A stretch of 64,000 nucleotides of DNA from Guillardia theta CCMP2712 (lineage: Eukaryota; Protista; Cryptophyta). The notes below the pieces were generated by a model. It ran no database searches, had not been told where the DNA came from, and saw nothing but the letters and a program-made list of their open reading frames with translations. The stretch lies in assembly GCF_000315625.1 (NCBI RefSeq), contig NW_005434667.1, positions 467,160-531,159 of the forward strand. Reading direction: 5' to 3'. The translations under genes and the position numbers were made by a program. Shown piece by piece: positions 1 through 64,000 of the stretch (positions are counted from its first letter, which is position 1; each line of letters starts with the position of its first letter).

Positions 1-2533
1 GCGAAGCCATGAGACCCGTCTTGAATCTGCTCTGCTCCAATGAAGAGGTCGTCAGAAAACAAGTCGCTACCATTTGTCCCATGCTGTTGTCAAATCCACC
101 CAGCAGGTCGTTAGTTTTGAGATTATGAATGATCGGATTTCGACGTTTCTAACAGGAATTTGCAGTGACATCGTTTCATTTCTTGTTGTTTTCCTTTCAC
201 ATGAAAACATTTCTGTCAGAAAAGCAGCGATTGCGGTTCTTCAAGTATGTGATACCCCAATGGATTCCTATCATGATGCGATTCCAGGACATATCTGGTC
301 TCAATGGCGAAGAATTAAAGAGCCGGCGTGCTCAACTACAGAAGATAGCCTTCGGATCCAAAGAGACGATTGAAGTGTTGTCGGGAGAAGGGAGGCTGAT
401 ATCAGACGGATTGAATGAGGTCATGCAGGAGCTTGATATGTCTTGAATGCAGCCTGTGAGTTCAGTTGCAGGAAGAAGAGAGGATGTTGAGCAGGCACGG
501 CAACGACTTCGTAGCCAAAGGACTGGTCTGCGAGATGATCAAGGTACTCGAATGTCTTGGTGGGAGGTCGAGTGAAGGAAGGCAGGGCACAAGTGGGTTA
601 GAATCGAGTCACTGGAAGCGAAGGATTCTCCTTCTCAATCAGTACGGTATGCTCCCTCTGATGGGCCCGTGCGCTTGTGAGGGTCTTGAATCAGGCGAAG
701 TCTGGCTCGCGTCCATGAATCATTTGCTCGATCCGATTCAAATCATCGCCAGGAACTCCGACATCGTCGTTACCAAGTTGCAGTTCGGGTCGCTCTTCCA
801 ATCGGCTCTCCGTATCGATGTAGCTGGTGCGATCCTCTTCACGTGTGCGCTCGTGACATGCGGCGTGCCTGAGGTCAGATGGAAATCAGACTGAGACGTA
901 CAACTTGGGTTTCATCACGAGAGAAGAGTTTGTCGGCAAGCTGAAGTTTTCTGCGATGTTGTGAAATCTGACTCCCGCTTTCTAGCTTGGCTCTGTGATT
1001 TCATAGAGATCGAGAAGAAAAACTCTCGTAGCAATGTGCGAAAAAGAAAGGATGAACATCGTCGTGTTGATTACAACATGGTAATTGATTTTTAAGAAAC
1101 AGGGAACAAGGTTGACTGAATTTGTAACAGACAAAATATGAAGAAAATTACTATGGCAAGACAGAGATGGCACTGGATCAATTCATAACTGAGTTGATGA
1201 CTCCAAAGCTTGTAATGACAAGTCCGGACTTGACGAAACTCTGATTCGATTCTTATCAGACCTCAATAGGCGACAGGCAGAGCTCAGATAGAATGAGAAT
1301 TCTAGTCGAGAGATTGAACAATCTCGTCACTGATAAGGAGGTGAATGCTGATGAATCGGTTGATCTGATCGCGCATGCTAAGAAGGGAATCTTTAGCTGT
1401 TCTTTCGGTTTGCAGATGACTCTCAGCGACTAAACGACAGAAATCTTCGAAACCAGAACACGATCACGAACTTTGAGAGTGCAAAGATGAGCATCACCGA
1501 GCTGATTCGAATGTTGAAACATTTCGATGTATGAATTTGAGCTAACGAAGCAGATCACCTGATCATTGAGCAGTTGTTTGGAACTTACTTCAGTCCCAAA
1601 CAAGTGAGCGAAGCATGGAAGATCGCAAACTCTGGCGAAGGACCCAGCGAGGATCACGACAACCTACAGGTGAAGTTGTTGATGTGGTGCTGGCGAGTTG
1701 AGACGAGTCAAGATGGACTGGGAAGAGTTTCAAGTCTGTATCAAGACGCTAGGAAAGCAGGTTATTCGTCTTTCTCTCTCAGAGTTTTCTTGCTGAAGTT
1801 CTCGATCAGGCGGGTATTGATGTGCAATCCGAAGAAGACGAAAGATTCAAAGTGCCTCCTCGCCTGTGCACCTCAAAATCTGACCTGTCTGCTTGATAGA
1901 ACCTTCAGAAGTATCAGATCACAGAGGTCAAGAACTTGCTCTTGCAGCACTGGAATGATTTTCAGCTCTTTGCTCGATATTGCGCTGGTTATCATGGAAG
2001 CGAGGGGGATTGACGATTGACAACGTGACAGGAACTCAAAAGGGAGCGGCAAAGAATCTAGTGCAAGCTATTGGCAAAAGTAGATAGTGGAAGGCCGAAG
2101 CTTTGGGTACTGACATGCTGAAAGAACGGATGAAATCAATGGACTTCAAGGAATTCATCGAGTTGTGTGAGCATATCAAACTCTTTCCGCGTGTAATGTC
2201 AAAGGTAAGACAGCATGAAAGGAGGGTATACAATGACAGGATTCAGGCTAAACTCGCAAAGCACTTTGAAACTGCCAACTCATTTGTTGAGCTCCGAGAT
2301 GAAGTGAGAGTTCTTCAAACTGAGTTGAAATGGTTTTGATTTCTCTTCAGGACCGGCACGAGTTCTCATTTGAAGAATACAAGTACGTCATGATTCAAAT
2401 TGCAAGGGAGCTGGGTGTGAAGATAATCGTATGTGAGCATTCGATCTGAGCAATGGATTCACAACTACTGCAGGTCAACGGTCGAGATTTGACAGCGAAA
2501 CTCTTTATAGCTGAGATAACGGACAAGACATGA
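1..2533 (+). CDS. 5'-truncated multi-exon protein with HEAT/ARM-like repeats and a C-terminal EF-hand-like helical region
   Basis: Exon peptides such as IVSFLVVFLSHENISVRKAAIAVLQ (HEAT-like), MDFKEFIELCEHIKLFP and FSFEEYKYVMIQIA. Many short GT-AG introns. The last exon VNGRDLTAKLFIAEITDKT* ends at 2533. Confidence 0.5.
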
Positions 2534-2559
2534 TGATATCTGTTGAATCGAATAATGTG

Positions 2560-4108
2560 TCATACTGTATCAATAATCTGTTTGGGGGCGCTTGGAAGGT
2601 TATGTAAAAATAGTCGAAGGTCTTGTGGAATCGGTTCCTGCATCCAGTCACTGAGAGTCATAAAGCTCGACATGGTCAAGTGATAAAAGAAAGCACCTCT
2701 ACGATAACCTCCTGGTTCTTGACAGGGTGCAGTAGCGAAAGCCTCCAAGCATGCAAGCACAGCCTCGGTAGTCCATACCTGCACCTTTTATCAGCCCCTG
2801 GCAAGACGCTCTCAGCGCGCTGACTGTTCCCGGAAGGCTGTGTTGATTCTTCCTTTGCCGTAGGAGGTATCGCCCAGAATGTTCAGCTGCAGGTCTAGCT
2901 GGGGTCAGCGCCCCTTGCCTCCTAACTGCAACTGACCCTGCAGGTGTCTCCGGATCTGATGTCTCCGTCCTGTGTACAGGGTTGCCTGTAGTTTCACAAT
3001 CAACAGCCAGCAGGGAAGCAAGGGAGAGAGAGCGAGGAGCAGGGAGAGCGAGGAAAGGGAAAGCTTCGAGTGAAGTGAACTTCACCTTGAGGATCGAGAC
3101 CGTCACGTTGCGCGTGAATCTCTTCTCCTCTCCTGATATGCTGGACTCCTCGATCCAAGTCCCATCCTCCATCTTCACCATGAGCGGTTCGTCAATCTCA
3201 ACCTGCAAGCTTGCAGTCAGTGCAAATCCTTCACGTTCCCCTCCATCACCTCAAAACTCGCTAGCCGCTGGAAGCTGGTCTTGCATTCTCTGACCGTCCT
3301 GTCCTTGCTGTCTCTATCGGTTCTGCGGGAAGAGAAGAAGACCTTCAGCTTGTCTCATGTTCATGTCTGACAACTTACAAAGGTTTGTCGCAAACAAATT
3401 CATCTTTTTCAGGTACCCCACGCACAATGCAAATGTATTGTTTCTGAGCGTTGTACAACGCTTTCTTTCATCTCACATCAGCTGCTCACACATATCAACT
3501 CTTGTCACCTGTGCAAGAGCTGCCATCTCAGAATTTTTAGCAAACAGGACCAATCCCGAGGTCGCGCGATCCAGTCGGTTCACCATGTAGATTTGTTTCT
3601 TGACTAGATCTCGAACAATCTGTAGAAGAAAGACCTTGTCTTGACGAGAAACATAAGACTTGTGTACCAGAAGGTTACCAGGCTTGCTGACAACCAGCAA
3701 ATCATCATCCTCATAGCAAACTTTGACCTTCGAAGCCATATCCGCATATTGCTCTTCGAGTGACATCGCTGACTCGTCCTCATCCCCCTCATCCGCTTCC
3801 TGATCCTGATCCCCTTCCTCGTTCTCATGCATGAGGGTAACGCTAAGTCGGAGAGAGCCAGGAGGGCATCTGAGCATCCTCCGCTCCCACAAGAAGCCTC
3901 GTGACTTCGCTTGCTTGAACATCAACGCCGGGCCACGAGACAGCATGACAGGCGGTCGCGCCACCAGCGTCTTGTGGGACCCTGACGCCCACAGCAAAGA
4001 CAGGCGGGAGCTACACGCTGTGAGGGAGGAGGAGGAGGAGGAGGAGAAGGCTGAAACTCCCTGCACCACCAGCATCGCCGCGCACGCCACCCGCCCGGTT
4101 GTGCGCAT
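2560..4108 (-). CDS. truC: RluA/TruC-family RNA pseudouridine synthase with a probable bipartite plastid-targeting leader (multi-exon)
   Basis: Motifs YEDDDLLVVSKPGNLLVH, NRLDRATSGLVLFAK (catalytic Asp), KQYICIVRG, GRRHQIRRHL, ILGDTSYGKGRIN and RLCLHAWRL. The N-terminus MRTTGRVACAAMLVVQGVSA-F is followed by a Ser-rich stretch. Confidence 0.85.
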
Positions 4109-4182
4109 AGCAACAAGCAACATTGGAGTATGGACAGGGGTGAAGGGGTCCACATTCAATTTAGATGCTTGGCTGGTTTGAA

Positions 4183-4210
4183 GGGGTAGGGTAGGGGTAG
4201 GGGATGAGGG
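4183..4210. promoter_or_regulatory. (GGGGTA/GGGTA) G-run cluster in the divergent truC / RRM promoter, G-quadruplex-capable
   Basis: GGGGTAGGGTAGGGGTAGGGGATGAGGG, containing five G3+ runs. Confidence 0.4.
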
Positions 4211-4486
4211 ACCACGATTTCACGTGCGAAAATGTCGGGCGGAGAGGGGGAGATGGGACGGGAACGAGGGCAAGGGAGGGAGGAAGGGAGGGAGAGACGG
4301 GAGGAGACGAGGGGTTGAGAGGAGCAAGAGGGAGGATACGGCAGGTGGGGCGTCAAAAGTAGCGCACAAGGAGAAGAAGAGGATTAGAGATACAGGAAAT
4401 GAACGAATCATAGCAGTACGATGTAGCGAGGAGGGGAAGTGAAGATGGATTCTGATCTTATGTAAAGGTGACGAACGCGTGAAATC

Positions 4487-6494
4487 ATGTCGAAGACAAA
4501 GTCCCGAAAACAAGTGGAAGTGGAAGTGGAAGAAAAGAAAGAGACGATCGTTGAAAAGAAGACAAAACGGAAACAAGTGAACGAGGATCAGGATCACGCA
4601 GAAGGATCAGCAACCAAGAAGAAGAAGGGTGGCGCCGACAAAGGATCAAACGCTAGCAAACAGAAGGCAATGGACGGTGAAGAAGAAGCAAAGCACAAAG
4701 ACCCTGCTGATCACAAGAAGAAGAAAGATGGCAATAGTAGCAACACCCCTTCGAACAAGAAGAAGGAGAAACCAGCAAAGAACTCGAACAAATCACAATC
4801 AGCGTCTTCTTCCAACAAGATCCATCCCGTGCTTGTGAGAGGCTTGTTCGATGTCAGCGTCGCGGACCTGCAGGATCTGTTCAGCGAGTGCGGTCAGACT
4901 CGGCAAGTGAAGATCAAGGGGAACGGAAAAGCGATCGTCGAGTTCAACGATAAGGCAGCAGCTCATACAGCGATGAGTCTCAATGGGACGGAAATCGATG
5001 GGAAAGTTCTCAAAGTCTCGAAACTGCCGCCAGAGGAGGCGACAGGAGCCCAGGACGAGAAGGAGGACGACGGGTACTCGACCTCTGTGTGCATCAACAG
5101 TGTCCCGCCGGGTACGACAGTGCAGGAGGTGAAGGAGGCATGCTTGAAGCACGGAGGGGTGGTGAAGGTGAAGATGGACAAGAAGAGGGATGGAGTTGCC
5201 TTCTGTGAGTTCGAGGAGAAAGACGCTGCTCGTCAGGTGCGTCCTCGCGTGCAGAAAGCAGGCCTGACCCCTCGCAGGCCGCGAAGAAGAGTATCAGGAT
5301 AGGAAGGACTCTGTGCAAGACCGTCCAGCTGAAACAAGAGTCTGTCAAAGGGTGAGCTGCAACGAGGAGGAGGAGGAGGAGAGAGGAGAGAGGGGAGGAG
5401 CGAGAGGAGAGGAGAGGAGGAGCTTTTTCGTTTTGGTCCTGATCGGTTTGACCAGACCTGAGGTAGAGAAGAAGGAAACTTTGACAGCGAAGGCAAAGAA
5501 AAACATGCAGACAACTGTGTTAGTGAAGAAGCTGAGCGAAGATGTCGACACAGTAAGATCCGATGAAATGACATCTCCCTCTCCCTGCTCTCATCCTGTC
5601 CCACCTACCAACCATCCCTCTTTTACCTTCTTCTACTTGTTTACCTGACTTGGGTACGCAAGAAAATTCTCTCAGAGTTCTTCTCCAAGTGCGGTGAGGC
5701 AATGGAAGTTCGAATGGCGTCAGCTCATGGCGAGAAGATTGCTTTCATTAAGTTTGGAACAAAGACAGGTGCCTTTCTCCTCCTATCCCCTCTCTACTCC
5801 GTTGTCCTGTTCACCTTCACCTTGCATCTCCTCTCCTCTCCTCTCCTCTCCTCTCCTCTCCTCTCCTCTCCTCTCCTCTCCTCTCCTCTCCTCTCCTCTC
5901 CTCTCCTCTCCTCTCCTCTCCTCTCCTCTCCTCTCCTCTCCTCTCTACTCCTCTCTGCTCCTCTCCTCTCCAACTGCTCACAGCCCCAGTCTTTCTGTCT
6001 TAATGTTGTTGATCGCATCCGTCAGCCTTCAGGAAGGCGTTGAAGATGAAAGGAACGGAGCTGAAGGGGATGAAACTACTTGTGTCTGCTGCCAAGAACG
6101 TCACTGAGCGAAGTGAAGCGCAAGAGCATCAGAAGCGACCGAAACCTGCCTCCTGCCGCACTATCATCGTCAAGAATCTTCCCTACGCCATCGGAGACAC
6201 TGAGGAGAAGATAAAGAACAAGATCAAGAGAGTTTTCAAGGTATCGCTTCCTCGCCTCCCTCCTCTCCATCTCCCTCCCACCCTCCTCCCCTCTCTCTTC
6301 CCCTCCTCTTCTCATTCTCTCGTGTCCTCAGGTGTGCGGAACTGTCAAGGACGTCAGGCCCTTCATGGAGAGGAAGCAGAATGGGGAGGATCCGACATTC
6401 AAGGTCTCACGCTCGCTCGCTCGCTCCCATTCTTCCTTACTTCCCCTCTCCTCCCTCCTTCCCCTCCTTCCCTCCCTCCCTCCCATCCCATCCT

Positions 6495-6527
<33 letters not shown>

Positions 6528-6900
6528 CCAGCATAAATCCATCCTCTCCCTCCCTTCCTTCTCACTTTCTGCCTCAATCCTTCTATTAGCGTCTATGCCA
6601 TGTTCGCCCACCATTGACAGCCCAGCAGGGGATGGCGTATGTTGAATTCAACGAGTCTGAGGCTGCAGATGCGGCGCTTAAGATGAACGGTGAGCACGCG
6701 GAGAGGAGGAGAGGCCGAGAGGGAGTGGGGCAAGGCGAAGCAGCGCAGGCAGTGAACGAGCTGCAGGTCGAGACAACGATGGTCGGCCGATGAAGATTGA
6801 CTGGGCGGACAACAAGGAGATTGCCCTCAAGAAGAAGTTCGGAACAGGAAAGATCCCCCCCAAGCCTAGCGTTGGAAAGAAAGGAAAGAAGCAAGAATGA
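4487..6900 (+). CDS. Nucleolin-like protein with a Lys-rich N-terminus and about four RRM domains (multi-exon)
   Basis: RNP-like motifs VLVRGL..GKAIVEF, VCINSV..GVAFCEF, VLVKKL..KIAFIKF and IIVKNLP..GMAYVEF. Basic C-tail ending TGA at 6898-6900. Confidence 0.8.
5827..5970. repeat. (CTCTC)n intronic microsatellite
   Basis: Direct pentanucleotide tandem array inside an intron of the RRM gene. Confidence 0.95.
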
Positions 6901-6942
6901 AGATGAAGTTGTAAGATGAAATCTCCAGCAATCACTAGCCCA

Positions 6943-9900
6943 TTACAAGAGACTTCCAGTCTCTTCCTTCCTGTCGTCCCTCTCCTTCGTTATCCTACCA
7001 AGGATTCTTATATCTCCGATGACCTGCACCCAAGCGTCAGCTTCTCGCTTGCTTCGCTTCCTCCGCTCACCCAGCACGTCCGTCAGCTCCAGCATTGAGT
7101 TTGATCGCCACTTCTTGTTGACGAGGAAGAGTCCACCCATCAGCTCCAGCACCTGGTGAGCAGCATGAGGACGAGGAGCGAGCAGCGAGAGGAGCACCTC
7201 TTCCGCCTTGTACAGGCAGTGCGAAGCCGTCGCTGGTTGTCTTCCTACCGTACACGTAAAAACTTTCACTTCCTGTGAGACGCGCATCAGTCGCGTCAGC
7301 TTTAGTTCGCCAGGCTATTATGGTGGAACCTGCACGGTCTGACTGTTGGAAACAACTCGATATTGGGCGTCTCTATGGTACGCCATGATGACCTGAGCAA
7401 CCATCAGTTGCTCTAAGGAGACGAGAGGCGGTCAAATCTGTCAATCACCTTGAACATGTCTTCATCTGCAATGTCATCTCCAATGCCCAGAAGGAAATCG
7501 ACCCCTCCCCTGTTGTTGTAGTGCTTGATCGTATGCTCGACAAACGCTCCTTTCGTCACTCCCTGCCAATCTAATCACAAACTTCTTCTCACCAGCACCA
7601 GCACCAGCACCAGCACCAGCACCAGCACCAGCACCAGCACCAGCACCAGCACCAGCACCAGCACCAGCACCAGCACCAGCACCAGCACCAGCACCAGCAC
7701 CAGCAGCTTCTCCACCTCCACCTCCGGCTTCTCACCTCATGTCTAACCCGCACGAAAGTCTTGCCAAGGACGATTCGCACCGGGAAGTGCGACAGCATCT
7801 CCTGCAGGTGATTCTGCAGCTCCTTCCCCTGCAGGGACCCGAACTCCGGGTTTGCGCTCTCCCAGTGCCACGTCACCGACGAGATCTTGTCGTCTTCGAT
7901 CCAGCTTCCATTGGTTCTCTGCGTGTACTGTCGCATCAGCCCCACCGCCACGTCCTTCCACTCATCCGTGATGTGCATCTTCGTATCCCATCGCCCAAGA
8001 GGGCTTCCCGGCCACTTGTAGTAGTAGCCGTCCTCTGCCGCCAGCCCCACCTTGTCCAGCCCCTCGATCTCCCCCAGGTAGTTGCGGATCTCCTCAGGGG
8101 AGTAGCTGCTCAGAAGGAAGAGGAAGTTGCCCTGGTGCTCCGAGATGTTTCGCAAGCACTTGGCAATCTCTCTCTTAGACGTCAAAGTTGCTGGCCCCTC
8201 CAGCGCTTTCTCGGGATACAAGATCGGCCGCAGCAGCAGGTCGATGTCGACAATCAATAGTCTAGTTTGTGCCTGCTGATATGCCGAGTAGACATGCTCA
8301 AGCTTCAGGTGCTTCGACGACATCTCCTTATGCGGCATCTTCACTATCCCCACCCGGCATCGCGCTCGAACATCTTCTCCAAGCTCCAACATCGTTTCTC
8401 GGATCTTCTTCATATCCAGAAAGGCCTTCTCTGCCCATGAGTAAACGGTGTTCTTCTTACAGAAAGCGACTTGCAATTCATGCCAGAACTTCTTCTCGTG
8501 GTCGTCTTGCAGCAGCAGCTTGTGAATCGCTCGAGCAAGATCCTCGTCCCTCCAGGGATTCGTCCTGACAGCGCCAGGCAGAACACGAGAGCAGCCGAGA
8601 AACTCCGAGACAACAAACCCTCCTTTCTTCTCGTCACCGCACAATACAAACTCGAAGGGAACAAGATTGAGACCATGTCGAATCGACGAGTTGACAAGCA
8701 TATCAGCACAGGAAAAAAGTGAGACCCTCTCCGCAAACGGCATTCTCCTGTGATAGTGAAGGACCAGCCCCGGGTATTCATTGTTGAGCTCGTTCGCAAG
8801 TTTTGCCACCTCGTTTCTGTAGTCCGAGTGTATCTCGTTACCTTCAGCATCCTGCAGCGGGACCGTGACGAGAACAAGAACAACGTTGCCCAGGATGGAT
8901 GGGAACAGGCGGACAAGAGATTGAAAGGCGCGGAGCAGGAGTAGGATCCCACTCATAGGCTCGAGGTCATCGTAACCGAGAACAACGTGTTTGGAGCGGA
9001 AGATTTCATTCCACTTGGCCTTGAACTGAGGGACGCGCTCATCACTCTCAAACTTCTCCAAGAAGGTCCCTGAGTCCATGCCGACATGACTCGCACGGAT
9101 ATGAACGTGATGCCCTCTGAAGTTCAGCTGTACAAGTCCTCCTCGCATCGAATGATATTCCAGACCCAACAGGCGCGAGCAACAGGTCAGGAAATGCCGG
9201 GCATAAGTGAAACAGTGAAAGAATATCATATTCGAGTTCAACACACTTCGTAGAATTTCTTTGCGAGCAGGGAGCATCCGAAATATATCCGATGAAGGAA
9301 ATGGAGTGTTGAAAACAAACCCAATGTTAGCACTTTTACACCTGCCAACCGGTGAGAAGACAACATGTATTTTGAAAGATGTACCTTGCTCCAACAAATG
9401 CCGGAACCATTAACAACTCGATATCTACTATCCACACGTAATCCCCATCATTGAACCTCTCCACCAGAGGTTGAACCATTTCAAGATTCACAGTGTTATA
9501 GGTCTGCCATTTACTTTGCTTTTCCAGAGCGCCCTTGTGAAATGCCAAGCACATGTCTGCCATGGTAGGAACCATAAAGTGAAAGGTGGGACGCAAAATT
9601 CGTTCGCAGAATTCTTGAAAGTCTCGTGCCATTCCACAGGACAGAAAAACAGGAAGACATTGAAAATCCCTCTCAAGTATCTTAGAGACCTTTTCACGGT
9701 CTTCTGGTGGCACTTCGATACCTAACCAGCCAATGTACCAAATTTGAGCCTTCTTCCTCAGTTTTCTCAACTTTTCCACAACATAGCTGGCATGCCGGCT
9801 AGAAGTATTTGTGGCATAACCTGACGTACATGTCAGTTTTTTCGACAAGAAAACAAATCGTATTTCAACAAGGCTCCACACCTGGATGCCATTCAAAAAA

Positions 9901-10758
9901 GTAGTCGTTGCTCCCCTTGGGTCCTCTGATCGTTCTCAATGGAAGCTTATATGATATTATGTACAAACATTCCCCAATGATCGAAACTTGCTGCTCGGTG
10001 TATTCGTTGTAAACTGAAGTCCTTCCACTGGCGTCGATTGCGAGCTTTCGCTGTTTGCGATCTAACAGCTGCGCTCTTTCAACATTGAATTTACCATCCT
10101 CCAAGACCACGAAGACACCTTCTGGCGTAAATGTTCGATTTGAGATGTCTACCTCCCATTCGACCTCGCTCGTGGATCTTCGGTATATGATGTACTTGTA
10201 CTCAACAGGCTCTCCGCTGGGAACTTCGACGCTGCCAGTCCACATGGGATACATCGACTGATCAGTATGGAGAGGTATTGCCTTATCTGGCTGCCAACAT
10301 CCCAACGGAGGGCAAGATCCCACCACACTCAGATGGTCACCTGTCTGCGTGTATGCGTGTATCTGAAACTGGACGCGAGTTTTCATCTCATGGGGGAACC
10401 TTGGAAGGGAAATCGGCAATGTCTTTCGCTCAGACCTCTCCATGTTTTTGATTGCCTCGTTGCTATTACTCTTGCTCAGCTTCTTCTCAACGTTGATGGC
10501 TTCGTTGCTGTTGTTTCTGCTCAGCCTCCTCTCTCCCCTCTCCATGCCCTTCAAGCTCTCTGATGAGCTTGCTGCAGACAAACCAGGAGACAACCCGTCT
10601 AGAGCACCTACCCAGCCATCAAGACTTCTGTGTGGCCCAGACCAGTCCTCTCCAACCGAACCATGCCCCTCACTGTCTTCGAAGCCATTCGACTGCATAA
10701 CGCGATGATCTACAGCAATCATACGTTGTGGTTCCAGGTTTGCAGCCGAGATCATCAT
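6943..10758 (-). CDS. CBM20 starch-binding domain + trehalose-6-phosphate synthase (GT20) + trehalose phosphatase-like (HAD) fusion, class II-like and degenerate
   Basis: CBM20: VQFQIHAYTQTGDHLSVVGSCPPLGCWQPDKAIPL..YPMW..VEYKYII. GT20: TPFPSSDIFRMLP, YARHFLTCCSRLLGL, GLNLVPFEFV, SEFLGCSRVLPGAVRTNPW. TPP: YTQRTNGSWIE, GIGDDIADEDMF. Introns near 9830-9870, 9340-9390 and 7560-7735. Confidence 0.9.
7590..7706. repeat. (ACCAGC)n intronic microsatellite
   Basis: Hexanucleotide tandem array within a TPS intron. It produces the spurious WCWC/STST ORF tails. Confidence 0.95.
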
Positions 10759-11767
10759 ATGGAATTCATAGTTCACCAACAAACATCAGATGTAACATCT
10801 GGACGATCTGAAACGTTCCCATCACCTGTCCATAATTGAACTTCACTGAATGTGACTCTGCAAAAATCCACAAATGCATGAGTCTATCTCCATAATCTGA
10901 CATCCCGTCAGGCTAAAATTGATACATGAAGCGCTCAACACTCTTGCCAGCTGTCCTGTCTCCTCTCCCCCTTCAATCCTGCCTCACGGGCTACCTCATG
11001 AAACAAATTTCTCAACACCTCCTGGCAATGATCTTGCTTGTCACGTTAGACTCTTTCTTTCCCCTCCCTCATCTCATCCTTACTTCAACGTGCTCCTATC
11101 TTCCCTTCTAGTTTCCATCCCGATACTTCCTCCCTGCATCCCCTCTCTCCTGCTTCCCTGCCGTCCCCTTCAATGCCGTGGACGGCATCAAGCATGGTCA
11201 GCGCAAACCACCCTACGTATTCCGGGGGTTGGTGGACCTAGACTACGAAGGTAGGGGTAGTCAGCAATGTGACTGGGGATTGAGACAGAATTTCTAGGGG
11301 TAGTACACTGATGTTGGTTCGTACCTAGAGGGGTACTGGGCTCTCAGCGGGTATGGACGGGTAGTCTGGTGCCACTTCTACAATTCAGCAAAATTTGACG
11401 AGGAGGGTGGGGTTCACACACTTTGTGGGTAGGTGGGGTGGTAAGGGGGTTGTATGAAGAGTGTGGTACTAAGAGAAGGGGGGTGGAGGTCGCAAAAGTA
11501 ATGGTTGCAACGGGGGGCTGAAAATGGGAGGTAGGGGGTAGTAGCAAACAAGGGAAGGAAGGGAAAGAGATGGGTGATCCCTGGGATAATGTGGGGTACT
11601 ACTTTAAGTGGAAGGGGTCCCTCTGCACCTACCAAATTGAAGTGGAGTAGCTCAAGGCCTGGGCCCGCCTCAACATGCCGTGGAACCAGCTGCGCGGGGT
11701 CTTCGAAGGCTCCAAACATTTCAACTCGTTCCTTCTATATTTTGAACTTTAATGATAAAAGTTGAAA

Positions 11768-13100
11768 TGAAGCCTCGGAGTAAGATTTCTTCCGCCGACG
11801 GTGTCCAGTCCGGCTCCAGCTGGCTTCCTGCTCCATCGATGATCCCCGTCCTCGCCTGTTCCTCGCGCTTCACGACAGCACCTCTGCTCTCAGCGTCTTG
11901 TCTCCCAACTTCTCTTTCCACAACGCTGTGCCGCTTCCCAGCCATGCGAGTCACTCAACGATGGTACACAGTTGGAGTATTTCGGTGGGCTACCACGCTT
12001 TGATTATCAGACTACTCTTGAAATTCACGACTTGGCCCCTTGTTCCGAGACTTTCTGAATCGCAAGCTGAGCGAAGTCTTCCAGCCTAGCATGAAATTCA
12101 CCATGTTGCCCATGGACATTGTCAGTGTTGAACGGTTCTTGATGGTCCTTAGCCACGGGAGTCTCGGAGAGTCAGATAGGCTTTGAGTGCAAGAAACACA
12201 CTTTGTGCTTGTCGTTCCTGCGCTGACTTGCACTTCGCATAGATGCTGCTGCCTCCATTTCAAGTCTGAAAACCGCCCAAATGCAATTACGTGTCATGGT
12301 GGAGAACGGCTTGCACTGTCTTCAAGAACCTTCCCAGCTAGGGGACTGTTGTGAATGTGGTCTATCGAAGAATAGTTGACGTGGGCTTTGTGAGAAGAAA
12401 CCAAAATGAATTGATGGAGAGATATGTTGCTAATGATGCGATCGGAGAGAAGCATGCTTTCCACACCTCCGCCGTGCTCCATTCCGAGTGGAACGTCGCC
12501 GCTGCTTGTGCAAGTATGTCCGTGATCGTGTCTGTCTAAGCGCTAGTGACCTTTGTTGGATGTGTTTCCAGCAAGCAGCGCATGGAGCCTTGCTGCAACT
12601 AGACGATCAAGATCCGGCCAGCAAGGCATCGAACATCGCAGAGATAAAGAAATATGCAAAGAGGTTTGACTTGGGTTTGATCCAGGTGAATTCCGTGCCG
12701 CATAAGAGAGAAAGCTTGAAAGGTACCTCCACGTACAGCTTCATCGTCTGTCCAGACGGGTTCTCGAAGTTGAGTGAGAACGAAGTGGCGTCGAGCTGCG
12801 CCGACTTGAACTTGACCTGTCCAGCTGGCTCTTAATGCATCTGCAAGCCGTCTCTTGGGATGAGCTGTATGAGAAGTACCTGCAAGGGAACTTGACGTTT
12901 TCGACTGAAGGATTAGGGTCGCTAGTTCTTGACGATGTGTACGAGTCGTAGTTATGCGTCAAACATCAGTACTGCACGATTCCACCTGACGAGTGGTTCT
13001 GCTTTGTGTTCAACGAGCTCAATGGTTCATCCACACCATGGGCCCCGAACGCTGAGCTCAGACTCGTGGGAGAGAGCTGCTTGTCAACACATCTTCGACT
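11768..13100 (+). pseudogene. Decayed extracellular sensor of the phosphonate-binding (PnhD-like) periplasmic-binding-protein type, with a Cys-rich linker
   Basis: Fragments WYTVGVF..*..*..GPLFRDFLNRKLSEVFQPSMKF, SISSLKTAQMQLRVMVENG..QEPSQL, IVDVGFVRRNQNELM, TSAVLHSEWNVAA, ALLQLDDQDPASKASNIA and CPDGFSKLSENEVASSC..CPAGS*CICKP. In-frame stops and frame changes are present. No catalytic domain follows. Confidence 0.6.
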
Positions 13101-14000
13101 GAAAGAGTTGGCAGTGAAACTACGAGACGTAAATCCGGCGCAAGAACAACATGTAACACTAAGGCCCGACTGTCAAGCCCTTCAATCTCTTCTTCAATCT
13201 TTGCACATTCAAGTGTAGCGTCACATCACTGCCTGACTTCAGAACTTTGCCATCGTCTGTGTTTCAAGATCAGATTTGTGATGTACAATTATCTCAGTAG
13301 ACAGCCTTTCTTCGTTTCGACAAGGCTTTGGTAGTACATAGCGTTGTTTTGAAATATACTCTCTGCTATATAATGATCGATCGAGTTTGACGAACATTTG
13401 CAGTCACTATGCTGCAAGGATTTCATAGGACACTGTTCGTTCAGCAAGAAACAATTTTGTGATGGACATTTTCCAAAACTTTGTTTAGATAGGCAACATC
13501 ATAGTGACGGTCACTTGTCTTCCCCTTCGACACTTGATATCCGATTTCTTTTGACGTCTTTGTCTTCTTTCCTCCAACTCGTCTCTGACATGATAGCACT
13601 CCTTCGAAGACATCTACAAACTCTTGTACCTGTCTGCTTTCTATCCTTGTATCCTTTGCCTTCAGCTCACACGCCAACTGAAACGTCTAAACAAGCAGTC
13701 GATGCCGCTCAGTCTCTCGCCATGACATCACCTTCCCCCTTCCCCCCCCCTCCCCCTCGGTCTCTGCAGCAGTCAGGCCTCCCATTGTCAGGCCCTCCGC
13801 CTGCCCTGCCATTTCCCGGGACAAAGTCGGAAGGAGGGCCTGAGGAGGGCCGGGATTGCGATGAAGAAAATGGAGCGACGAGTGGGCAGGGAGGAGAAGA
13901 GAGGGAGAGGTAAGGAGGGAGGATAAGAGTGTGAAGACGCTCACTGAGAAGGAGAGGGAGAGGAGATGACAAGAGTGGTAGAGATGCTGGAAGAAGGGCG

Positions 14001-14875
14001 ATGATCTCCTCGCAGGGGCGCCAGGATTCTACCGAAGATGTTGAAAGTGTGAAGGGAAATGCAGCGCAGGTGATGAGAGGTTGTCTTGTGACGTGAGAAA
14101 GTTTGACAGTCGATCCGAAGAGGTTGGGACGACGACCGTTCGATCCTTCAAAGATGTCTAGATGCGCTTACCCCAGACTTGTCGCGCTATGGCGGCATCC
14201 CAAAGACGTGAGGCAGAGCTCTGCTTGCCCGGGGGCTGACGCGTTGGAGCAGCAGGAAGTCGCACACGAAGCTCAGAAAGGCCAACGAGCACGCGTGGAG
14301 CTCGGGCATGATCCACGTCTGCGACAACCAGCGGATGGGTGAGAGCGATGGCTTGTGCGGCAGGAGGGTGACGCGCGCAAGTTTGCTGCTGCCTCTGCTG
14401 CGGGACCTGCATCCAACACGGTCACAACCAAGACCTCATGAACAACACAGGCTGCTGCGTGCCCTGTGTGCAGGTGCTGCTGACGGCAGGAGAGAGGAGG
14501 AGCTGAAGGGAAGCAGGCGTGTCTGTGCGGGTTACATTGCTGTGAGATGACGAGGGCGAGGAGAGAGATGCGAGTGAGGCTGGACATCAAGGTACAACAA
14601 GGGGCAAGGACGTGGAGCTGACTCGAGGCCGTCAGGGAGCTTGGGCCGTCGACTGCTGCCTGGTCTGCGCCTGTCCTTGTTTGACGGTGTGTCAAGAGAC
14701 CAGGTATAGCCCAGCTGCTAGAGAGAGAGAGCTGAGGCAGCATGTCAGGGAGCTGGAGATCAGGACGAAGCAGGTTTGGCATCCCATCTGGGGCTTCCGA
14801 GTGAAGACGCGATACAACTCGAGCTTCTTGTTCTCAGGGCAGGTGCCAGCAAATATCTACAGCTCTCTGCTCTGA
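14001..14875 (+). CDS. PLAC8-family cysteine-rich protein (multi-exon)
   Basis: HAWSSGMIHVCDN, CCLCCGTCIQHGHN, ARREMRVRLDIK and DCCLVCACPCLTVCQET-RELEIR match the PLAC8 pattern. Confidence 0.75.
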
Positions 14876-15333
14876 CTGCTGCTCCAAGGCTCCGCTCCTG
14901 CACGACATCTGCTGCGGAGAGGAGCGATTAACAACGGTGGTTCCCTTCAAGACTCCGTTCCTCAAGAGCTTTCCTTACGGGCGATGTGAGTGAAGAAGCT
15001 GAGGGAGAAGCGACCCGACTGACGTCTGCCTCCCTCACTTCCCTCACAGTTGCTGACGATGAGGAGGAGCTCTTGCCTCTTGAGTGAGCAGATCTGATCA
15101 CTCCAGCTGCTTCTGACGCGTGTTGGAGGCTGTTGAGGGCAAGGACAGGAAGCCTGCCACCAGAGCCGCAGACGGAGACGACGAGGTAGAGTTGTCTCTG
15201 TGGGAGACGAGCTGAGGTGCTTGCAGACCGACACAAGAGAACAACATGGAGTAGTCGGAGCCAGCGGCTCCTCGATTACTGTACATCACGACTGAATAGG
15301 GGAAGAATGAAGTGAAGCCTCTGACGACGATGA

Positions 15334-17448
15334 CTACTCCACACCCTGCAGATCACCATCAACTTGTAAAAAAGAATAAGAGAACGATGGTTACCTTGAG
15401 GAGTTTAGTCGCCCCGTAGTCACTGAGAATCTTGGTGAGAGAAAGCAACCCCTGTGTCGAATCCTCGTCGGCCTTGAGATCATGATCCTGCATTTTCTTC
15501 ACTTCGATGGCTTCTCGTTTCACTTTCTTGTAGTTTCTGATGTCAAGGTCAAATACTGGCGGCAAAGAATCGTCAATCTCACTTCATCATAGACGCATGG
15601 GCCTCATCAGCTTTCTGTGACAACTCCTTGAAATTCTTGTACCATCTCGAGAAGCCTTGCTTGAAGGGGCTTCCTCCTGCCTTCAAGCTTGCGGGCATCT
15701 TTTCCTTGCTGCTCTCTGCACTTCCTGCCTTGGCGAGATTCGCTAGTGGCGCATCGTCGGTATTGCTCTTGCTCGCAGAGGAATCGTCGAGAGTCGCAAC
15801 GGCAGCTGAATCAGTCGCCGCTGACCTACTGGGCTTCTTCGGCGTCTTGTCCTCCAAGAAGGAGATGAGGGAGCTCCACGAGGGATGCTTGCTGCTCCCC
15901 TGCGCATACAGGTGAGCAGAAGTGCACCAGTGCCACATGCTGAGGCAGAAGCACCTTCAACCCTGACTTCACGCTCATCTGAGGGCTGATGGCTTGACGA
16001 GGTGTAGTTACATGTGCCTGCGGCAAGGAGGTAAGAAAGGAGAGAGAAGTTCAATCGAATTTTTAACCTCTGATGTTTCAATCTTTTGCGAGACCTTCTC
16101 GGCAAAATGAGGGCCTGAACTCACTTTTGGCCTTGCAATTCTTGATTGAACAATCTCAGTCGCTTTTTCCTTCCACATGTTATCCATTTTTTTCTCCTGT
16201 TTGTACTTGTCCCACAATTTGTTGATTTCCGTCTCTTCTTTTAAGATTTTTGATTGGATCTTATTGTTCTTTGCTTTTTTCGCTTCCGAAGCTTTGTTTG
16301 AAGCTGCCTGTGCCTTTGCCTCCTGTTCAGCCTTTTCCCTTTCCTCTGTCTCGGCCGTTGTTTTCTGGAAACACAGTAAATCTCAGAGGATACATCTCCA
16401 CTATTTGCAATCCTACTTCTTTGAGCGCACTTGCTAGCGCGTTGTTTTGCTGTTTCATCTGATCCATCTCTTGGTCGAGAGCTTGAATCGTCTTCGCTGC
16501 TTTCTTGGCTTCTTGCTGAAAAAAATGAAAATTCAGTAAGGAGTCCATGGTCATCGGTTGGCATCAGAGGACAACCTCGTAGACAGTCTTCGACTTCAGT
16601 TCCTTCTTCGCCGCTTGTTTTTCTGCAAGGACCTCAGCCTCCAGCTGCTTCATCTTGGCATCCAGTCGCTTGATGGCAGCGTCAGCGTCAGCGGCACTGG
16701 TTTGCTCCGCCGCAGCAGCTGCAGGCAACACGATGGTGACCTTTTCTTCTCCATTGGCCTCAGTGCGAACTGACACTCGAGGTTTGGAGAGCAGCTTGCT
16801 CTGAGATGTCTCCTGGTCCTCTTTCCCAGCCTCCAGGTTCTCCTGCTCGCTGTGGGTGGAAGAATCGCTGCTAGCCAAGGCCACAAGCCCCTCTCGTGCC
16901 TTAGGAACGTTGAACAACAACTTGGCTCCTGCAGACTGACCCACAGGGACCTTAACCAGCACGTTGCCCTGCCCAGGCACGTTCACTTTGAATTCCTCTC
17001 CTCCGTGCATGCCAGCAGGAACTTGCACCAGGAACGTGTCATAGCCTGATCAACACATGTCACGGTCAGGGTACGGCATGGGAAGCAACTTGGGGGCATG
17101 CAAGGGTTCACCTTTCAGGTCATGCTGCTGGAACATCGAGGCATGAGCGGAGGACGATTGAGGAGGCAGGGGCAGATCAAGCTTCAGAACATCTCCTGCT
17201 CCATTCCCGAAAGGAACCCGCGTCGAGTAGTCCTTGGCTCCTACCTTGAAGTTGAAAAGATCGCCTGCATGCAGCCCTGCTGGGACGGTGACGAGCACTT
17301 GCACTAAGGCGCTGCTGCTGTCCACCCTCGAATTGCCAAGAGTGGACACGATCAACCCAATCAGCAGAGCCCCGAAAGCCAGCATGCCGTATCTGCGCAC
17401 ATCCCGGCTAGAGTTCTTGTGGGGCCTGAGCAAGTCTGTCGGACCCAT
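15334..17448 (-). CDS. Signal-anchored protein with two VP(A/x)GxxxG beta-modules and long coiled coils (multi-exon)
   Basis: TM segment MLAFGALLIGLIVSTLG. Modules VTVPAGLHAGDLFNFKV..RVPFGNGAGD and VQVPAGMHGGEEFKVNV..KVPVGQSAGA. Lys/Ala/Glu-rich coiled-coil exons follow. Confidence 0.6.
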
Positions 17449-17714
17449 GGTCCAACAATAACAATGACTTCCTGCTGGCAGCAAGCGTCCCACAGCAAGT
17501 CACCCTTCCTGACCACACCATAAGTCAGTGATGTCGGGCGCCACTTGACGTTCCTCTTCTCTTCTCTTTCGGAAGTTCCCTTGCTCATTCACGTTATATC
17601 TGTCTTCCAACCTCTTGCTCTTTCTTCTTCTGCCCCATCTTCTTCCCCCCCTCCCCCTGCCGCAGTGCACTGCATTGAGTTCGCTCCTACACCATCCCGT
17701 CAAGTTCCCAATTT

Positions 17715-18100
17715 AGACGAGTATCCGTGAGTATCCGTGTGAGTATCCGGGACGGTCCACGCGGGGGGCCGGCCGGTGGCCTGCGGCCCGGCCGGAGCCT
17801 CGGGCTCGGAGGGCCTGAGGCTGATCCGGAGTCCCGGGCCGACAGCCGGCCCGCGGCGAGTCACTGAGCCGCTCCCGGGACCGTGGCTACTAGCCTAGTA
17901 GCCTGGCTAGGCTACAAGTAGCCTAGTAGTGTAGGAGCCGCTGCACGGTCCAGTGAACGGTGACTGACGGTCGGCGGGCCAACGACGCCGCCGGGGCGCG
18001 GCACCGGGTCGGAGTCTCCCGGCCCGCCGGAGTCAGGCTGATCACTGACAGACTCTGAGCCTCGCCGAGCTCGGAGTCGGACTCGGAAACTTGAAACCAG
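17715..18100. repeat. GC-rich dispersed element with short tandem and palindromic units
   Basis: (GAGTATCCG)x3, CCGG-rich tract, and perfect inverted repeats at 17885-17903 and 17907-17926. Confidence 0.6.
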
Positions 18101-18207
18101 TTACATCAAGTAAGATATCGATTTACTAGGCTGAGTTTTGTCGCCTTCACATGATCCGACGATGCAAACCCGGCTACAAAGCCACTGAGTGAGGGCCATC
18201 GGAGCAT

Positions 18208-19230
18208 TCAAGATATTCTGCATATTTTCTCATGACTACCTCCAGTGAACGCTGGCTGTTGGACGTGTAGTTCTCCTCCTTTGGACTTTTGCCGCTTTCC
18301 CTTCCTCCTCTCTTCTTCAAGCTGGGTCAAGAACCCTTTCGAACTTGTCTGAGACGCTCGTAGCTGGGTTCTGAGGTCCTTCCCAGTGCAGTGGACGGGA
18401 GTGTTCTGTTCTCCCTCATGTTTTCTCTTCACTGATTTTCTTTCCACGTTCACCTTCACCTTCTTGAGCTGATCTGCCATGGTCTTGAGCTTCTCTCCCA
18501 TCGACGCTGCGGATGCCTTGCATTCCTCCAGCAGCCTCACGCATTCGTCGGTCCTACTCGGCACTTGCATGACGGGAGTCAAGAGCAGCTTCTGGATCTC
18601 TGCCTTGAGTGCTTCCAGCCTCTCCAGCACCTTCACGCCTTCGCCGCGCCCCTCCCCTACATCTTCGGCTTCGCCTGACAAGCTGGTGGTCCGTGACCTG
18701 GCCATCTGACGTCTGCCTGTGAGTGACATGGAGGGGTTTCCATCTTGATCAGGCGTCTCAAGCTTGACGGGCGAGGATGGGCGATCATCTTGAGCTTTAC
18801 CAGTGTCACCTGGACGAGCATTGGTGTCTCCCTTCTGCATCTCCCAATCATCGGCTTCTTGCGTCTTTCGCTCATCAGCTCCTTGGGTTTGCCAATCATC
18901 GACTACTTGCGTCTCTCCATCATAAATCGCTTGCGTCTCTCCATCATAAATCGCTTGCGTCTCTCCATCATAAATCGCTTGCGTCTCTCCATCATAAATC
19001 GCTTGTATCTCTCCATCATAAATCGCTTGTGTCTCTTCATCATCAATCGCTTGTGTCTGTTCATCATCATCCGCTACTTGTCTCTCTCCTCCATTCCCTT
19101 GGTGTGGCTGGTTGCAGCTGTCAGCCTCCATGTCGAGCCTCCTGACGTGAGAGAATCTCGACGGCTCCATGGCAGCATCACAACTCACCCTCTCTCGCAC
19201 CGGGGCAGCGTCCTGACTCTTGTTCGCCAT
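18208..19230 (-). CDS. TQ-repeat / coiled-coil protein, copy A
   Basis: Intronless 340-aa ORF with 7 core (D/Y)DGETQAI units. Near-identical to 25503-26437 in inverted orientation. Confidence 0.7.
   Translation of the reverse strand: MANKSQDAAPVRERVSCDAAMEPSRFSHVRRLDMEADSCNQPHQGNGGERQVADDDEQTQAIDDEETQAIYDGEIQAIYDGETQAIYDGETQAIYDGETQAIYDGETQVVDDWQTQGADERKTQEADDWEMQKGDTNARPGDTGKAQDDRPSSPVKLETPDQDGNPSMSLTGRRQMARSRTTSLSGEAEDVGEGRGEGVKVLERLEALKAEIQKLLLTPVMQVPSRTDECVRLLEECKASAASMGEKLKTMADQLKKVKVNVERKSVKRKHEGEQNTPVHCTGKDLRTQLRASQTSSKGFLTQLEEERRKGKRQKSKGGELHVQQPAFTGGSHEKICRIS
18901..19068 (-). repeat. 24-bp coding minisatellite (7 units)
   Basis: Tandem TATGATGGAGAGACGCAAGCGATT-like units on the minus strand. 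Confidence 0.9.
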
Positions 19231-20002
19231 CAGGCCGCAAAGAGGGTAGGAAGAGCTGGAAGGCCAGGGAGGGTGGAGAAGAGAGAGAAAGTGAGGGGAG
19301 GAGGTGAGGGGAGGAGCAGAGCGGAGCGGAGAGAGAGAGCTAGGAGGGCAAGCTAGCTAGGAACGCTCACCAGGAAATCCGTTTCCTCTGAGTACGGCAG
19401 TCTTTTACTCAAAAGTACGGCAGTAGTAGTGTATTGACTCGGCCGGGTGCTGGTGCCGGCGGGCCCGGCCCGTGCCCGACCGGTGGGGATGAGGGCCGGA
19501 TCACTCAAGTTTGAAAACAATGATTCCTGCCCCTCCCCCCCCTGGGGATCCTGCCATGGCGGGGGCGTGAGAAGACGAGTTCGGAGAGAAGAAGCAGAGG
19601 AGGAGTAGGTGGTCTCAGGAGAAGAGAGGAAAAGTACACTGTGTTGAGAGCGCTACTTGTCACTTTGAGAAGAAATATGCATTCAGCTGTTGTTGACAAC
19701 GTTGCATGAACAAGGTCTCTCTCGTTGAATGTCGTGATATTGAAGCTCTTCACACAGCATGTTTATATATTTAGACATGAGAATAACGAAATATCGCTAG
19801 ATTCTTATGCAAGACAACACGAGATACCTAAACAATCCAGAGTGACTTGAAGTCTGCAGGATACATTCACATGTTGATCTCGCATAGTACTCCGACATCT
19901 TCATGATCAGGTTAATATTTGCGGATCTCTCACATATGAGTCTGACCACTATCTGACAGAGTGTAATACTTGAAACCCTGCCTTCACAGCTGCTGTCTCG
20001 CA

Positions 20003-22343
20003 ATGGGAATAAGCGGGTTACTTCCTGTCCTTCGAAATATCATTGAGCCTCGCCACGTCAGTAAATATGCCGGCAAGAAAGTTGCAGTAGATACGGTAGT
20101 ATGCTCTCCTCTGGTCTCATCGTTGGATTTTAACCAGCATGGATTGAGCAGTATAGCTGGTTGCACAAGGGCTCGTATGGTTGTGCGTTGGAGCTATGCA
20201 CTGGCGCTCCGACAGACAAGTACACGTTTCTAGGCTACAGCGAGACTCGATAGCTAATCCTTTTTGACGTCCATCAGGTATGTCACCTACTGCTTGGACC
20301 GGGTGAAGATGCTTCTTCATTACAAGTAAGTCCTCTTGTCTCATTCTGGTAGCCGGAGGTGACGAAATCAGGGTTATTCCGGTCATGGTATTTGACGGCG
20401 CGAACCTCCCATCGAAACAAGGAACAGAAGTTGATAGAAAACTTTCTCGCTTGGAGAATCGCTCAAAGGGAATCCAAGCGCTAAGGTGTGAGGGTGTCCG
20501 ACGAATTGTGCCGATCGACTGACCTGATGCAGAGCTGACAACCGATCTGCCGCAATCGAATACTTTCAAAGGGCTGTGGATGTGACACCAGCTATGGCCT
20601 ACAAGCTCATCAAGGCCCTGCGGAAGCTCAACGTGGAATGTATCGTCGCACCTTATGAGGCTGATGCTCAACTTGCGTACTTGAATCTGCAAGGGTATGT
20701 ATCTGCAGTTATCAGGTCTTCATGTGTTTGTTTTAAAGGTCATCAGAGTAATCAGTCTAGTCAGTGAGGACTCGGACATCATTGCATTCGGGGCTAAGGC
20801 AGTTCTCTTGAAAATGGACAAGGATGGCTACGGAGAAGAGTGAGTGCTGTCGCATGGCTGTCTCTGTTCTCGTCGCTCATAGCACTTGCCCTAGATATCG
20901 CCAGAAATTGCTCGGAGCTTGCTCAACAATGAATTTGAGTGGTTGGGAGCCAGAGCGTTTCACTCAGATGTGCATATTTGCTGGTTTGTGAGCTGCACAG
21001 CAATGGTTGGGTGTGAACTGTGTTTGCAAGGTTGCGACTACTTAAAATCGTTGCCTGGAATGGGAATCAAGAAAGCTTATGCTGCAATCAATAACATCGG
21101 AGGCCAAAGGGCTCCATTGGATGAGTGCTTTGTGCGGGCGATCAATAAGCTCCGATTAGATGGAACCCTAGTCCCTTCGGTATCATCTTGAAGGATGGGT
21201 GGATTTTTCTGATTCTTGGTTTCAGGATTATCTCAAGGATTTTGAAAGAGCTTATCTTACTTTCCAATTTCAGGTGATGCCAGGTCAAGGGTTTTGCAGT
21301 ATTGATTACCTCTGCAGAGAGTTTTCGACCCGGAAAAGCAGATGCTGGTCACTCTGAAACCTTTGCCTGAGGTTCGTGATACCTCTTTTAACCATCTTGA
21401 TGTTGACCTCTGCGAGCAGGGAGAAGATTTCTCGTCATGTGATTTCATTGGGCCCGACCTCTCGGCAGACATTGCTCTGGCAGTTGCACGAGGTGACATG
21501 AATCCGTGCACGCATGAGTGGTTCGAGGAGACAGCAGCTCCTTGCAGCAAACGGGACGCGCCAATCGTAGAAGATGCTCCATGTGTCAGCACACACGATG
21601 AGATAGGAGCGAAGCCACAGGGGGAAGATGGATTTCAGCATGTGGATGAGATGGTCAGTAGTGACAAAGCAAATAAGGACGAAGACTTTTCTACCCTACA
21701 TGCAGATTCAAGCTCCTCTGTTGTCTTCAAGGCAAAAGCATCCCCTGGCAGTTCTGGAAGCGCATTCTCTAACGCTAAAGTTGGCAAGTTCCAGAGCTCA
21801 TTGATGAATTACGTCTCAGTCAGTGAGCAAGCAAAAAAGAGTTTTGTTCCTCCCCGCCGTCATGGAGATGCTGATCGCAGTCCTGATGGAGCCGATCGAA
21901 CGGACTTGCAGTTGAAGAGAAAGTTTGAATCCGACGAGAGCATGCAAGAGGGCGACAACGCAAGAGGGAGATTCAAGACGCGCAACATCTTCTGTGCTGA
22001 CCTCAGCAGCAAGCCGATCACCAGCAAGTTCTTCAAAGGCCGTGAGAGCGTCAACGAGAACAACAAGGATCAGGAGGAAGACGGCGAAGGTGACCCGGAG
22101 TTCTCGCTGCAAGTGAATCCAGCGGCTATGAGCGAAGATGTGACAGCAAAGATCGAAGCCTTGCAGTACAACCCATCGGTCAGGTACATGAGCCCCATGG
22201 TCACCTTGCAACGAAACTCGGTAGGGGTCAGCTCAAGGATGACGCTCAAGCCTGTGCTGCCATCGCAGAAGAAAAGTCTCAGGGTAGAGGCTCTGGCGTC
22301 TTTCGCCCTCGAGAAGAAGTCAACCAATACAACACTCCCTTGA
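20003..22343 (+). CDS. EXO1: Exonuclease 1 (XPG/Rad2 family, multi-exon)
   Basis: [52 protein letters not shown] and [16 protein letters not shown] (H3TH). Disordered C-tail containing ITSKFF. Confidence 0.95.
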
Positions 22344-22479
22344 TGTAAATCATTACGTAGCGTTTTGTTAGAAGAAACATATTCTTTCCCACTGAACCTT
22401 CCCTGTATTCGTCAAGTCTAATGCGCTCCGAGAGTTTGACAGAAGACTTTCATGCGAAGGCGAGGTACAGCATCATGTC

Positions 22480-22740
22480 AATCAGGCGTCATCTTCGTAC
22501 ACCACTCGGACCCGGTAGGCTGCAGTGTTTTTGCTTGGCGCCTTACCTTGCATGAAGGATTTAAAGGTTTTCTTGACTCAGGTTTTGTGCTCTTGCAATG
22601 CCCCGCCGATCCCTTTCTCTTTAATTCGCTTCTTCTCGTCTTCGTAGTAATACCTGAATGTCTCCGTTAGGGTCTTCTTATGCTCGGCGGAGGATCCTTC
22701 TGCTGAAATTTCTTTGTTGCTGGAAGTTTCGTCGGACATG
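22480..22740 (-). CDS. Small hypothetical charged protein
   Basis: ORF MSDETSSNKEISAEG..KKRIKEKGIGGALQEHKT in the gap between EXO1 and the calmodulin promoter. Exon structure is unclear. Confidence 0.3.
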
Positions 22741-23845
22741 TTGCAGGATTCGTCGAATTCCCTCGAATCGAGAAGGAAACCAAGAGGAAAACAACCTACA
22801 GCATGAATGAGCCCATTTTGTCTACAGATGATGTCCAAAATCCCATCCCATCCATTCATCTTTCATCTGCTATCTCTCTTTCCCCAAAAACATGAGAAAA
22901 AATCGAACAAATCTAGAACAAAACAACAGCAGCAACATCGCTGCCGCCGCGCTGTCACCATCGCCTCCACAAAGAGTCTTTTCGATTCATCAGCTCAAAC
23001 TCGTCATCATGATCGCAAGCATGTCCGCGCTATCTCATCTCCTCGCCATCCCACCCCCTCCCTCCTCCCTCGTCTGTTTCTCCCTTGCCACCCCGGTTGC
23101 CACCCTGTAATCTGACAGGCCCTCATCCCCGCATTCAATACTCATCTCCCTCATTCTCAACTCAGCGTGACTGGCGCCGTGACTGTCATCACCCGTTCAA
23201 AAAATATTGGAAATCTTTATACCAGGGGTCCTTTTTCGTGTAAATTATGGGGTAGTTGTCTTGTTCCTGTGGGGAGTTCTAGGAAGTACTACGTGGACCT
23301 ATGACCACGACCGTTGGGAATCAACTCTTACCAGGTAGGGTAGTGTCAATCTGTGGGGTAGGGTGATAAAAAATAACTTCACTTTTACCAAAATCGTCTG
23401 AAAGACCTTAGTAATGGGGGGGTGGGGTATGAATGGGATTTCTGGATAGGGTAGGGTACTGAGACATGGCCAATGTGTGTGTGGGGGGGTGGAGGTGGTC
23501 GTGTGTTCAAGTTCAAAATTGATCCACCCCACCCCCATCAAAACTTTGCAAAGTACCCTGTACCCCTCATGGTAAAGGATAAGGAGGTCAAAAGTACCCG
23601 TTCAATTCTAACGTACGGTGCAATACCCACTGTGTTCATGGTCAGGTACCCCTCCATCTTTTCAAATGAACTATACCCCTACCTCACCAAGCTTTGATAC
23701 CACCAGTACTTTTAACGCGTGTTTGGTTTACCAATGTAGGGTACTGGGTGATACCCACCCTTGGAAGAACAAGGATACAGTACCCCACCTCTGATGCAGG
23801 GTGGAAGACAGGTGGCGTCCTCGCGCGCCAGTTCATCGTTCATCA

Positions 23846-24825
<980 letters not shown>

Positions 24826-25417
24826 AATCGCCGCAGTTCTCATGTTTCCAGCATGGATACAAGTCGGTTATTCCATCTTCTTGATACCCTTAGTGAGAAC
24901 GGACACGTAAGCCATGATCACAAGAAGATTCACCAAATGACATGGATCATCGGAAACGATTTGTTTTCGTGCACGAGAAGCTCAAGTTTTTTCATCAAGT
25001 TTCATGGACGATGAACAACCTTGGTTGATTCATTATTAACCTAGTTTAAACCTCACTTTTTTTGACATGTGCATTAAATGGTTGTGCTACACCCATGCAC
25101 CTGTTGTTTTTAAAATAGTTCACCGTAACTGGTGGGTTGTAAGTCGATCTCTAGCCTTGCAGTGCCGGCTGGCAGTGAGAGGCCCGACTCCCGAGCTGCG
25201 GCTGACTCAGTGATCTTGAACTTCGAATGCCGGGGCCAGCCGACGGCCGGGCCTCCAGGGAGTCGCATCCGAATCAGATTACCCCTCATCCCCACCGTTA
25301 CCCTTCTCCTCCACCTGAGTTCCTGCCTGAGAGTTCCTGGGTGAGAGTTCCTGGCCAACTCGCCTAAGTTGAGCAGCCTCCTCGTCCGTCCTCTCAGCTC
25401 CTCAAACCTCGCTGCCT

Positions 25418-26698
25418 ATGTTGGATTCCGATGACGAGCCTCTTGCTCGTCCCTCTCACCTCTCACCCCACCCCCGCAGGAATGAAGACTCGTTGCAAAA
25501 GAGGGCGAACAAGAGTCAGGACGCCACCCCGGTGCGAGAGAGGGTGAGTTGTGATGCTGCCATGGAGCCGTCGAGATTCTCTCACGTCAGGAGGCTCGAC
25601 ATGGAGGCTGACAGCTGCAACCAGCCACACCAAGGTCGAAGCATCTCACTCCGTCCCTCTCATGGTGACGTCGAGGGCGACAGCACCACTGACGACGAAA
25701 TGTATGCGGGAGACACTGTTCCGTACAACTTGACATCGGGCCAGAATGGAGGAGAGAGACAAGTAGCGGAAGATGATGGAGAGACACAAGCGATTGATGA
25801 TGAAGAGACACAAGCGATTGATGATGAAGAGACACAAGCGATTTATGATGGAGAGACTCAAGCGATTTATGATGGAGAGACACAAGCGATTGATGATGGA
25901 GAGACACAAGCGATTTATGATGGAGAGACACAAGCGATTGATGATGGAGAGACGCAAGCGATTTATGATGGAGAGACGCAAGCGATTTATGATGGAGAGA
26001 CGCAAGTAGTCGATGATTGGCAAACCCAAGGAGCTGATGAGCGAAAGACGCAAGAAGCCGATGATTGGGAGATGCAGAAGGGAGACACCAATGCTCGTCC
26101 AGGTGACACTGGTAAAGCTCAAGATGATCGCCCATCCTCGCCCGTCAAGCTTGAGAAGCCTGATCAAGATGGAAACCCCTCCATGTCACTTACAGGCAGA
26201 CGTCAGATGGCCAGGTCACGGACCACCAGCTTGTCAGGCGAAGCCGAAGATGTAGGGGAGGGGCGCGGCGAAGGCGTGAAGGTGCTGGAGAGGCTGGAGG
26301 CACTCAAGGCAGAGATCCAGAAGCTGCTCTTGACTCCCGTCATGCAAGTGCCGAGTAGGACCGACGAATGCGTGAGGCTGCTGGAGGAATGCAAGGCATC
26401 CGCAGCGTCGATGGGAGAGAAGCTCAAGACCATGGCAGAGAACAATGCAAGTTTGAAGAGAAAACATGAAGAAGAACAGACGGTCTCAGCCCAGCTGAGA
26501 AACAATGAGAAGGACCTCAGAACCCAGCTACAAGCTTCTGAGACAAGCTTGATAGGCCTACAGTCTGAGCTTGAAGAAGAGAGGAGGGAGGGAAAGCGGC
26601 TCAAATCAAGGGAAAGAGAGCTCGTTGAGATTATCTCCAATGCTCGCCGCATTCTGGAACAAGGCAAGCATCCAAATCCTACAAACACTGAATCATAG
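25418..26698 (+). CDS. TQ-repeat / coiled-coil protein, copy B
   Basis: 426-aa ORF with 10 core ETQ units plus 2 degenerate TQ units and a C-terminal coiled coil. Confidence 0.75.
   Translation: MLDSDDEPLARPSHLSPHPRRNEDSLQKRANKSQDATPVRERVSCDAAMEPSRFSHVRRLDMEADSCNQPHQGRSISLRPSHGDVEGDSTTDDEMYAGDTVPYNLTSGQNGGERQVAEDDGETQAIDDEETQAIDDEETQAIYDGETQAIYDGETQAIDDGETQAIYDGETQAIDDGETQAIYDGETQAIYDGETQVVDDWQTQGADERKTQEADDWEMQKGDTNARPGDTGKAQDDRPSSPVKLEKPDQDGNPSMSLTGRRQMARSRTTSLSGEAEDVGEGRGEGVKVLERLEALKAEIQKLLLTPVMQVPSRTDECVRLLEECKASAASMGEKLKTMAENNASLKRKHEEEQTVSAQLRNNEKDLRTQLQASETSLIGLQSELEEERREGKRLKSRERELVEIISNARRILEQGKHPNPTNTES
25772..26011 (+). repeat. 24-bp coding minisatellite (10 units)
   Basis: Tandem (G/T)ATGATG(G/A)AGAGAC(A/G/T)CAAGCGATT units. 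Confidence 0.9.
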
Positions 26699-26829
26699 AC
26701 GGTACTTGCAGCAACTTTGCAGAACCTGCTGCACTTGTTACTGACTTTCAATAGGCAGGTGTGCAAAGTTGACAAAGTTTGACAAGGTTTGCCACTTTCT
26801 CTGAGACTACCGTACCTCAAATCATCATC

Positions 26830-27310
26830 GGTCATGACGGTACCGTCTGCCGCTCCTGCCCTCAGCCATGGTGCCCGGCACAGGGTGCTGCCGCAGTGCG
26901 GCTGTAGCCAAGCCTGTTCGAGTTAGTACCCGGATGGTGACGGTGGCAATAAAACCGTTTCAAAAGCTTCGCTGAGTCGGATTTCATCATTCATGAACTT
27001 GGAAGCTATTCACTGAGTCAAGAAGTTACTCTCACTGAGTCAGCTCAGCGGCCAGTGACTCGGCACTCCAGCCGGGGTCAGGGCAGGCCCAGGCTTGAAC
27101 TTCGGAACGCGGCACCAGGCCCTCAGGCCCGTGATGCGGTCGCTTGTCACTGGCAGTGCGGCGGTGGCACCGCCGGGCGCCGGGCCCCGGCCGCCGCCCG
27201 CCGGGCCGTCACGGTGTCCGATCGCCGGCTTTGCCGGACTCTCAGCCTGGTGACTCAGTGGAAGGTTCCTAGCTCAGCCCATACTTACTTTTACTCAAAG
27301 TTAAGTAATT
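26830..27310. repeat. GC-rich dispersed element with CACTGAGTCA and TTTTACTCAAAGTTAA motifs
   Basis: Shares exact 16-17-mers with 56756-56806. Confidence 0.6.
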
Positions 27311-27327
27311 ACACCGTCGCCGGCCTC

Positions 27328-28185
27328 ATGCCGCAGTCCAACAAAGATGCCGTCGTGACCCCGGAGGAGGATGACGAGGTGACGTACGTCAAGACCGAAA
27401 GATGTGACGAGGACGAGGACAAGAACCATCTAGGTAGCAAGAGAAAACGCAAGGAGGACACTCCTATCAAGAAAAGACTCCAGTCGGACCTAATGGAGGA
27501 GCCGGCGCGGACCGCTCGAGCGGCGAGGAGATTGAATGTAGACGAGGACAAGGAGGACGACGAAGACGGCGAAGAGGAGGAGAAAGACACAGGAAGGGAA
27601 TCAGGGGTACGATTGGAGTCCGATAGTAGCGAGGTTAACCACGATGATGAGGGAAGCGACGATGAAGGTGTCGCCAGGGACGGGGATGATGATCTTGACG
27701 GAGAAGGTCATGAACATTTTCATGATACGCAGTCCACGACACATGAACACGAATCATGGTCACAATCTGGCGAATTCAGTCCTTCTGATGATTCACAAGA
27801 AGGAGATGAAAGCGCACATGAAGCTTCGCAACAAAGTTCGAACGTGGAACAGCAGGAGGTTGAGCATACAGAACAAGATGAGCTCGCACAGAAGATCAAG
27901 TCTGATGCTCCGTTGGGAATTGAGGTCAAACTCCCAAAGGACGAGAGCGTGGATGAAGAACGATTTGTCAGTCTCGAGGATGATCTCAAATCAGTCAGGA
28001 AGGAAAACGATGAACTGAAGCGAAGAGAAGTCGAACTGATGGCAAGTGTCAAAGATCTGAGCAGAAGAAACGAAGAGCTATTGGAGATCGTCGAGAGCGC
28101 CAAACAAGTCCTCTCGAGCATTCTCCCTTCCTCCTGTGGCGAACCCTCCTACGGTGGCGAGACATTTGAAGGACACACGATTTAG
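27328..28185 (+). CDS. Divergent third paralog of the TQ/coiled-coil family (acidic, SQ/TQ-containing)
   Basis: DTPIKKRLQSDLMEEPARTARAARRLNVDED aligns with DATPVRERVSCDAAMEPSRFSHVRRLDMEAD. The C-terminal RNEELLEIVESAKQVL aligns with RERELVEIISNARRIL. Confidence 0.7.
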   Translation: MPQSNKDAVVTPEEDDEVTYVKTERCDEDEDKNHLGSKRKRKEDTPIKKRLQSDLMEEPARTARAARRLNVDEDKEDDEDGEEEEKDTGRESGVRLESDSSEVNHDDEGSDDEGVARDGDDDLDGEGHEHFHDTQSTTHEHESWSQSGEFSPSDDSQEGDESAHEASQQSSNVEQQEVEHTEQDELAQKIKSDAPLGIEVKLPKDESVDEERFVSLEDDLKSVRKENDELKRREVELMASVKDLSRRNEELLEIVESAKQVLSSILPSSCGEPSYGGETFEGHTI

Positions 28186-28459
28186 GGATCTGGAAGCTGA
28201 GGCACAACAGATTGAGACATAAAGAGATGAACCTTTTGTTAAAGTAACGTCTTACATGAATCTTCAGTGTTTGATAATTCATCTCCAGTCATATCAAACT
28301 TGAATCGTCCCTTCCCATTGAAAGCGAGTCTTTTGGCATCAAAACCCATCCCTAGCATCCTCTATTCTTCACTCATAAGTACATGTCGGATTCAAAGCCA
28401 GCATACTCCCTTGCACTCTTCACCAGAGGCTGACACTCTGTTAATCTTCATCGTCTCAC

Positions 28460-30258
28460 TCACACGACGTGAAAGGTGACAGCCGTGGGCGGGACGTACG
28501 GAGTGAAGTCGGTAGCAGTGATCTCTTTCCCCTAAGCGCAAGTTTCAGTATTTCAAGAGGAAAAGCAAGAGAGGGACCTCTGGCACTCCCTCCATCTTCT
28601 TGGCAGGCTCGAAGTAGATCAACCTGCAGCAGTCTGACTAAAACTTCACCTCATCGCCACCTCACCCGTTCTCCTTCTCGTATTGCGCTTTCAGCTTTTC
28701 GATGGTAGTTTTCTCCTCGTCGACCTTTGTGGCATCGTAAGGTGCAGCCAGAACTCGCCAGGTCTCTTACCCGTATGGCAAGCGATCTCGAAGCGCTACT
28801 CAGTACTCCTGACTGCAGCGCCTACGTGAAACAAGTGTAAGGAGGGGACAGCTATATTGCGCACTGATACCTGCTCGAAGTAAGAGTGTGCTTCTTTGAT
28901 CAGGGCTTCGCCTGCAAATACAACGAGAGATGAGAACTCAACAGCTTCCTTGAGACTTTGAGATGATGGCAAGACAGTGATTCGAACCCGTTCCAAACTT
29001 CTTGTTTTCCCAGGCATCCACCGCCATGTATCTACTCATAGAGAGGGTTATGACACTCTTGGGTCATGAATAGATACAACCTCATAGCAACAGCTTTGAG
29101 AAACTTCGAACCTCCTGCATGTAGCAAGTTGAATAAAAAAAAAAATGCGAGCAGTGTCCATATCCGAATCACCGTCTGAGTATGCACGAAGAGACGGGAT
29201 GAAGTCATTGTAATCTTTATCCATCTGATGTAGGGTAACATTGCACTGGACAACATCTTGAGATTCAAGACGACAAAACAGCATGGTTTGCAATACTTCT
29301 GCCAGAAGTTTGGCTGCTGTGACATAAAGTTTCGCAACCAGAGATCTGATCGGAAATAAGGGATGCAAACCGAAAGCCGTGCGGACCTGTTCATCCCCTT
29401 GATTGCAGCTTGTTTGGTTGCAATCTGCTGAGCCGTGCACTGTTCCATAAAGAGACAAAGACAAGGAGCTCAGTTACATCTTCTGCGCGTACTTGGCAAA
29501 GTTATCACCTTGTACAGGAGAACGATTGGACGAAAAAAATCTTTCAAGACCTGCCAGGAAGCTCAGAGTCTGCCCAGCACAAACAGATATTTTCAGCACC
29601 TCTGGCGGCCGCTTGTACGGCAGCGATTCACGTAGGGGGAGCACGTTCTCATGAATGTATGCGGCGATCCCTTGAGGTTGGGCCATGTCAAGATAGACAA
29701 CAACACACCAGCCTCACCCGCCGCTGCCTTGACCCTTGCCAGCGCGCCTTTCGCTGCATTCTCGTAATCGGCCGGTGTGGCTACCGAGTCAAGTTGAGAT
29801 GCTGCGATGTTGCCCTCAGAAATCATGCGACAAGTGTAAACCATCAAAAACTCGAAAGCGAGAGTGTAGAAGGTAAAGAAAGTGCCCGTCCTCCTTGAAA
29901 AGCTGCTCGTCCACTGGAATTCAAGGTCGGGGATCAATGGTCGTTTCCCCTCTTTCTCTATGCTCTCATCGACATATCTCTGTATCCCCAGAAGATAAGG
30001 CAGATACTCATCGATGGTCCTCAGAACCTGAGGGCAAACAAACTCCAATCAACATCAAGCATTGGAATAACACTCCCGTGAGTATACCTTCTCCGCATCC
30101 TGTTCCACCAGTGCAGCAGCCATTTCATTTCGTAGGGCATTGGTTTTGGTTTGCAATTCCACAATCTGATAATCTTTGGATGGGAAAAATTTGCTAAAAT
30201 CGACGGGATTCGTGCGTGGGTAAGGAAATGTAAGCGCAAGACCTCCGCAGGCGCTCAT
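28460..30258 (-). CDS. Bro1-domain protein (BROX-like, ESCRT-associated, multi-exon)
   Basis: IDEYLPYLLGI, LEFQWTSSF, TLAFEFLMV, QQIATKQA, SLVAKL and YEKENG-LIYFEP. The last exon GKEITATDFTPYVPPTAVTFHVV* ends at 28460. Confidence 0.8.
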
Positions 30259-30891
30259 CGTCCCCTTCCTTTCCCTTCACTTCTCCACTCCCCTTTTTAG
30301 ATGATCAACTCGATGACATCCGTATGAGTTTCCTGCACAAACAAGCAAAAGCAACTGCCGTCAGAAACTCCTTGACTCATTCACCCATCCGCTAAATTCA
30401 CTTTCTTGCGTTTCACTTCTCCTTCTACCGCATGATCTCTTTGTCTTGTGCCATAGGTATCTGTTCTCTCTCCCTCCCTGCTCTCTCCCTTCGCTCTCAT
30501 CCTCGCTCCCCTCTCCCTGCTCTTCGCTCCTTCCCTTTGTCGCCATGCTCTCATCAACTCCAGCAAACCCCACCTACACCCCCCCTCATCACCCTCATCC
30601 CCACCCCCCTCATTCAGTCGCTGCTGCCACGCAACTGTCTGCTGTCCTGTCTATCGACGGAGCCTTTGGATAATCACTGGAGTAGAATTATATTTTTGTC
30701 TTTCATCTTCTATATCTTCTTGTTCTGAGGTGAATTTCCCATTAGTTCACTGTTTGTAGCTCTTACAGCCAATTCCAGGTGAGTAAAATAATTCGATTGC
30801 AAATTCAGGCAATAGGCCCCGCTCGACTCATGGTCAACGAGCAACGGACAGGCGCTCATGGCGGCGGGGAGGGGCAGCAGAAGCAGCGAGC

Positions 30892-33800
30892 ATGGCGACG
30901 AAGAGACGAGGAGAACCAGAGAAGGAGGACAAGGTGAAGCGGACTCGGAGTCGGGAACTTCAGAGCCCGATCATGTCGCAGGGAGCAAATGCAACATGGG
31001 CAGCGGGAATTGATCAAGCAGCAGAGCCATGCGAGGAAGGGACGGGGGTCGGCTCTCAGAGAGTGTCCAAGCTCAATCTCTCCAAGGTATTCAGCCACTT
31101 TCGCCCTCCCCAGGATGATCGCGTGCACCTCGACTCGGCTAGAGCCCAGGCGCTCACCCCGCAGCATCGCCCCCACACGGCTCGACCCTCAGCCCCACCG
31201 GGACACAGCGCGACCAGGTCGCCGCTGGTCTCGAGAAGGAGCAGACCAGTGCAGTCAGCGAGGAACGCGAGCATGGATCTGAGCCTGGGGAACTCAACAC
31301 TGACAAGCATGAGAGGCGGACTGACGCTGACGTCTGCGAGCCGCAAGCTGTTCTTCGAGCGACCTCTGTCTGCTGTTCAGGTGAGCTGAAGGAGGATGCT
31401 CGGCCTCGGACTGACTGCCAGCAGCAACAAACGTTCGAGCCGCTCTCGGGGATCTCGAGCAAGGTCATCGACACCTTCGCGTCTCCCATCATAGCAACTC
31501 AGAGGCATCGAAACGTGAGCGACTTCAGCCGAGACTCCCTCTGACCTTCTTCCTCTGCTTCACCTTGACTTTGTTCTCACCCCTTCCCTCACGCAGAAAC
31601 GTTATCTGGTGACAAGATCGAGAAGCAAGCCTCCAGAGGAGGAGGTTCGCCTCTCGCCGGTGGACTGGTCCCAGGTGAAGGGACTCGAGCATCAGCATGA
31701 CAACAAAGCCAAAGCAAGAGAAGCTGCCACGAGCAAGCGACAAGTTCAGAGTGCCAGAGCAACTTTCAGGAGGGTGCCCTCCTCCAAGGACGTGAAAGCC
31801 ATTGCTTCACGCGCTCACATCGGTCAGGCTCGACGCGATGGCTTCATACTCTTCTCACTTGCGTCTGCAGAGGAAGCGTTTCACCGGAGAATGTCGAGCG
31901 TAGTCAGTCTCAACGAGATGGAGGATTTGATGTCCTGGGGGTTCTTGTCACAGGTCATGTCAGTCATGTTCCATGTTGACCCCTTGAGTGAAGTGCCTGC
32001 AGATGAAAGCAGCTGCCTCCCCTAGGGCCGAAGATTTCAAGTCGGAGGAGATCGAGTGAGACCTCTCTCGTTGCTACCTCCCTCAAGCTGAAACATCCCG
32101 ACAGGCTGCAGCACTTGGAGCCTAAACTTGTATCGAAATTTGTAGATAGATTGCCTTTCGTCTGCGATGGTAGAGTGCAGCTTTCGAGCGACATAAAGCA
32201 GGTGAGGAAAGATGTTTGCATTAGTTGTTGATGAGCTTATCGATTCTCAACAGATCTTCATGGACAGAGAGCCTGGATTGAAGAACAGAGTACAGAGCTA
32301 CTTCAAGAAAGCTTCGTCGCAGATCGAGCACGACATGGTCCGGATCAACAAGACGATGAGCAAGCGCATCAACCCAGAAACCAAATCAGAGGTGAGTCAA
32401 ACTAGATGCGATGATGCAGCTTATCCGTGCCTCGAGTTGCTGCGGCGAAGGAGCGAGAAACAGTCGCTGAGGTTGCAAGAAGCCAAGAAGAATCGTGAAT
32501 GCTTGGAAAGAAGTAATTGATAGCTCTCCAGCTTTCTCAAGTCTTGAATCTGTCATGCCTCTAACGAGTTGACAGCCAAGGTTGAAACCCACGTGAAAAA
32601 GCTTGAGCACAAGATGAGCTTGATGGAGAAGAAAGCTGAAGGTCGACCGAAGCCAAAAAATGTGACAACAAAAACCACTGATCCGATTGCAGATCAACGC
32701 ACGCTTCATCGCGAACAGCTTCAGAAGTATTACATGCAGGTAGACCCTTGTGCTGGGGAATGCTCGTTCAAGGCTGATGGGTACTTGCGGAAGACCATGG
32801 CCTTGGGATTCTATCTTTCATACTTCCAGAACTTCATGAGGTGTAAAGGAGCTCATGTTAGACACTGTCAGCTGACGCGCTTTCTCCTCCCATCAAGAAA
32901 TTGGATGATAGTGAAGGCGCAGCTGCTGATAAAGAAGCAAGCAGTGATCACAATTGAGAAGTACTACTTCAACTACGTCTCTAGACAAGTACATGCGATG
33001 GGATGTTTCTGCTCGCCCTGAAGAGTCTGTTGCAGTATCGCAAGAGGAAGAAAGCGGCTCTGATGCAACTGACCATGTGGGTTGTCAATATGCTCTCATG
33101 GTACTCACTGTGACACCCAGGATCCTCAAGAATTGCATTCGAAGATTCCGCCATCGCTTTCGAGCCAAGAAGATCAACATCATCCTTACTTTCCTGGGGT
33201 GATAGAAACAGCTTCTCCTGACTCATTCGTTTGTTGACACCGCAGAACAGACAAGTTGGAAAATTTGCAAGATTTCAGATGGCAGTCAAGCGATTCAGGT
33301 TTTGAAGCAAGCGAGTGATTACGTAGCACCTGAAGGTGATTCAGAGCAAAGATCATCAAAGCACAAGGATTTTTCCGACGGCAAATTGCATGCAACATCG
33401 CCCGATATGAAGTGATGGACTGTGGTTGCCTACTTCTTCTTCTCACTTTCATCGCAGATTTTGGAGTTGCAATGGAATAAGATTGATGACGAACGCAAGC
33501 AAAAGTTTCTTGAAAGACGAGAAGCACATCTTTCCAGCATCAAGAAAAAAGTATCTGCAAGTCGACACGTGTCAAGTGAGGATGACCTTGGCTTCAGGTT
33601 GACCCTGGTCTCGACCTGAAAGGAAAGGCCAAAGGAGACTTTGACGCGAGGTTGAAATGGGTGGAGGCGCAGGCAGGAATTAAGAAACTAAGTAGACGAG
33701 CAATCACTTCGATCCTGGATTGAATTTCGTTGCAGGAGAGTGTAAAGCGGAATTGGACAGCGCTAGAAGGTCTTACTGTAAGCTCGTTGTCATTACTGCC

Positions 33801-34529
33801 CCCAGTGTGAGTGACAACCTTGAAGGTGAATACTTCCTACCATCGGACCTCGTCCGCTTTGAGTCGATTTCTCCTCTTGTGAAGAAGCGAATGCTGGAAC
33901 TTTACGTGAAGAAGATCCGACAACGATACAACCATGAGTGGAACGAGTACCGCAAGGTTCTAATCCCCTCGCCCTTGTTCTCATCTCTAAACTTGAGTCG
34001 ACAGAAACTGTCGGCCTGGATCGAGCTTCAGAAGACTCAGGTGAGATGCTTTGCAGAGGTCGTAGCCATAAGATTCTGACGCAACCAAGGAATCGATCAA
34101 GTCGGTCTCGCGAGATCTGGTGTCGAGCTTGGGACGAAGTGGATCGCAGGCAGGTGTTGTCTCTTCCCCCTCTGCATTTGACGCCTAGTGCCAGTACCTC
34201 ACTGCGAGCCTGGAATCCATGTCTTCTCGCATCGTGAAGCCCATGCCTCCAACCCCCAACATCGTGCTTCCAAGACATCTTATGGAGCAGATTATCCTCA
34301 AGGTGCCTGCCTGTCTCCTCGCCTTCCCTTTCCAGTTCCGCTTCGTCTCATTCCTATCTTGTCTCTTCCATCCTGTACGACCGACCTGAACTTGTTCTAG
34401 GCTGTCGAACACACCAGAAAAATCGCAGGGATCTCCAAGAATGTGGAGCCTCGACACAAAACCACCAGTCACAGCGCGAGAACCTCACACAGCTCTCGCT
34501 CATGGAACAAGAGTGGTGGAATGAATTGA
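30892..34529 (+). CDS. Large basic multi-exon protein with IQ-like motifs, function unknown
   Basis: Continuous exon chain with about 50-nt introns. IQ-like AKIIKAQGFFRRQ and VITIEKYY segments. Last exon ends TGA at 34527-34529. Confidence 0.5.
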
Positions 34530-34664
34530 ATCTAGGCTTTTTTCGTAGCGCAAATCTATTCTCTTTGCTCCCTCTTACTCTGTATGGTTCCAGCCTATTC
34601 TCTTCGCCTTGATACCTGTTTGACATGACAATCACTGAAAGAAAGAATATTGTACAGTGCAAAA

Positions 34665-35731
34665 TCATTGGTCAGGTCTGCAGAAAGAAACCCTACCTTC
34701 TTTGCTGTAATGCATGATGTCGTCAGCGTCTTGCTTGGCAGGCAGTCCCAAGATCGTTCGCACTTTAGTCGTTGAAAATCCCTTCATGAACTCATCCCGC
34801 TGTTCCGCATTACGGAAATGAAACAGCAGCACAACATTATAACGAACAGAGGACAATGAGCTCAAAAACCTGTATAAAACCGTCCTCGTTGGTGTCTAAG
34901 GATCGGAAAATCTGCACGCAATTCAATGGTGGGGTTGAGTTTCATTTTAGCCCTGACCTGCTTCAGGTCATGCCTGTCTAGATTGATTCCGTATGCGTTA
35001 CACCTTTCTGAGAAGGATGAAAGTGAGCTGAATGTGCAATCTACAAGAAAGAAACCTTGGAATTCATGGAATGAGATCAACTTGTCATTGTTCTTATCGA
35101 ACTCAAAGAAAGCATGCTGGTTGTTGATCATCTTAGTTTCGCAAGATTCCCAATATGCTTCACCTGCAAACTTGGTCTAGAGTCCACTTTCATGTAGAGG
35201 ATTTTCCTTGCACTGTTGATTTCTGTTGCAGGCAATGTCATCAAGCATCCATTGGGAACAATATTGAATTTCACCTGACGAGGAAGACCTTCTCCGGTGC
35301 TTCTTTTCTCCTGTCCTGCTTCCTTTTTCGCTCTCACCCAATGAAGCTTCTGTGTTGATAGTGTTGTCAAGACCTATAGGGGCAAGAGTGTCTCCCTTAC
35401 CTGACATACATTCTTCTTCATCTACCATTTCATCAGCCTCCCCTTGCCCGTTCGTGTCATTTCCCTGTAGTTCACTTGCATCTATTGGAATCCGTTGCAA
35501 TCTGCTTTGAATTTTGAACTTCTTCTCCTCGTCCTGTGTAAGCACAGAAACATTTCTGTCCAGTGGAACCATGGGTTTGAGGGCGCTGGGAGTATCGTGC
35601 TGTTCATCATTACTCGCATTCGCGCTCTCTAACCATTCCAACACTCGTTTCTTCTTGAAATCGCCATCCTCCTCCGAAACTTGTGGATTCTCAACATCCA
35701 CAGTCCCTAGCGAGCTCGACCCGCAACCCAT
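34665..35731 (-). CDS. N-myristoylated/palmitoylated EF-hand protein (multi-exon)
   Basis: N-terminus MGCGSS. EF loops FDKNNDKLISFHEF and LDTNEDGFIQVFE. Confidence 0.75.
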
Positions 35732-36378
35732 TTGGTCAACACTTCACCGCGTTGAGATGTCCGATGAAACTTGCACTCCCTCAATCAGGCTGAAACTTGC
35801 CTTCATCAACACCGACGAAATGATCAAAGCATCAATGATGAAGTTTGAAAGTTCCTTCTTCTTTAGCTCTTGTTGTTCTTCTTCGCTTGTTCGTTCGTGT
35901 CTCCCGCCATCATACTGTTTCCATTGTTTTGTCTGTCATCGTCGCATACTGTCGTGATCAATTAGATCCCCCACCCCAGGGCCCTAGCCGATCGGATACT
36001 GGCAGTACCCCCGCCTGCCCCTGCTACTACCCCCCTGCTTTACACTCGGAGAGGATAAAGCTGCGACCGGCAACTCTTTTGGTACCCCTCCTCCGACCAG
36101 CTTTACCACCCGTCATCACAGCATTGTCACGTAGCATCCACCACGGGCCAGGCGGCGGCCCGCCTCGGAGAGGCTCCCGGGCAGACTTGTCAAACTTGAT
36201 TGAGAACTCTCACTCTCTATTTCCGGCTCAGCGATCTGCCAGTGAAAGTGAATGAATGGTGATGCTGCGATAAGCTTGAGTAGCCGGTTCAGGTCAGAGT
36301 GACGGTGACAGACACTGAGACACTGTCAAGTTGGTCACTGTCAGTTGTCACGTAGTAGACTCAGTGAGGCTCGTCTTC

Positions 36379-37785
36379 ATGGGGACGGTTCAAGTGGTCG
36401 GATCTCCTGGCTCCAACACTGCAGCCAGGGGCATCGTATGCTTCACTGCAGCCGTGGCGCTGATTCTGCTGAGCGCGCGAGAAAGCAGGTGACACTGAAC
36501 GTTCTCCTTGCCAGGCCCTGAGGCTCATTGAATGTTAGATTTTGACCTTCCCAGCAGGCGGTGGACTTCTCCTGAGTCATCGTCTTTGTCCTACAGGGCC
36601 CTCGACGTGTATGGAGCGAAGGGCTCGGACGCTGAGAGAACAGAAGAGGGCGGCGACGAGCTGGAGAGAATACTCGAGAAGTGGACGAGTCAGCATGGGG
36701 CCGAGGAGAAGCAAGACGCTCCAGGCAGATCGACAGCACGCCCAGCGCAAGGGGAAGATACAGAAGCGTTCATCCCTTACTGGCACTGGGACGAAGAGAA
36801 TCTTGACGCTGGCAAGATCGACCCAGGAAGGCGCGAGTATTTCGAATACAGGATTCCAGCGGGAAAGCAGGCAGGAGATTCAGTCGTAACAACGATTCCG
36901 CAGGGGAAGAAGCATGCGGGTGAACAGATTGAGTTTGAAGTTCCCGAAGGCCTGAAAGGCGGAGACAAGGTAGATGTGCGGATTCGAGGAGGAGATGTGA
37001 CGTCGATCGCTCCTCCTCCATCAGTCGCTTTCAACAAGAGTTGGAGCTCAACACCTGCAGTTGTCAATCTGACACAGGAAGTGGAGGAGTTGAAAGAAAA
37101 GTTGTTTAATCAAAGAATCAGGTACATGCAGGAAATTCATGATTTGGAGGATGAAGGCAGGAGAAATCAGGAGAAAATGGACTCCATGAACCAAACAATA
37201 CGGACAAATCAAGATCAAGACATGAATGTTTTGAAAAAAGTGTTGAGGAAACTTCGGGCAGCTCGTTCTCAACTTGATTATCAAAATTCAGCCTTTGTTG
37301 AGATGCTTTTTCGTCTCATGTTTCGAACACCCGAGAACAATTCTGCTATTACATCTTCAGAGAAGAACGCGTTGGAAGCAGCTTACGATCTCTTCAATAG
37401 CTCGGAAGCTCTTGCTGACAACATGAAGCTCATCGAAGACGCTCTATCAAACTCTTCTATTCTGCCTCGAAACTTGACAGGTGTGATGAACAAATTACAC
37501 AGCTCCAACATCACTTTGGTCAGTTTGGAAAGGCTGCGGAATATTCAATATCTGTTGCTGCATGATGACGAAGAGTTGATGCAGTCCCTGAGCAACAAGG
37601 AAGAACTCGTGCACAAGATTTCGAATAGCATAGAGGACACGATGAGGAGAGTGTCGGATGCGAGAAAATTCAAACAAGCCTTACTTCGTGAGGAGGCTAG
37701 GGATCAGGATCTCATGGCTACCGAAGACGGGATTCTGTCAGAAGTGATGAGAATGAAATCCCGTCTACTCTCATCACGCTCATGA
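36379..37785 (+). CDS. Signal-anchored protein with one IPAG/VPEG beta-module and a coiled coil
   Basis: Exon 1 MGTVQVVGSPGSNTAARGIVCFTAAVALILLSARES, a phase-2 intron at about 36489-36557, then a long exon with EYRIPAGKQAGD..EFEVPEGLKGGDKV and heptad-rich helices. Confidence 0.65.
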
Positions 37786-38179
37786 TATAGATTGAAAGAT
37801 GATTGAAAGACCGGTTGCTGCATAACAAGGGCGAAGTAGAAATTGCAGGTAAAACTCCAAATCTCATGCCCACAGGGAGCTGCAGACACAGACAGTCATC
37901 GAGGTTATTCTTGTACATATGATCAGTAAATCAGAGATGCTTTTCTTGAGACGCTGAAACACTCCGTGCATGCGAAGGTGCGTGAAGAACATGGAACCAA
38001 ACACAACTGGATGAAAGTGTGAACATTCCAAAAGAAACTTCAACTCTCTCGGTCCCGGTCTCTCACTCTCACTGTTTCTTACTTGCTCTCTCTCTCTGTC
38101 TCTCTTGCCCCTTCTGTCAGCATCTTTTGTCACAGGAAACAAAACCCGATTTCGACTTTCAAAATTTCAATTTTTCCTT

Positions 38180-38990
38180 TTATAAGTTGCTAACGATGAC
38201 ATTGTTGATCGGAATGAACCTGTCAAAGGTGCTGTCAGCAGTCAAACACCCAGCATGAAGCTCGCGCACATGAGCTTAACGAAGAAGCCGATGAATCCCA
38301 TCACAAGGAATCCAGCACCGGTGGCAAGAGCAATCTTGGTGAACTCTGAAATCAGTCGTCAACATCTTCAACACTGTGATGACTTTCGATAGCTCCATCA
38401 CCATTCTTGTCTGGCTTGGCGCATCTTCTCACGAGCATCTTCGAGTCTCTGAGGAGAGAAGAAAATCATCACGATGTGCATTAAATGGAGGCAGAGTTCT
38501 AATGTCGCTACTTGACCGCACTCACACAAAGATCACAAATGATGCTTATTGATCATTTGACAAACGTATATCACAAATATGTCCACTTCAGGCGTTGAAG
38601 GCTCAATATTCTTATGTTTCCTCAACCTCCCAGTCCAGATTCTAGGTGTCTCCTCGAGTTGCAGTCTAACTATTTCAACTACACTCAGTTTCATAAGTTG
38701 ATTCTGAGAAGCAAGTGGCAAACAGGATGTCATTGGATGAAAGATTCAGCTATCATTATGGAAGTCCTGAATCCTCGTCCTACTAGAGAATTGATCTAGT
38801 CTCGAAGCCGAACTCGCTCATGTAAGGAACCGACTTGTCCTCACTTCTGGAATCTGAGCTCGCTAAAATGTTCTTTCCCATATGCAACGTATGCAATATG
38901 ATGAAATTTCTTCAAATCTCACCTGTAGAACGCGTATGCTGGTCCCCACACCATCTGCGTAAGCGCATCGTCCGACTCGTCCTTGGCCAT
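38180..38990 (-). CDS. SEC61G: Protein translocon subunit Sec61 gamma (4 exons)
   Basis: [75 protein letters not shown]. The first intron is about 470 nt. Confidence 0.93.
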
Positions 38991-40873
38991 TGTTCGCTTC
39001 CTCACGCCTGTACCCTCACCCCCGTCTATACCAAGTTGTGAGTGGGTAGGGCAATGAAAACACCGGTGTATTTTATGCAGAAGGGGTTCGAGTCAATTTG
39101 GAGGGGTGGGGGTCATCAATATATCTATCTACACCCCTTTCGTTCTTGTAGCAAAGGCCCCAACAACAAAAATATCAGGGGTACATTGAGAAATGGGTGG
39201 GTAGCGTTAACAAAGGACGCTTCTTATGTTGTGGGGGTGGTTAATTTCCACGCACGAGGCCGAGTAGACGGGGTGGGGTGAAAATGTGATTTGTATGACC
39301 CTACCCCTGATTTGACACTATCTATCGACGTAAAAGTAGGGGTGCAACAGAGAACCCCCGATGGACTACCCGGTTGTTTGGATTCCAACTACGGAGGCCG
39401 GTAATACAAAATTTGAACCTTGCCACGAAAAATGGATCTAATTTTCGAAATATAAGACTATATTTGAAATTATATCTCAAATTTGAAATTCCCCCCCCCC
39501 CCCCCCGTTGATTCCCGTTACAGAAGTCCAGCAAAGCATTCACTTTAAAAAGTAGTCTTTTTAAGATTACAATAATTATTTCAAAAGACCCACTAAAATA
39601 TAGCTGTACAAGTAATGCAGTGATATTTCCTTCAAAGCTACAATAAATTAGTTTTAACAAATATATATTAACAACAACCAAGTACATTCAATTTATTTAC
39701 AGTACAAATAGTTTGATGAATCTGTACCAAGAATCTCTAGTATCTTTTTTAAAAACTCTTTGCCTCTAAGATCATCTTGACCACCTCCCCATTCATGCCC
39801 TCTCAAGGTCCCCTGACCCCACCCTTCTGTTCACCCCACCCTACCCTCTAATTGTCTCATTTTTGTCTAATAGCAGCCATACACCCCACCCACCCTTTCC
39901 CAAAAGTCTCTACCCCCTCCTCACTTTTACCACCCTTTTCATCTCCACCCGTCCTTTCCTCTGTCAAACAACCCACCCTCTTGTTCCCTGGCAATGTGTA
40001 CAGCACCCCCTTTCCCGGGCATCGGAACGGGTGGTTTCACTACCCACCTTTGAATGGACCCAGTGTTGATGTACCCAACCCGTCGCAGACTTCCATGACC
40101 CCTTCATATCAGACCCTACCCCTTCATACCTCGAATGATGACCCTTAATGTACATCTTTCACCCCCTCGTTTCTATCTTTTTAGCCTGTTACAAGTACCC
40201 ATCTTTTCATGATACCCCCCCATGCAGAGCACCTTCAAGGTCCCTACCCTCTGTGGAAATACTCCTACCCCCCTGGATTCAACCCCCACCCCCTCTCGGA
40301 ACATATCGAGACCTTCCTGTTCTCGCTCCATGCAGCTAGTGGAGGCGACAGCAACGAGCAAGAGTCGTGCTGTCCCTCGATTTGAGCTCCTCCCCTCCTT
40401 CGGACCTCAGCCTTCAAAACTTCCTCTCTCACTCGTCTCTTCCCTCCCATCCTTCTCTTCCCTATACCTAGATCTGCAAAGTATCCCTTTCTTGAAAAGC
40501 TTTCCCCTACACCTTGCTTCCCCTTCTTTGGCTAACTTGCATTGCTCTGAGAGACCCTTCGCTTGCTGGTTTTCTCACTTCTCTTGTTGGATTTCGTCTC
40601 GATCTCTCCAGCTCATGTTGCCCTTGCCTCTTGTCTTTCTTGTCTCTCGGAACCCTGGCTAATGTACCTTTTTTTTTACTGCAATTATGATGAACGCGTC
40701 TTTCGAGTCGGATATATCTTTTCTGATTTGAATCAAAGCAACATCGTCTGAATTTTTTTAAAAAACGAATGGATCTGGAAGTTTCATTTCTTGGCTCGTG
40801 GACCATGTTTTGCAGACGATATTTAGGTGAACAGAAACGATTGGCATAGTGCAATAGTTGAACAAATTCAACG

Positions 40874-42310
40874 ATGATGACATTGGGCACAAACAGCATC
40901 ACACGAGCACTCCGTTGGTGGTTTTACCATCATGGATTGTTCTGTGCCAAACACCCACGTCTTGCCGCTGTCCTCGGAATGATAGTCATGCTTGTTAGCG
41001 CATTAGGGTTCTTCAATCCTCGAGGGCAGCCTTTCGTCTTTGACTTTCCGGGAATCATGCAAGACTTTGTGAAGTTTGTACGACAATACGCAGTCCCGCG
41101 CTGGCTCCTTGGAGCCTACATGCTTCTTGCGACGTACCTGGCATGGGCAGCAGACGTGGGTGTGAAATACTCCACGTTGAAGAGAGTGAAATCAGCGCTG
41201 GGGCTCAACACAACGTCTCACAGGTGCGTGAGAGGAAGGAAAATCCCATGGAATCCTTCGTTCCGTGCTCGTTTCACAGTGGGGATATGCGGAGTGCTGA
41301 CGGTCTTCTCCTCCATTCTGCTTGCTGGAGCTGTCTCGAACTCTCTCCTCGGGGTGAACATGGGTATGATCCTGGATGAGTTGCCGTTCCTTGTCGTCTT
41401 CATGGGGGTTCAGGGAGTCTTCAGCCTCCTCGATGCATCTACGAGCACCTACAACGAGTCTGAGCTGAGGAGAGGGCAAGTCTATGTGGTAGACAGAGTC
41501 AACCAGATCGCGCTGGCGACGTCCCTCACGGGTCCAGAGGAACTGGTGATGTCGCTGAGCAAGGCGCTGGTCGCTCTGTTCGTCGTCTGGCCCCTCTCGA
41601 CGCTCATGGGGCAGCAATGCATCGCCGACTTCTCTGTGCATGCCGGGCTCGCGGTGCTCTTCAAGTGTCTTCTTCAGATGTCAGTGTTCGCCTCGGTCGT
41701 GCAGGCCTTGCTCCCTGAGTGGGACCCCGCGAGGAAGCAGAACCGTCCCTTGCTCACGCCGGAGATGAAGTGCCGGGTCTGCTTTGAGTTCTCTCAAGAC
41801 CTGCGGAGGTGTCCCTGCAGGTGCACGGGGAGCGTCGGGTACATCCATCCAGTCTGCTTCCAGCAGTGGTTCGAGACCAAGAAGAGCATGCGCTGTGAGC
41901 TCTGCCACGTGATCTTCAACGTCCGCATGCTGCCAACGTCTGTGATGACCAACATCCAAACCATGGAGTCCCTCGTCGCGGAGCTGCTTCCTCCGCTCTC
42001 GAAGAGGCTCGCCCTCTACCTCCTCCTCTCCATCCCCATCAGCTGCAACAAGCTCGGCTTCATGGTTGTCGACGCTGTCTCGGAGAACTTCCGCCTGCTC
42101 GTTGGCACTGCTCACAGCAATGCGGCATACATGCTGACTCTGATCGCCTGCTCCCTCCCCGCCGTCGCCGTCGCCCTCCTGGAAGTTGTACCGCGCGTTC
42201 TGACCGACTGGCATCGTCGCCATCGTGTGATGCACTGGGATGGGCCGATAGACGGGATGTCAGACTCGGATTCAGATGATGAATACTGCAACCAAGAAGC
42301 GAGGAGATAG
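40874..42310 (+). CDS. Sterol-sensing domain (SCAP/HMGCR/NPC1 type) + RING-CH (MARCH-type) membrane E3 ligase, intronless
   Basis: FYHHGLFCAKHP. SSD helices GICGVLTVFSSILLA, DELPFLVVFMGVQGVFSL and IADFSVHAGLAVLFKCLLQMSVF. C4HC3 ring CRVC..CPCRCTGSVGYIHPVCFQQW..CELC followed by two TM helices. Confidence 0.88.
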   Translation: MMTLGTNSITRALRWWFYHHGLFCAKHPRLAAVLGMIVMLVSALGFFNPRGQPFVFDFPGIMQDFVKFVRQYAVPRWLLGAYMLLATYLAWAADVGVKYSTLKRVKSALGLNTTSHRCVRGRKIPWNPSFRARFTVGICGVLTVFSSILLAGAVSNSLLGVNMGMILDELPFLVVFMGVQGVFSLLDASTSTYNESELRRGQVYVVDRVNQIALATSLTGPEELVMSLSKALVALFVVWPLSTLMGQQCIADFSVHAGLAVLFKCLLQMSVFASVVQALLPEWDPARKQNRPLLTPEMKCRVCFEFSQDLRRCPCRCTGSVGYIHPVCFQQWFETKKSMRCELCHVIFNVRMLPTSVMTNIQTMESLVAELLPPLSKRLALYLLLSIPISCNKLGFMVVDAVSENFRLLVGTAHSNAAYMLTLIACSLPAVAVALLEVVPRVLTDWHRRHRVMHWDGPIDGMSDSDSDDEYCNQEARR

Positions 42311-42583
42311 GAGGAGGCGGAGCTGGAGCGAGGCAGCGGGTAGGAGGAGCGGGAAAGGGGATTCGTCTGCCCCTTGCGCCGAGGAAGGGCTGCCGAGGAA
42401 GTGCTTCAGCTCGTTAGATTTCTTTCAATTGGCTGAAACGGAGGGAGCAGGGAGCGACGTCGGCCTCATGGCAAAGTTGCAGACATGTTAAGATAGATAC
42501 AACAACAACGTGACAGCATGTAAACATGATACATTCATTGACGTGTAATATACAAGGATTGTCACTCTTGCTCGTTGCCTTTC

Positions 42584-45500
42584 TCACGCTGCCAGGTCGA
42601 TAAGAGCTGAGCGAGTCATCATATGTTTGACCAACATCTGAAAAGGCGTCATCGAGCTCCGGTATCCTCCCCTCCCCTATCCTCCCCAGCTCTTCCTGCA
42701 TTCTCCTCCTCTTCCTCTCACCTGTGGAAGAAGTGGCGAATCAGCGCTCATGTTGACCAGCCTCCCCGCCTCCTTCACTCCGCAGCTCCATCCTCTCTCC
42801 TGCCATCAGGTGAGGCGGCGGCAGCAGGAGAGCTGTCCTCACCTTGCTGTCCCACTGCAGGCCCTCCGCCCGACACCGATCCTTGATGTCGTAGGAGTTG
42901 CGAATCAAGATTCTTGACTTCCCCTCCCCGCCCTCCTCCTCGAGGATGATGGCGTACGGAAGCTTGTTTGTCTTGCTCTTGGAGGAGGAGACTGCCTTGT
43001 GAGAAGAGCCGGCGATGGCCTCGAGGACCAAGTCTGCTGTCACCTCCTCCTCCCTCGACATGTTCAGTATCGCAGCAGCATGCGAGCGAGTGCAGGTCCA
43101 CGCCTGCGCCGTCTCGTTCCAGGCCATCCCGAGCTCGCGAAGGAAGCGCTTGAGCCCGTAGCAGCGATCCACAAGCACCTGCGGTGTGAGGCGATCAATG
43201 GCGGCGAGACGGGAGGGTGAGGAGGAGAAGGAGGACCGTGCTGTTCTCGATGCGACATCGGGGCATGCTGATTGGTTGAGGAGAGTCTGAACGCGAGGAG
43301 ACGGAGGATACTGTGGAAGAGTAAGTTGGTAGCAAAGTTTGAGGAGGATGATAGAGGCTTTTGTCAGCATCACTCACAGTCTTTGGGGAGGGACATGCGC
43401 TCGAGGCCCTCGAGCAGCTCCTCGAGCGAGAGATTCTCCAGCAGCTCCTCCTCTTTCGTCTTCGTCTCCTCCTCGCTGTTGCTCGAGCACTTGGAGTCCT
43501 CTCCCGCCATGCCCCCATGGGCCATCGCACCCGCCTCCTCTGCCCCCCTCATTCTTCTCCTCATCTCCTCCATCGGCAGCGCCCAGGCCTTCTCCTCCTG
43601 CCGCCATCGGAACCCTGCCATCCGGAGCCGCTCCTTCATGTTGTATCCGTTGAACACCAGCAGCTCGTCCCCGCACACCCGAACGTCAACTTTCCTCCCC
43701 TTCCTCTCATCCTTCACTCCGCTCAACTTGCCGGAGCGTTCCGCTGCCTTCCTGGCTCGCGCGAGCATGGACAGAACCTTGTGCTCAGTGATGGAGGAGG
43801 AGGAGGCGCAGGGATCTTCTGTGAGAGCTCCGCTGACGAAATCTGTGCATATGAGCTTCTTGATCTGTTCAAAAAGTTAGCTCTTCCTCCCTCCCTCCTC
43901 TTCCCTCCTCCTCATCGCCCCTCCTCCTGGTCACAAGTTCATCTCACCTCGGTGGAGTTTGCCTTCAGCACGATGTCTCCCTCCTCTGCTCTGCTCGTGT
44001 TGACCAGGTTGACCAGCTCCAGGGCTGGAGCAAGCGAGGGCGCGAATCTCATGTGGATCATCCCCTCCTCCTCCTCCTCCTCTGTCTTGAGAATGCTACA
44101 GAGAGACCTTAAACCCTGTCTCCCCCCTTCGTTCCCTTCCCTCTCCTGCTGGTGCTGGTGCTCATCCTTCTCTTCCTTCTTGTCCGTCTCGCATCCTTCG
44201 GTGTACTCGTACAACATGTCGAGAATCAGCTCGGCGTTGAGATCAACGAGCGAGTCGATGCCAACCTGCCAAGACGCCAGAGTGAAACTCTGCTATCCCC
44301 TTCTTCCGCTCCCCTCCTCTCCTTTGTTCCTCTCCCTTCCCCCCGCATATCCCTTCCCCACTTCCTTTCTCCACTCCGCCCTTCTCCCACAGCTTGATGT
44401 TTGTTCTCACAGCGAGCAAGCCCTCTATCCCATCCCAACAGTCTTCAGTCGACTACGTTGGTTCGTCCCTCTCCTCATCCTTACCATCCTCTCGAACTCT
44501 TTGACTTCTTTTTTCCACAATCCGGAAGTCTCGTCGAGCTCGAAGAAACAGGATCGCAAACTCTCTTCAAACGTCTCTGCGTTGCTGATCTGAACATCCC
44601 GATGATCCACCTGACAACTCGATCAACCTCCTCCTCCTCCTCCTCCTCCTCCTCCTCTCACCTTCCAGCGAGGAGAAGGTATGGAAGCGATCAGAGTTCG
44701 GGCATGCTGGAATTTCGTCTTTGAAGAGATCAGACCCAGCACAGACAAGTTGCAAACTTGTTTCCTCGCTCCCCCCGCCCTCTCACTCCTCTCCTCCTCC
44801 TCACCGTCTCTTCCTCTCCCTCCACTTCTTCGCCTTTGACTTCTCGTCTCCAGACGTTCTCCTCCACATTCAAGACGAAACCTGCGAGCTTGAGGCGGAA
44901 CTTGTCGCCTGCAGGACCACGAGGTGAGGAGGAGAGGAGGAGGAGGAGGAGAGGAGGAGGGGAGGTGAGGAGGAAGGGAGGAGGAGGAAGGGAGGAGGAG
45001 GAAGGGAGGAGGAGGAGTGGTACCTCGAGCGAACTTGTCAAGGGGCCGGACGAGCACTATGTCGTTCTCCTCCTCGTGAAATTCCATGCGGCGATCTGGT
45101 GCTGGATGAGAAAAGGAACGGGAAGAGTAGGAGGAGGAGTTGTGGGGATGGCACTTCACCTAGTGGAGGGAGAACCTCCTTCGCATTATCTTGGTACATC
45201 TGCATCATCGTGAACAAGAACAAGAACAAGAACAAGAACAAGAACAAGAACAAGAGCAAGAGCAAGAGCAAGAGCAAGAGCAAGTTCTTTCTTCTCTCAA
45301 GCTCATTCCTCTCACCTTGACGAAGAGGATCTCAAGCATTTCTTGGACCTTCTCTCTTGTCACGTCCTTCTCACTCGCATTGAAGAATTCCGCGATTCTC
45401 GACAGCTCGGCTGTCCATCCCCTACTTGCCACGTCGTAGGAGAAACCTGCCGAGGATAAACAAAAGCAAAATCAGAGGGTGGAAAAAGATGTGAATGGAA

Positions 45501-47261
45501 AACAGGAGATGGCATAGCAACAAGAGAGAATGAGAAGGAGAAGAAGAAGTAGAAAGTGAAGGCAAAGAGCGAGCGACGAGGAAGAGCGGAGAGGAAAGAG
45601 AGGAGGGAAGTGGAGGTATGAAGATATTCCAGCATGAGAGGTTTGCGCGATTCTTTACCTCCTCTCCTCACCAGCTCCCACATTGGTTGACATTTTCTCA
45701 GGATACAATGGGAGGAGTTGAAGTAAACAGAAACTGTCTTCCTCTTCAGCTCCTCTCTTTCCATCCTGCACCACCTGTCAGAAGAATGAAGACGGAGAGA
45801 AGAGAGAGAGGAAACGACAGAAAGATATTTGATAGGCAGAGGAGAGGAGAAGAGCGGAGAGGAGAGGAGAGGAGAGGAGAGGAGAGGAGAGGAGAGGAGA
45901 GGAGAGGAGAGGAGAGGAGAGGAGAGGAGAGGAGAGGAGAGGAGAGGAGAGGAGAGGAGAGGAGAGGAGAGGAGAGGAGAGGGGGCAGGATGCAGGTCAC
46001 CTGCTCATTTGGCCAGCAGACCCCCTGCTTTTGAGTCCTTTACGCTGAATTCAGTTGGACCTCCTCTTCTCCCCTCCCCTCCCCTTCACCGCTTCCTCCC
46101 CGCCCCCCCTCCCCCTCCTCTTTCCCGCTCCCCACCTTTGACTGCGGATGCCCATTCCTTCATCTTCTCCTTTGCCATCTTCAGCCGAGCAAGCCTTGCA
46201 CGCTCCTGCTCCTCTTCTTCACTTCCTCCTCCCTCCACCTCCCTCCTCCACCTTCATCATGTTCCCTTGCGCTACCGCAAGAACTTCCGAGGAGGAGGAA
46301 GACGAGGAAGTGGCAGGAGCCAGTTCTTCGTCGAGTTGCTTCTCGAAAGTCTCTCGAGGGATGGGTCGCTACGTGCTTCGTCAGAAGTACACCCTCTCTC
46401 CTCCTCCCTCCTCTCCTCCTCCTCCTCCCTCCCTCTCCTCCTCCTCTCCTTCCCCTCGTCTGACTTTTTCATCAACTCTCTCACCTCAGGAGACTGAAAG
46501 TTGGCACAGTCTGGATCGAGACAACGCTGTCAACAGCAGATCAGCTTCCTTTCCTTCCTCTTCCTTCCTCCCCTCCTCTCTCAGGAGCACCTGCTTCCAT
46601 ACTCCTCGTGATAGGTCGCAGACAATCTGATCCCAGGCAAACACGTCACATCACTTCCTCTCCCCTTCCCCTTTGATCACCTCTCCTTCCCTCGCTCTCC
46701 CCGTCCTCCTCCTCCTCTCCTCCTCCTCCTCTTACAGAGATCCTGTTGGACTTGTGCTGTCTTCCGATCGCCTCGCAGAATCTGTTCCCCAGCAGAGAGA
46801 AAGTTATCCGCATGCTTGTCCGGTTCAGCGCCCACTGCTGCACCCAGGCCCCGCTCCGAACCTCGCATACGTAGCTGAAAACAGGCGTCAGGAGGAGGAG
46901 GAGAGGAGCAGCGGGTTAGGAGATGGAGGAGGGCAAGGAGGCGGAGGAGCGATGGATAGATGGATGGGATAGAAGGAAAGAGAGAGACGGCAGGATAGAG
47001 GATGAGGGAGGGAGGGAGGGAGGGAGGGAGGAAGGGGAGGGAGGGAGGAGAGGCAGTTGGAGAGGGAGGGAGTACCGGTCCAGGTCGGGGAAAGGAGATT
47101 TAGAGGAGAAACTTTCTCGTCTGCTGGTGTCGCTGGCTGAGATTGTCGTGAAGTTGAGGGTCAAAGTCGCCTGAACGCCACGTAAGCCTCCTCCTCCTCC
47201 TGCACCAACCTTCTGCCTCCTCCCCTCCTCTTTCTAGCTCCTGTCGCATCCCCCCTACCCC

Positions 47262-47292
<31 letters not shown>

Positions 47293-49168
47293 CACCTTCT
47301 TGGTCTTGTTCGCATCCTCATCCTCCAGCAGGTGATCCAGCTGCGAGGTGAAGCAGATAAGAGAATGCTGCAGCAGGAGCCGTTAGCTCTGAACCTCCTG
47401 CTCCTGCTCCTCGTTCACCATAAAGACGTTCTCCTCCTCGTCTCTTCCTCCCCCGACCGAAGGGTGCAGCGAAGAGAACATGAGCTTCATGAACGCGTTG
47501 GAGTGAAGATCAGGATGCCACTTGTGCGGGTGCTCGCGCTGAGATCTCTGCATCCCATGACAATCATTTCCTCCTCCCTCTTTGGCCTTCCCTGCTGCTT
47601 TCTCTAGGCCAGCATCCCCCCTCCTCTACTTCCCTCTCCTCCCCAGCTCTTTTCTTGCCCCTTGTTCCTCTACTGACCTCGAACGTCCTCGTCTTGCCGA
47701 GCTTGGAGGAATAGAGGATGCGAAAGCACCGATTGCGAGTGTAGACCCCGAGGTCAACGCAAGACTTCACGTCCTGACACACACGTTAAAATCCCTCCTC
47801 CTCCTCCTCCTCCCCCTCCCCTTCCCCCTTCTCCTGCTTCAACTCCAGTAGCAGCAGCAGCATACTGCAACTGCTGCTGCTGCTGCTCTTCCCGGACGCA
47901 TACTGCTCCTCATCCCCCTTACAGCTAACCCTGACCTCCAGCACCTCGGGAAGAAGTTCGACGAAGTGACGGACGAAGGCACCCGCGTGCGAGTTGTCCT
48001 TGAACGCAACGTTGGCAACAATGAGATGCCGCGAGAACTTCACGTCTGTGCAACTGTCCAGCTCCAGCACCTGCAGGACAGCACAAGAAACTTAGCAAGT
48101 GAGGGGTAGGGGTAGGGGGAGGATGAGTAAGACTGTGATGGTGAGGTGTAGCGAGCAGGCCAGCTCTTTCTCACCTGGATCTGTTTGTCAAATTCCTTAT
48201 ATCTCGCCTGCAAAGCCGGTTGAAGCTCCTCCAGCATCTTGTCCACCCTGCTGTTCCCCAGCTGATGCGCCTCCGTCACGTTGTCCCCAGCAGAGATCGG
48301 AAACTCCAGATCGAAGTAGAGCCGGCACGGCGAACCTTCACGGATGATCTCAGCGAAATGTCGTCCGCTCGGGTCCATCTTCTTGTATCTTCTCCAGAAC
48401 CCCTGCCATCCACTTCATCCACATCCTTTCCTCTCCCCCTCCCTTCCTCTCCTCCTCCCAACTCACCCTGTAAGTAGCTGCCACGTACTGCTTGGCTCCT
48501 GTGTTCTTCTTGTCCTGCGCATAGACCTGTAGCCCGAGCGAAGGACGAGCGTCCGCGAACTTGAAGGCATCAGCTTGCGTTGCGAACACTTCGAAGACGT
48601 AGTCTGCATGATTCACATCCTTGACCTCCTCGAGAACTTTCATCCCTCGTCCTCGCTGCGGAGAAAGGAAGGAAGTAGAGCTGGAGGAATCGACGGCTCT
48701 TGTGGGGCTCGTGATCTCCTCCGTCCTCGCCTGCTTGCTTCTTGGCACAAGATTGTCGCCGAAGAGTGCCGCATTCCTTGACCGCAGTTCCTGGCTGCTG
48801 AACAAATCCTTGGCATCCTGTTTGCTCTCAAAGTCCGCCAGTCGTTCCACCAGGTCTGCCTTGTTACCCCTCGTATTGAGTCCCCTCTCCCTGAGCGCTC
48901 TGTGCAGCTCAGATAGCTTCATCCTCTCAAACACCGCTCGGTCCTCCGCCGATTGGCTCGGGTTGAAATTGCTGTCAGACGACCTCGTAAAGTCGTTGCT
49001 CAGCGAACTGTCGGATCTCTTGACATTCATCATGGTCCCTCCCCTCAGCCTGAACACGGGAGAGGGGTGTTCCTTGCAGGCAAAGGGGCACAAAGTCGAT
49101 TGCATCACCTGACAAGAAACCTTGCACAACAGTACGACGAACAAAACATTAGCCAACGCACGAACCAT
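42584..49168 (-). CDS. PRIMPOL: PrimPol-like primase-polymerase with N-terminal signal peptide and SAP domain, Zn finger, and C-terminal tandem DUF5710-like repeats (many exons; the C-terminal part could be a separate gene)
   Basis: SAP: KLSELHRALRERGLNTRGNKADLVERL. AEP motifs: EIIREGSPCRLYFDLEF, KFSRHLI, VDLGVYTRNRCFRILYSSKLGK. ZnF: RFCEAIGRQHKSN..RCLDPDC. Downstream repeats such as YNMKERLRMAGFRWRQEEKAW. Confidence 0.88.
45212..45284. repeat. (CAAGAA)n/(CAAGAG)n intronic microsatellite
   Basis: Compound hexanucleotide array. Confidence 0.95.
45838..45981. repeat. (GGAGA)n intronic microsatellite
   Basis: Pentanucleotide array, the same unit as 5827-5970 on the opposite strand. Confidence 0.95.
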
Positions 49169-49539
49169 CTTCAAAATGAACTTCTGTCAACCCATTTGCC
49201 CGTTTCTGTCTGACAAAACGAGAACATCAGACAGGAACGAGTACGAAAACACATGGGAAGCTCTTGTGACTGCACACTCGCCTTCAAACAAGGAACTTGA
49301 TACCCCTCATGAACATCTCGATACCCACTACTACAACCGACATCTCACGAGCAACATCTTCTTCTCCTCTCCTCCACGCCCTTCCATGCCTTGTATATCG
49401 CCATCATCCATGTCTCCCTCCCTCCCTCCCTCCCTCCCATACTTTCGCCGCCTCCGCCTCCCCCTTCCCCATTTTTGTTCGAATTTGAACTTCGCACGCC
49501 AACACACGCGGGCGGTTACAGTACGTTAATTCCCCAACA

Positions 49540-52520
49540 ATGGCCGTTTCGAACGTAACGGTATTCCAAAGGATCGGAGAGAACATGCAGCGGGGGACGC
49601 AAGAGGGAGAGAGGATGGGAGGGGAGGGGGAGGAGGAGAAGGGGAGAGGGAGAGACGAGGCCATGAAGGTCGAAGGAGAAGATAAGATGGAGGAGGATGA
49701 GGACGAGGAGATCAGCTTCAAGTATGTCTACATCCCCTGCGACGATGGCAAGGAGATCCAGGAGTGCGTCATGCGGGCTAAGAAGAGCCAGTCGATGCAG
49801 TGCATGCTCGGTGAGTTTCATGCAGGGAACTATGTCGAACATGCACGCGTGCTGAGATGCTTACCTGCCCTGTCAGACTATCTCAGGCCTTACTTCGCGG
49901 AGGCAGCCAAGATAAAGTCGGAGGAGCAGAGGAGGAAACTCAAAGTACGTGCTCCTACCGCAGCTCCCTCCCCTCGCTCACTAGCATGGCAGGAGAACAT
50001 TTCTGCTGAGCTTGCGAAGAACGCAGCTAAGGTCTCCGACTACGCCGTCTGGTCGATCTGACGAAGAGCAGGGAGGCATGAAGTCCGACGACATATCAGC
50101 CACCATGATCGACAGCATGACCGAGAGTCAGTTTGTATGCTCGCCGAGGCTCTCCTCCGGTGCAGAACTTGACGATCCGACATGCAGGTTGACATCGTTC
50201 CTCTCATCCCAGCCGTAGCTGCCTGCAAGTGTGCCGGACTTGCTTGACCTTAGAGCTCACTGACCCTCTTCAACGTAGCTGGATGTCCGTGACCATGTAC
50301 GTCGACGACAAGGGATCAGCCAAGGTGAGTCAGAGTCCGTTCAGCCTCCCTCCTCCTCCTTCCTCGGTCTTCCTCCTTCTCCCTCAGTCTTCCTCCTACT
50401 CCCACGGTCGTTTCTTTCCCTCCCTGTTACCCGTGGAAGCAAAGGTTCCTCCCTCACCTCTCAATGTGTGCCAGGAGCTCCCGGTGAATGCTCGGGCCAC
50501 TGCCATCGTGTCCATGGCAGGGGGAAGCGTATCGGTGAGTGGGAGGAGGAAGAGGAAGGGCCGTAGGGAGGGAGAGGGAGGGGTACGAGGAGGGAGAGGG
50601 AGGGGTACGAGGAGGGAAAAGGGGGAAGCACAATGGAGCAAGAGTACCGCCTACATGCCGTAGCAGCCCGGATGTGACCGTACGCGAGTCGAGCAGGTGC
50701 TGGGAGATGCGTTCGTAGCGCGAGCATACGACAATGAGGCAGAGGATCTTGTAAGGCATGACTTCCTCCTCGAGGAACTGGCGGCTGACGCCCCTTGGTA
50801 ATGGAAGGGGGAACAGAGGAGAGGGGAGGGGAAAGAAAGGAGGGGAAGGGAGGGGAAGGGAGGGGAAGGGAGGGAAGGTGAGGGAAAGGGAAATGGAGGG
50901 AGGGGAGGGGAGGGGAGGATTGGCTGGTGCTCACTTTGCCAAGGCTGCGAGAGGCATGGAGAGTGAAGCTGATCGTCGAGGGAAACCGGGACAGCAAGGG
51001 GAAAGAGGATGAACACTTAGATGAAGCTCGAATTGTGTCTAAGGTGAAGAGGAGGAGGAGGAGGAGGAGGAGGAGGAGGAGGAGGAGGAGGATGAGGATG
51101 ATGATGATGAGGAGGAGTAAAGCAGTTCCAGGTGCTAGAGGATGGCTTTCCTTTCGTGCCCCCCCTGCATCAACCAGTCCACCAGGACGCTCGCAAGGAG
51201 GCAGCTGAGAAGATCCGAGCAAAAGGCAACGAGTACTTCAAGCAGGGCAGGTAGGAAAGGACCAAATCGCAGCAGTTGCTGACTTTCTTGCCCTTCCCCT
51301 GCCCCTGCCCCTGCCCCTGCACCTTCCCCTCCCTGCTCCACTAATGACCTGCTCCTGCTCAGTTTTGAGGATGCTCTCTTTGAATACTACAAATCCGTTC
51401 GCTACCTCAGCATCATGCCAGCTGTCTTGGACGACAAAGTTGTACAAGTTGAATTCCATGAAGCATCCTGATAGCAGGGCAGGCGACTGCTTCGCTGGTT
51501 TCGGCGCTGTCAAACGCTGCAGCTTGCTGGCTGAAGCTCGAGAAGTACAAATTGGTGATCTCGAGTACTCCCTCCCTCCTCCCTCCTCCCTCTTACCCTA
51601 GGAGGGAGCAGCAGGGAGCTGCTTCCTCCTCTTGCCCGTCTGCCCTCCTGCCTGCTATCGACTCGATTGTCTCGCATTCCCGCTCTTCTTTCTTGCTTGA
51701 CCGGCTCACACTCAACGTCGGCAGTGTGACAAACTCTGCTCCAACACCCTCCAGCTGGAACCGAAGAACGTGAAGGCGCTTTTCAGGTAGCTTCTCAGCT
51801 TCTCAGCTTCTCAGCTTCTCAGCATCTCAGCTTCTCAGCTACCTCCTCCTCTCCTCCTCTCCCTCCCCTGCTCACGGATTCCTGGTTATGTTCTGCTTAC
51901 CTATTGGTCGCTCCTGCTTTCTTCAGCATTACCCACTTCCTTGTGCCCCTGACCTCCTCCCTCCTCCCTCCCCTGCTTCTCTCTCACTGGCTCGCAGGAA
52001 GGGCATGGCTCTTCGTGGGATGCAGCAGTGGCAAGAAGCTCTCACAGCTCTAGAGCAGGTGGGCAGGGGAGGATGAAGGAGGAGGGCAGGGGGGGAGGGA
52101 AAGGAGGCGCAAGGAGGGCAGGGGGGGAGGGAAAGGAGGCGCAAGGAGGGCTGAAAGCTGCCTCAGGCGGCAAGTCTGAACCCCTCAGATGCTGCGGTGG
52201 CAGCGGAGCGAGCGAAGGCTGAGAAGGTGAGGGAGGGAGGGAGGGAGGGAGGGAGGGAGGGAGGGAGGGAGGGAGGGAATGTGGAAGGGAAGATGGGGAA
52301 GGGGAGGGAGGGACAGACGGAGGTGATGAAACGGACTGGGCAGGATGTGAAGAAACATCTGTACGGGTGGTGAGAGGGTACTGGAGGATACCAAACGAGC
52401 GGAAGCGAGAGAGGAAGGGTCATGAAATCAAGAACAGCACAAGAACGATGAAGGTGGTCAGGTGAGAGACGATGACGTCGAAGTGAAGGACAGTAGATGG
52501 GAAGGCAGGGTGCCATGAAT
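49540..52520 (+). CDS. Protein with a DUF3846-like N-terminal domain and a C-terminal TPR domain (multi-exon, 3' end approximate)
   Basis: YVYIPCD, MYVDDKGSAK-ELPVNARAT and VLGDAFVAR. TPR helices AEKIRAKGNEYFKQG, LQLEPKNVKALFR-KGMAL and LNPSDAAVAAE. Confidence 0.7.
51790..51840. repeat. (CTTCTCAG)n intronic tandem repeat
   Basis: About six 8-bp units directly after a splice donor. Confidence 0.85.
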
Positions 52521-52679
52521 TATGTTTTATGTTTCACTAGAGTATCACTTGAATCACTTGCTATAGTACTGCTCACTGCTTCTTGCCATTACGACGAATA
52601 AATAATCAAACATCACCACAAGTCCTCATCTCCCTTCTCCTGCCCCCTCCTCCTCCTCCTCCCTTCTAAAGTAACAGTT

Positions 52680-55219
52680 TCAAGACGAGAACAAAGAGTC
52701 CGCAAACAGCTCAGCGTCTTGAAAGTTTCCAACGTCGTGCACGCACGCGTCGCTCCACATATTCTCCAGCTCCTCCCCGTGACCCTCCTGCTTCTCCCCA
52801 ACGCCCTCGAGCAGCAGCAGCTGCTGTTGCTGCACCCACTCCGGAAGGCTGGAGTCGTGCGGTCCCTTCCTCCCGTTCCTCTCGCCCGCAGCCATCCTCT
52901 CCTCGTTGCCGCTGGCGTACGGGAGGGTCGAGCTCTCCGCGAACTTGCGAATGAGGAAGGAAGAAGCAGCCTTGGCGCCCTCGAGGGTTGTGAACGAGAG
53001 CTTCTCCTCGTCGCAGGCTGCGATGAAGTCCCTCCTCCTCGAGGCCACGGAGCAGAGGCGGAGAGAGGAGTCGTCCTCCTCCAGCACCGGGATCGCCGCG
53101 TCGTCGATGGTGTCGTGCAAGTTAGCGACGAAGAACCTATCCTTGAACGCGACGATCCTCGCGAGCATCGACGCCTCCGTCGCGTCCTGAGCCTCCTGCT
53201 GCATCCTCGCTGCCGTGCTCTTCATGGCGCTGAACGAGTGCTCCTCCGCCAGATCGCATGCAGGTAGGATGCAGGGAGGGAAGTACTCGAGGCGGGAGAG
53301 GTGCGAGCTGCTCTCGTACTCGGTGATCAGCCCGGCCTCCTTGGCTCCCTCCAGCAGCCGCTTGTACCACTGCGCCATCCTCAGCGTCGCCTCAAGCCTC
53401 ACAGCCGCAGTGCGGAACGCGAAGATGTGGCTGGACTCGGCCGAAGGAGGAGGAACTCTGAGGTGAACGTGGCGGAAGCCCTGGGAGCGGACGAACTTGA
53501 GGTAGCCATGCACGATGGCGGTAAGGACGCGCTGGCGGTCTGTGCTCTTGTCGTTGCCGAAGAGCGGGATGGAGTCGAGGCACTCGATGTAGACGCGGCC
53601 GGCGGCAGGGGACGGAGCATCGATGCCGAACTCGTGCACGTACATACCGAAGAAGATCACTTCCTCCCCTCCGTCCACCTTCTGGAAGGCGAAGATGCTC
53701 TTGACCCTGTAGGGGTAGCGGGGCGCGAAGCCTCCTCCTGTCGTCAGCAAGGACTCGGAGACTACCCGCACCCGCACGTCCTTTTCAGCAGTAGACACGC
53801 TCTTCGCTTGCTGGGTCAAGAACACACACAGCGCTGTCTCTGGCAGGTCGCTGGAGAGGACGCGAGGGCCAGGGGAGGCCCCACCCTTCACTCCCGTGGG
53901 AGGAAGAGGAGCAGGAGCAGTCGCCGAGCCTTCCTTCTTCACGGCGACAGCAGGGGTCTTGAACGCCGTCGCCCGCGTCCTGGCATGTCCGCACTGCAAG
54001 CATTTTCCTCCTGCCGAGAAGGTTCCGAACATGTCGAGCTCGCATGCAGGGCAGCCGGACGAGGAGAGGCTTCCTCCTGCCCCAGCAGCAGCTCCCAGCT
54101 TCGGCTTCTCCTCCGCCAACTCCACCGCAGGGACAGCTGCCTCCCCGACCTTCATCCTCTTGCCGTACTCCGCCGGCAGGACCGGCATGAAGGATCCTCT
54201 CCTTTTCACAGGCTGCTCCTTGTTGCTGCTCCTCGTCTCGTACTCGGGTGTGTACTCGAGCTCGATGGCGATTCCGTGCTCGTCCACGAGGTCTTGCAAG
54301 ACGTTCTTGAAGTCCTCAGGAGACAACTTCTTCTCGACATACATCTTGATCGAGTCCGTCAGCTTCTTCTTTCCCGTCGAAGAGATCTGCTCCTGAGTCA
54401 GCCTCCTCCTCCTCCTCCTCCTCCTCTTCTCGTCACCTTGCTGCCAAGCTTCCGGATCACGTGCATAAGGTAACCGTTGACCTTCTCCTTCTGGCTTCCA
54501 GGGAACTTGCCCAACTGTCTCCTCCTTGCTTCCTTCCTCCTCCGGTAGATCAGCTTCGCTGTCATGTCCACCGCAAACTCCACTTTGCTCTCCACGTCCT
54601 CCATCATTTCTGCATTGCTGCCGCCGCACATTCGGGCCGACGGTTGACCAGGCAGGTTCTTGTTCTGAACTGACAAGCTGTTGACCTTTGACTTGTTCAG
54701 CATGCCTTTCTTACCATATGCAGTGATGTAATCTTCACAAGGAATCATATTTACTGTCTTCATGCCAGCAGTCTTCACTTTCATCGCATTCTCCACATCC
54801 TTGCCAACGCTCACGCCAAATGCTCTGGTCAGTGTCGGCGATTGGTTTGAGATGGACTTGAGAAAAGACATGAAGTCTTCAGCAGTGAATTTGTGATCCT
54901 GCACACAAACACAGGTCAACAATCTTCATACGCCTTCGACGGAGGAGCATACCTGGAAGCACTGATAGCAAGTTTCCGTCGCTCTCCTCGTGCCGTCAGG
55001 AAGCTCTGCGATCGCTTGGAAGAGGAGATTCTCCGTCAGGGGCGGAGGGAGAACCGAGTCTGCCTTGTACTCTGTGTTCCTCCTGTTCGCTACAGCCGTC
55101 TTTGCGATGCTAGAGGGAGCTGGGCGTCTGGCCTTGGTCGTTCGGGCAGGAGCAAGAGCCATTGGAGCCCCAACGAAGCACGACCTCGAGTAGAGGTGGA
55201 GATGCTGCGGCATTGCCAT
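52680..55219 (-). CDS. Divergent CBP/p300-type (KAT11) histone acetyltransferase domain with N-terminal RST-like helical domains
   Basis: YPYRVKSIFAFQKVDG..FFGMYVHEFG..RVYIECLDS..GYLKFVRSQGF..QWYKRLL, and later SRRRDFIAACDEEKLSFTTLEGAKAAS. Introns near 54895-54945 and 54390-54435. Confidence 0.85.
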
Positions 55220-56739
55220 CTTTCACCGGCAAGATTCACGCAGGAGGAAGTTCCGTGATGAAGGCTGACGAGACTTCACACAGACAGTTGGACGAATGAT
55301 GAGACGATTCTCACTGCCTCGCTTCGTTATGGATCAACCACCTCGAGGCTGCGAGGTTGCCAAGGACGAGGTTTGCTCGCCAAGGCTTCAGTGAGGCTGC
55401 AACGAGTGCGGCGAGGATGGGAAGTTGACTCGGCAGGCCGTGGCGGAAGGATTTATATTGCACTGGGGAGGAACACTTGTCGGAAAGGCAGGCCTCAACA
55501 AAGATTGTACGCCTGGATCAAGAGAGCGACGAAGAATGGAAGCGAAGAGACGGAGATCAGAAGAAAGGCAGAAGAGTCAGAAGGACAAGAGTGCTGGAGA
55601 AGGAGGAGGGGGAGGAGTAATGCTGGATATCAGGTGAAGGGCGCGCAACGAAGGTAAGATTCCAAGAGGGGGAGAAGGCAGAACAGGAAGAGGAGGCCAG
55701 TCGGGAGGAAGGGAGGGTTCGGGGGCTGCCAGCGAAGGGAAGAGGGTCGGTTGGGGGTACCACCCACCACCCCCTGCTTCGATCCACACTGCAGGGATAC
55801 CATGGGTACCTTTCAGGGGTACTGGGTGGACATCCCGGTGGGTCGGGTGGAGAGATTTGTTACGGGTTGGGGGCAAAAAGAGTTTTAAAAATATTTAGAG
55901 TTTTAAAGATGATTATTTTTAGAGGAAATGTTAAAACACATTTAAATTTTAATAAAAACATTTTGCAGGTACACTATTCTGGCAACAATCATTTGTACAA
56001 TTGTTACATTATTGTAATCTTACATGTATATAGTCAGTACTTCCTGCCCCCCACCCCTGATCGTTTGACTACAACCTGCGTACCCCACCCCAGATTGCAA
56101 TACCCCTGATTTACACACCCCACAGGCTTCAAGATTTGTATCCACCCACCCCCTCTTTTCCCGCATGACTGGCAGTACATGACTGCTATGCGCCTTCTTT
56201 GAGTACCCCACCCCTGTATGCTGGAATTTTTTACTTCTCGAAAACCAAGATTGCATCGGGATCCTCACTACACCGCCTCTATCTTACCCCACCCCATCCG
56301 TCCCAGCAGATTCCTACTACTTGCTAATAATACAAAGAAGGGGTAGGGTACCTATGAATTAAGCCTACAGGTGTTGGAGGGGTAGTCCGGAAGGGGTAGT
56401 AAAATTCTTGGGAAAGTTGTCAAAAGTGAAACGTACAGGGTGGTGGTTGAAATATTTTGAGTATACTCCTTTCTTTGTGCGTAACATTTCAAATCTGGGC
56501 GAAATTTATCGGATAGGAAGTCAAAAAGATACAGATCTCCGAGAGTACCCAGCCCTACCAAATCCTTAACTTGTGATCCACCCTACCCATCGACCTTCCC
56601 TCACCCACCCATGCAATCAACCATGTCACATACAAGGAGGAGTCATCGGTATCTCCCGCTATTGTTGTCGAAATGTTATCTTTTCGGTCCCATTACCCCT
56701 CATCCAGTCTTGCCGCCCCGCCGTGAATGTCGGGAGGTG

Positions 56740-58080
56740 TAACCATCGCCGGGCCTTTTACTCAAAGTTAAATCGGCAGTGCAGGCCCGCCGCCGCCCGC
56801 CGGGCCTGAGAGTTCGCCGGTACAGCGGGCGGGCAGTGCCGCCAGTCCCGGCCGCGCCACCGAGCGACCGGGCCCGGCCGGGCCCGGGCGGCCCGCCGCC
56901 CGGCTCACTGGCCTTTGAGTAAAGGCAGAGTCAGCCTCGGAGGCTCGTTCCGGGATATCATCGCGGCGGCTCGGATCAAGTTCAGAGTCAACCGTGGCCC
57001 CCGCCGCCGCCGGCGCACCCGGGCCCGGGGCCCAGCTACTGCTGTCTCCCGACGCGGCGCCCCGGGCCCTTGACAGTCACGTGATCATGCGGATATCATG
57101 GCTCTTCAGATAAATCAATTAATTTATCTCGCAACATCTCTCTGTAAGCTCGGTCTTTACCCCCCGCGGAAAGAGACGCAAGGTACCAAACCGTAGATTC
57201 GTCGTCACTCACCGGTTCAATTCTCAATCTTTTGAAGGGTGGGGGTGGTGCTGATCCTCCGAAAGCCTTTCCCGGATGCACCGTAGGGAGAAACCGCGGG
57301 ATGAAGGATTCCAGGGGGGATTTTTGCGATTTTCACAAACTATCTTGTGTTGACTTGAAATTATTGTGAAGATCTTGGACGTAAGAATATTGTTTGAAAT
57401 TACTGAGGCCGCCCAATCAAGGCTCGGGATGCGAGGAGGCGGGGTCGGGTAAAAAGCAATATTATGATAATAATTATGATTGTTAAATAAAAGATTAGTA
57501 TATGAAAACGAGTCTCATCGAACGCAGAAGGGTGTGATTTCAAAATTGGGTTTTAGAGTTTTTGCCGTGAATACGGGGCTGTTTAAAACTGTTTTCATCC
57601 TGATGGAAACATATATTTTGGAAATATAAAACAATTTATACTGTGTTTTTAACACATTGTTCTCGGTACTGCTATTTTATCCCTGCACTAGTTATAAATC
57701 ACTGAATTGTGACTACCGTCCCTGAGGACCCGGCCCGGCGGGCCGCCGGGCGGCCCCAGTGCGAACCGTCAGCCCGGAGGACTCCCGGACGAGTCGGCCG
57801 GGCCCTCACTCAGGTTCCGCCGGCCGATTCTACGGTATTACTAGTGAAGGTGTAAGTCGAAGGTGTACGACCTAGCCTGAAAAAAGCCCTGGTATCTTTA
57901 ACTAGCCTGGCAGGCCGCCGCACGTTAAGTCAAAAGTACGCACTGTACTCTTTACTCAGTGTCACACCGGGCTCGCCGCCGGAGTCCGATCGTGCTCCGA
58001 GGCCGGGCTCCGAGTCGCCGCACTGCGGCAGGCTGAGGCCCTCGGAGTGACGCCAGTCGTGTACTAGATGAGTCTCAACG
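56740..58080. mobile_element. Putative non-autonomous element: GC-rich arms around an AT-rich core
   Basis: GC-rich 56740-57090 and 57720-58080 share inverted short matches. The core 57096-57715 is AT-rich. Motifs are shared with the elements at 19.4 kb and 27.2 kb. No transposase is seen. Confidence 0.4.
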
Positions 58081-58926
58081 TTACATCCTCCCTCCCGAGT
58101 CCTCCTCCGAGTCGTTGTCCGACAACCCGATCATGCCCTTGAAGTCCACCAAGGTCTTGTAAAGAGGACGGAATTTCTTCCTCACCTCCCTGATCAACTG
58201 CTCCCTCATCTCGTCTTCGTCGCATCCGGCCTCCTCCTCCTTCCTAATCGACCGCACGAGCCGAGCAGCGTCGGACACCGCGTGGGCCAGGCCTTGGCAC
58301 ACCCCCTTCATGCCTTGCTCGATCTGCATCATCCTCATAGCATTCTCCTCCAGTGCTTTCCTCAGGGCCTCGTTCTCTCGCAGCAGGGCCTCCACCGACC
58401 CAGCAGCCTGCCCACCAGCTCGCTCCTCCTCGCCCGCCCATGAACCTCCACAAACCCGACCGACCAAGCTGCCGAGGTTCGGAGGGTCGTCGCCGAGTGC
58501 TAGTCGCCTCCTCTTGACGCCTTCCATGGGGGGAGTGCACTGGACCAGCGTCTTGCTCGGCGTCTCCTTCTTCCCCCCATCCGTCAGAGCACAAACCGAA
58601 GCATGCACCCGAAACATCAGCCGCACCTCCTCCTCCTCGCCATGGTTGACGACGATCTCGTCGCCATTGCGCAGATCGCACAGGCAGAACCATGGCAGTG
58701 AGTTCTCGGTCCCATCCGAGGAAACGATCACGGTCGTCCTCTTAGATAAGCTCTCGATCTTCGCTCGAGGAGCAGGGGACGATCCCGTCCGGATGATCTC
58801 GAACTGAACGCTGTCAAGAGAGGCCTTCAGGTTGGGGGGCACCATGATGTTGCTGAACGTGAACTTGTCCGTGCTGATCATGACACACCTGTCTGGCATC
58901 TCCAGGTAGCACCAAGCTGGCGCCAT
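58081..58926 (-). CDS. Degenerate FHA-like domain + coiled-coil protein, intronless
   Basis: AWCYL..FTF..FEIIR..AKIESLSKRTTVIV..DLRNGDEIVV..LMFRV follows the FHA strand pattern but lacks the GR and SxxH motifs. Also KRRRL and a coiled coil LLRENEALRKALEE. Confidence 0.6.
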   Translation of the reverse strand: MAPAWCYLEMPDRCVMISTDKFTFSNIMVPPNLKASLDSVQFEIIRTGSSPAPRAKIESLSKRTTVIVSSDGTENSLPWFCLCDLRNGDEIVVNHGEEEEVRLMFRVHASVCALTDGGKKETPSKTLVQCTPPMEGVKRRRLALGDDPPNLGSLVGRVCGGSWAGEEERAGGQAAGSVEALLRENEALRKALEENAMRMMQIEQGMKGVCQGLAHAVSDAARLVRSIRKEEEAGCDEDEMREQLIREVRKKFRPLYKTLVDFKGMIGLSDNDSEEDSGGRM

Positions 58927-59324
58927 GGCAGCTGTTTGTCTTGCGCCCTATCGAGCCAGTGCGATGAGGATGAGCGATCACCTCGACATGTAGAGACTGT
59001 TGGAAGCAAATGAAATCCTTTTGTGTAACGGTTGTGAAGGCAGAGGCAAGTCAGGGGCAAGAACCAGGAGCAAGTAGATGCTATGCAGAGAGAAGCAGGA
59101 GGAGGAGGGAGAGGGAAAGGAGGGAGGGGAAAGGAGATGGGAGGGGAAGGAGGCGGGAGGCGGGAGGGAAGAGGGCGGGAGGGGAAGGATGAACGCGAAC
59201 GAGGAAGGGAATGGATTTGTGCAGGCCAGTTGAGGTGATGGCGGGGGTGCTTGAAGGAGGGGTCATACGAAGATGATAAATGGGGGTAGATAATACAAGG
59301 GGGTGGTAGAACATTGATCGGGGC

Positions 59325-63269
<3,945 letters not shown>

Positions 63270-64000
63270 GGACAGAGTGTTTGCAGGAAGAAGTGATGGT
63301 TGGGACAGACGATGGCAGACAAGGGGAGGGAGGAGGGAGGAGGGAGGGAACGAGGATAGAAGACTGAGTTAGACAGGAGAGTACGGGAGGAGGAGAGGTA
63401 TCAGGTATCTCAATTCGATTTTAAAGAGACTTGTCAGCGATCCTCTGCAAGATCTCACACTTGGTGATCCAAGGAAAACAAGAGGGGAGGAGAGGAGGGG
63501 CAGACTGCGCTCAACTAACTCCTCTGTCCTCCCTCTGCTCTGCATGACTGCGCTATCACTTCTGGAAGTAGGAGTCCCTGTGAACACTTCAGCTGCTCTC
63601 CTCTCCTCCCCTCTTCTACTCACATTCCCTTGTCCAGATCTTCGTTGGAGGGCGCAGCACGACCACCTGCAACTACAGTCACAGGGCCAGCAACGTCCCC
63701 ATGCTCTATTTTCTTGCCTCCACCGCCTCCACCGCCTCCGCGTCCTCCTCGTCCACGCGCGGCGCCACGTCTAGGCCTACACACAGCGTGAGCCTCAGCC
63801 AAGATGCACAGGAGTCTGAAACCTGAATCCTCCTCCTCCGAAGCCTCCTCCACCGAAGCCTCCTCCTCCGAAACCCCCTCCTCCGTAGCCTCCTCGTGCG
63901 GGAGCGCCGATGCCAGTGATGGTCACCCTGCCATGCGGGTCAGCAACAACGAGGGGGCAGGTACCTGTCTCACATTGTGGGCTGCGAGGTAGCGGCCTGA

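What the first reader, a model, noticed from the sequence alone, without database searches (positions are those of the whole stretch)
18208..28185. Three-member TQ-cluster/coiled-coil family bracketing EXO1: candidate lineage-specific DNA-damage mediator
Seen: copy A (minus, head-to-head with EXO1) and copy B (plus) carry 8 and 12 TQ sites in an 8-aa repeat, (D/Y)DGETQAI. Copy C shares the TP...RRL N-terminal motif and the terminal coiled coil and has scattered SQ/TQ sites. Established: acidic-context TQ is the ATM/ATR consensus, pT-x-x-I is a preferred ligand for some FHA domains (e.g. Chk2), TP and RxL are CDK site and cyclin-docking motifs, and MDC1, Rad9 and Mrc1 use such clusters. Inference: tunable phospho-scaffolds co-regulated with EXO1, with no BRCT domain.
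Basis: partly seen in the sequence, partly recalled or inferred. Interest (0 to 1): 0.75.

Follow-up and report, generated by a model that had tools for sequence, protein, structure and literature searches.

The report
TQ-repeat coiled-coil orphan gene beside EXO1
A gene found so far only in the alga Guillardia theta and its close relative Hanusia phi encodes a floppy acidic protein carrying up to twelve copies of a short motif whose core matches a proven DNA-damage phosphorylation and docking site of human MDC1, so it may be a home-grown damage-signalling adaptor, but only sequence evidence supports this.

Summary
The raw observation holds. Copies A (18208-19230, minus) and B (25418-26698, plus) carry 8 and 12 TQ sites in a 24-nt/8-residue tandem repeat, and the gene head-to-head with A is EXO1.

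The "three-member family" does not hold as stated.
- B is the conserved gene. Its only homolog outside this genome is a transcript-derived Hanusia phi protein. That protein shares B's N-terminal motif, three TQ units (ETQLIED) and the C-terminal coiled coil.
- A is a damaged inverted partial copy. It lacks B's 5' end, the TP site and a conserved 36-codon block. A frameshift destroys the conserved terminal helix motif. Gene conversion keeps its middle 98% identical to B.
- C shares only two short collinear motifs and the same gross layout. BLASTP, hhalign and HMMER give no support.

The repeat core ETQAID matches the ATM-phosphorylated Thr4 motif of human MDC1 (DTQAID), which is the ligand of the MDC1 FHA domain. 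Sea-urchin MDC1 orthologs carry 8-residue-period ETQA(I/V)D arrays.

A PIKK-written, FHA-read docking array on a coiled-coil dimer is therefore the best mechanistic guess (about 0.35). It is untested. I obtained no Guillardia RNA data. The CDK/cyclin reading and co-regulation with EXO1 are weak. The scan's notes held no other report on this stretch or on similar DNA.

The parts
25418..26698 (+). Copy B: the conserved gene, 426-aa ORF. The public model P0001 starts later, at Met62.
   Evidence: ORF. Ortholog P0030 from Hanusia phi aligns to the N-motif, the TQ units and the C-terminal helix up to the stop. AF2 gives residues 1-257 disordered and helices at 258-305 and 314-417.
25526..25612 (+). 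B N-terminal linear motif: TPVRER...EPSRFSHVRRLDMEAD.
   Evidence: EPSxxSHVxRLDM is invariant between B, A and Hanusia. The TP..RRL part resembles C: N-terminal local score 60 against shuffles 31.6 +/- 5.8, 0 of 500.
25772..26059 (+). B array: ten near-identical 24-nt units coding (D/Y)D(G/E)ETQAI (the last reads TQVV), plus two older TQ units (DDWQTQGA, DERKTQEA). 12 TQ in all.
   Evidence: Thr codons vary only synonymously among the units (ACA/ACT/ACG/ACC).
26189..26668 (+). B C-terminal helical/coiled-coil region. It ends in the motif ELVEIISNARRIL.
   Evidence: AF2 pLDDT reaches 97. 34% identity to Hanusia over 132 aa.
18208..19230 (-). Copy A: inverted partial duplicate of B, 340-aa ORF, derived and damaged.
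   Evidence: Similarity to B spans only A 19231-18291 and B 25501-26600. Identity is 98% over 603 nt, and dS is 0.72 in the 3' part. A has a T-to-A change at the TP site, a 108-nt in-frame deletion of a block conserved in Hanusia, and a 3' frameshift that leaves the terminal motif out of frame.
18853..19068 (-). A array: seven core units plus two older TQ units. One core unit has Thr changed to Ile. 8 TQ in all.
27328..28185 (+). Copy C: tandem neighbour of B, 285 aa (public model P0004). Same gross layout; homology unproven.
   Evidence: AF2 gives 1-209 disordered and a helix at 210-265. Four S/TQ lie at residues 134, 145, 156 and 167. No significant similarity to B, A or Hanusia.
20003..22343 (+). 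EXO1, several exons, head-to-head with A. The ATGs are 772 bp apart.
   Evidence: XPG_N and XPG_I on separate exon ORFs. The only PDB hits are human Exonuclease 1. The exons were not joined.

Best explanation
B is a real gene restricted to the Guillardia/Hanusia lineage. Its protein has a short conserved N-terminal motif, a long acidic disordered region and a C-terminal coiled coil that probably dimerises it. Inside the disordered region a coding minisatellite has recently expanded one 8-residue unit, from 2-3 copies in Hanusia to 10-12 in Guillardia. The conserved core of the unit is E-T-Q-x-I-(D/E)-D.

Inferred mechanism: an ATM/ATR-type kinase phosphorylates the Thr of each unit. This turns the array into a multivalent row of pT-x-x-I docking sites for one or more FHA-domain proteins, concentrated by the coiled-coil dimer. 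It would work like the TQ clusters of MDC1, Rad9 or Mrc1, but without BRCT or FHA domains of its own.

A is a 5'- and 3'-damaged inverted copy kept similar to B by gene conversion. It must use the EXO1-side intergenic region as its promoter if it is expressed at all. C is a neighbour of like layout and uncertain kinship.

Shown: gene anatomy, ortholog, disorder plus helix, duplication history, motif identity. Inferred: phosphorylation, FHA reading, dimerisation, any link to DNA damage.
For: - Ortholog P0030 from the Hanusia phi dataset in EukProt is collinear from the N-motif to the stop codon. The Hanusia data reported in PMC5619915 are transcriptomic.
- The TQ units are kept as ETQLIED x2 plus DGDTQ.
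- The older diverged units in A and B still keep TQ. Thr codons differ only synonymously in B.
- Human MDC1 MEDpTQAID is an ATM site and the ligand of the MDC1 FHA domain, with Ile at +3 singled out as conserved (PMC3351161).
- Two sea-urchin MDC1 orthologs carry 8-residue-period ETQA(I/V)D arrays. P0013 has FHA plus tandem BRCT; P0015 has FHA and starts MDATQAID. Among the non-cryptophyte hits of B's array they rank eighth and tenth.
- All four proteins meet the stringent SCD rule of at least 3 S/TQ in 50 aa (PMC3564818).
- AF2 shows disorder across the array and a confident C-terminal helix.
- FHA and PIKK genes are present in the genome.
Against: - No expression, phosphorylation or binding data exist for Guillardia. 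The exact-sequence look-ups and metagenome scans found nothing.
- The units are 95% identical at DNA level, so their number reflects recent slippage rather than long selection.
- Only one ortholog exists to judge conservation, and the rest of the disordered region is also moderately conserved.
- One Hanusia TQ (DGDTQSY) is TV in B.
- About 150 unrelated repeat proteins (mucin-like, bacterial and others) also matched the array, so an xxTQxx 8-mer repeat is not rare.
- By the census's own estimate, about a third of sequence-defined SCDs in yeast are expected by chance.
Confidence: 0.35

Rival explanations
1. Fast-evolving orphan coiled-coil protein whose array is only an expandable acidic spacer. 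The 24-nt coding minisatellite grows and shrinks by slippage and gene conversion. TQ and Ile are passengers of the amplified unit and are not read by any kinase or FHA system. The protein's role, if any, lies in the N-terminal motif and the coiled coil.
For: - Units are 95% identical at DNA level, and the copy number differs between A, B and Hanusia (7, 10 and 2 core units).
- Many unrelated proteins carry similar xxTQxx 8-mer arrays.
- No family, fold or atlas match hints at DDR.
- A tolerates a Thr-to-Ile unit.
Against: - The positions kept between Guillardia and Hanusia units (E, T, Q, I, acidic at +4/+5) are those that matter for PIKK and FHA recognition. The variable one is +2 (A or L).
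- Old diverged units keep TQ.
- The match to a biochemically proven ATM/FHA motif is five of six residues.
Confidence: 0.35
2. Phospho-docking array of another pathway. One example is a kinetochore or spindle scaffold in the manner of KNL1/Spc7: a rapidly evolving phospho-Thr repeat array plus a C-terminal coiled coil. The Thr would be written by a different acidophilic kinase and read by a non-FHA module.
For: - The layout fits: an N-terminal short motif, a variable-number Thr repeat array and a C-terminal coiled coil.
- There are weak coiled-coil-type Pfam echoes to Mis12 and HAUS1, E 0.4-0.9.
Against: - The unit does not fit M-[ED]-[ILVM]-T.
- No RWD or other kinetochore domain is present. 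The Pfam echoes are far below cut-off and typical of any coiled coil.
- Gln at +1 is invariant, which points to PIKKs.
Confidence: 0.1
3. Cell-cycle (CDK/cyclin) regulated protein. The full-consensus TPxR/K site and the RRLxΦ cyclin-docking motif about 21 residues downstream are the functional core shared by B and C.
For: - B has TPVR...RRLDM and C has TPIK...RRLNV, at almost the same spacing.
- From my own knowledge, the RRLDM stretch resembles classical Cy motifs such as that of E2F1.
Against: - A reads AAPV, so it has no TP.
- Hanusia reads VTRLDM, so it has no RxL. Its model starts after the TP position.
- B's true start may be Met49, which would leave TP untranslated.
- No E2F-type site is enriched or placed in the promoters.
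Confidence: 0.1
4. A is a pseudogene, or a non-functional relic kept alike by gene conversion. "Bracketing EXO1" is then an accident of where a partial inverted duplicate landed.
For: - The 5' breakpoint at B codon 29 is sharp, with no older similarity upstream.
- The TP site is lost, and 36 codons conserved in Hanusia are deleted.
- A 3' frameshift leaves a relic of the terminal motif in another frame.
- The 5' two-thirds have dS 0.02-0.08 and the 3' part has dS 0.72.
Against: - The ORF is still open for 340 codons.
- dN/dS is 0.36 in the old 3' part (54 codons), which is below 1. B's own constraint could account for this.
Confidence: 0.5

Closest known systems
MDC1 (mediator of DNA damage checkpoint 1): the Thr4 motif and the TQXF cluster, especially the echinoderm MDC1 arrays
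   Same: - The core ETQAID matches human MEDpTQAID, an ATM site that is the ligand of the MDC1 FHA domain.
- It is a multi-copy TQ-x-hydrophobic cluster in an acidic disordered region. In human MDC1 such a cluster recruits the FHA ligases RNF8 and Pellino.
- Sea-urchin MDC1 orthologs carry the same 8-residue period and an ETQA(I/V)D unit.
   Different: - It has no FHA and no BRCT repeats, so it has no known way to bind gamma-H2AX.
- It is 250-430 aa, against 1700-2100 aa for MDC1.
- It has a C-terminal coiled coil instead.
- The similarity is confined to the repeat, so it reflects convergence or chance, not homology.
S/TQ-cluster-domain checkpoint mediators (Rad9/53BP1/Crb2, Mrc1/Claspin)
   Same: A disordered cluster of TQ sites that, once PIKK-phosphorylated, docks FHA-domain effector kinases. 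The sequence definition of an SCD is met.
   Different: In the known mediators the sites are irregularly spaced and not a perfect tandem array. They also carry BRCT/Tudor or replisome-binding regions. No sequence similarity was found.
KNL1/Spc7 MELT arrays
   Same: A phospho-Thr docking unit amplified into a rapidly evolving tandem array, upstream of a C-terminal coiled coil. Copy number differs between close species.
   Different: The unit consensus, the kinase logic (Gln at +1), the size and the missing RWD domain all differ.

Membership tests
S/T-Q cluster domain (SCD) proteins | At least 3 S/T-Q within 50 residues (stringent census rule, PMC3564818); the original rule allowed 100 residues | tested here: met
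   B has 12 TQ in 96 aa, A has 8 in 72, Hanusia P0030 has 3 in 20, and C has 4 S/TQ in 34.
S/T-Q cluster domain (SCD) proteins | Cluster lies in an intrinsically disordered region | tested here: met
   AF2 pLDDT is below 50 across both clusters. These are single-sequence models.
S/T-Q cluster domain (SCD) proteins | Phosphorylated by ATM/ATR/Tel1/Mec1 after damage | not testable with these tools
   No phosphoproteome was to hand. PIKK-type FATC loci exist in the genome.
FHA-ligand motif of the pT-x-x-I/L class | Thr with Ile or Leu at +3 | tested here: met
   TQAI occurs 9 times in B and 5 times in A, and TQLI twice in Hanusia. The preference is stated in PMC3351161.
FHA-ligand motif of the pT-x-x-I/L class | Phospho-dependent binding to an FHA domain | not testable with these tools
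   At least 30 FHA loci are in the genome. No partner was identified.
MDC1 family | N-terminal FHA domain | tested here: not met
   No Pfam hit in A, B or C at E<=1. The sea-urchin comparators do hit FHA.
MDC1 family | C-terminal tandem BRCT | tested here: not met
   The Hanusia ortholog ends at the same point as B, so no downstream exon is missing.
KNL1/Spc7 | MELT-type units and a C-terminal RWD domain | tested here: not met
   The unit is (D/Y)D(G/E)ETQAI. There is no RWD or KNL1 Pfam hit.
CDK substrate with cyclin-docking (Cy) motif | [ST]-P-x-[KR] site plus R-x-L, conserved in the family | tested here: inconclusive
   Present in B and C. TP is absent in A. RxL is absent in Hanusia, whose model starts after the TP position.
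   - BLASTP E 0.21.
- hhalign of the B/A/Hanusia profile against C gives probability 0.6%.
- Own-genome HMMER finds no cross-hit at E<=1.
- Hanusia against C gives E 2.2.
- Only end-segment shuffle tests are suggestive: 0 of 500 and 1 of 500. The segments were chosen after seeing them, and the second is inflated by heptad periodicity.

The most novel reading that the evidence does not exclude
Cryptophytes of the Guillardia/Hanusia clade evolved de novo a domain-less checkpoint mediator. It is a coiled-coil dimer presenting a copy-number-tunable row of ATM/ATR-written pTQxI sites that recruits an FHA effector. The array converges on the very motif that MDC1 uses (Thr4 and the echinoderm TQ arrays). 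A partial duplicate has captured the EXO1 promoter region.
Probability: 0.2. Interest if true: 0.6.

Novelty: new variant of a known kind. Interest (0 to 1): 0.4.

Why it matters
DNA-damage mediators outside animals, fungi and plants are almost unknown, and MDC1 itself has no recognised counterpart in algae. If the array is a real PIKK/FHA docking platform, it would show that such platforms can arise de novo from a coding minisatellite and converge on the same six-residue motif as MDC1. It would also give cryptophyte biology a first handle on checkpoint signalling. If it is not, the locus is still a clear example of a lineage-restricted gene with a slippage-driven coding repeat, mosaic gene conversion between inverted paralogs, and decay of one copy.

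Tried and rejected
1. **Own-genome hits of B on contigs C175, C88, C123 and C143.** They carried 10-15 TGA each and looked like further arrays. They are kb-long 8-nt satellites (AGTCATAG / TGACTCTA) that mimic a 24-nt period in translation. They are not related.
2. **Other genome hits of sea-urchin MDC1.** They are unrelated arrays such as MEDMERHG, plus one tandem-BRCT gene. There is no further TQ array, and ETQAID is coded nowhere else in the genome.
3. **E2F-type sites (TTTSSCGC).** 8 were found against 6.5 expected, and none lies in the relevant promoters.
4. **The 12-mer CTTTTACTCAAA.** It is shared by the A/EXO1 intergenic region and the 29 nt before C's ATG, and it looked like a common cis-element. 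It occurs 266 times in the genome against 10 for the control. It is the sharp end of a dispersed repeat of about 40-60 nt, sometimes with an inverted partner nearby, so it is a mobile-element end and not a regulon mark. It is not the cryptomonad spliced leader, which is a different 17-mer.
5. **RNA evidence.** Exact-product look-ups for P0001, P0002, the 426-aa ORF, P0004 and P0030 found nothing on record. Both metagenome scans were blank.
6. **Other searches without result.** Word searches with B, B residues 214-426 and C returned only the genome's own models. The ESM atlas gave nothing above chance. Rfam found nothing in the window.
7. **The 108-nt extra segment of B as a retained intron.** It is not one. 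It is in frame, not a clean GT-AG removal, and its peptide is conserved in Hanusia, so A carries a deletion.
8. **The 281-aa ORF at 58081-58926 (KRRRLAL plus a coiled coil) as a fourth member.** There is no similarity.


Full report
**Context.** The window is G000:C7:467160-531159 of an assembly of 87,145,349 bases in 669 contigs. Earlier notes of this scan call it Guillardia theta. The size, the intron-bearing genes and the nearest homolog coming from Hanusia phi fit that. The stretch holds, in order:
- copy A (minus strand);
- EXO1 (plus strand);
- a calmodulin gene (EF-hand exon at 24190);
- copy B (plus strand);
- copy C (plus strand).

EXO1 was checked exon by exon. XPG_N lies on the first coding ORF and XPG_I on two later ones. 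The only solved-structure matches at E<0.01 are human Exonuclease 1.

**Observation.**
- A is 18208-19230 (-), 340 aa. B is 25418-26698 (+), 426 aa.
- The arrays have a 24-nt period: 6.8 and 9.8 copies at 95% matches.
- A's array has 8 TQ and B's has 12. About 2 are expected from composition.
- The units read (D/Y)D(G/E)ETQAI. They are followed by older, diverged units DDWQTQGA, DERKTQEA and DDWEMQKG.

The excess of TQ follows automatically from amplifying one unit. The useful question is whether T, Q and the neighbouring residues are kept where sequence has had time to change.

**B is the real, conserved gene.**
- No Pfam family matches A, B or C.
- Three word searches returned only this genome's own models: P0001 and P0002 for B and P0004 for C.
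- The exhaustive HMMER pass over 1.84 billion representatives gave 161 hits. All but one are repeat-on-repeat matches.
- With B's array masked, only P0030 still aligns: 42% identity over 62 aa at the N-terminus and 34% over 132 aa at the C-terminus.
- P0030 is EukProt EP00960, Hanusia phi. Hanusia is described as a relative of G. theta, and the data reported for it are transcriptomic (PMC5619915).
- The alignment shows an invariant EPSxxSHVxRLDM block and a conserved STTDDE.Y.GDT..Y.L block.
- It also shows two ETQLIED units plus a DGDTQ, a long helical C-terminal half, and a terminal LV..IS.A..IL motif just before the stop codon in both species.

Two conclusions follow. B's stop codon is genuine, so the protein is stand-alone with no hidden BRCT or FHA exon. 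The public model P0001, which starts at Met62, cuts off a conserved motif.

AF2 on the single sequence gives residues 1-257 as disordered (pLDDT below 50). It gives two helices at 258-305 and 314-417, with pLDDT up to 97.

**A is a derived and damaged copy.**
- Similarity between A and B covers only A 19231-18291 and B 25501-26600.
- At the 5' side it stops abruptly at B codon 29, at 98% identity. No older similarity lies upstream. A therefore lacks B's promoter and first 28 codons.
- The TP of B reads AP in A.
- A lacks 108 nt that code the block conserved in Hanusia. This is a deletion in A, not an intron in B.
- One A unit has Ile in place of Thr.
- At the 3' end an insertion shifts the frame. 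A relic of the terminal motif can still be read in another frame, and A's ORF stops inside it.
- Divergence is mosaic: dS 0.02-0.08 over the first two-thirds, but dS 0.72 (dN/dS 0.36, 54 codons) in the 3' part.

So this is an old duplication whose centre has been homogenised by recent gene conversion. Whether A is still used cannot be told without RNA data.

**C is not demonstrably a member.**
- Against membership: BLASTP of B against C gives E 0.21. A B/A/Hanusia profile against C gives hhalign probability 0.6%. Neither own-genome search cross-hits. Hanusia against C gives E 2.2.
- For membership: there are two collinear short matches. One is TP(V/I)(R/K)xR...EPxR...RRL(D/N)(M/V) near the N-terminus. 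The other is EL(V/L)EI..(S/N)A..(I/V)L at the C-terminal end of the helix.
- Both matches beat composition-preserving shuffles: 0 of 500 and 1 of 500. However, I chose the segments after seeing them, and heptad periodicity inflates the second.
- C sits directly downstream of B on the same strand. It has the same layout of a disordered acidic N-terminal part and one confident helix at 210-265.
- Its four S/TQ lie at exactly 11-residue spacing, but their number is not significant for the local composition (p 0.07).

I put kinship of C at roughly even odds.

**The repeat unit and what it resembles.**
- Between Guillardia and Hanusia the unit keeps E(-1), T, Q(+1), I(+3) and acidic +4/+5. It varies at +2 (A or L).
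- The older units in A and B keep TQ but have lost the Ile.
- Thr codons in B's units differ only synonymously.
- Human MDC1 starts MEDTQAIDWD. Thr4 is phosphorylated by ATM, and the phospho-motif binds the MDC1 FHA domain. The authors single out the conserved Ile at +3 and note that pT-x-x-I is favoured by certain FHA classes (PMC3351161).
- ETQAID therefore shares five of six residues with a proven writer/reader motif.
- Independently, eighth and tenth among the non-cryptophyte hits of B's array are two sea-urchin proteins.
  - P0013 is annotated MDC1-like in Lytechinus pictus. It has FHA at 52-116 and tandem BRCT at 1514-1712.
  - P0015 is from Strongylocentrotus purpuratus. It has an FHA domain whose best PDB matches are MDC1, and it starts MDATQAID.
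  - Both hold 8-residue-period arrays of ETQA(I/V)D. In P0015 the array follows an SDTD-like motif. In human MDC1 the TQXF cluster that recruits RNF8 and Pellino lies downstream of conserved acidic NBS1-binding motifs.
- This is a functional parallel, not homology. The E-values (1e-16 to 1e-18) are repeat-inflated. The same list holds mucin-like, bacterial and other arrays of no relation.
- ETQAID is coded nowhere else in the Guillardia genome. Sea-urchin MDC1 finds no FHA counterpart there at E<=0.01.

**Mechanism.** The best-supported reading is an S/TQ-cluster adaptor. A PIKK phosphorylates the array Thr residues, FHA proteins dock on pT-x-x-I, and the coiled coil provides dimerisation or tethering.
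- The writer and reader families exist in the genome: at least 3 FATC loci and at least 30 FHA loci.
- Every step after "the motif is there and is kept in one sister species" is inference. I give it 0.35.
- The null rival is that the array is a slippage-driven acidic spacer. It is equally likely on present evidence.
- The CDK/cyclin reading is weak. TP is lost in A and RxL is TRL in Hanusia. If translation starts at Met49, TP is not even translated.
- A KNL1-like reading fails on unit consensus and domains.

**EXO1.**
- The conserved copy B lies about 3 kb beyond EXO1's last coding ORF, with calmodulin between them.
- Only the secondary copy A abuts EXO1, with 772 bp between the ATGs.
- Because A brought no upstream sequence of its own, it could be transcribed only from that shared intergenic region. 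Co-expression of A with EXO1 is therefore conceivable by promoter capture, but it is untested.
- Nothing argues that B or C is co-regulated with EXO1.
I did not test this, and I attach no weight to it.

**Limits.** I obtained no Guillardia RNA or protein data. Only one ortholog is available. The structure models are single-sequence. The searches for C used only the word index and the metagenome scan.

**Verdict.** The family is one conserved gene, a decaying inverted copy and a look-alike neighbour. The DNA-damage-scaffold idea is strengthened at motif level but remains a hypothesis.

Noticed in passing
window 25418-25600: The public protein model for B (P0001, 365 aa) starts at Met62. That cuts off the EPSRFSHVRRLD motif, which is conserved in the Hanusia phi ortholog. 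The true start is further upstream, at Met49 or Met1. A pyrimidine-rich ...CCCCGCAG acceptor-like site ending near 25480 could be a splice or spliced-leader acceptor.
   Followed up: partly
window 19402-19413, 27288-27299, 56755-56766; loci L012-L051: CTTTTACTCAAA is the sharp end of a dispersed repeat of about 40-60 nt that continues ...GTTAAGTTAAAAATCAGTACGAGGACAAT. The 12-mer occurs 266 times in the genome against 10 for the reversed control. Some copies have an inverted partner nearby, as in a MITE. One fragment lies 29 nt before C's ATG and one lies in the A/EXO1 intergenic region. It differs from the published cryptomonad spliced leader.
   Followed up: partly
P0013 (Lytechinus pictus) residues ~200-370; P0015 (Strongylocentrotus purpuratus) residues ~265-400: Sea-urchin MDC1 orthologs carry long 8-residue-period arrays of (M/L)ETQA(I/V)D(N/G). 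In P0015 the array follows an SDTD-like motif. The vertebrate TQXF cluster likewise lies downstream of the acidic NBS1-binding motifs. The papers I read did not mention this.
   Followed up: partly
window 27727-27831: Copy C's four S/TQ sites sit at exactly 11-residue intervals (residues 134, 145, 156, 167). This could be a decayed 11-residue repeat. TRF reports no DNA periodicity there.
   Followed up: partly
G000:C175:93500-97400, C88:15600-16250, C123:186500-192200, C143:1-660 (L004, L006): There are kilobase-long 8-nt satellites (AGTCATAG / TGACTCTA). In translation they mimic 8-residue protein repeats and create false protein hits with many TGA codons.
   Followed up: yes
window 24190-24444: A calmodulin gene with introns lies between EXO1 and copy B. 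Its first EF-hand exon is at 24190.
   Followed up: partly
L055 (G000:C3:481714-485022), minus strand, 610-aa open frame: This is the only Guillardia locus matching the BRCT region of sea-urchin MDC1 (E 2.2e-7). It is a tandem-BRCT-like C-terminus behind a Ser/Arg-rich region. No MDC1-type FHA was found.
   Followed up: no
window 58081-58926 (-): A 281-aa ORF with no significant Pfam family. It has a KRRRLAL stretch and a C-terminal coiled coil. It is not similar to A, B or C.
   Followed up: partly

What the first reader, a model, noticed from the sequence alone, without database searches (positions are those of the whole stretch)
40874..42310. Sterol-sensing domain fused to a MARCH-type RING-CH ligase: candidate one-protein sterol-regulated ERAD switch
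Seen: one uninterrupted 478-aa ORF with the N-terminal helix typical of SCAP/HMG-CoA reductase (FYHHGLFCAKHP), a five-helix SSD, then a C4HC3 RING-CH and two TM helices. Established: animals keep these parts separate (SCAP/HMGCR/NPC1 carry the SSD; MARCH6/Doa10 is the RING-CH ligase that degrades sterol-synthesis enzymes), and the known SSD-like ligases TRC8/RNF145 use a RING-H2. Inference: this alga may couple sterol sensing directly to ubiquitination. I know of no described protein with this architecture. The lack of introns in an intron-dense window suggests retroposition or a recent fusion.
Basis: partly seen in the sequence, partly recalled or inferred. Interest (0 to 1): 0.9.

Follow-up and report, generated by a model that had tools for sequence, protein, structure and literature searches.

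The report
Sterol-sensing domain fused to RING-CH ligase
A cryptophyte alga expresses one intron-free gene whose protein joins a SCAP/HMG-CoA-reductase-type sterol-sensing membrane domain to a MARCH-type ubiquitin-ligase finger; the searches found this combination only in cryptophytes and in no paper, and it could link membrane-lipid sensing directly to protein degradation.

Summary
Window 40874-42310 (+) is one 478-aa ORF. Pfam finds a sterol-sensing domain (PF12349, 48.8 bits) and a RING-CH finger (PF12906, 41.7 bits), both above the curated cut-offs. An AlphaFold model (pLDDT 73.7) superposes residues 7-286 on SCAP TM1-TM6 (Z 21.9, rmsd 2.6 A over 212 residues).

The topology puts a complete C4HC3 finger in the cytosol, followed by two more TM helices. 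Transcriptome contigs from three studies and a poly(A) end show one unspliced mRNA (about 40321-42564).

The gene is single-copy. It is the only locus of the 87-Mb genome with both domains, and the only SSD there that lacks the transporter-type GxxDD/GVDN motif.

Relatives (46-68% identity) all carry both domains. The named ones are all cryptophytes (Hanusia, Teleaulax, Cryptomonas). An exhaustive scan of 1.84 billion representatives, the ESM Atlas and the literature gave no other SSD+RING-CH protein.

The intron-free fused state is shared by diverged lineages, so "recent fusion" is not supported.

Function is inferred: a membrane E3 ligase gated by sterol or a related lipid, possibly through an INSIG-like partner whose gene is probably present. 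No sterol response has been tested. I class it as a new variant of a known kind (compare RNF145/TRC8).

The parts
40321..42566 (+). Unspliced polyadenylated mRNA
   Evidence: Transcriptome contigs of three studies are colinear with the genome, with no gap or joint: X3 40321-42535, X1 40331-42566, X5 40652-42561. Raw RNA reads (X19) pile up on the + strand at 42118-42570, with an A17 loose end after 42564.
40321..40873 (+). 5' leader of about 550 nt with seven upstream ATGs (uORFs of 13-110 codons)
   Evidence: Contig starts; uATG count by script. A regulatory role is not tested.
40874..42310 (+). CDS, 478 aa plus stop
   Evidence: The start at M1/M2 is supported by conservation of residues 4-35 in relatives and by the 479-aa Hanusia phi transcript protein P0024. 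The public model P0001 starts at M36 and truncates TM1.
40874..41014 (+). Cytosolic N-terminal helix and TM1 (residues 1-47), SCAP/HMGCR-like
   Evidence: Model helices 6-26 and 28-47. Model 7-286 superposes on SCAP 5-450. 15 of 27 and 9 of 20 positions are invariant.
41099..41710 (+). Sterol-sensing domain, five TM helices (residues 76-279). Pfam's match covers residues 131-276 (41264-41701).
   Evidence: Pfam; PDB sequence matches; structure matches Z 20-22 to SCAP, NPC1, NCR1 and PTCH1. The first SSD helix aligns with that of the genome's transporter-type SSDs. The TM4 motif reads GVQG (H in some relatives) instead of GVDD/GADD/GVDN.
41771..41905 (+). RING-CH (C4HC3) zinc finger, residues 300-344, predicted cytosolic
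   Evidence: Pfam RINGv; 2d8s, 1vyx and Doa10 2m6m; ligand spacing. 45 of 56 positions in 297-352 are invariant, the most conserved segment. Six TMs and an N-in start place it in the cytosol. The loop 96-129 has 8 K+R and no D+E.
42005..42205 (+). TM7 and TM8 (residues 378-444), the two-TM hairpin that follows RING-CH in small MARCH-type ligases
   Evidence: Hydropathy; model helices 361-390 and 415-449. Remote RINGv proteins align through this part, e.g. P0063 6-144 to query 300-446.
42206..42247 (+). Conserved basic juxtamembrane motif D-W-H-R-R-H-R-x-M-H-W-D-G-P (residues 445-458), function unknown
   Evidence: 11 of 14 positions invariant, against 1 of 20 in the tail that follows.
42311..42564 (+). 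3' UTR up to the poly(A) site
   Evidence: Poly(A) loose end at 42564 and contig ends at 42535-42566.

Best explanation
This is a real, expressed, single-exon nuclear gene of a cryptophyte, most likely Guillardia theta. It encodes an eight-TM membrane E3 ubiquitin ligase. TM1-TM6 form a sensor-type sterol-sensing module like the membrane domains of SCAP and HMG-CoA reductase. That module has a short TM1-TM2 loop, no second RND half and no proton-relay Asp. The cytosolic loop after TM6 carries a complete RING-CH finger, followed by a two-TM hairpin as in small MARCH ligases, and then a conserved basic motif. Shown: the anatomy, the fold on a predicted model, expression, single-copy status, conservation, and restriction to cryptophytes. 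Inferred: the RING recruits an E2 and ubiquitinates membrane proteins. Also inferred: the SSD couples this to the lipid state of the membrane, either by binding sterol or a pathway intermediate directly, or by sterol-dependent binding of an INSIG-like partner. The coupling would change the ligase's access to substrates or its own stability, giving feedback control without a separate adaptor. My odds: true SSD+RING-CH fusion 0.95; active membrane E3 0.8; gated by sterol or a related lipid 0.4-0.5.
For: Both Pfam domains pass the curated cut-offs, and there are independent PDB sequence matches. A model built from family members alone returned SSD/RND proteins in 35 of its 36 top-ranked Foldseek matches, all weak (best E 5e-3). 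The better model gives SCAP Z 21.9/rmsd 2.6 A/212 of 238 residues, NPC1 Z 22.3, and HMGCR TM-score 0.55 by target. RING ligands and W332 are invariant, and the SSD core and RING are the most conserved segments. One unspliced poly(A) mRNA covers both halves, and a near-identical full-length transcript protein exists in Hanusia phi. It is the only locus with both domains among 9 SSD and 10 RINGv loci. It is the only SSD there without GVDD/GADD/GVDN. An INSIG-like gene is probably present. The precedent for sterol-responsive ligases with a putative SSD is RNF145/TRC8 (PMC6292692). MARCH6 is the RING-CH ligase of squalene monooxygenase (PMC7132291).
Against: There is no functional data of any kind. 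SSDs also occur in proteins that move or bind other lipids, so the ligand is unknown. The Insig-binding YIYF tetrapeptide of SCAP/HMGCR is not recognisable; TM2 reads A-Y-M-L-L, with only the Tyr conserved. The genome's HMG-CoA reductase shows no SSD or membrane domain. No canonical squalene epoxidase and no SCAP_N were found, so the classical substrates and circuit are absent or different. The INSIG-like exons are each below Pfam's cut-off. The good model used an alignment that I enriched with SSD and RINGv sequences, which biases it towards those folds. ER localisation is assumed, not shown.
Confidence: 0.5

Rival explanations
1. The SSD is only a membrane scaffold or client-binding platform. 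The protein would be a constitutive membrane E3 ligase whose six-TM bundle recognises transmembrane substrates or partners, with no response to sterol.
For: The YIYF motif is absent. The SSD fold is shared with many proteins of differing ligands. The classical sterol-circuit partners SCAP and SSD-HMGCR were not found.
Against: The SSD core helices and the 199-220 loop are conserved as strongly as the RING (63-77% of positions invariant). That fits a specific ligand or partner site better than a mere anchor. TM7/TM8, which would suffice as an anchor, are far less conserved (27-36%).
Confidence: 0.25
2. It is a post-ER trafficking regulator of the MARCH1/8 type. It would ubiquitinate plasma-membrane or endosomal proteins for down-regulation, with the SSD targeting it to sterol-rich compartments, as in NPC1, Patched and Dispatched.
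For: The best RING match is MARCH8/c-MIR (2d8s, 1.2e-7). The RING-TM-TM layout is that of small MARCH ligases. By sequence the SSD scores best with NPC1/NCR1/PTCH1.
Against: By structure the closest compact match is the ER sensor SCAP (rmsd 2.6 A). The layout (TM1, short loop, SSD, two more TMs) is that of the ER proteins HMGCR and SCAP. The transporter motif is missing.
Confidence: 0.15
3. It is an assembly or annotation artefact, or a decaying fusion with no function.
For: The public model differs at the N-terminus (443 aa). The G. theta protein lacks the long C-terminal tails of its relatives.
Against: Identical colinear contigs come from three transcriptome studies. The full-length ORF is conserved at 63-68% identity in several lineages, with invariant catalytic ligands.
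Confidence: 0.02

Closest known systems
RNF145 and TRC8 (RNF139), animal ER ubiquitin ligases with a putative sterol-sensing region
   Same: Polytopic membrane E3 ligases in which a multi-TM region regarded as sterol-sensing sits N-terminal of a cytosolic RING. RNF145 is sterol-responsive and works with Insig on HMGCR (PMC6292692). This is the closest functional analogy.
   Different: From my own knowledge, those carry a RING-H2 finger at the C-terminus of about 14 TMs, and their 'SSD' is weak and belongs to the TRC8_N family. Here the finger is C4HC3 RING-CH. The SSD passes Pfam's SSD model and superposes on SCAP. Two TMs follow the RING. No TRC8-family match appeared in Pfam.
SCAP and HMG-CoA reductase membrane domains (sensor-type SSD proteins)
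   Same: TM1 + five-helix SSD + two further TMs with N-in topology. Model residues 7-286 fit SCAP TM1-TM6 at rmsd 2.6 A. HMGCR 8djm gives TM-score 0.55 by target. The short TM1-TM2 loop resembles HMGCR. The RND proton-relay Asp is absent.
   Different: No WD40 domain, luminal loop 1 or loop 7 of SCAP, and no reductase domain. The output module is a ubiquitin-ligase finger placed in the TM6-TM7 loop. No YIYF motif. Sequence identity is only 16-20%.
MARCH6 / Doa10 (ERAD RING-CH ligase of sterol-pathway enzymes)
   Same: RING-CH finger (Doa10 2m6m at 6e-4). Involvement in sterol-pathway control is known for MARCH6 (PMC7132291).
   Different: Doa10/MARCH6 have an N-terminal RING, 14 TMs and the TD/MARCHF6_C domain, and no SSD. 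None of these features is present here.
Small MARCH-type ligases (MARCH1/8, viral K3/MIR), RING-CH followed by two TMs
   Same: The C-terminal half (residues 297-450) has this layout. The best RING matches are MARCH8 2d8s and KSHV K3 1vyx.
   Different: Those have no SSD, and their RING is at the N-terminus of the protein.

Membership tests
Sterol-sensing domain proteins (Pfam PF12349 / SSD fold) | Profile match above the curated threshold | tested here: met
   48.8 bits against a cut-off of 22.3, residues 131-276. All relatives carry the same annotation.
Sterol-sensing domain proteins (Pfam PF12349 / SSD fold) | Five-helix TM bundle superposable on solved SSDs | tested here: met
   On a predicted model (pLDDT 73.7): SCAP 6m49_B Z 21.9, rmsd 2.6 A, 212 aligned; NPC1 Z 22.3; PTCH1 Z 21.5. 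Caveat: the alignment used for folding held SSD paralogues.
Sensor-type SSD (SCAP/HMGCR) as against RND-type transporters | Single TM1+SSD unit without a second six-TM half and without the TM4 GxxxD/E proton-relay motif | tested here: met
   Only 8 TMs. TM4 reads GVQG, or GVHS in relatives. The eight other SSD loci with the motif region read (all but the C1 second exon, L006) have GVDD, GADD, GADS or GVDN.
Sensor-type SSD (SCAP/HMGCR) | YIYF tetrapeptide in the first SSD helix, needed for Insig binding (PMC6292692) | tested here: not met
   The first SSD helix reads A-Y-M-L-L (A-Y-L-L-L in relatives). Only a Tyr is conserved, and its equivalence to SCAP Y298 was not established.
SCAP | Luminal loop 1/loop 7 domains and C-terminal WD40 propeller | tested here: not met
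   The TM1-TM2 loop has 28 residues. No WD40 or SCAP_N match in the protein or in the genome (that search had no positive control).
HMG-CoA reductase | Catalytic domain PF00368 | tested here: not met
   Absent from the protein. The genome's only PF00368 locus lies elsewhere (C204).
RING-CH / MARCH (Pfam PF12906) | C4HC3 ligand pattern with C-x-C-x7-H-x2-C core and the conserved Trp | tested here: met
   Residues 300-344 match the pattern. 41.7 bits against a cut-off of 21.6. All ligands and W332 are invariant.
RING-CH / MARCH (Pfam PF12906) | E2-dependent ubiquitin-ligase activity | not testable with these tools
   Needs an in-vitro ubiquitination assay.
TRC8/RNF145 | C-terminal RING-H2 finger and TRC8_N-type membrane region | tested here: not met
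   The finger is C4HC3 RING-CH. No TRC8-family hit even at E up to 10.
Doa10/MARCH6 | N-terminal RING-CH, about 14 TMs, TD/MARCHF6_C domain | tested here: not met
   The RING is internal, there are 8 TMs, and there is no MARCHF6_C match. Atlas clusters with that domain give TM 0.24.

The most novel reading that the evidence does not exclude
Cryptophytes run sterol (or isoprenoid) feedback through a single polypeptide. A bona fide SSD would read the membrane, perhaps together with the genome's INSIG-like protein, and directly switch a built-in RING-CH ligase that destroys pathway enzymes or itself. This would be a natural 'Rosetta-stone' fusion of sensor and effector. It would replace the SCAP/SSD-HMGCR circuits, which appear to be missing in this genome.
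Probability: 0.3. Interest if true: 0.8.

Novelty: new variant of a known kind. Interest (0 to 1): 0.6.

Why it matters
In animals and fungi an SSD turns membrane sterol content into protein degradation through separate proteins: SSD protein, Insig, then ligase. A natural fusion of a clear SSD with a ligase finger is independent evolutionary evidence that SSDs and ubiquitin ligases act as one functional unit. It also offers a compact 478-residue system in which sensor and output sit on one chain, which suits structural and reconstitution work on SSD signalling. It points as well to an unexplored lipid-homeostasis circuit in cryptophytes, whose genome seems to lack SCAP, an SSD-bearing HMG-CoA reductase and canonical squalene epoxidase. 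The claim of function is still only inference.

Tried and rejected
- **First AlphaFold job.** It used family members only (A2) and gave a poor model (pLDDT 50.9). Its Foldseek matches were weak (best E 5e-3), although 35 of the 36 top-ranked were SSD/RND proteins. I replaced it with a model from an enriched alignment (A3).
- **Profile evidence for the N-terminal 'FYHHGLFCAKHP' motif.** Pfam on residues 1-130 gave nothing. The resemblance rests only on the structural superposition with SCAP.
- **Parent genes of a recent fusion.** Neither half has a close paralogue. The nearest RINGv locus is C4:1059562 at 34% identity, and the SSD half finds none.
- **The same architecture elsewhere.**
  - phmmer against 1.84 billion representatives.
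  - Pfam on ten candidates with a RING at a similar position; none has an SSD.
  - Word-based searches with the protein, its N-terminal half and the family profile.
  - ESM Atlas by features and by shape.
  - All returned only the cryptophyte family.
- **Literature.** Three searches found no description. A search on Guillardia sterol biosynthesis gave nothing useful.
- **Earlier notes of this scan.** They concern neighbouring genes only and did not bear on this finding.
- **Complex prediction** was not used. The only candidate partner, the INSIG-like gene, is split over exons, and I had no unaltered full-length protein to submit.

Full report
**1. Is it there?**

Yes. The ORF listing gives one open frame at 40874..42310 on the + strand, 478 aa.

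Pfam reports two domains above their curated cut-offs:
- PF12349 Sterol-sensing: E 9e-13, 48.8 bits (cut-off 22.3), residues 131-276.
- PF12906 RINGv: E 1.3e-10, 41.7 bits (cut-off 21.6), residues 300-344.
- PF02460 Patched SSD is a weaker overlapping match.

Sequence matches to solved structures agree. The RING-CH of MARCH8/c-MIR (2d8s) scores 1.2e-7, KSHV K3 3e-5, Doa10 6e-4. The SSD of NPC1 (residues 653-783) scores 2.6e-5, followed by NPC1L1, NCR1 and HMGCR at 0.009.

The zinc-ligand spacing C-x2-C-x11-C-x-C-x7-H-x2-C-x12-C-x2-C lies at residues 300-344.

**2. Anatomy and topology**

Hydropathy and the second AlphaFold model (mean pLDDT 73.7, pTM 0.60) give this order:
- an N-terminal amphipathic helix;
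- TM1 (28-47);
- a 28-residue loop;
- the first SSD helix (76-95);
- a basic loop (96-129; 8 K+R, no D+E);
- SSD helices 130-159, 164-198, 221-244 and 248-279;
- a linker and the RING (297-352);
- TM7 (378-399) and TM8 (415-444);
- a strongly conserved basic motif (445-458);
- an acidic, unconserved tail.

With the N-terminus and the basic loop in the cytosol, the six helices before the RING place the finger in the cytosol, where a ligase finger must be. This is the same topology as SCAP and HMGCR. The layout (TM1, short loop, SSD, two more TMs) resembles the HMGCR membrane domain, with a RING-CH in the TM6-TM7 loop. Read another way, it is an SSD module joined to a small MARCH-type RING-TM-TM module.

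**3. Fold**

VIA-align on the second model gives these matches:
- SCAP (6m49_B): Z 21.9, rmsd 2.6 A over 212 of 238 residues, model 7-286 against SCAP 5-450.
- NPC1 (5u74): Z 22.3.
- NCR1: Z 21.6.
- PTCH1: Z 21.5.

All are far above the level of about 13 that helical bundles reach by chance. Foldseek ranks SCAP first (E 2e-4; TM 0.64 normalised by target), and HMGCR 8djm has TM 0.55 by target.

There is a caveat. I enriched the alignment for this model (A3) with the genome's own SSD segments and with remote RINGv proteins, which pushes the model towards those folds. Its Foldseek matches were weak (best E 5e-3), but 35 of the 36 top-ranked were SSD/RND proteins. The Pfam and PDB sequence matches are independent of either model.

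**4. Expression and gene structure**

Contigs from three separate studies lie colinear on the genome without any gap or joint: 40321-42535, 40331-42566 and 40652-42561. Depth is zero on both flanks.

Contigs of the neighbouring minus-strand gene show four joints of 43-84 nt with CT..AC ends, that is, spliced introns. So these assemblies are RNA, even though the run records only guess so.

Raw RNA reads of a 2026 run pile up on the + strand at 42118-42570 and carry an A17 loose end after 42564 (all). The gene therefore gives one unspliced, polyadenylated mRNA of about 2.25 kb that contains both halves.

The 5' leader (about 550 nt) holds seven upstream ATGs.

The public gene model (P0001, 443 aa) starts at M36 and cuts into TM1. 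Two lines of evidence support the longer start: residues 4-35 are conserved in relatives, and a transcript-derived protein of Hanusia phi is 479 aa and 98% identical.

**5. Organism and distribution**

The genome has 87.1 Mb in 669 contigs, and the protein's 90% cluster contains Hanusia phi.

Relatives have these properties:
- Full-length relatives are 63-68% identical and fragments go down to about 46%; every relative long enough to span both regions carries both domains, while P0014 and the short fragments show only one.
- Named members come from Teleaulax amphioxeia and Cryptomonas paramaecium. The family thus spans at least two cryptophyte orders.
- In two further lineages the gene is an uninterrupted 640-647-aa ORF on 10-21 kb metagenomic contigs whose other gene calls are short fragments, as expected of intron-rich eukaryotic DNA.
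- The SSD core and the RING are the most conserved segments (63-80% of positions invariant among seven full-length sequences). TM7/TM8 are at 27-36% and the tail at 5%.
- Relatives carry 130-250 extra, unconserved C-terminal residues that the window's protein lacks.

**6. Is the architecture found elsewhere?**

phmmer against 1.84 billion representatives gave 16 hits below 1e-30, all from this family. After those come RINGv-only proteins and a few NPC1-like SSD-only proteins.

Ten candidates with a RING at a comparable position have no SSD. Searches with the N-terminal half and with the family profile found nothing new. The ESM Atlas has no cluster combining the two domains.

In the genome itself there are 9 SSD loci and 10 RINGv loci, and only this one has both. 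Neither half has a close paralogue.

Three literature searches found no description. I could not query InterPro architectures, so an unannotated occurrence in a proteome outside these collections is not excluded.

**7. What kind of SSD?**

All eight other SSD loci of the genome whose TM4 region I could read carry the TM4 motif of RND-type transporters (GVDD, GADD, GADS or the NPC1-like GVDN). This protein has GVQG, and relatives have GVHS or GVQS.

Together with the single six-TM unit, this marks it as a sensor-type SSD like SCAP and HMGCR, not a transporter. It is the only such SSD found in the genome.

Against a strict SCAP/HMGCR analogy, the Insig-binding YIYF tetrapeptide (PMC6292692) is not recognisable in the first SSD helix, where only a Tyr is conserved.

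**8. Genomic context of the pathway**

- The only HMG-CoA-reductase locus (C204) begins with a soluble-looking leader and shows no SSD upstream.
- No SCAP_N was found, although that search had no positive control.
- No canonical squalene epoxidase was found.
- One squalene/oxidosqualene-cyclase exon is present.
- Two consecutive minus-strand exons on C27 match the INSIG profile colinearly: positions 32-70 at 17.4 bits and 113-144 at 26.5 bits, the latter with an F-D-R-T-R-T-G motif. Each is below the cut-off of 28 alone. An INSIG-like gene is therefore probable but not proven.

**9. Mechanism**

Shown: a conserved, expressed membrane protein with an intact SSD fold and an intact RING-CH in the cytosol.

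Inferred from established knowledge of RING-CH ligases and of SSD proteins: the finger recruits an E2 and ubiquitinates membrane proteins. The SSD makes this depend on membrane sterol or a pathway intermediate. It could do so directly or through an INSIG-like partner, by changing substrate access or the ligase's own stability. RNF145 behaves this way in animals (PMC6292692).

My odds are 0.95 for the architecture, 0.8 for ligase activity and 0.4-0.5 for sterol or lipid gating.

The rivals are:
- a sterol-blind scaffold or client-binding role for the SSD (0.25);
- a post-ER MARCH1/8-like trafficking role (0.15);
- an artefact (0.02).

**10. Comparison and novelty**

The protein works most like RNF145/TRC8 but is not a member of that family, because the RING type and the membrane region differ. 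It is not SCAP, HMGCR or Doa10/MARCH6 either; each fails a defining feature (see the membership table).

The parts are known, and the idea of a sterol-responsive ligase is known. The direct fusion of a profile-detectable SSD with a RING-CH finger, and its restriction to cryptophytes, appear to be new. I class it as a new variant of a known kind.

The fused, intron-free state is shared by lineages that differ at a third of their residues.

**11. Verdict**

Interest is 0.6. It is a clean and apparently undescribed natural sensor-effector fusion that is directly testable, but it sits in a non-model lineage and has no functional evidence yet.

Noticed in passing
L013:1219-2261 (minus strand) = G000 contig C27, about 650.8-651.9 kb: Probable multi-exon INSIG-like gene. 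Two consecutive exon ORFs match Pfam INSIG colinearly (profile 32-70 at 17.4 bits; 113-144 at 26.5 bits, with an FDRTRTG motif). Each is below the cut-off of 28 alone. The first exon ORF starts with a hydrophobic leader that could be a signal peptide.
   Followed up: partly
L020:7382-8159 (+) = G000 contig C204, about 70.9-71.7 kb: The genome's only HMG-CoA-reductase locus begins with a soluble-looking leader and has no SSD or membrane domain upstream. The gene runs off the contig end.
   Followed up: partly
window 40321-40873 (+): The 5' leader of the SSD-RING mRNA is about 550 nt long and holds seven upstream ATGs (uORFs of 13-110 codons), which may mean translational control.
   Followed up: no
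window 40874-40978 (+): The public gene model (P0001, 443 aa) starts at Met36 and truncates TM1. Conservation in relatives and the Hanusia phi transcript protein support the upstream start.
   Followed up: yes
window 42595-43410 (minus strand): The neighbouring gene shows four very short introns (43, 58, 67 and 84 nt, GT..AG on the minus strand) in transcriptome contigs. This confirms that the window is intron-dense around the intron-less gene.
   Followed up: no
G000 loci L001-L010 (contigs C60, C76, C3, C1, C21, C195, C35, C72): Eight other SSD loci, all of transporter type (GVDD, GADD, GADS or NPC1-like GVDN in TM4). They include three near-paralogues (C76, C3, C21) and a pair (C195, C35), one member of which has an in-frame TGA.
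   Followed up: partly
whole genome G000: No match to canonical squalene epoxidase (PF08491), and only one exon-sized match to squalene/oxidosqualene cyclase (C4:31382-31498). The early sterol pathway may use non-canonical enzymes.
   Followed up: no
P0002-P0007, residues from about 480 to the end: Relatives of the protein carry 130-250 residue C-terminal tails that are unconserved and low in complexity. The window's protein lacks them.
   Followed up: no

Follow-up and report, generated by a model that had tools for sequence, protein, structure and literature searches.

The gene that we analyse here, GUITHDRAFT_101365 of Guillardia theta CCMP2712, is a hypothetical protein in the deposited annotation and lies on the minus strand of the window, by which we mean the whole stretch of 64,000 nucleotides that was analysed. 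Our model of it, put together from spliced contigs and, for the 3' half, from the deposited model, has 23 exons running from 49168 to 42584 on the minus strand and encodes 1223 amino acids. Judged by its motifs the product is a catalytically intact PrimPol with predicted activity, PrimPol being a primase-polymerase that lets DNA synthesis resume after stalling. The preliminary description of the locus had ended the gene at 46490 and covered its first 548 amino acids; that position is merely the end of the zinc-finger exon, and the gene continues to 42584. Its parts are these:

49169 to 49341, minus strand: minimum 5' UTR, from X1 record 3 and X2 record 8
48467 to 49168, minus strand: exon 1 (amino acids 1-234), which codes for leader, SAP domain and the initial strands of AEP; from the open reading frame, with the donor set by joint 48401/48466 in X1 and X2
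49112 to 49168, minus strand: signal-peptide-like segment (amino acids 1-19), with n-region MVR, a 12-residue hydrophobic core and c-region KVSC
49067 to 49102, minus strand: block Q-x2-L-C-x3-C-x2-H (amino acids 23-34) in the spacer, from alignment conservation
49037 to 49054, minus strand: FRLRGG (amino acids 39-44), the end of the leader, from the ten-sequence alignment
49028 to 49033, minus strand: M46-M47, the Met codons that follow M1 in frame, placed two residues past GG in the context ACCATGA; they could start a leaderless isoform
48830 to 48931, minus strand: SAP DNA-binding domain (amino acids 80-113), from Pfam PF02037
48175 to 48402, minus strand: exon 2, with AEP motif I (joints 48401/48466 and 48067/48172; motif aligned to human 5L2X)
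47945 to 48070, minus strand: exon 3, with AEP motif II (joint 47772/47944)
47678 to 47773, minus strand: exon 4, with AEP motif III (joints and alignment to 5L2X)
47076 to 47547, minus strand: exons 5-7 (47547-47419, 47367-47296 and 47170-47076), the linker between AEP and zinc finger (joints 47367/47419 and 46874/47076)
46736 to 46874, minus strand: exon 8, with the C-x6-H half of the zinc finger (weak Pfam PF03121 match)
46591 to 46626, minus strand: micro-exon of 36 nt and 12 amino acids (placed by joint 46526/46591 and by the positions recorded for X1 contig 1)
46485 to 46526, minus strand: exon 10, which completes the zinc finger with C-x4-C (joints 46526/46591 and 46368/46485)
42584 to 46368, minus strand: 13 further exons coding for the C-terminal extension, with the stop at 42584, from the exact rebuild of GUITHDRAFT_101365

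Eight introns appear as direct joints in spliced contigs of the transcript runs X1 and X2, and each of them has GT..AG ends when read on the minus strand. The positions recorded for X1 contig 1 imply a ninth, 46735-46627, and make the micro-exon visible as well, while the intron 47295-47171 lies outside the listed joints and is based on its splice sites (GT..AG) and the deposited model. The deposited protein (P0152) could be rebuilt exactly from the window, with an identical N-terminus. The transcripts place the exon 3 donor 9 nt upstream of the site in the NCBI model, from which the 36-nt micro-exon is also missing, and X1 contig 1 runs 403 nt past 46257. The raw RNA run X8 put 3 reads on the gene, too few for strand, transcription start or expression level, and we rejected run X4 as expression evidence because it contains the introns and is thus genomic DNA. 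An Rfam scan of the window gave no matches.

That the leader-coding part is present in mRNA follows from two transcript contigs, which span 48867-49211 (X2 record 8) and 49069-49341 (X1 record 3). Since an in-frame stop lies upstream at 49189-49187, M1 is the first in-frame AUG, and its context is strong (A at -3, G at +4). The preliminary description had named a start downstream of the leader as one finding that would undo its reading; the leader lies inside the transcript contigs.

The AEP core is shared with human PrimPol (CCDC111; PDB 5L2X and 7JK1), to which motifs I-III align, with E=1.7e-25 for 5L2X. Motif I, LYFDLEF (DxE; amino acids 262-268, 48321-48301, minus strand), aligns to the human LYFDLEF, and motif II, KFSRHLIV (SxH; 48040-48017, minus strand), and motif III, VDLGVYTRNRCFR (hD then RNR/FR; 47758-47720, minus strand), align to 5L2X. 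Common to both enzymes too is a UL52-type C-H-C-C zinc finger, here C-x6-H...C-x4-C across 46786-46506 on the minus strand with C-x6-H at 46786-46754. With the micro-exon included all four ligands are present and 19 residues separate the His from the next Cys, and the human finger has the same spacing. Pfam gave no AEP match on single short exons, because it models the UL52 part only; its PF03121 model matches weakly on the single exon 8 of G. theta and with E=5.2e-07 in the ortholog P0003. The SAP domain scores above the Pfam threshold (PF02037, E=4.7e-10, 39.3 bits against a gathering cutoff of 23.9), and AlphaFold predicts two helices there with pLDDT above 90. The order first proposed for this protein, a SAP domain ahead of an intact AEP core and zinc finger, was thus recovered in full on the minus strand.

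Human PrimPol has neither a hydrophobic N-terminal leader nor a SAP domain, whereas the G. theta protein has both, and where the human enzyme ends in short RPA-binding motifs the G. theta protein carries an extension of about 670 amino acids. This is built of repeated modules of the form Y-x-x-K-D/E-R-x-R-x-x-G-F/L-x-W, which occur in P0003 as well. We rejected DUF5710 (PF18974) as an assignment for these repeats, its matches (E=0.02-0.11, 12.6-14.8 bits) falling below the cutoff of 26.5. An atlas score of about 0.77 for the repeats is a lead only, and we filed them under no family. The human enzyme is nuclear and mitochondrial, while the compartment of the G. theta enzyme is a prediction. The mature G. 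theta protein contains no clear NLS; KKKRLRL-like clusters are present in relatives. The best non-cryptophyte matches are land-plant PrimPols such as At5g52800, at 33-36% identity and E of about 1e-45, but these have no SAP domain in precomputed Pfam annotation and their N-termini are not hydrophobic.

Nine relatives, Hanusia phi and eight others, share the plan of the G. theta protein, and eight of the nine have the SAP domain, which precomputed Pfam annotation places in none of the other PrimPols that we recovered. At the N-terminus a basic n-region leads into a hydrophobic core and on to -3/-1 sites, and this layout is conserved. Its maximum mean hydropathy is 2.85 in G. theta, against 0.97 +/- 0.56 in a sample of 37 non-cryptophyte PrimPols, none of which has a hydrophobic start, and mean hydropathy is 2.2-3.25 across all ten cryptophyte-type N-termini. 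This agrees with two earlier statements, that the protein begins like an ER signal peptide (we find amino acids 1-19 hydrophobic, and conserved in relatives) and that canonical PrimPol lacks both this feature and SAP. The open reading frame of Hanusia has 56 further residues ahead of the hydrophobic segment, an extension that is probably an ORF-calling artefact.

Behind the hydrophobic start AlphaFold shows a disordered spacer of 25 amino acids that ends in FRLRGG. In the spacer conservation reaches 90% or more at Q23, L26, C27 and C31 (alignment A1, ten sequences). A folded mini-domain around C-x3-C-x2-H found no support, the AlphaFold pLDDT there being below 50. At the end of the leader R42, G43 and G44 are invariant in the ten sequences and R40 is nearly so. 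FRLRGG agrees with the ubiquitin tail LRLRGG at five of six positions, as the preliminary description had recognised in calling it a mimic, and LRGG begins 21 residues past the predicted cleavage site. In ubiquitin itself a fold precedes the LRGG tail, whereas FRLRGG follows a disordered region with no ubiquitin fold. No second signal-like start followed by RGG turned up elsewhere in the window.

In a tree of 47 PrimPols the cryptophyte-type sequences formed one clade (SH-aLRT 100), and plants and cryptophytes had no supported union. The backbone was without resolution, and the set contained no red-algal and no plastid-lacking cryptist sequence, so that the tree is silent on host versus red-algal origin. 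The comparison with red-algal PrimPol that had been suggested thus yielded the clade and no more, since no red-algal PrimPol turned up among the sequences recovered. A leaderless host paralog, also suggested for checking, was not found: searches over lengths of 226-2774 amino acids gave no second Guillardia PrimPol.

Where would such a leader send the protein? Under the published rule for cryptophytes, a non-aromatic residue at +1 of the cleaved signal peptide predicts periplastid retention rather than stromal delivery (PMC4494062, PMC5443833), and F or L at +1 is the stromal signature (PMC4494062). As periplastid type we counted a spacer that begins with any residue but F, Y, W or L. We assigned cleavage sites by the -3/-1 rule alone, which gives C15|K and C19|Q in G. 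theta, with Q at position 20. The +1 residue is therefore Q or K, as it is in Hanusia, and the non-aromatic residue first reported for G. theta stands. It does not extend to the family: at the best -3/-1 site +1 is C in P0170 and D in P0151, but F in P0005, P0148, P0205 and P0007 and L in P0004 and P0168, the sites in these six being of the types ALA|FP, AAA|FP, ALT|FP, SLA|LP and AMT|LP. The heterokont half of the original targeting argument does not apply, the source being a cryptophyte.

Our main reading, to which we give about an even chance, is that this is a host-nuclear, leader-bearing PrimPol with SAP domain and repeats that is predicted to serve the DNA of the nucleomorph, the relict nucleus of the engulfed red alga. 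Cryptophytes would have acquired the bipartite-type import leader, the SAP domain and the long C-terminal repeat region. In the route that we infer, the signal peptide would direct the protein, as it is being made, to the ER lumen around the complex plastid, and the short, disordered, lysine-bearing spacer would then carry it across the second membrane by way of the ERAD-derived SELMA translocon. The protein would be retained in the periplastid compartment, as we propose because the G. theta spacer begins with a non-aromatic residue; from there it would enter the nucleomorph and prime synthesis on its three small linear chromosomes, or reprime it at lesions. The same destination was suggested in the preliminary description, and the Q or K at +1, the conserved leader and the SAP domain speak for it. 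The disagreement of the +1 residues among orthologs, predicted as they are from sequence, counts against it, as do the missing clear NLS in the mature G. theta protein, the occurrence of SAP domains outside nuclei and the small number of reads in X8.

There are precedents for such traffic. Cryptophyte nucleomorphs have genes for parts of MCM and GINS and none for a DNA polymerase; a 2017 study of the G. theta cell cycle called explicitly for the host-encoded nucleomorph replication enzymes to be identified (PMC5443833). A case within the species is nucleus-encoded H2A (GuiTh_1001763), which has a signal peptide, a transit-peptide-like sequence and a non-aromatic +1 residue and localises to the nucleomorph (PMC5443833). 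In Bigelowiella natans POLH, POLD, RFC1 and RPA1 are likewise host-nucleus-encoded proteins of DNA synthesis and damage tolerance with N-terminal leaders, and GFP has shown that they reach the nucleomorph (PMC5635652). That set differs in its green endosymbiont, targeting rules and enzyme families, and it has been localised where the G. theta PrimPol is predicted.

The same bipartite leader could instead cross all four membranes, so that the enzyme would reprime damaged DNA in the plastid stroma, with SAP binding the nucleoid. SAP domains are not confined to nuclei, the plastid nucleoid protein pTAC3 having one. An F or L followed by P stands at the best -3/-1 site in six of nine relatives, and the F/L-type clade has leaders of about 85 amino acids that are rich in R, L, A, P and S and resemble transit peptides. 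However, neither candidate +1 position in G. theta and Hanusia holds an aromatic residue or Leu, and although discussion of plant PrimPol has treated it as a candidate for the organelles, organelle DNA copy number is unchanged in Arabidopsis PrimPol mutants (PMC6554949). For G. theta we consider a stromal enzyme unlikely.

What then is the role of the RGG? The simplest view of the invariant RGG, which lies where the leader meets the mature protein, is that it serves for processing or recognition. SELMA import involves ubiquitination and a periplastid deubiquitinase (the ptDUP system), and a deubiquitinase-like protease could conceivably cut the leader after GG. A bolder form of the nucleomorph reading, which we regard as distinctly unlikely, takes the sole G. 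theta PrimPol to be dedicated to the nucleomorph, possibly as its main primase, with a periplastid protease specific for ubiquitin tails cutting at RGG and so retaining the protein whatever its +1 residue. If this were true, removal of the leader at RGG would reconcile the F/L and the Q/K orthologs.

One gene might also serve two destinations, the long form going to the complex plastid and a leaderless form begun at M46 or M47, through leaky scanning, reinitiation or a downstream transcription start, going to the host nucleus or the mitochondrion. This would explain why a single PrimPol gene was found, and alternative starts are a known means of dual targeting in algae with complex plastids (PMC4494062). 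The placement of M46-M47 in its ACCATGA context is suggestive, as are the five uATGs of the 5' UTR (short uORFs of 2-27 codons), and Hanusia has a Met after GG too. But that Met is absent from P0004 and P0007, M1 stands in its own strong context, and in the transcript contigs no transcript end maps between 49168 and 49033, an interval that X2 record 8 passes through unbroken. Nor need the host have a PrimPol at all, the enzyme having been lost from many eukaryotes. On balance we think a second product of this kind very unlikely.

That the leader has no targeting role, being a membrane anchor, an annotation artefact or the start of an ordinary nuclear or mitochondrial PrimPol, is highly improbable: AlphaFold does draw one long helix over residues 2-26, and metagenome gene callers do begin the near-identical fragments P0002 and P0274 at M46, but these fragments read into intron 1, so that they are calls on genomic contigs and no evidence on the start site, the transcribed leader stays in frame and shows conserved residues across ten sequences that are only 18-72% identical in that region, the hydrophobic core is just 12 residues long with small residues at -3 and -1 behind it, and the segment, having few basic residues, is not like a mitochondrial presequence.

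We return to the predicted nucleomorph-serving PrimPol and to what it may mean. The literature that we searched contained nothing on a Guillardia PrimPol or the locus tag GUITHDRAFT_101365, no description of a SAP-PrimPol-repeat architecture and nothing that links LRGG to periplastid leaders. For the copying and repair of cryptophyte nucleomorph DNA this gene offers a concrete, clonable candidate with a leader of 44 residues. Moreover, RGG is invariant in the cryptophyte PrimPols, and the Q-x2-L-C-x3-C block nearly so, while the +1 residue varies between periplastid and stromal types. With RGG fixed and +1 variable, the family is a natural experiment on which signal sets the compartment.

The Guillardia theta PrimPol is a variant within a known enzyme family, annotated yet uncharacterised. 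A search with a long relative as query retrieved it as GUITHDRAFT_101365 of strain CCMP2712 (1214 aa), annotated as a hypothetical protein and named DNA-directed primase/polymerase in UniRef, with an N-terminus identical to the window reading; a literature search found no publication on Guillardia PrimPol or on this locus tag. The window yields an exact rebuild of the deposited model in 22 exons (49168-42584), and transcripts amend it twice. Exon 3 stops 9 nt sooner, the model donor lying 9 nt too far downstream (47936-47944), and a 36-nt micro-exon inside the zinc finger (46626-46591), absent from the model, is present in transcripts. With the micro-exon included, the stretch between the zinc-finger His and the Cys that follows it counts 19 residues, and the spacing in human PrimPol is likewise 19 residues. 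As corrected by transcripts, the gene has 23 exons and encodes 1223 aa. The preliminary description had placed PrimPol at 46490-49168, an interval that covers only the first 548 aa rather than the whole gene. The parts of the protein are:

aa 1-19: basic n-region, 12-residue hydrophobic core, small residues at -3 and -1 (hydropathy, -3/-1 rule)
aa 20-44: spacer ending FRLRGG, disordered, pLDDT below 50 (AlphaFold model)
aa 80-113: SAP domain (PF02037; Pfam E=4.7e-10; AlphaFold pLDDT above 90)
from about aa 190: AEP core, motifs I, II and III aligned
aa 513-548: UL52-type zinc finger (Pfam, ligands in sequence)
aa about 550-1223: extension with repeated Y-x-x-K-D/E-R-x-R-x-x-G-F/L-x-W modules

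The SAP domain, intact AEP core and zinc finger described previously are thus all present, AEP motifs I-III being common to this protein and human PrimPol (5L2X, E=1.7e-25). Tandem repeats at 42584-45450 form the C-terminal exons of PrimPol itself rather than a gene of their own; such repeats also end a 1585-aa relative (P0003), and the Pfam profile DUF5710 matches them only below threshold.

Spliced Logan contigs from two sequencing runs, X1 and X2, show a multi-exon minus-strand gene across the region, with contig joints at eight introns, all GT..AG on that strand. The introns considered are:

48466-48403, minus, contig joint
48174-48071, minus, contig joint
47944-47774, minus, contig joint
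47677-47548, minus, contig joint
47418-47368, minus, contig joint
47075-46875, minus, contig joint
46590-46527, minus, contig joint
46484-46369, minus, contig joint
46735-46627, minus, ninth intron, from record positions of X1 contig 1
47295-47171, minus, splice sites and deposited model

Another run, X4, retains the PrimPol introns and so is genomic DNA. Introns carry long purine/pyrimidine and triplet tandem repeats (45838-45982, 45212-45284, 47262-47290, 47004-47072, 46393-46457; AGAGG x29, GAACAA x12, CTG x10, plus GAGG and CCT tracts), and the long EERRG/SSPLL open reading frames there are repeat artefacts.

Transcript contigs at 48867-49211 (X2) and 49069-49341 (X1) place the leader-coding stretch in the mRNA. 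The ATG at 49168, with A at -3 and G at +4, is the first in-frame start because an in-frame stop lies at 49189-49187; upstream of it, the minimum 5' UTR includes five further ATGs, each opening a short uORF. A highly expressed plus-strand neighbour starts by 49578 at the latest (contigs X2 49578-49809; X1 49657-49809, depth 86), at most about 240 bp from this UTR (interval 49342-49580), and such close spacing means that the two genes probably have a common divergent promoter region; across 49390-49519 neither X1 nor X2 showed any transcript depth. On the other side, at 40874-42310, lies a gene with sterol-sensing and RING-CH domains, which also adjoins PrimPol on an environmental cryptophyte contig (L001, 1-1549 and 3001-7758), in a different relative orientation.

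An exhaustive HMMER search using exon 1 as query, together with word-index searches, gathered nine further sequences with the same protein plan, one from Hanusia phi (78% identity), the others from unlabelled assemblies and metagenomes. Aligning all ten shows that R42, G43 and G44 are invariant and that conservation at Q23, L26, C27, C31 and R40 reaches 90% or more, even though outside Hanusia the relatives share just 18-36% overall identity with G. theta. Mean hydropathy of the N-terminal core is 2.2-3.25 in 10/10, against 0.97 +/- 0.56 in 37 plant, animal, stramenopile and fungal PrimPols. SAP occurs in 8/9 relatives and is absent from the precomputed Pfam column of every non-cryptophyte PrimPol recovered. 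Given this shared plan, the conserved residues and the absence from other PrimPols, sequence comparison indicates that leader and SAP are additions particular to this lineage and conserved within it, and that neither stems from an error in a single gene model, which bears out their description as foreign to canonical PrimPol.

Within the otherwise variable leader, a Q-x2-L-C-x3-C-x2-H block (49067-49102) is conserved across cryptophyte PrimPols; possible roles are a metal or disulfide element and a recognition site specific to PrimPol. A further Cys ends the hydrophobic core. The Hanusia transcriptome ORF has residues 1-56 upstream of its hydrophobic segment, without a stop, and its true start is uncertain.

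No second Guillardia-named PrimPol was returned over lengths 226-2774 aa, so the leaderless paralog once envisaged did not appear; as the search needs shared 5-residue words, the case for a single gene is moderate. M46-M47, two residues past GG in good start context, make a leaderless isoform possible, and the post-GG Met is missing from some relatives. In a tree of 47 PrimPols the cryptophyte-type sequences form one clade (SH-aLRT 100, long stem), but the backbone lacks resolution and no red-algal PrimPol was found for the intended comparison.

Where does the protein go? In cryptophytes and diatoms an aromatic residue or Leu starting the transit-peptide-like part permits stromal entry, and with any other first residue the protein is retained in the periplastid compartment (PMC4494062; likewise PMC5443833). 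With cleavage sites assigned by the -3/-1 rule alone, the +1 residues are:

Q or K: G. theta, Hanusia (best sites)
C: P0170
D: P0151
F: P0005, P0148, P0205, P0007
L: P0004, P0168

The predicted call for G. theta is periplastid, and here the non-Phe +1 residue proposed earlier holds. Its orthologs are not uniform, a real weakness: F in four and L in two would suit the main rival destination, the plastid stroma, against which stands Q or K in G. theta and Hanusia. We nevertheless favour the nucleomorph, a role that is plausible but unproven and to which we give an even chance, for the following reasons. As an enzyme, PrimPol is of the eukaryotic nuclear type. The nucleomorph genomes of cryptophytes lack any DNA polymerase gene (PMC5443833). 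Bigelowiella imports POLD, POLH, RFC1 and RPA1, all encoded by the host, into its nucleomorph (PMC5635652), whereas for G. theta PrimPol the destination is predicted.

FRLRGG equals the ubiquitin tail at 5/6 positions, yet no ubiquitin fold precedes it in the AlphaFold model. Cutting after GG by a deubiquitinase-like enzyme would be a hypothetical processing step, and a literature search found no publication joining LRGG with periplastid targeting. The invariance of RGG at the leader/mature junction nonetheless argues for a function, and PrimPol offers a family in which RGG is fixed while the +1 residue varies.
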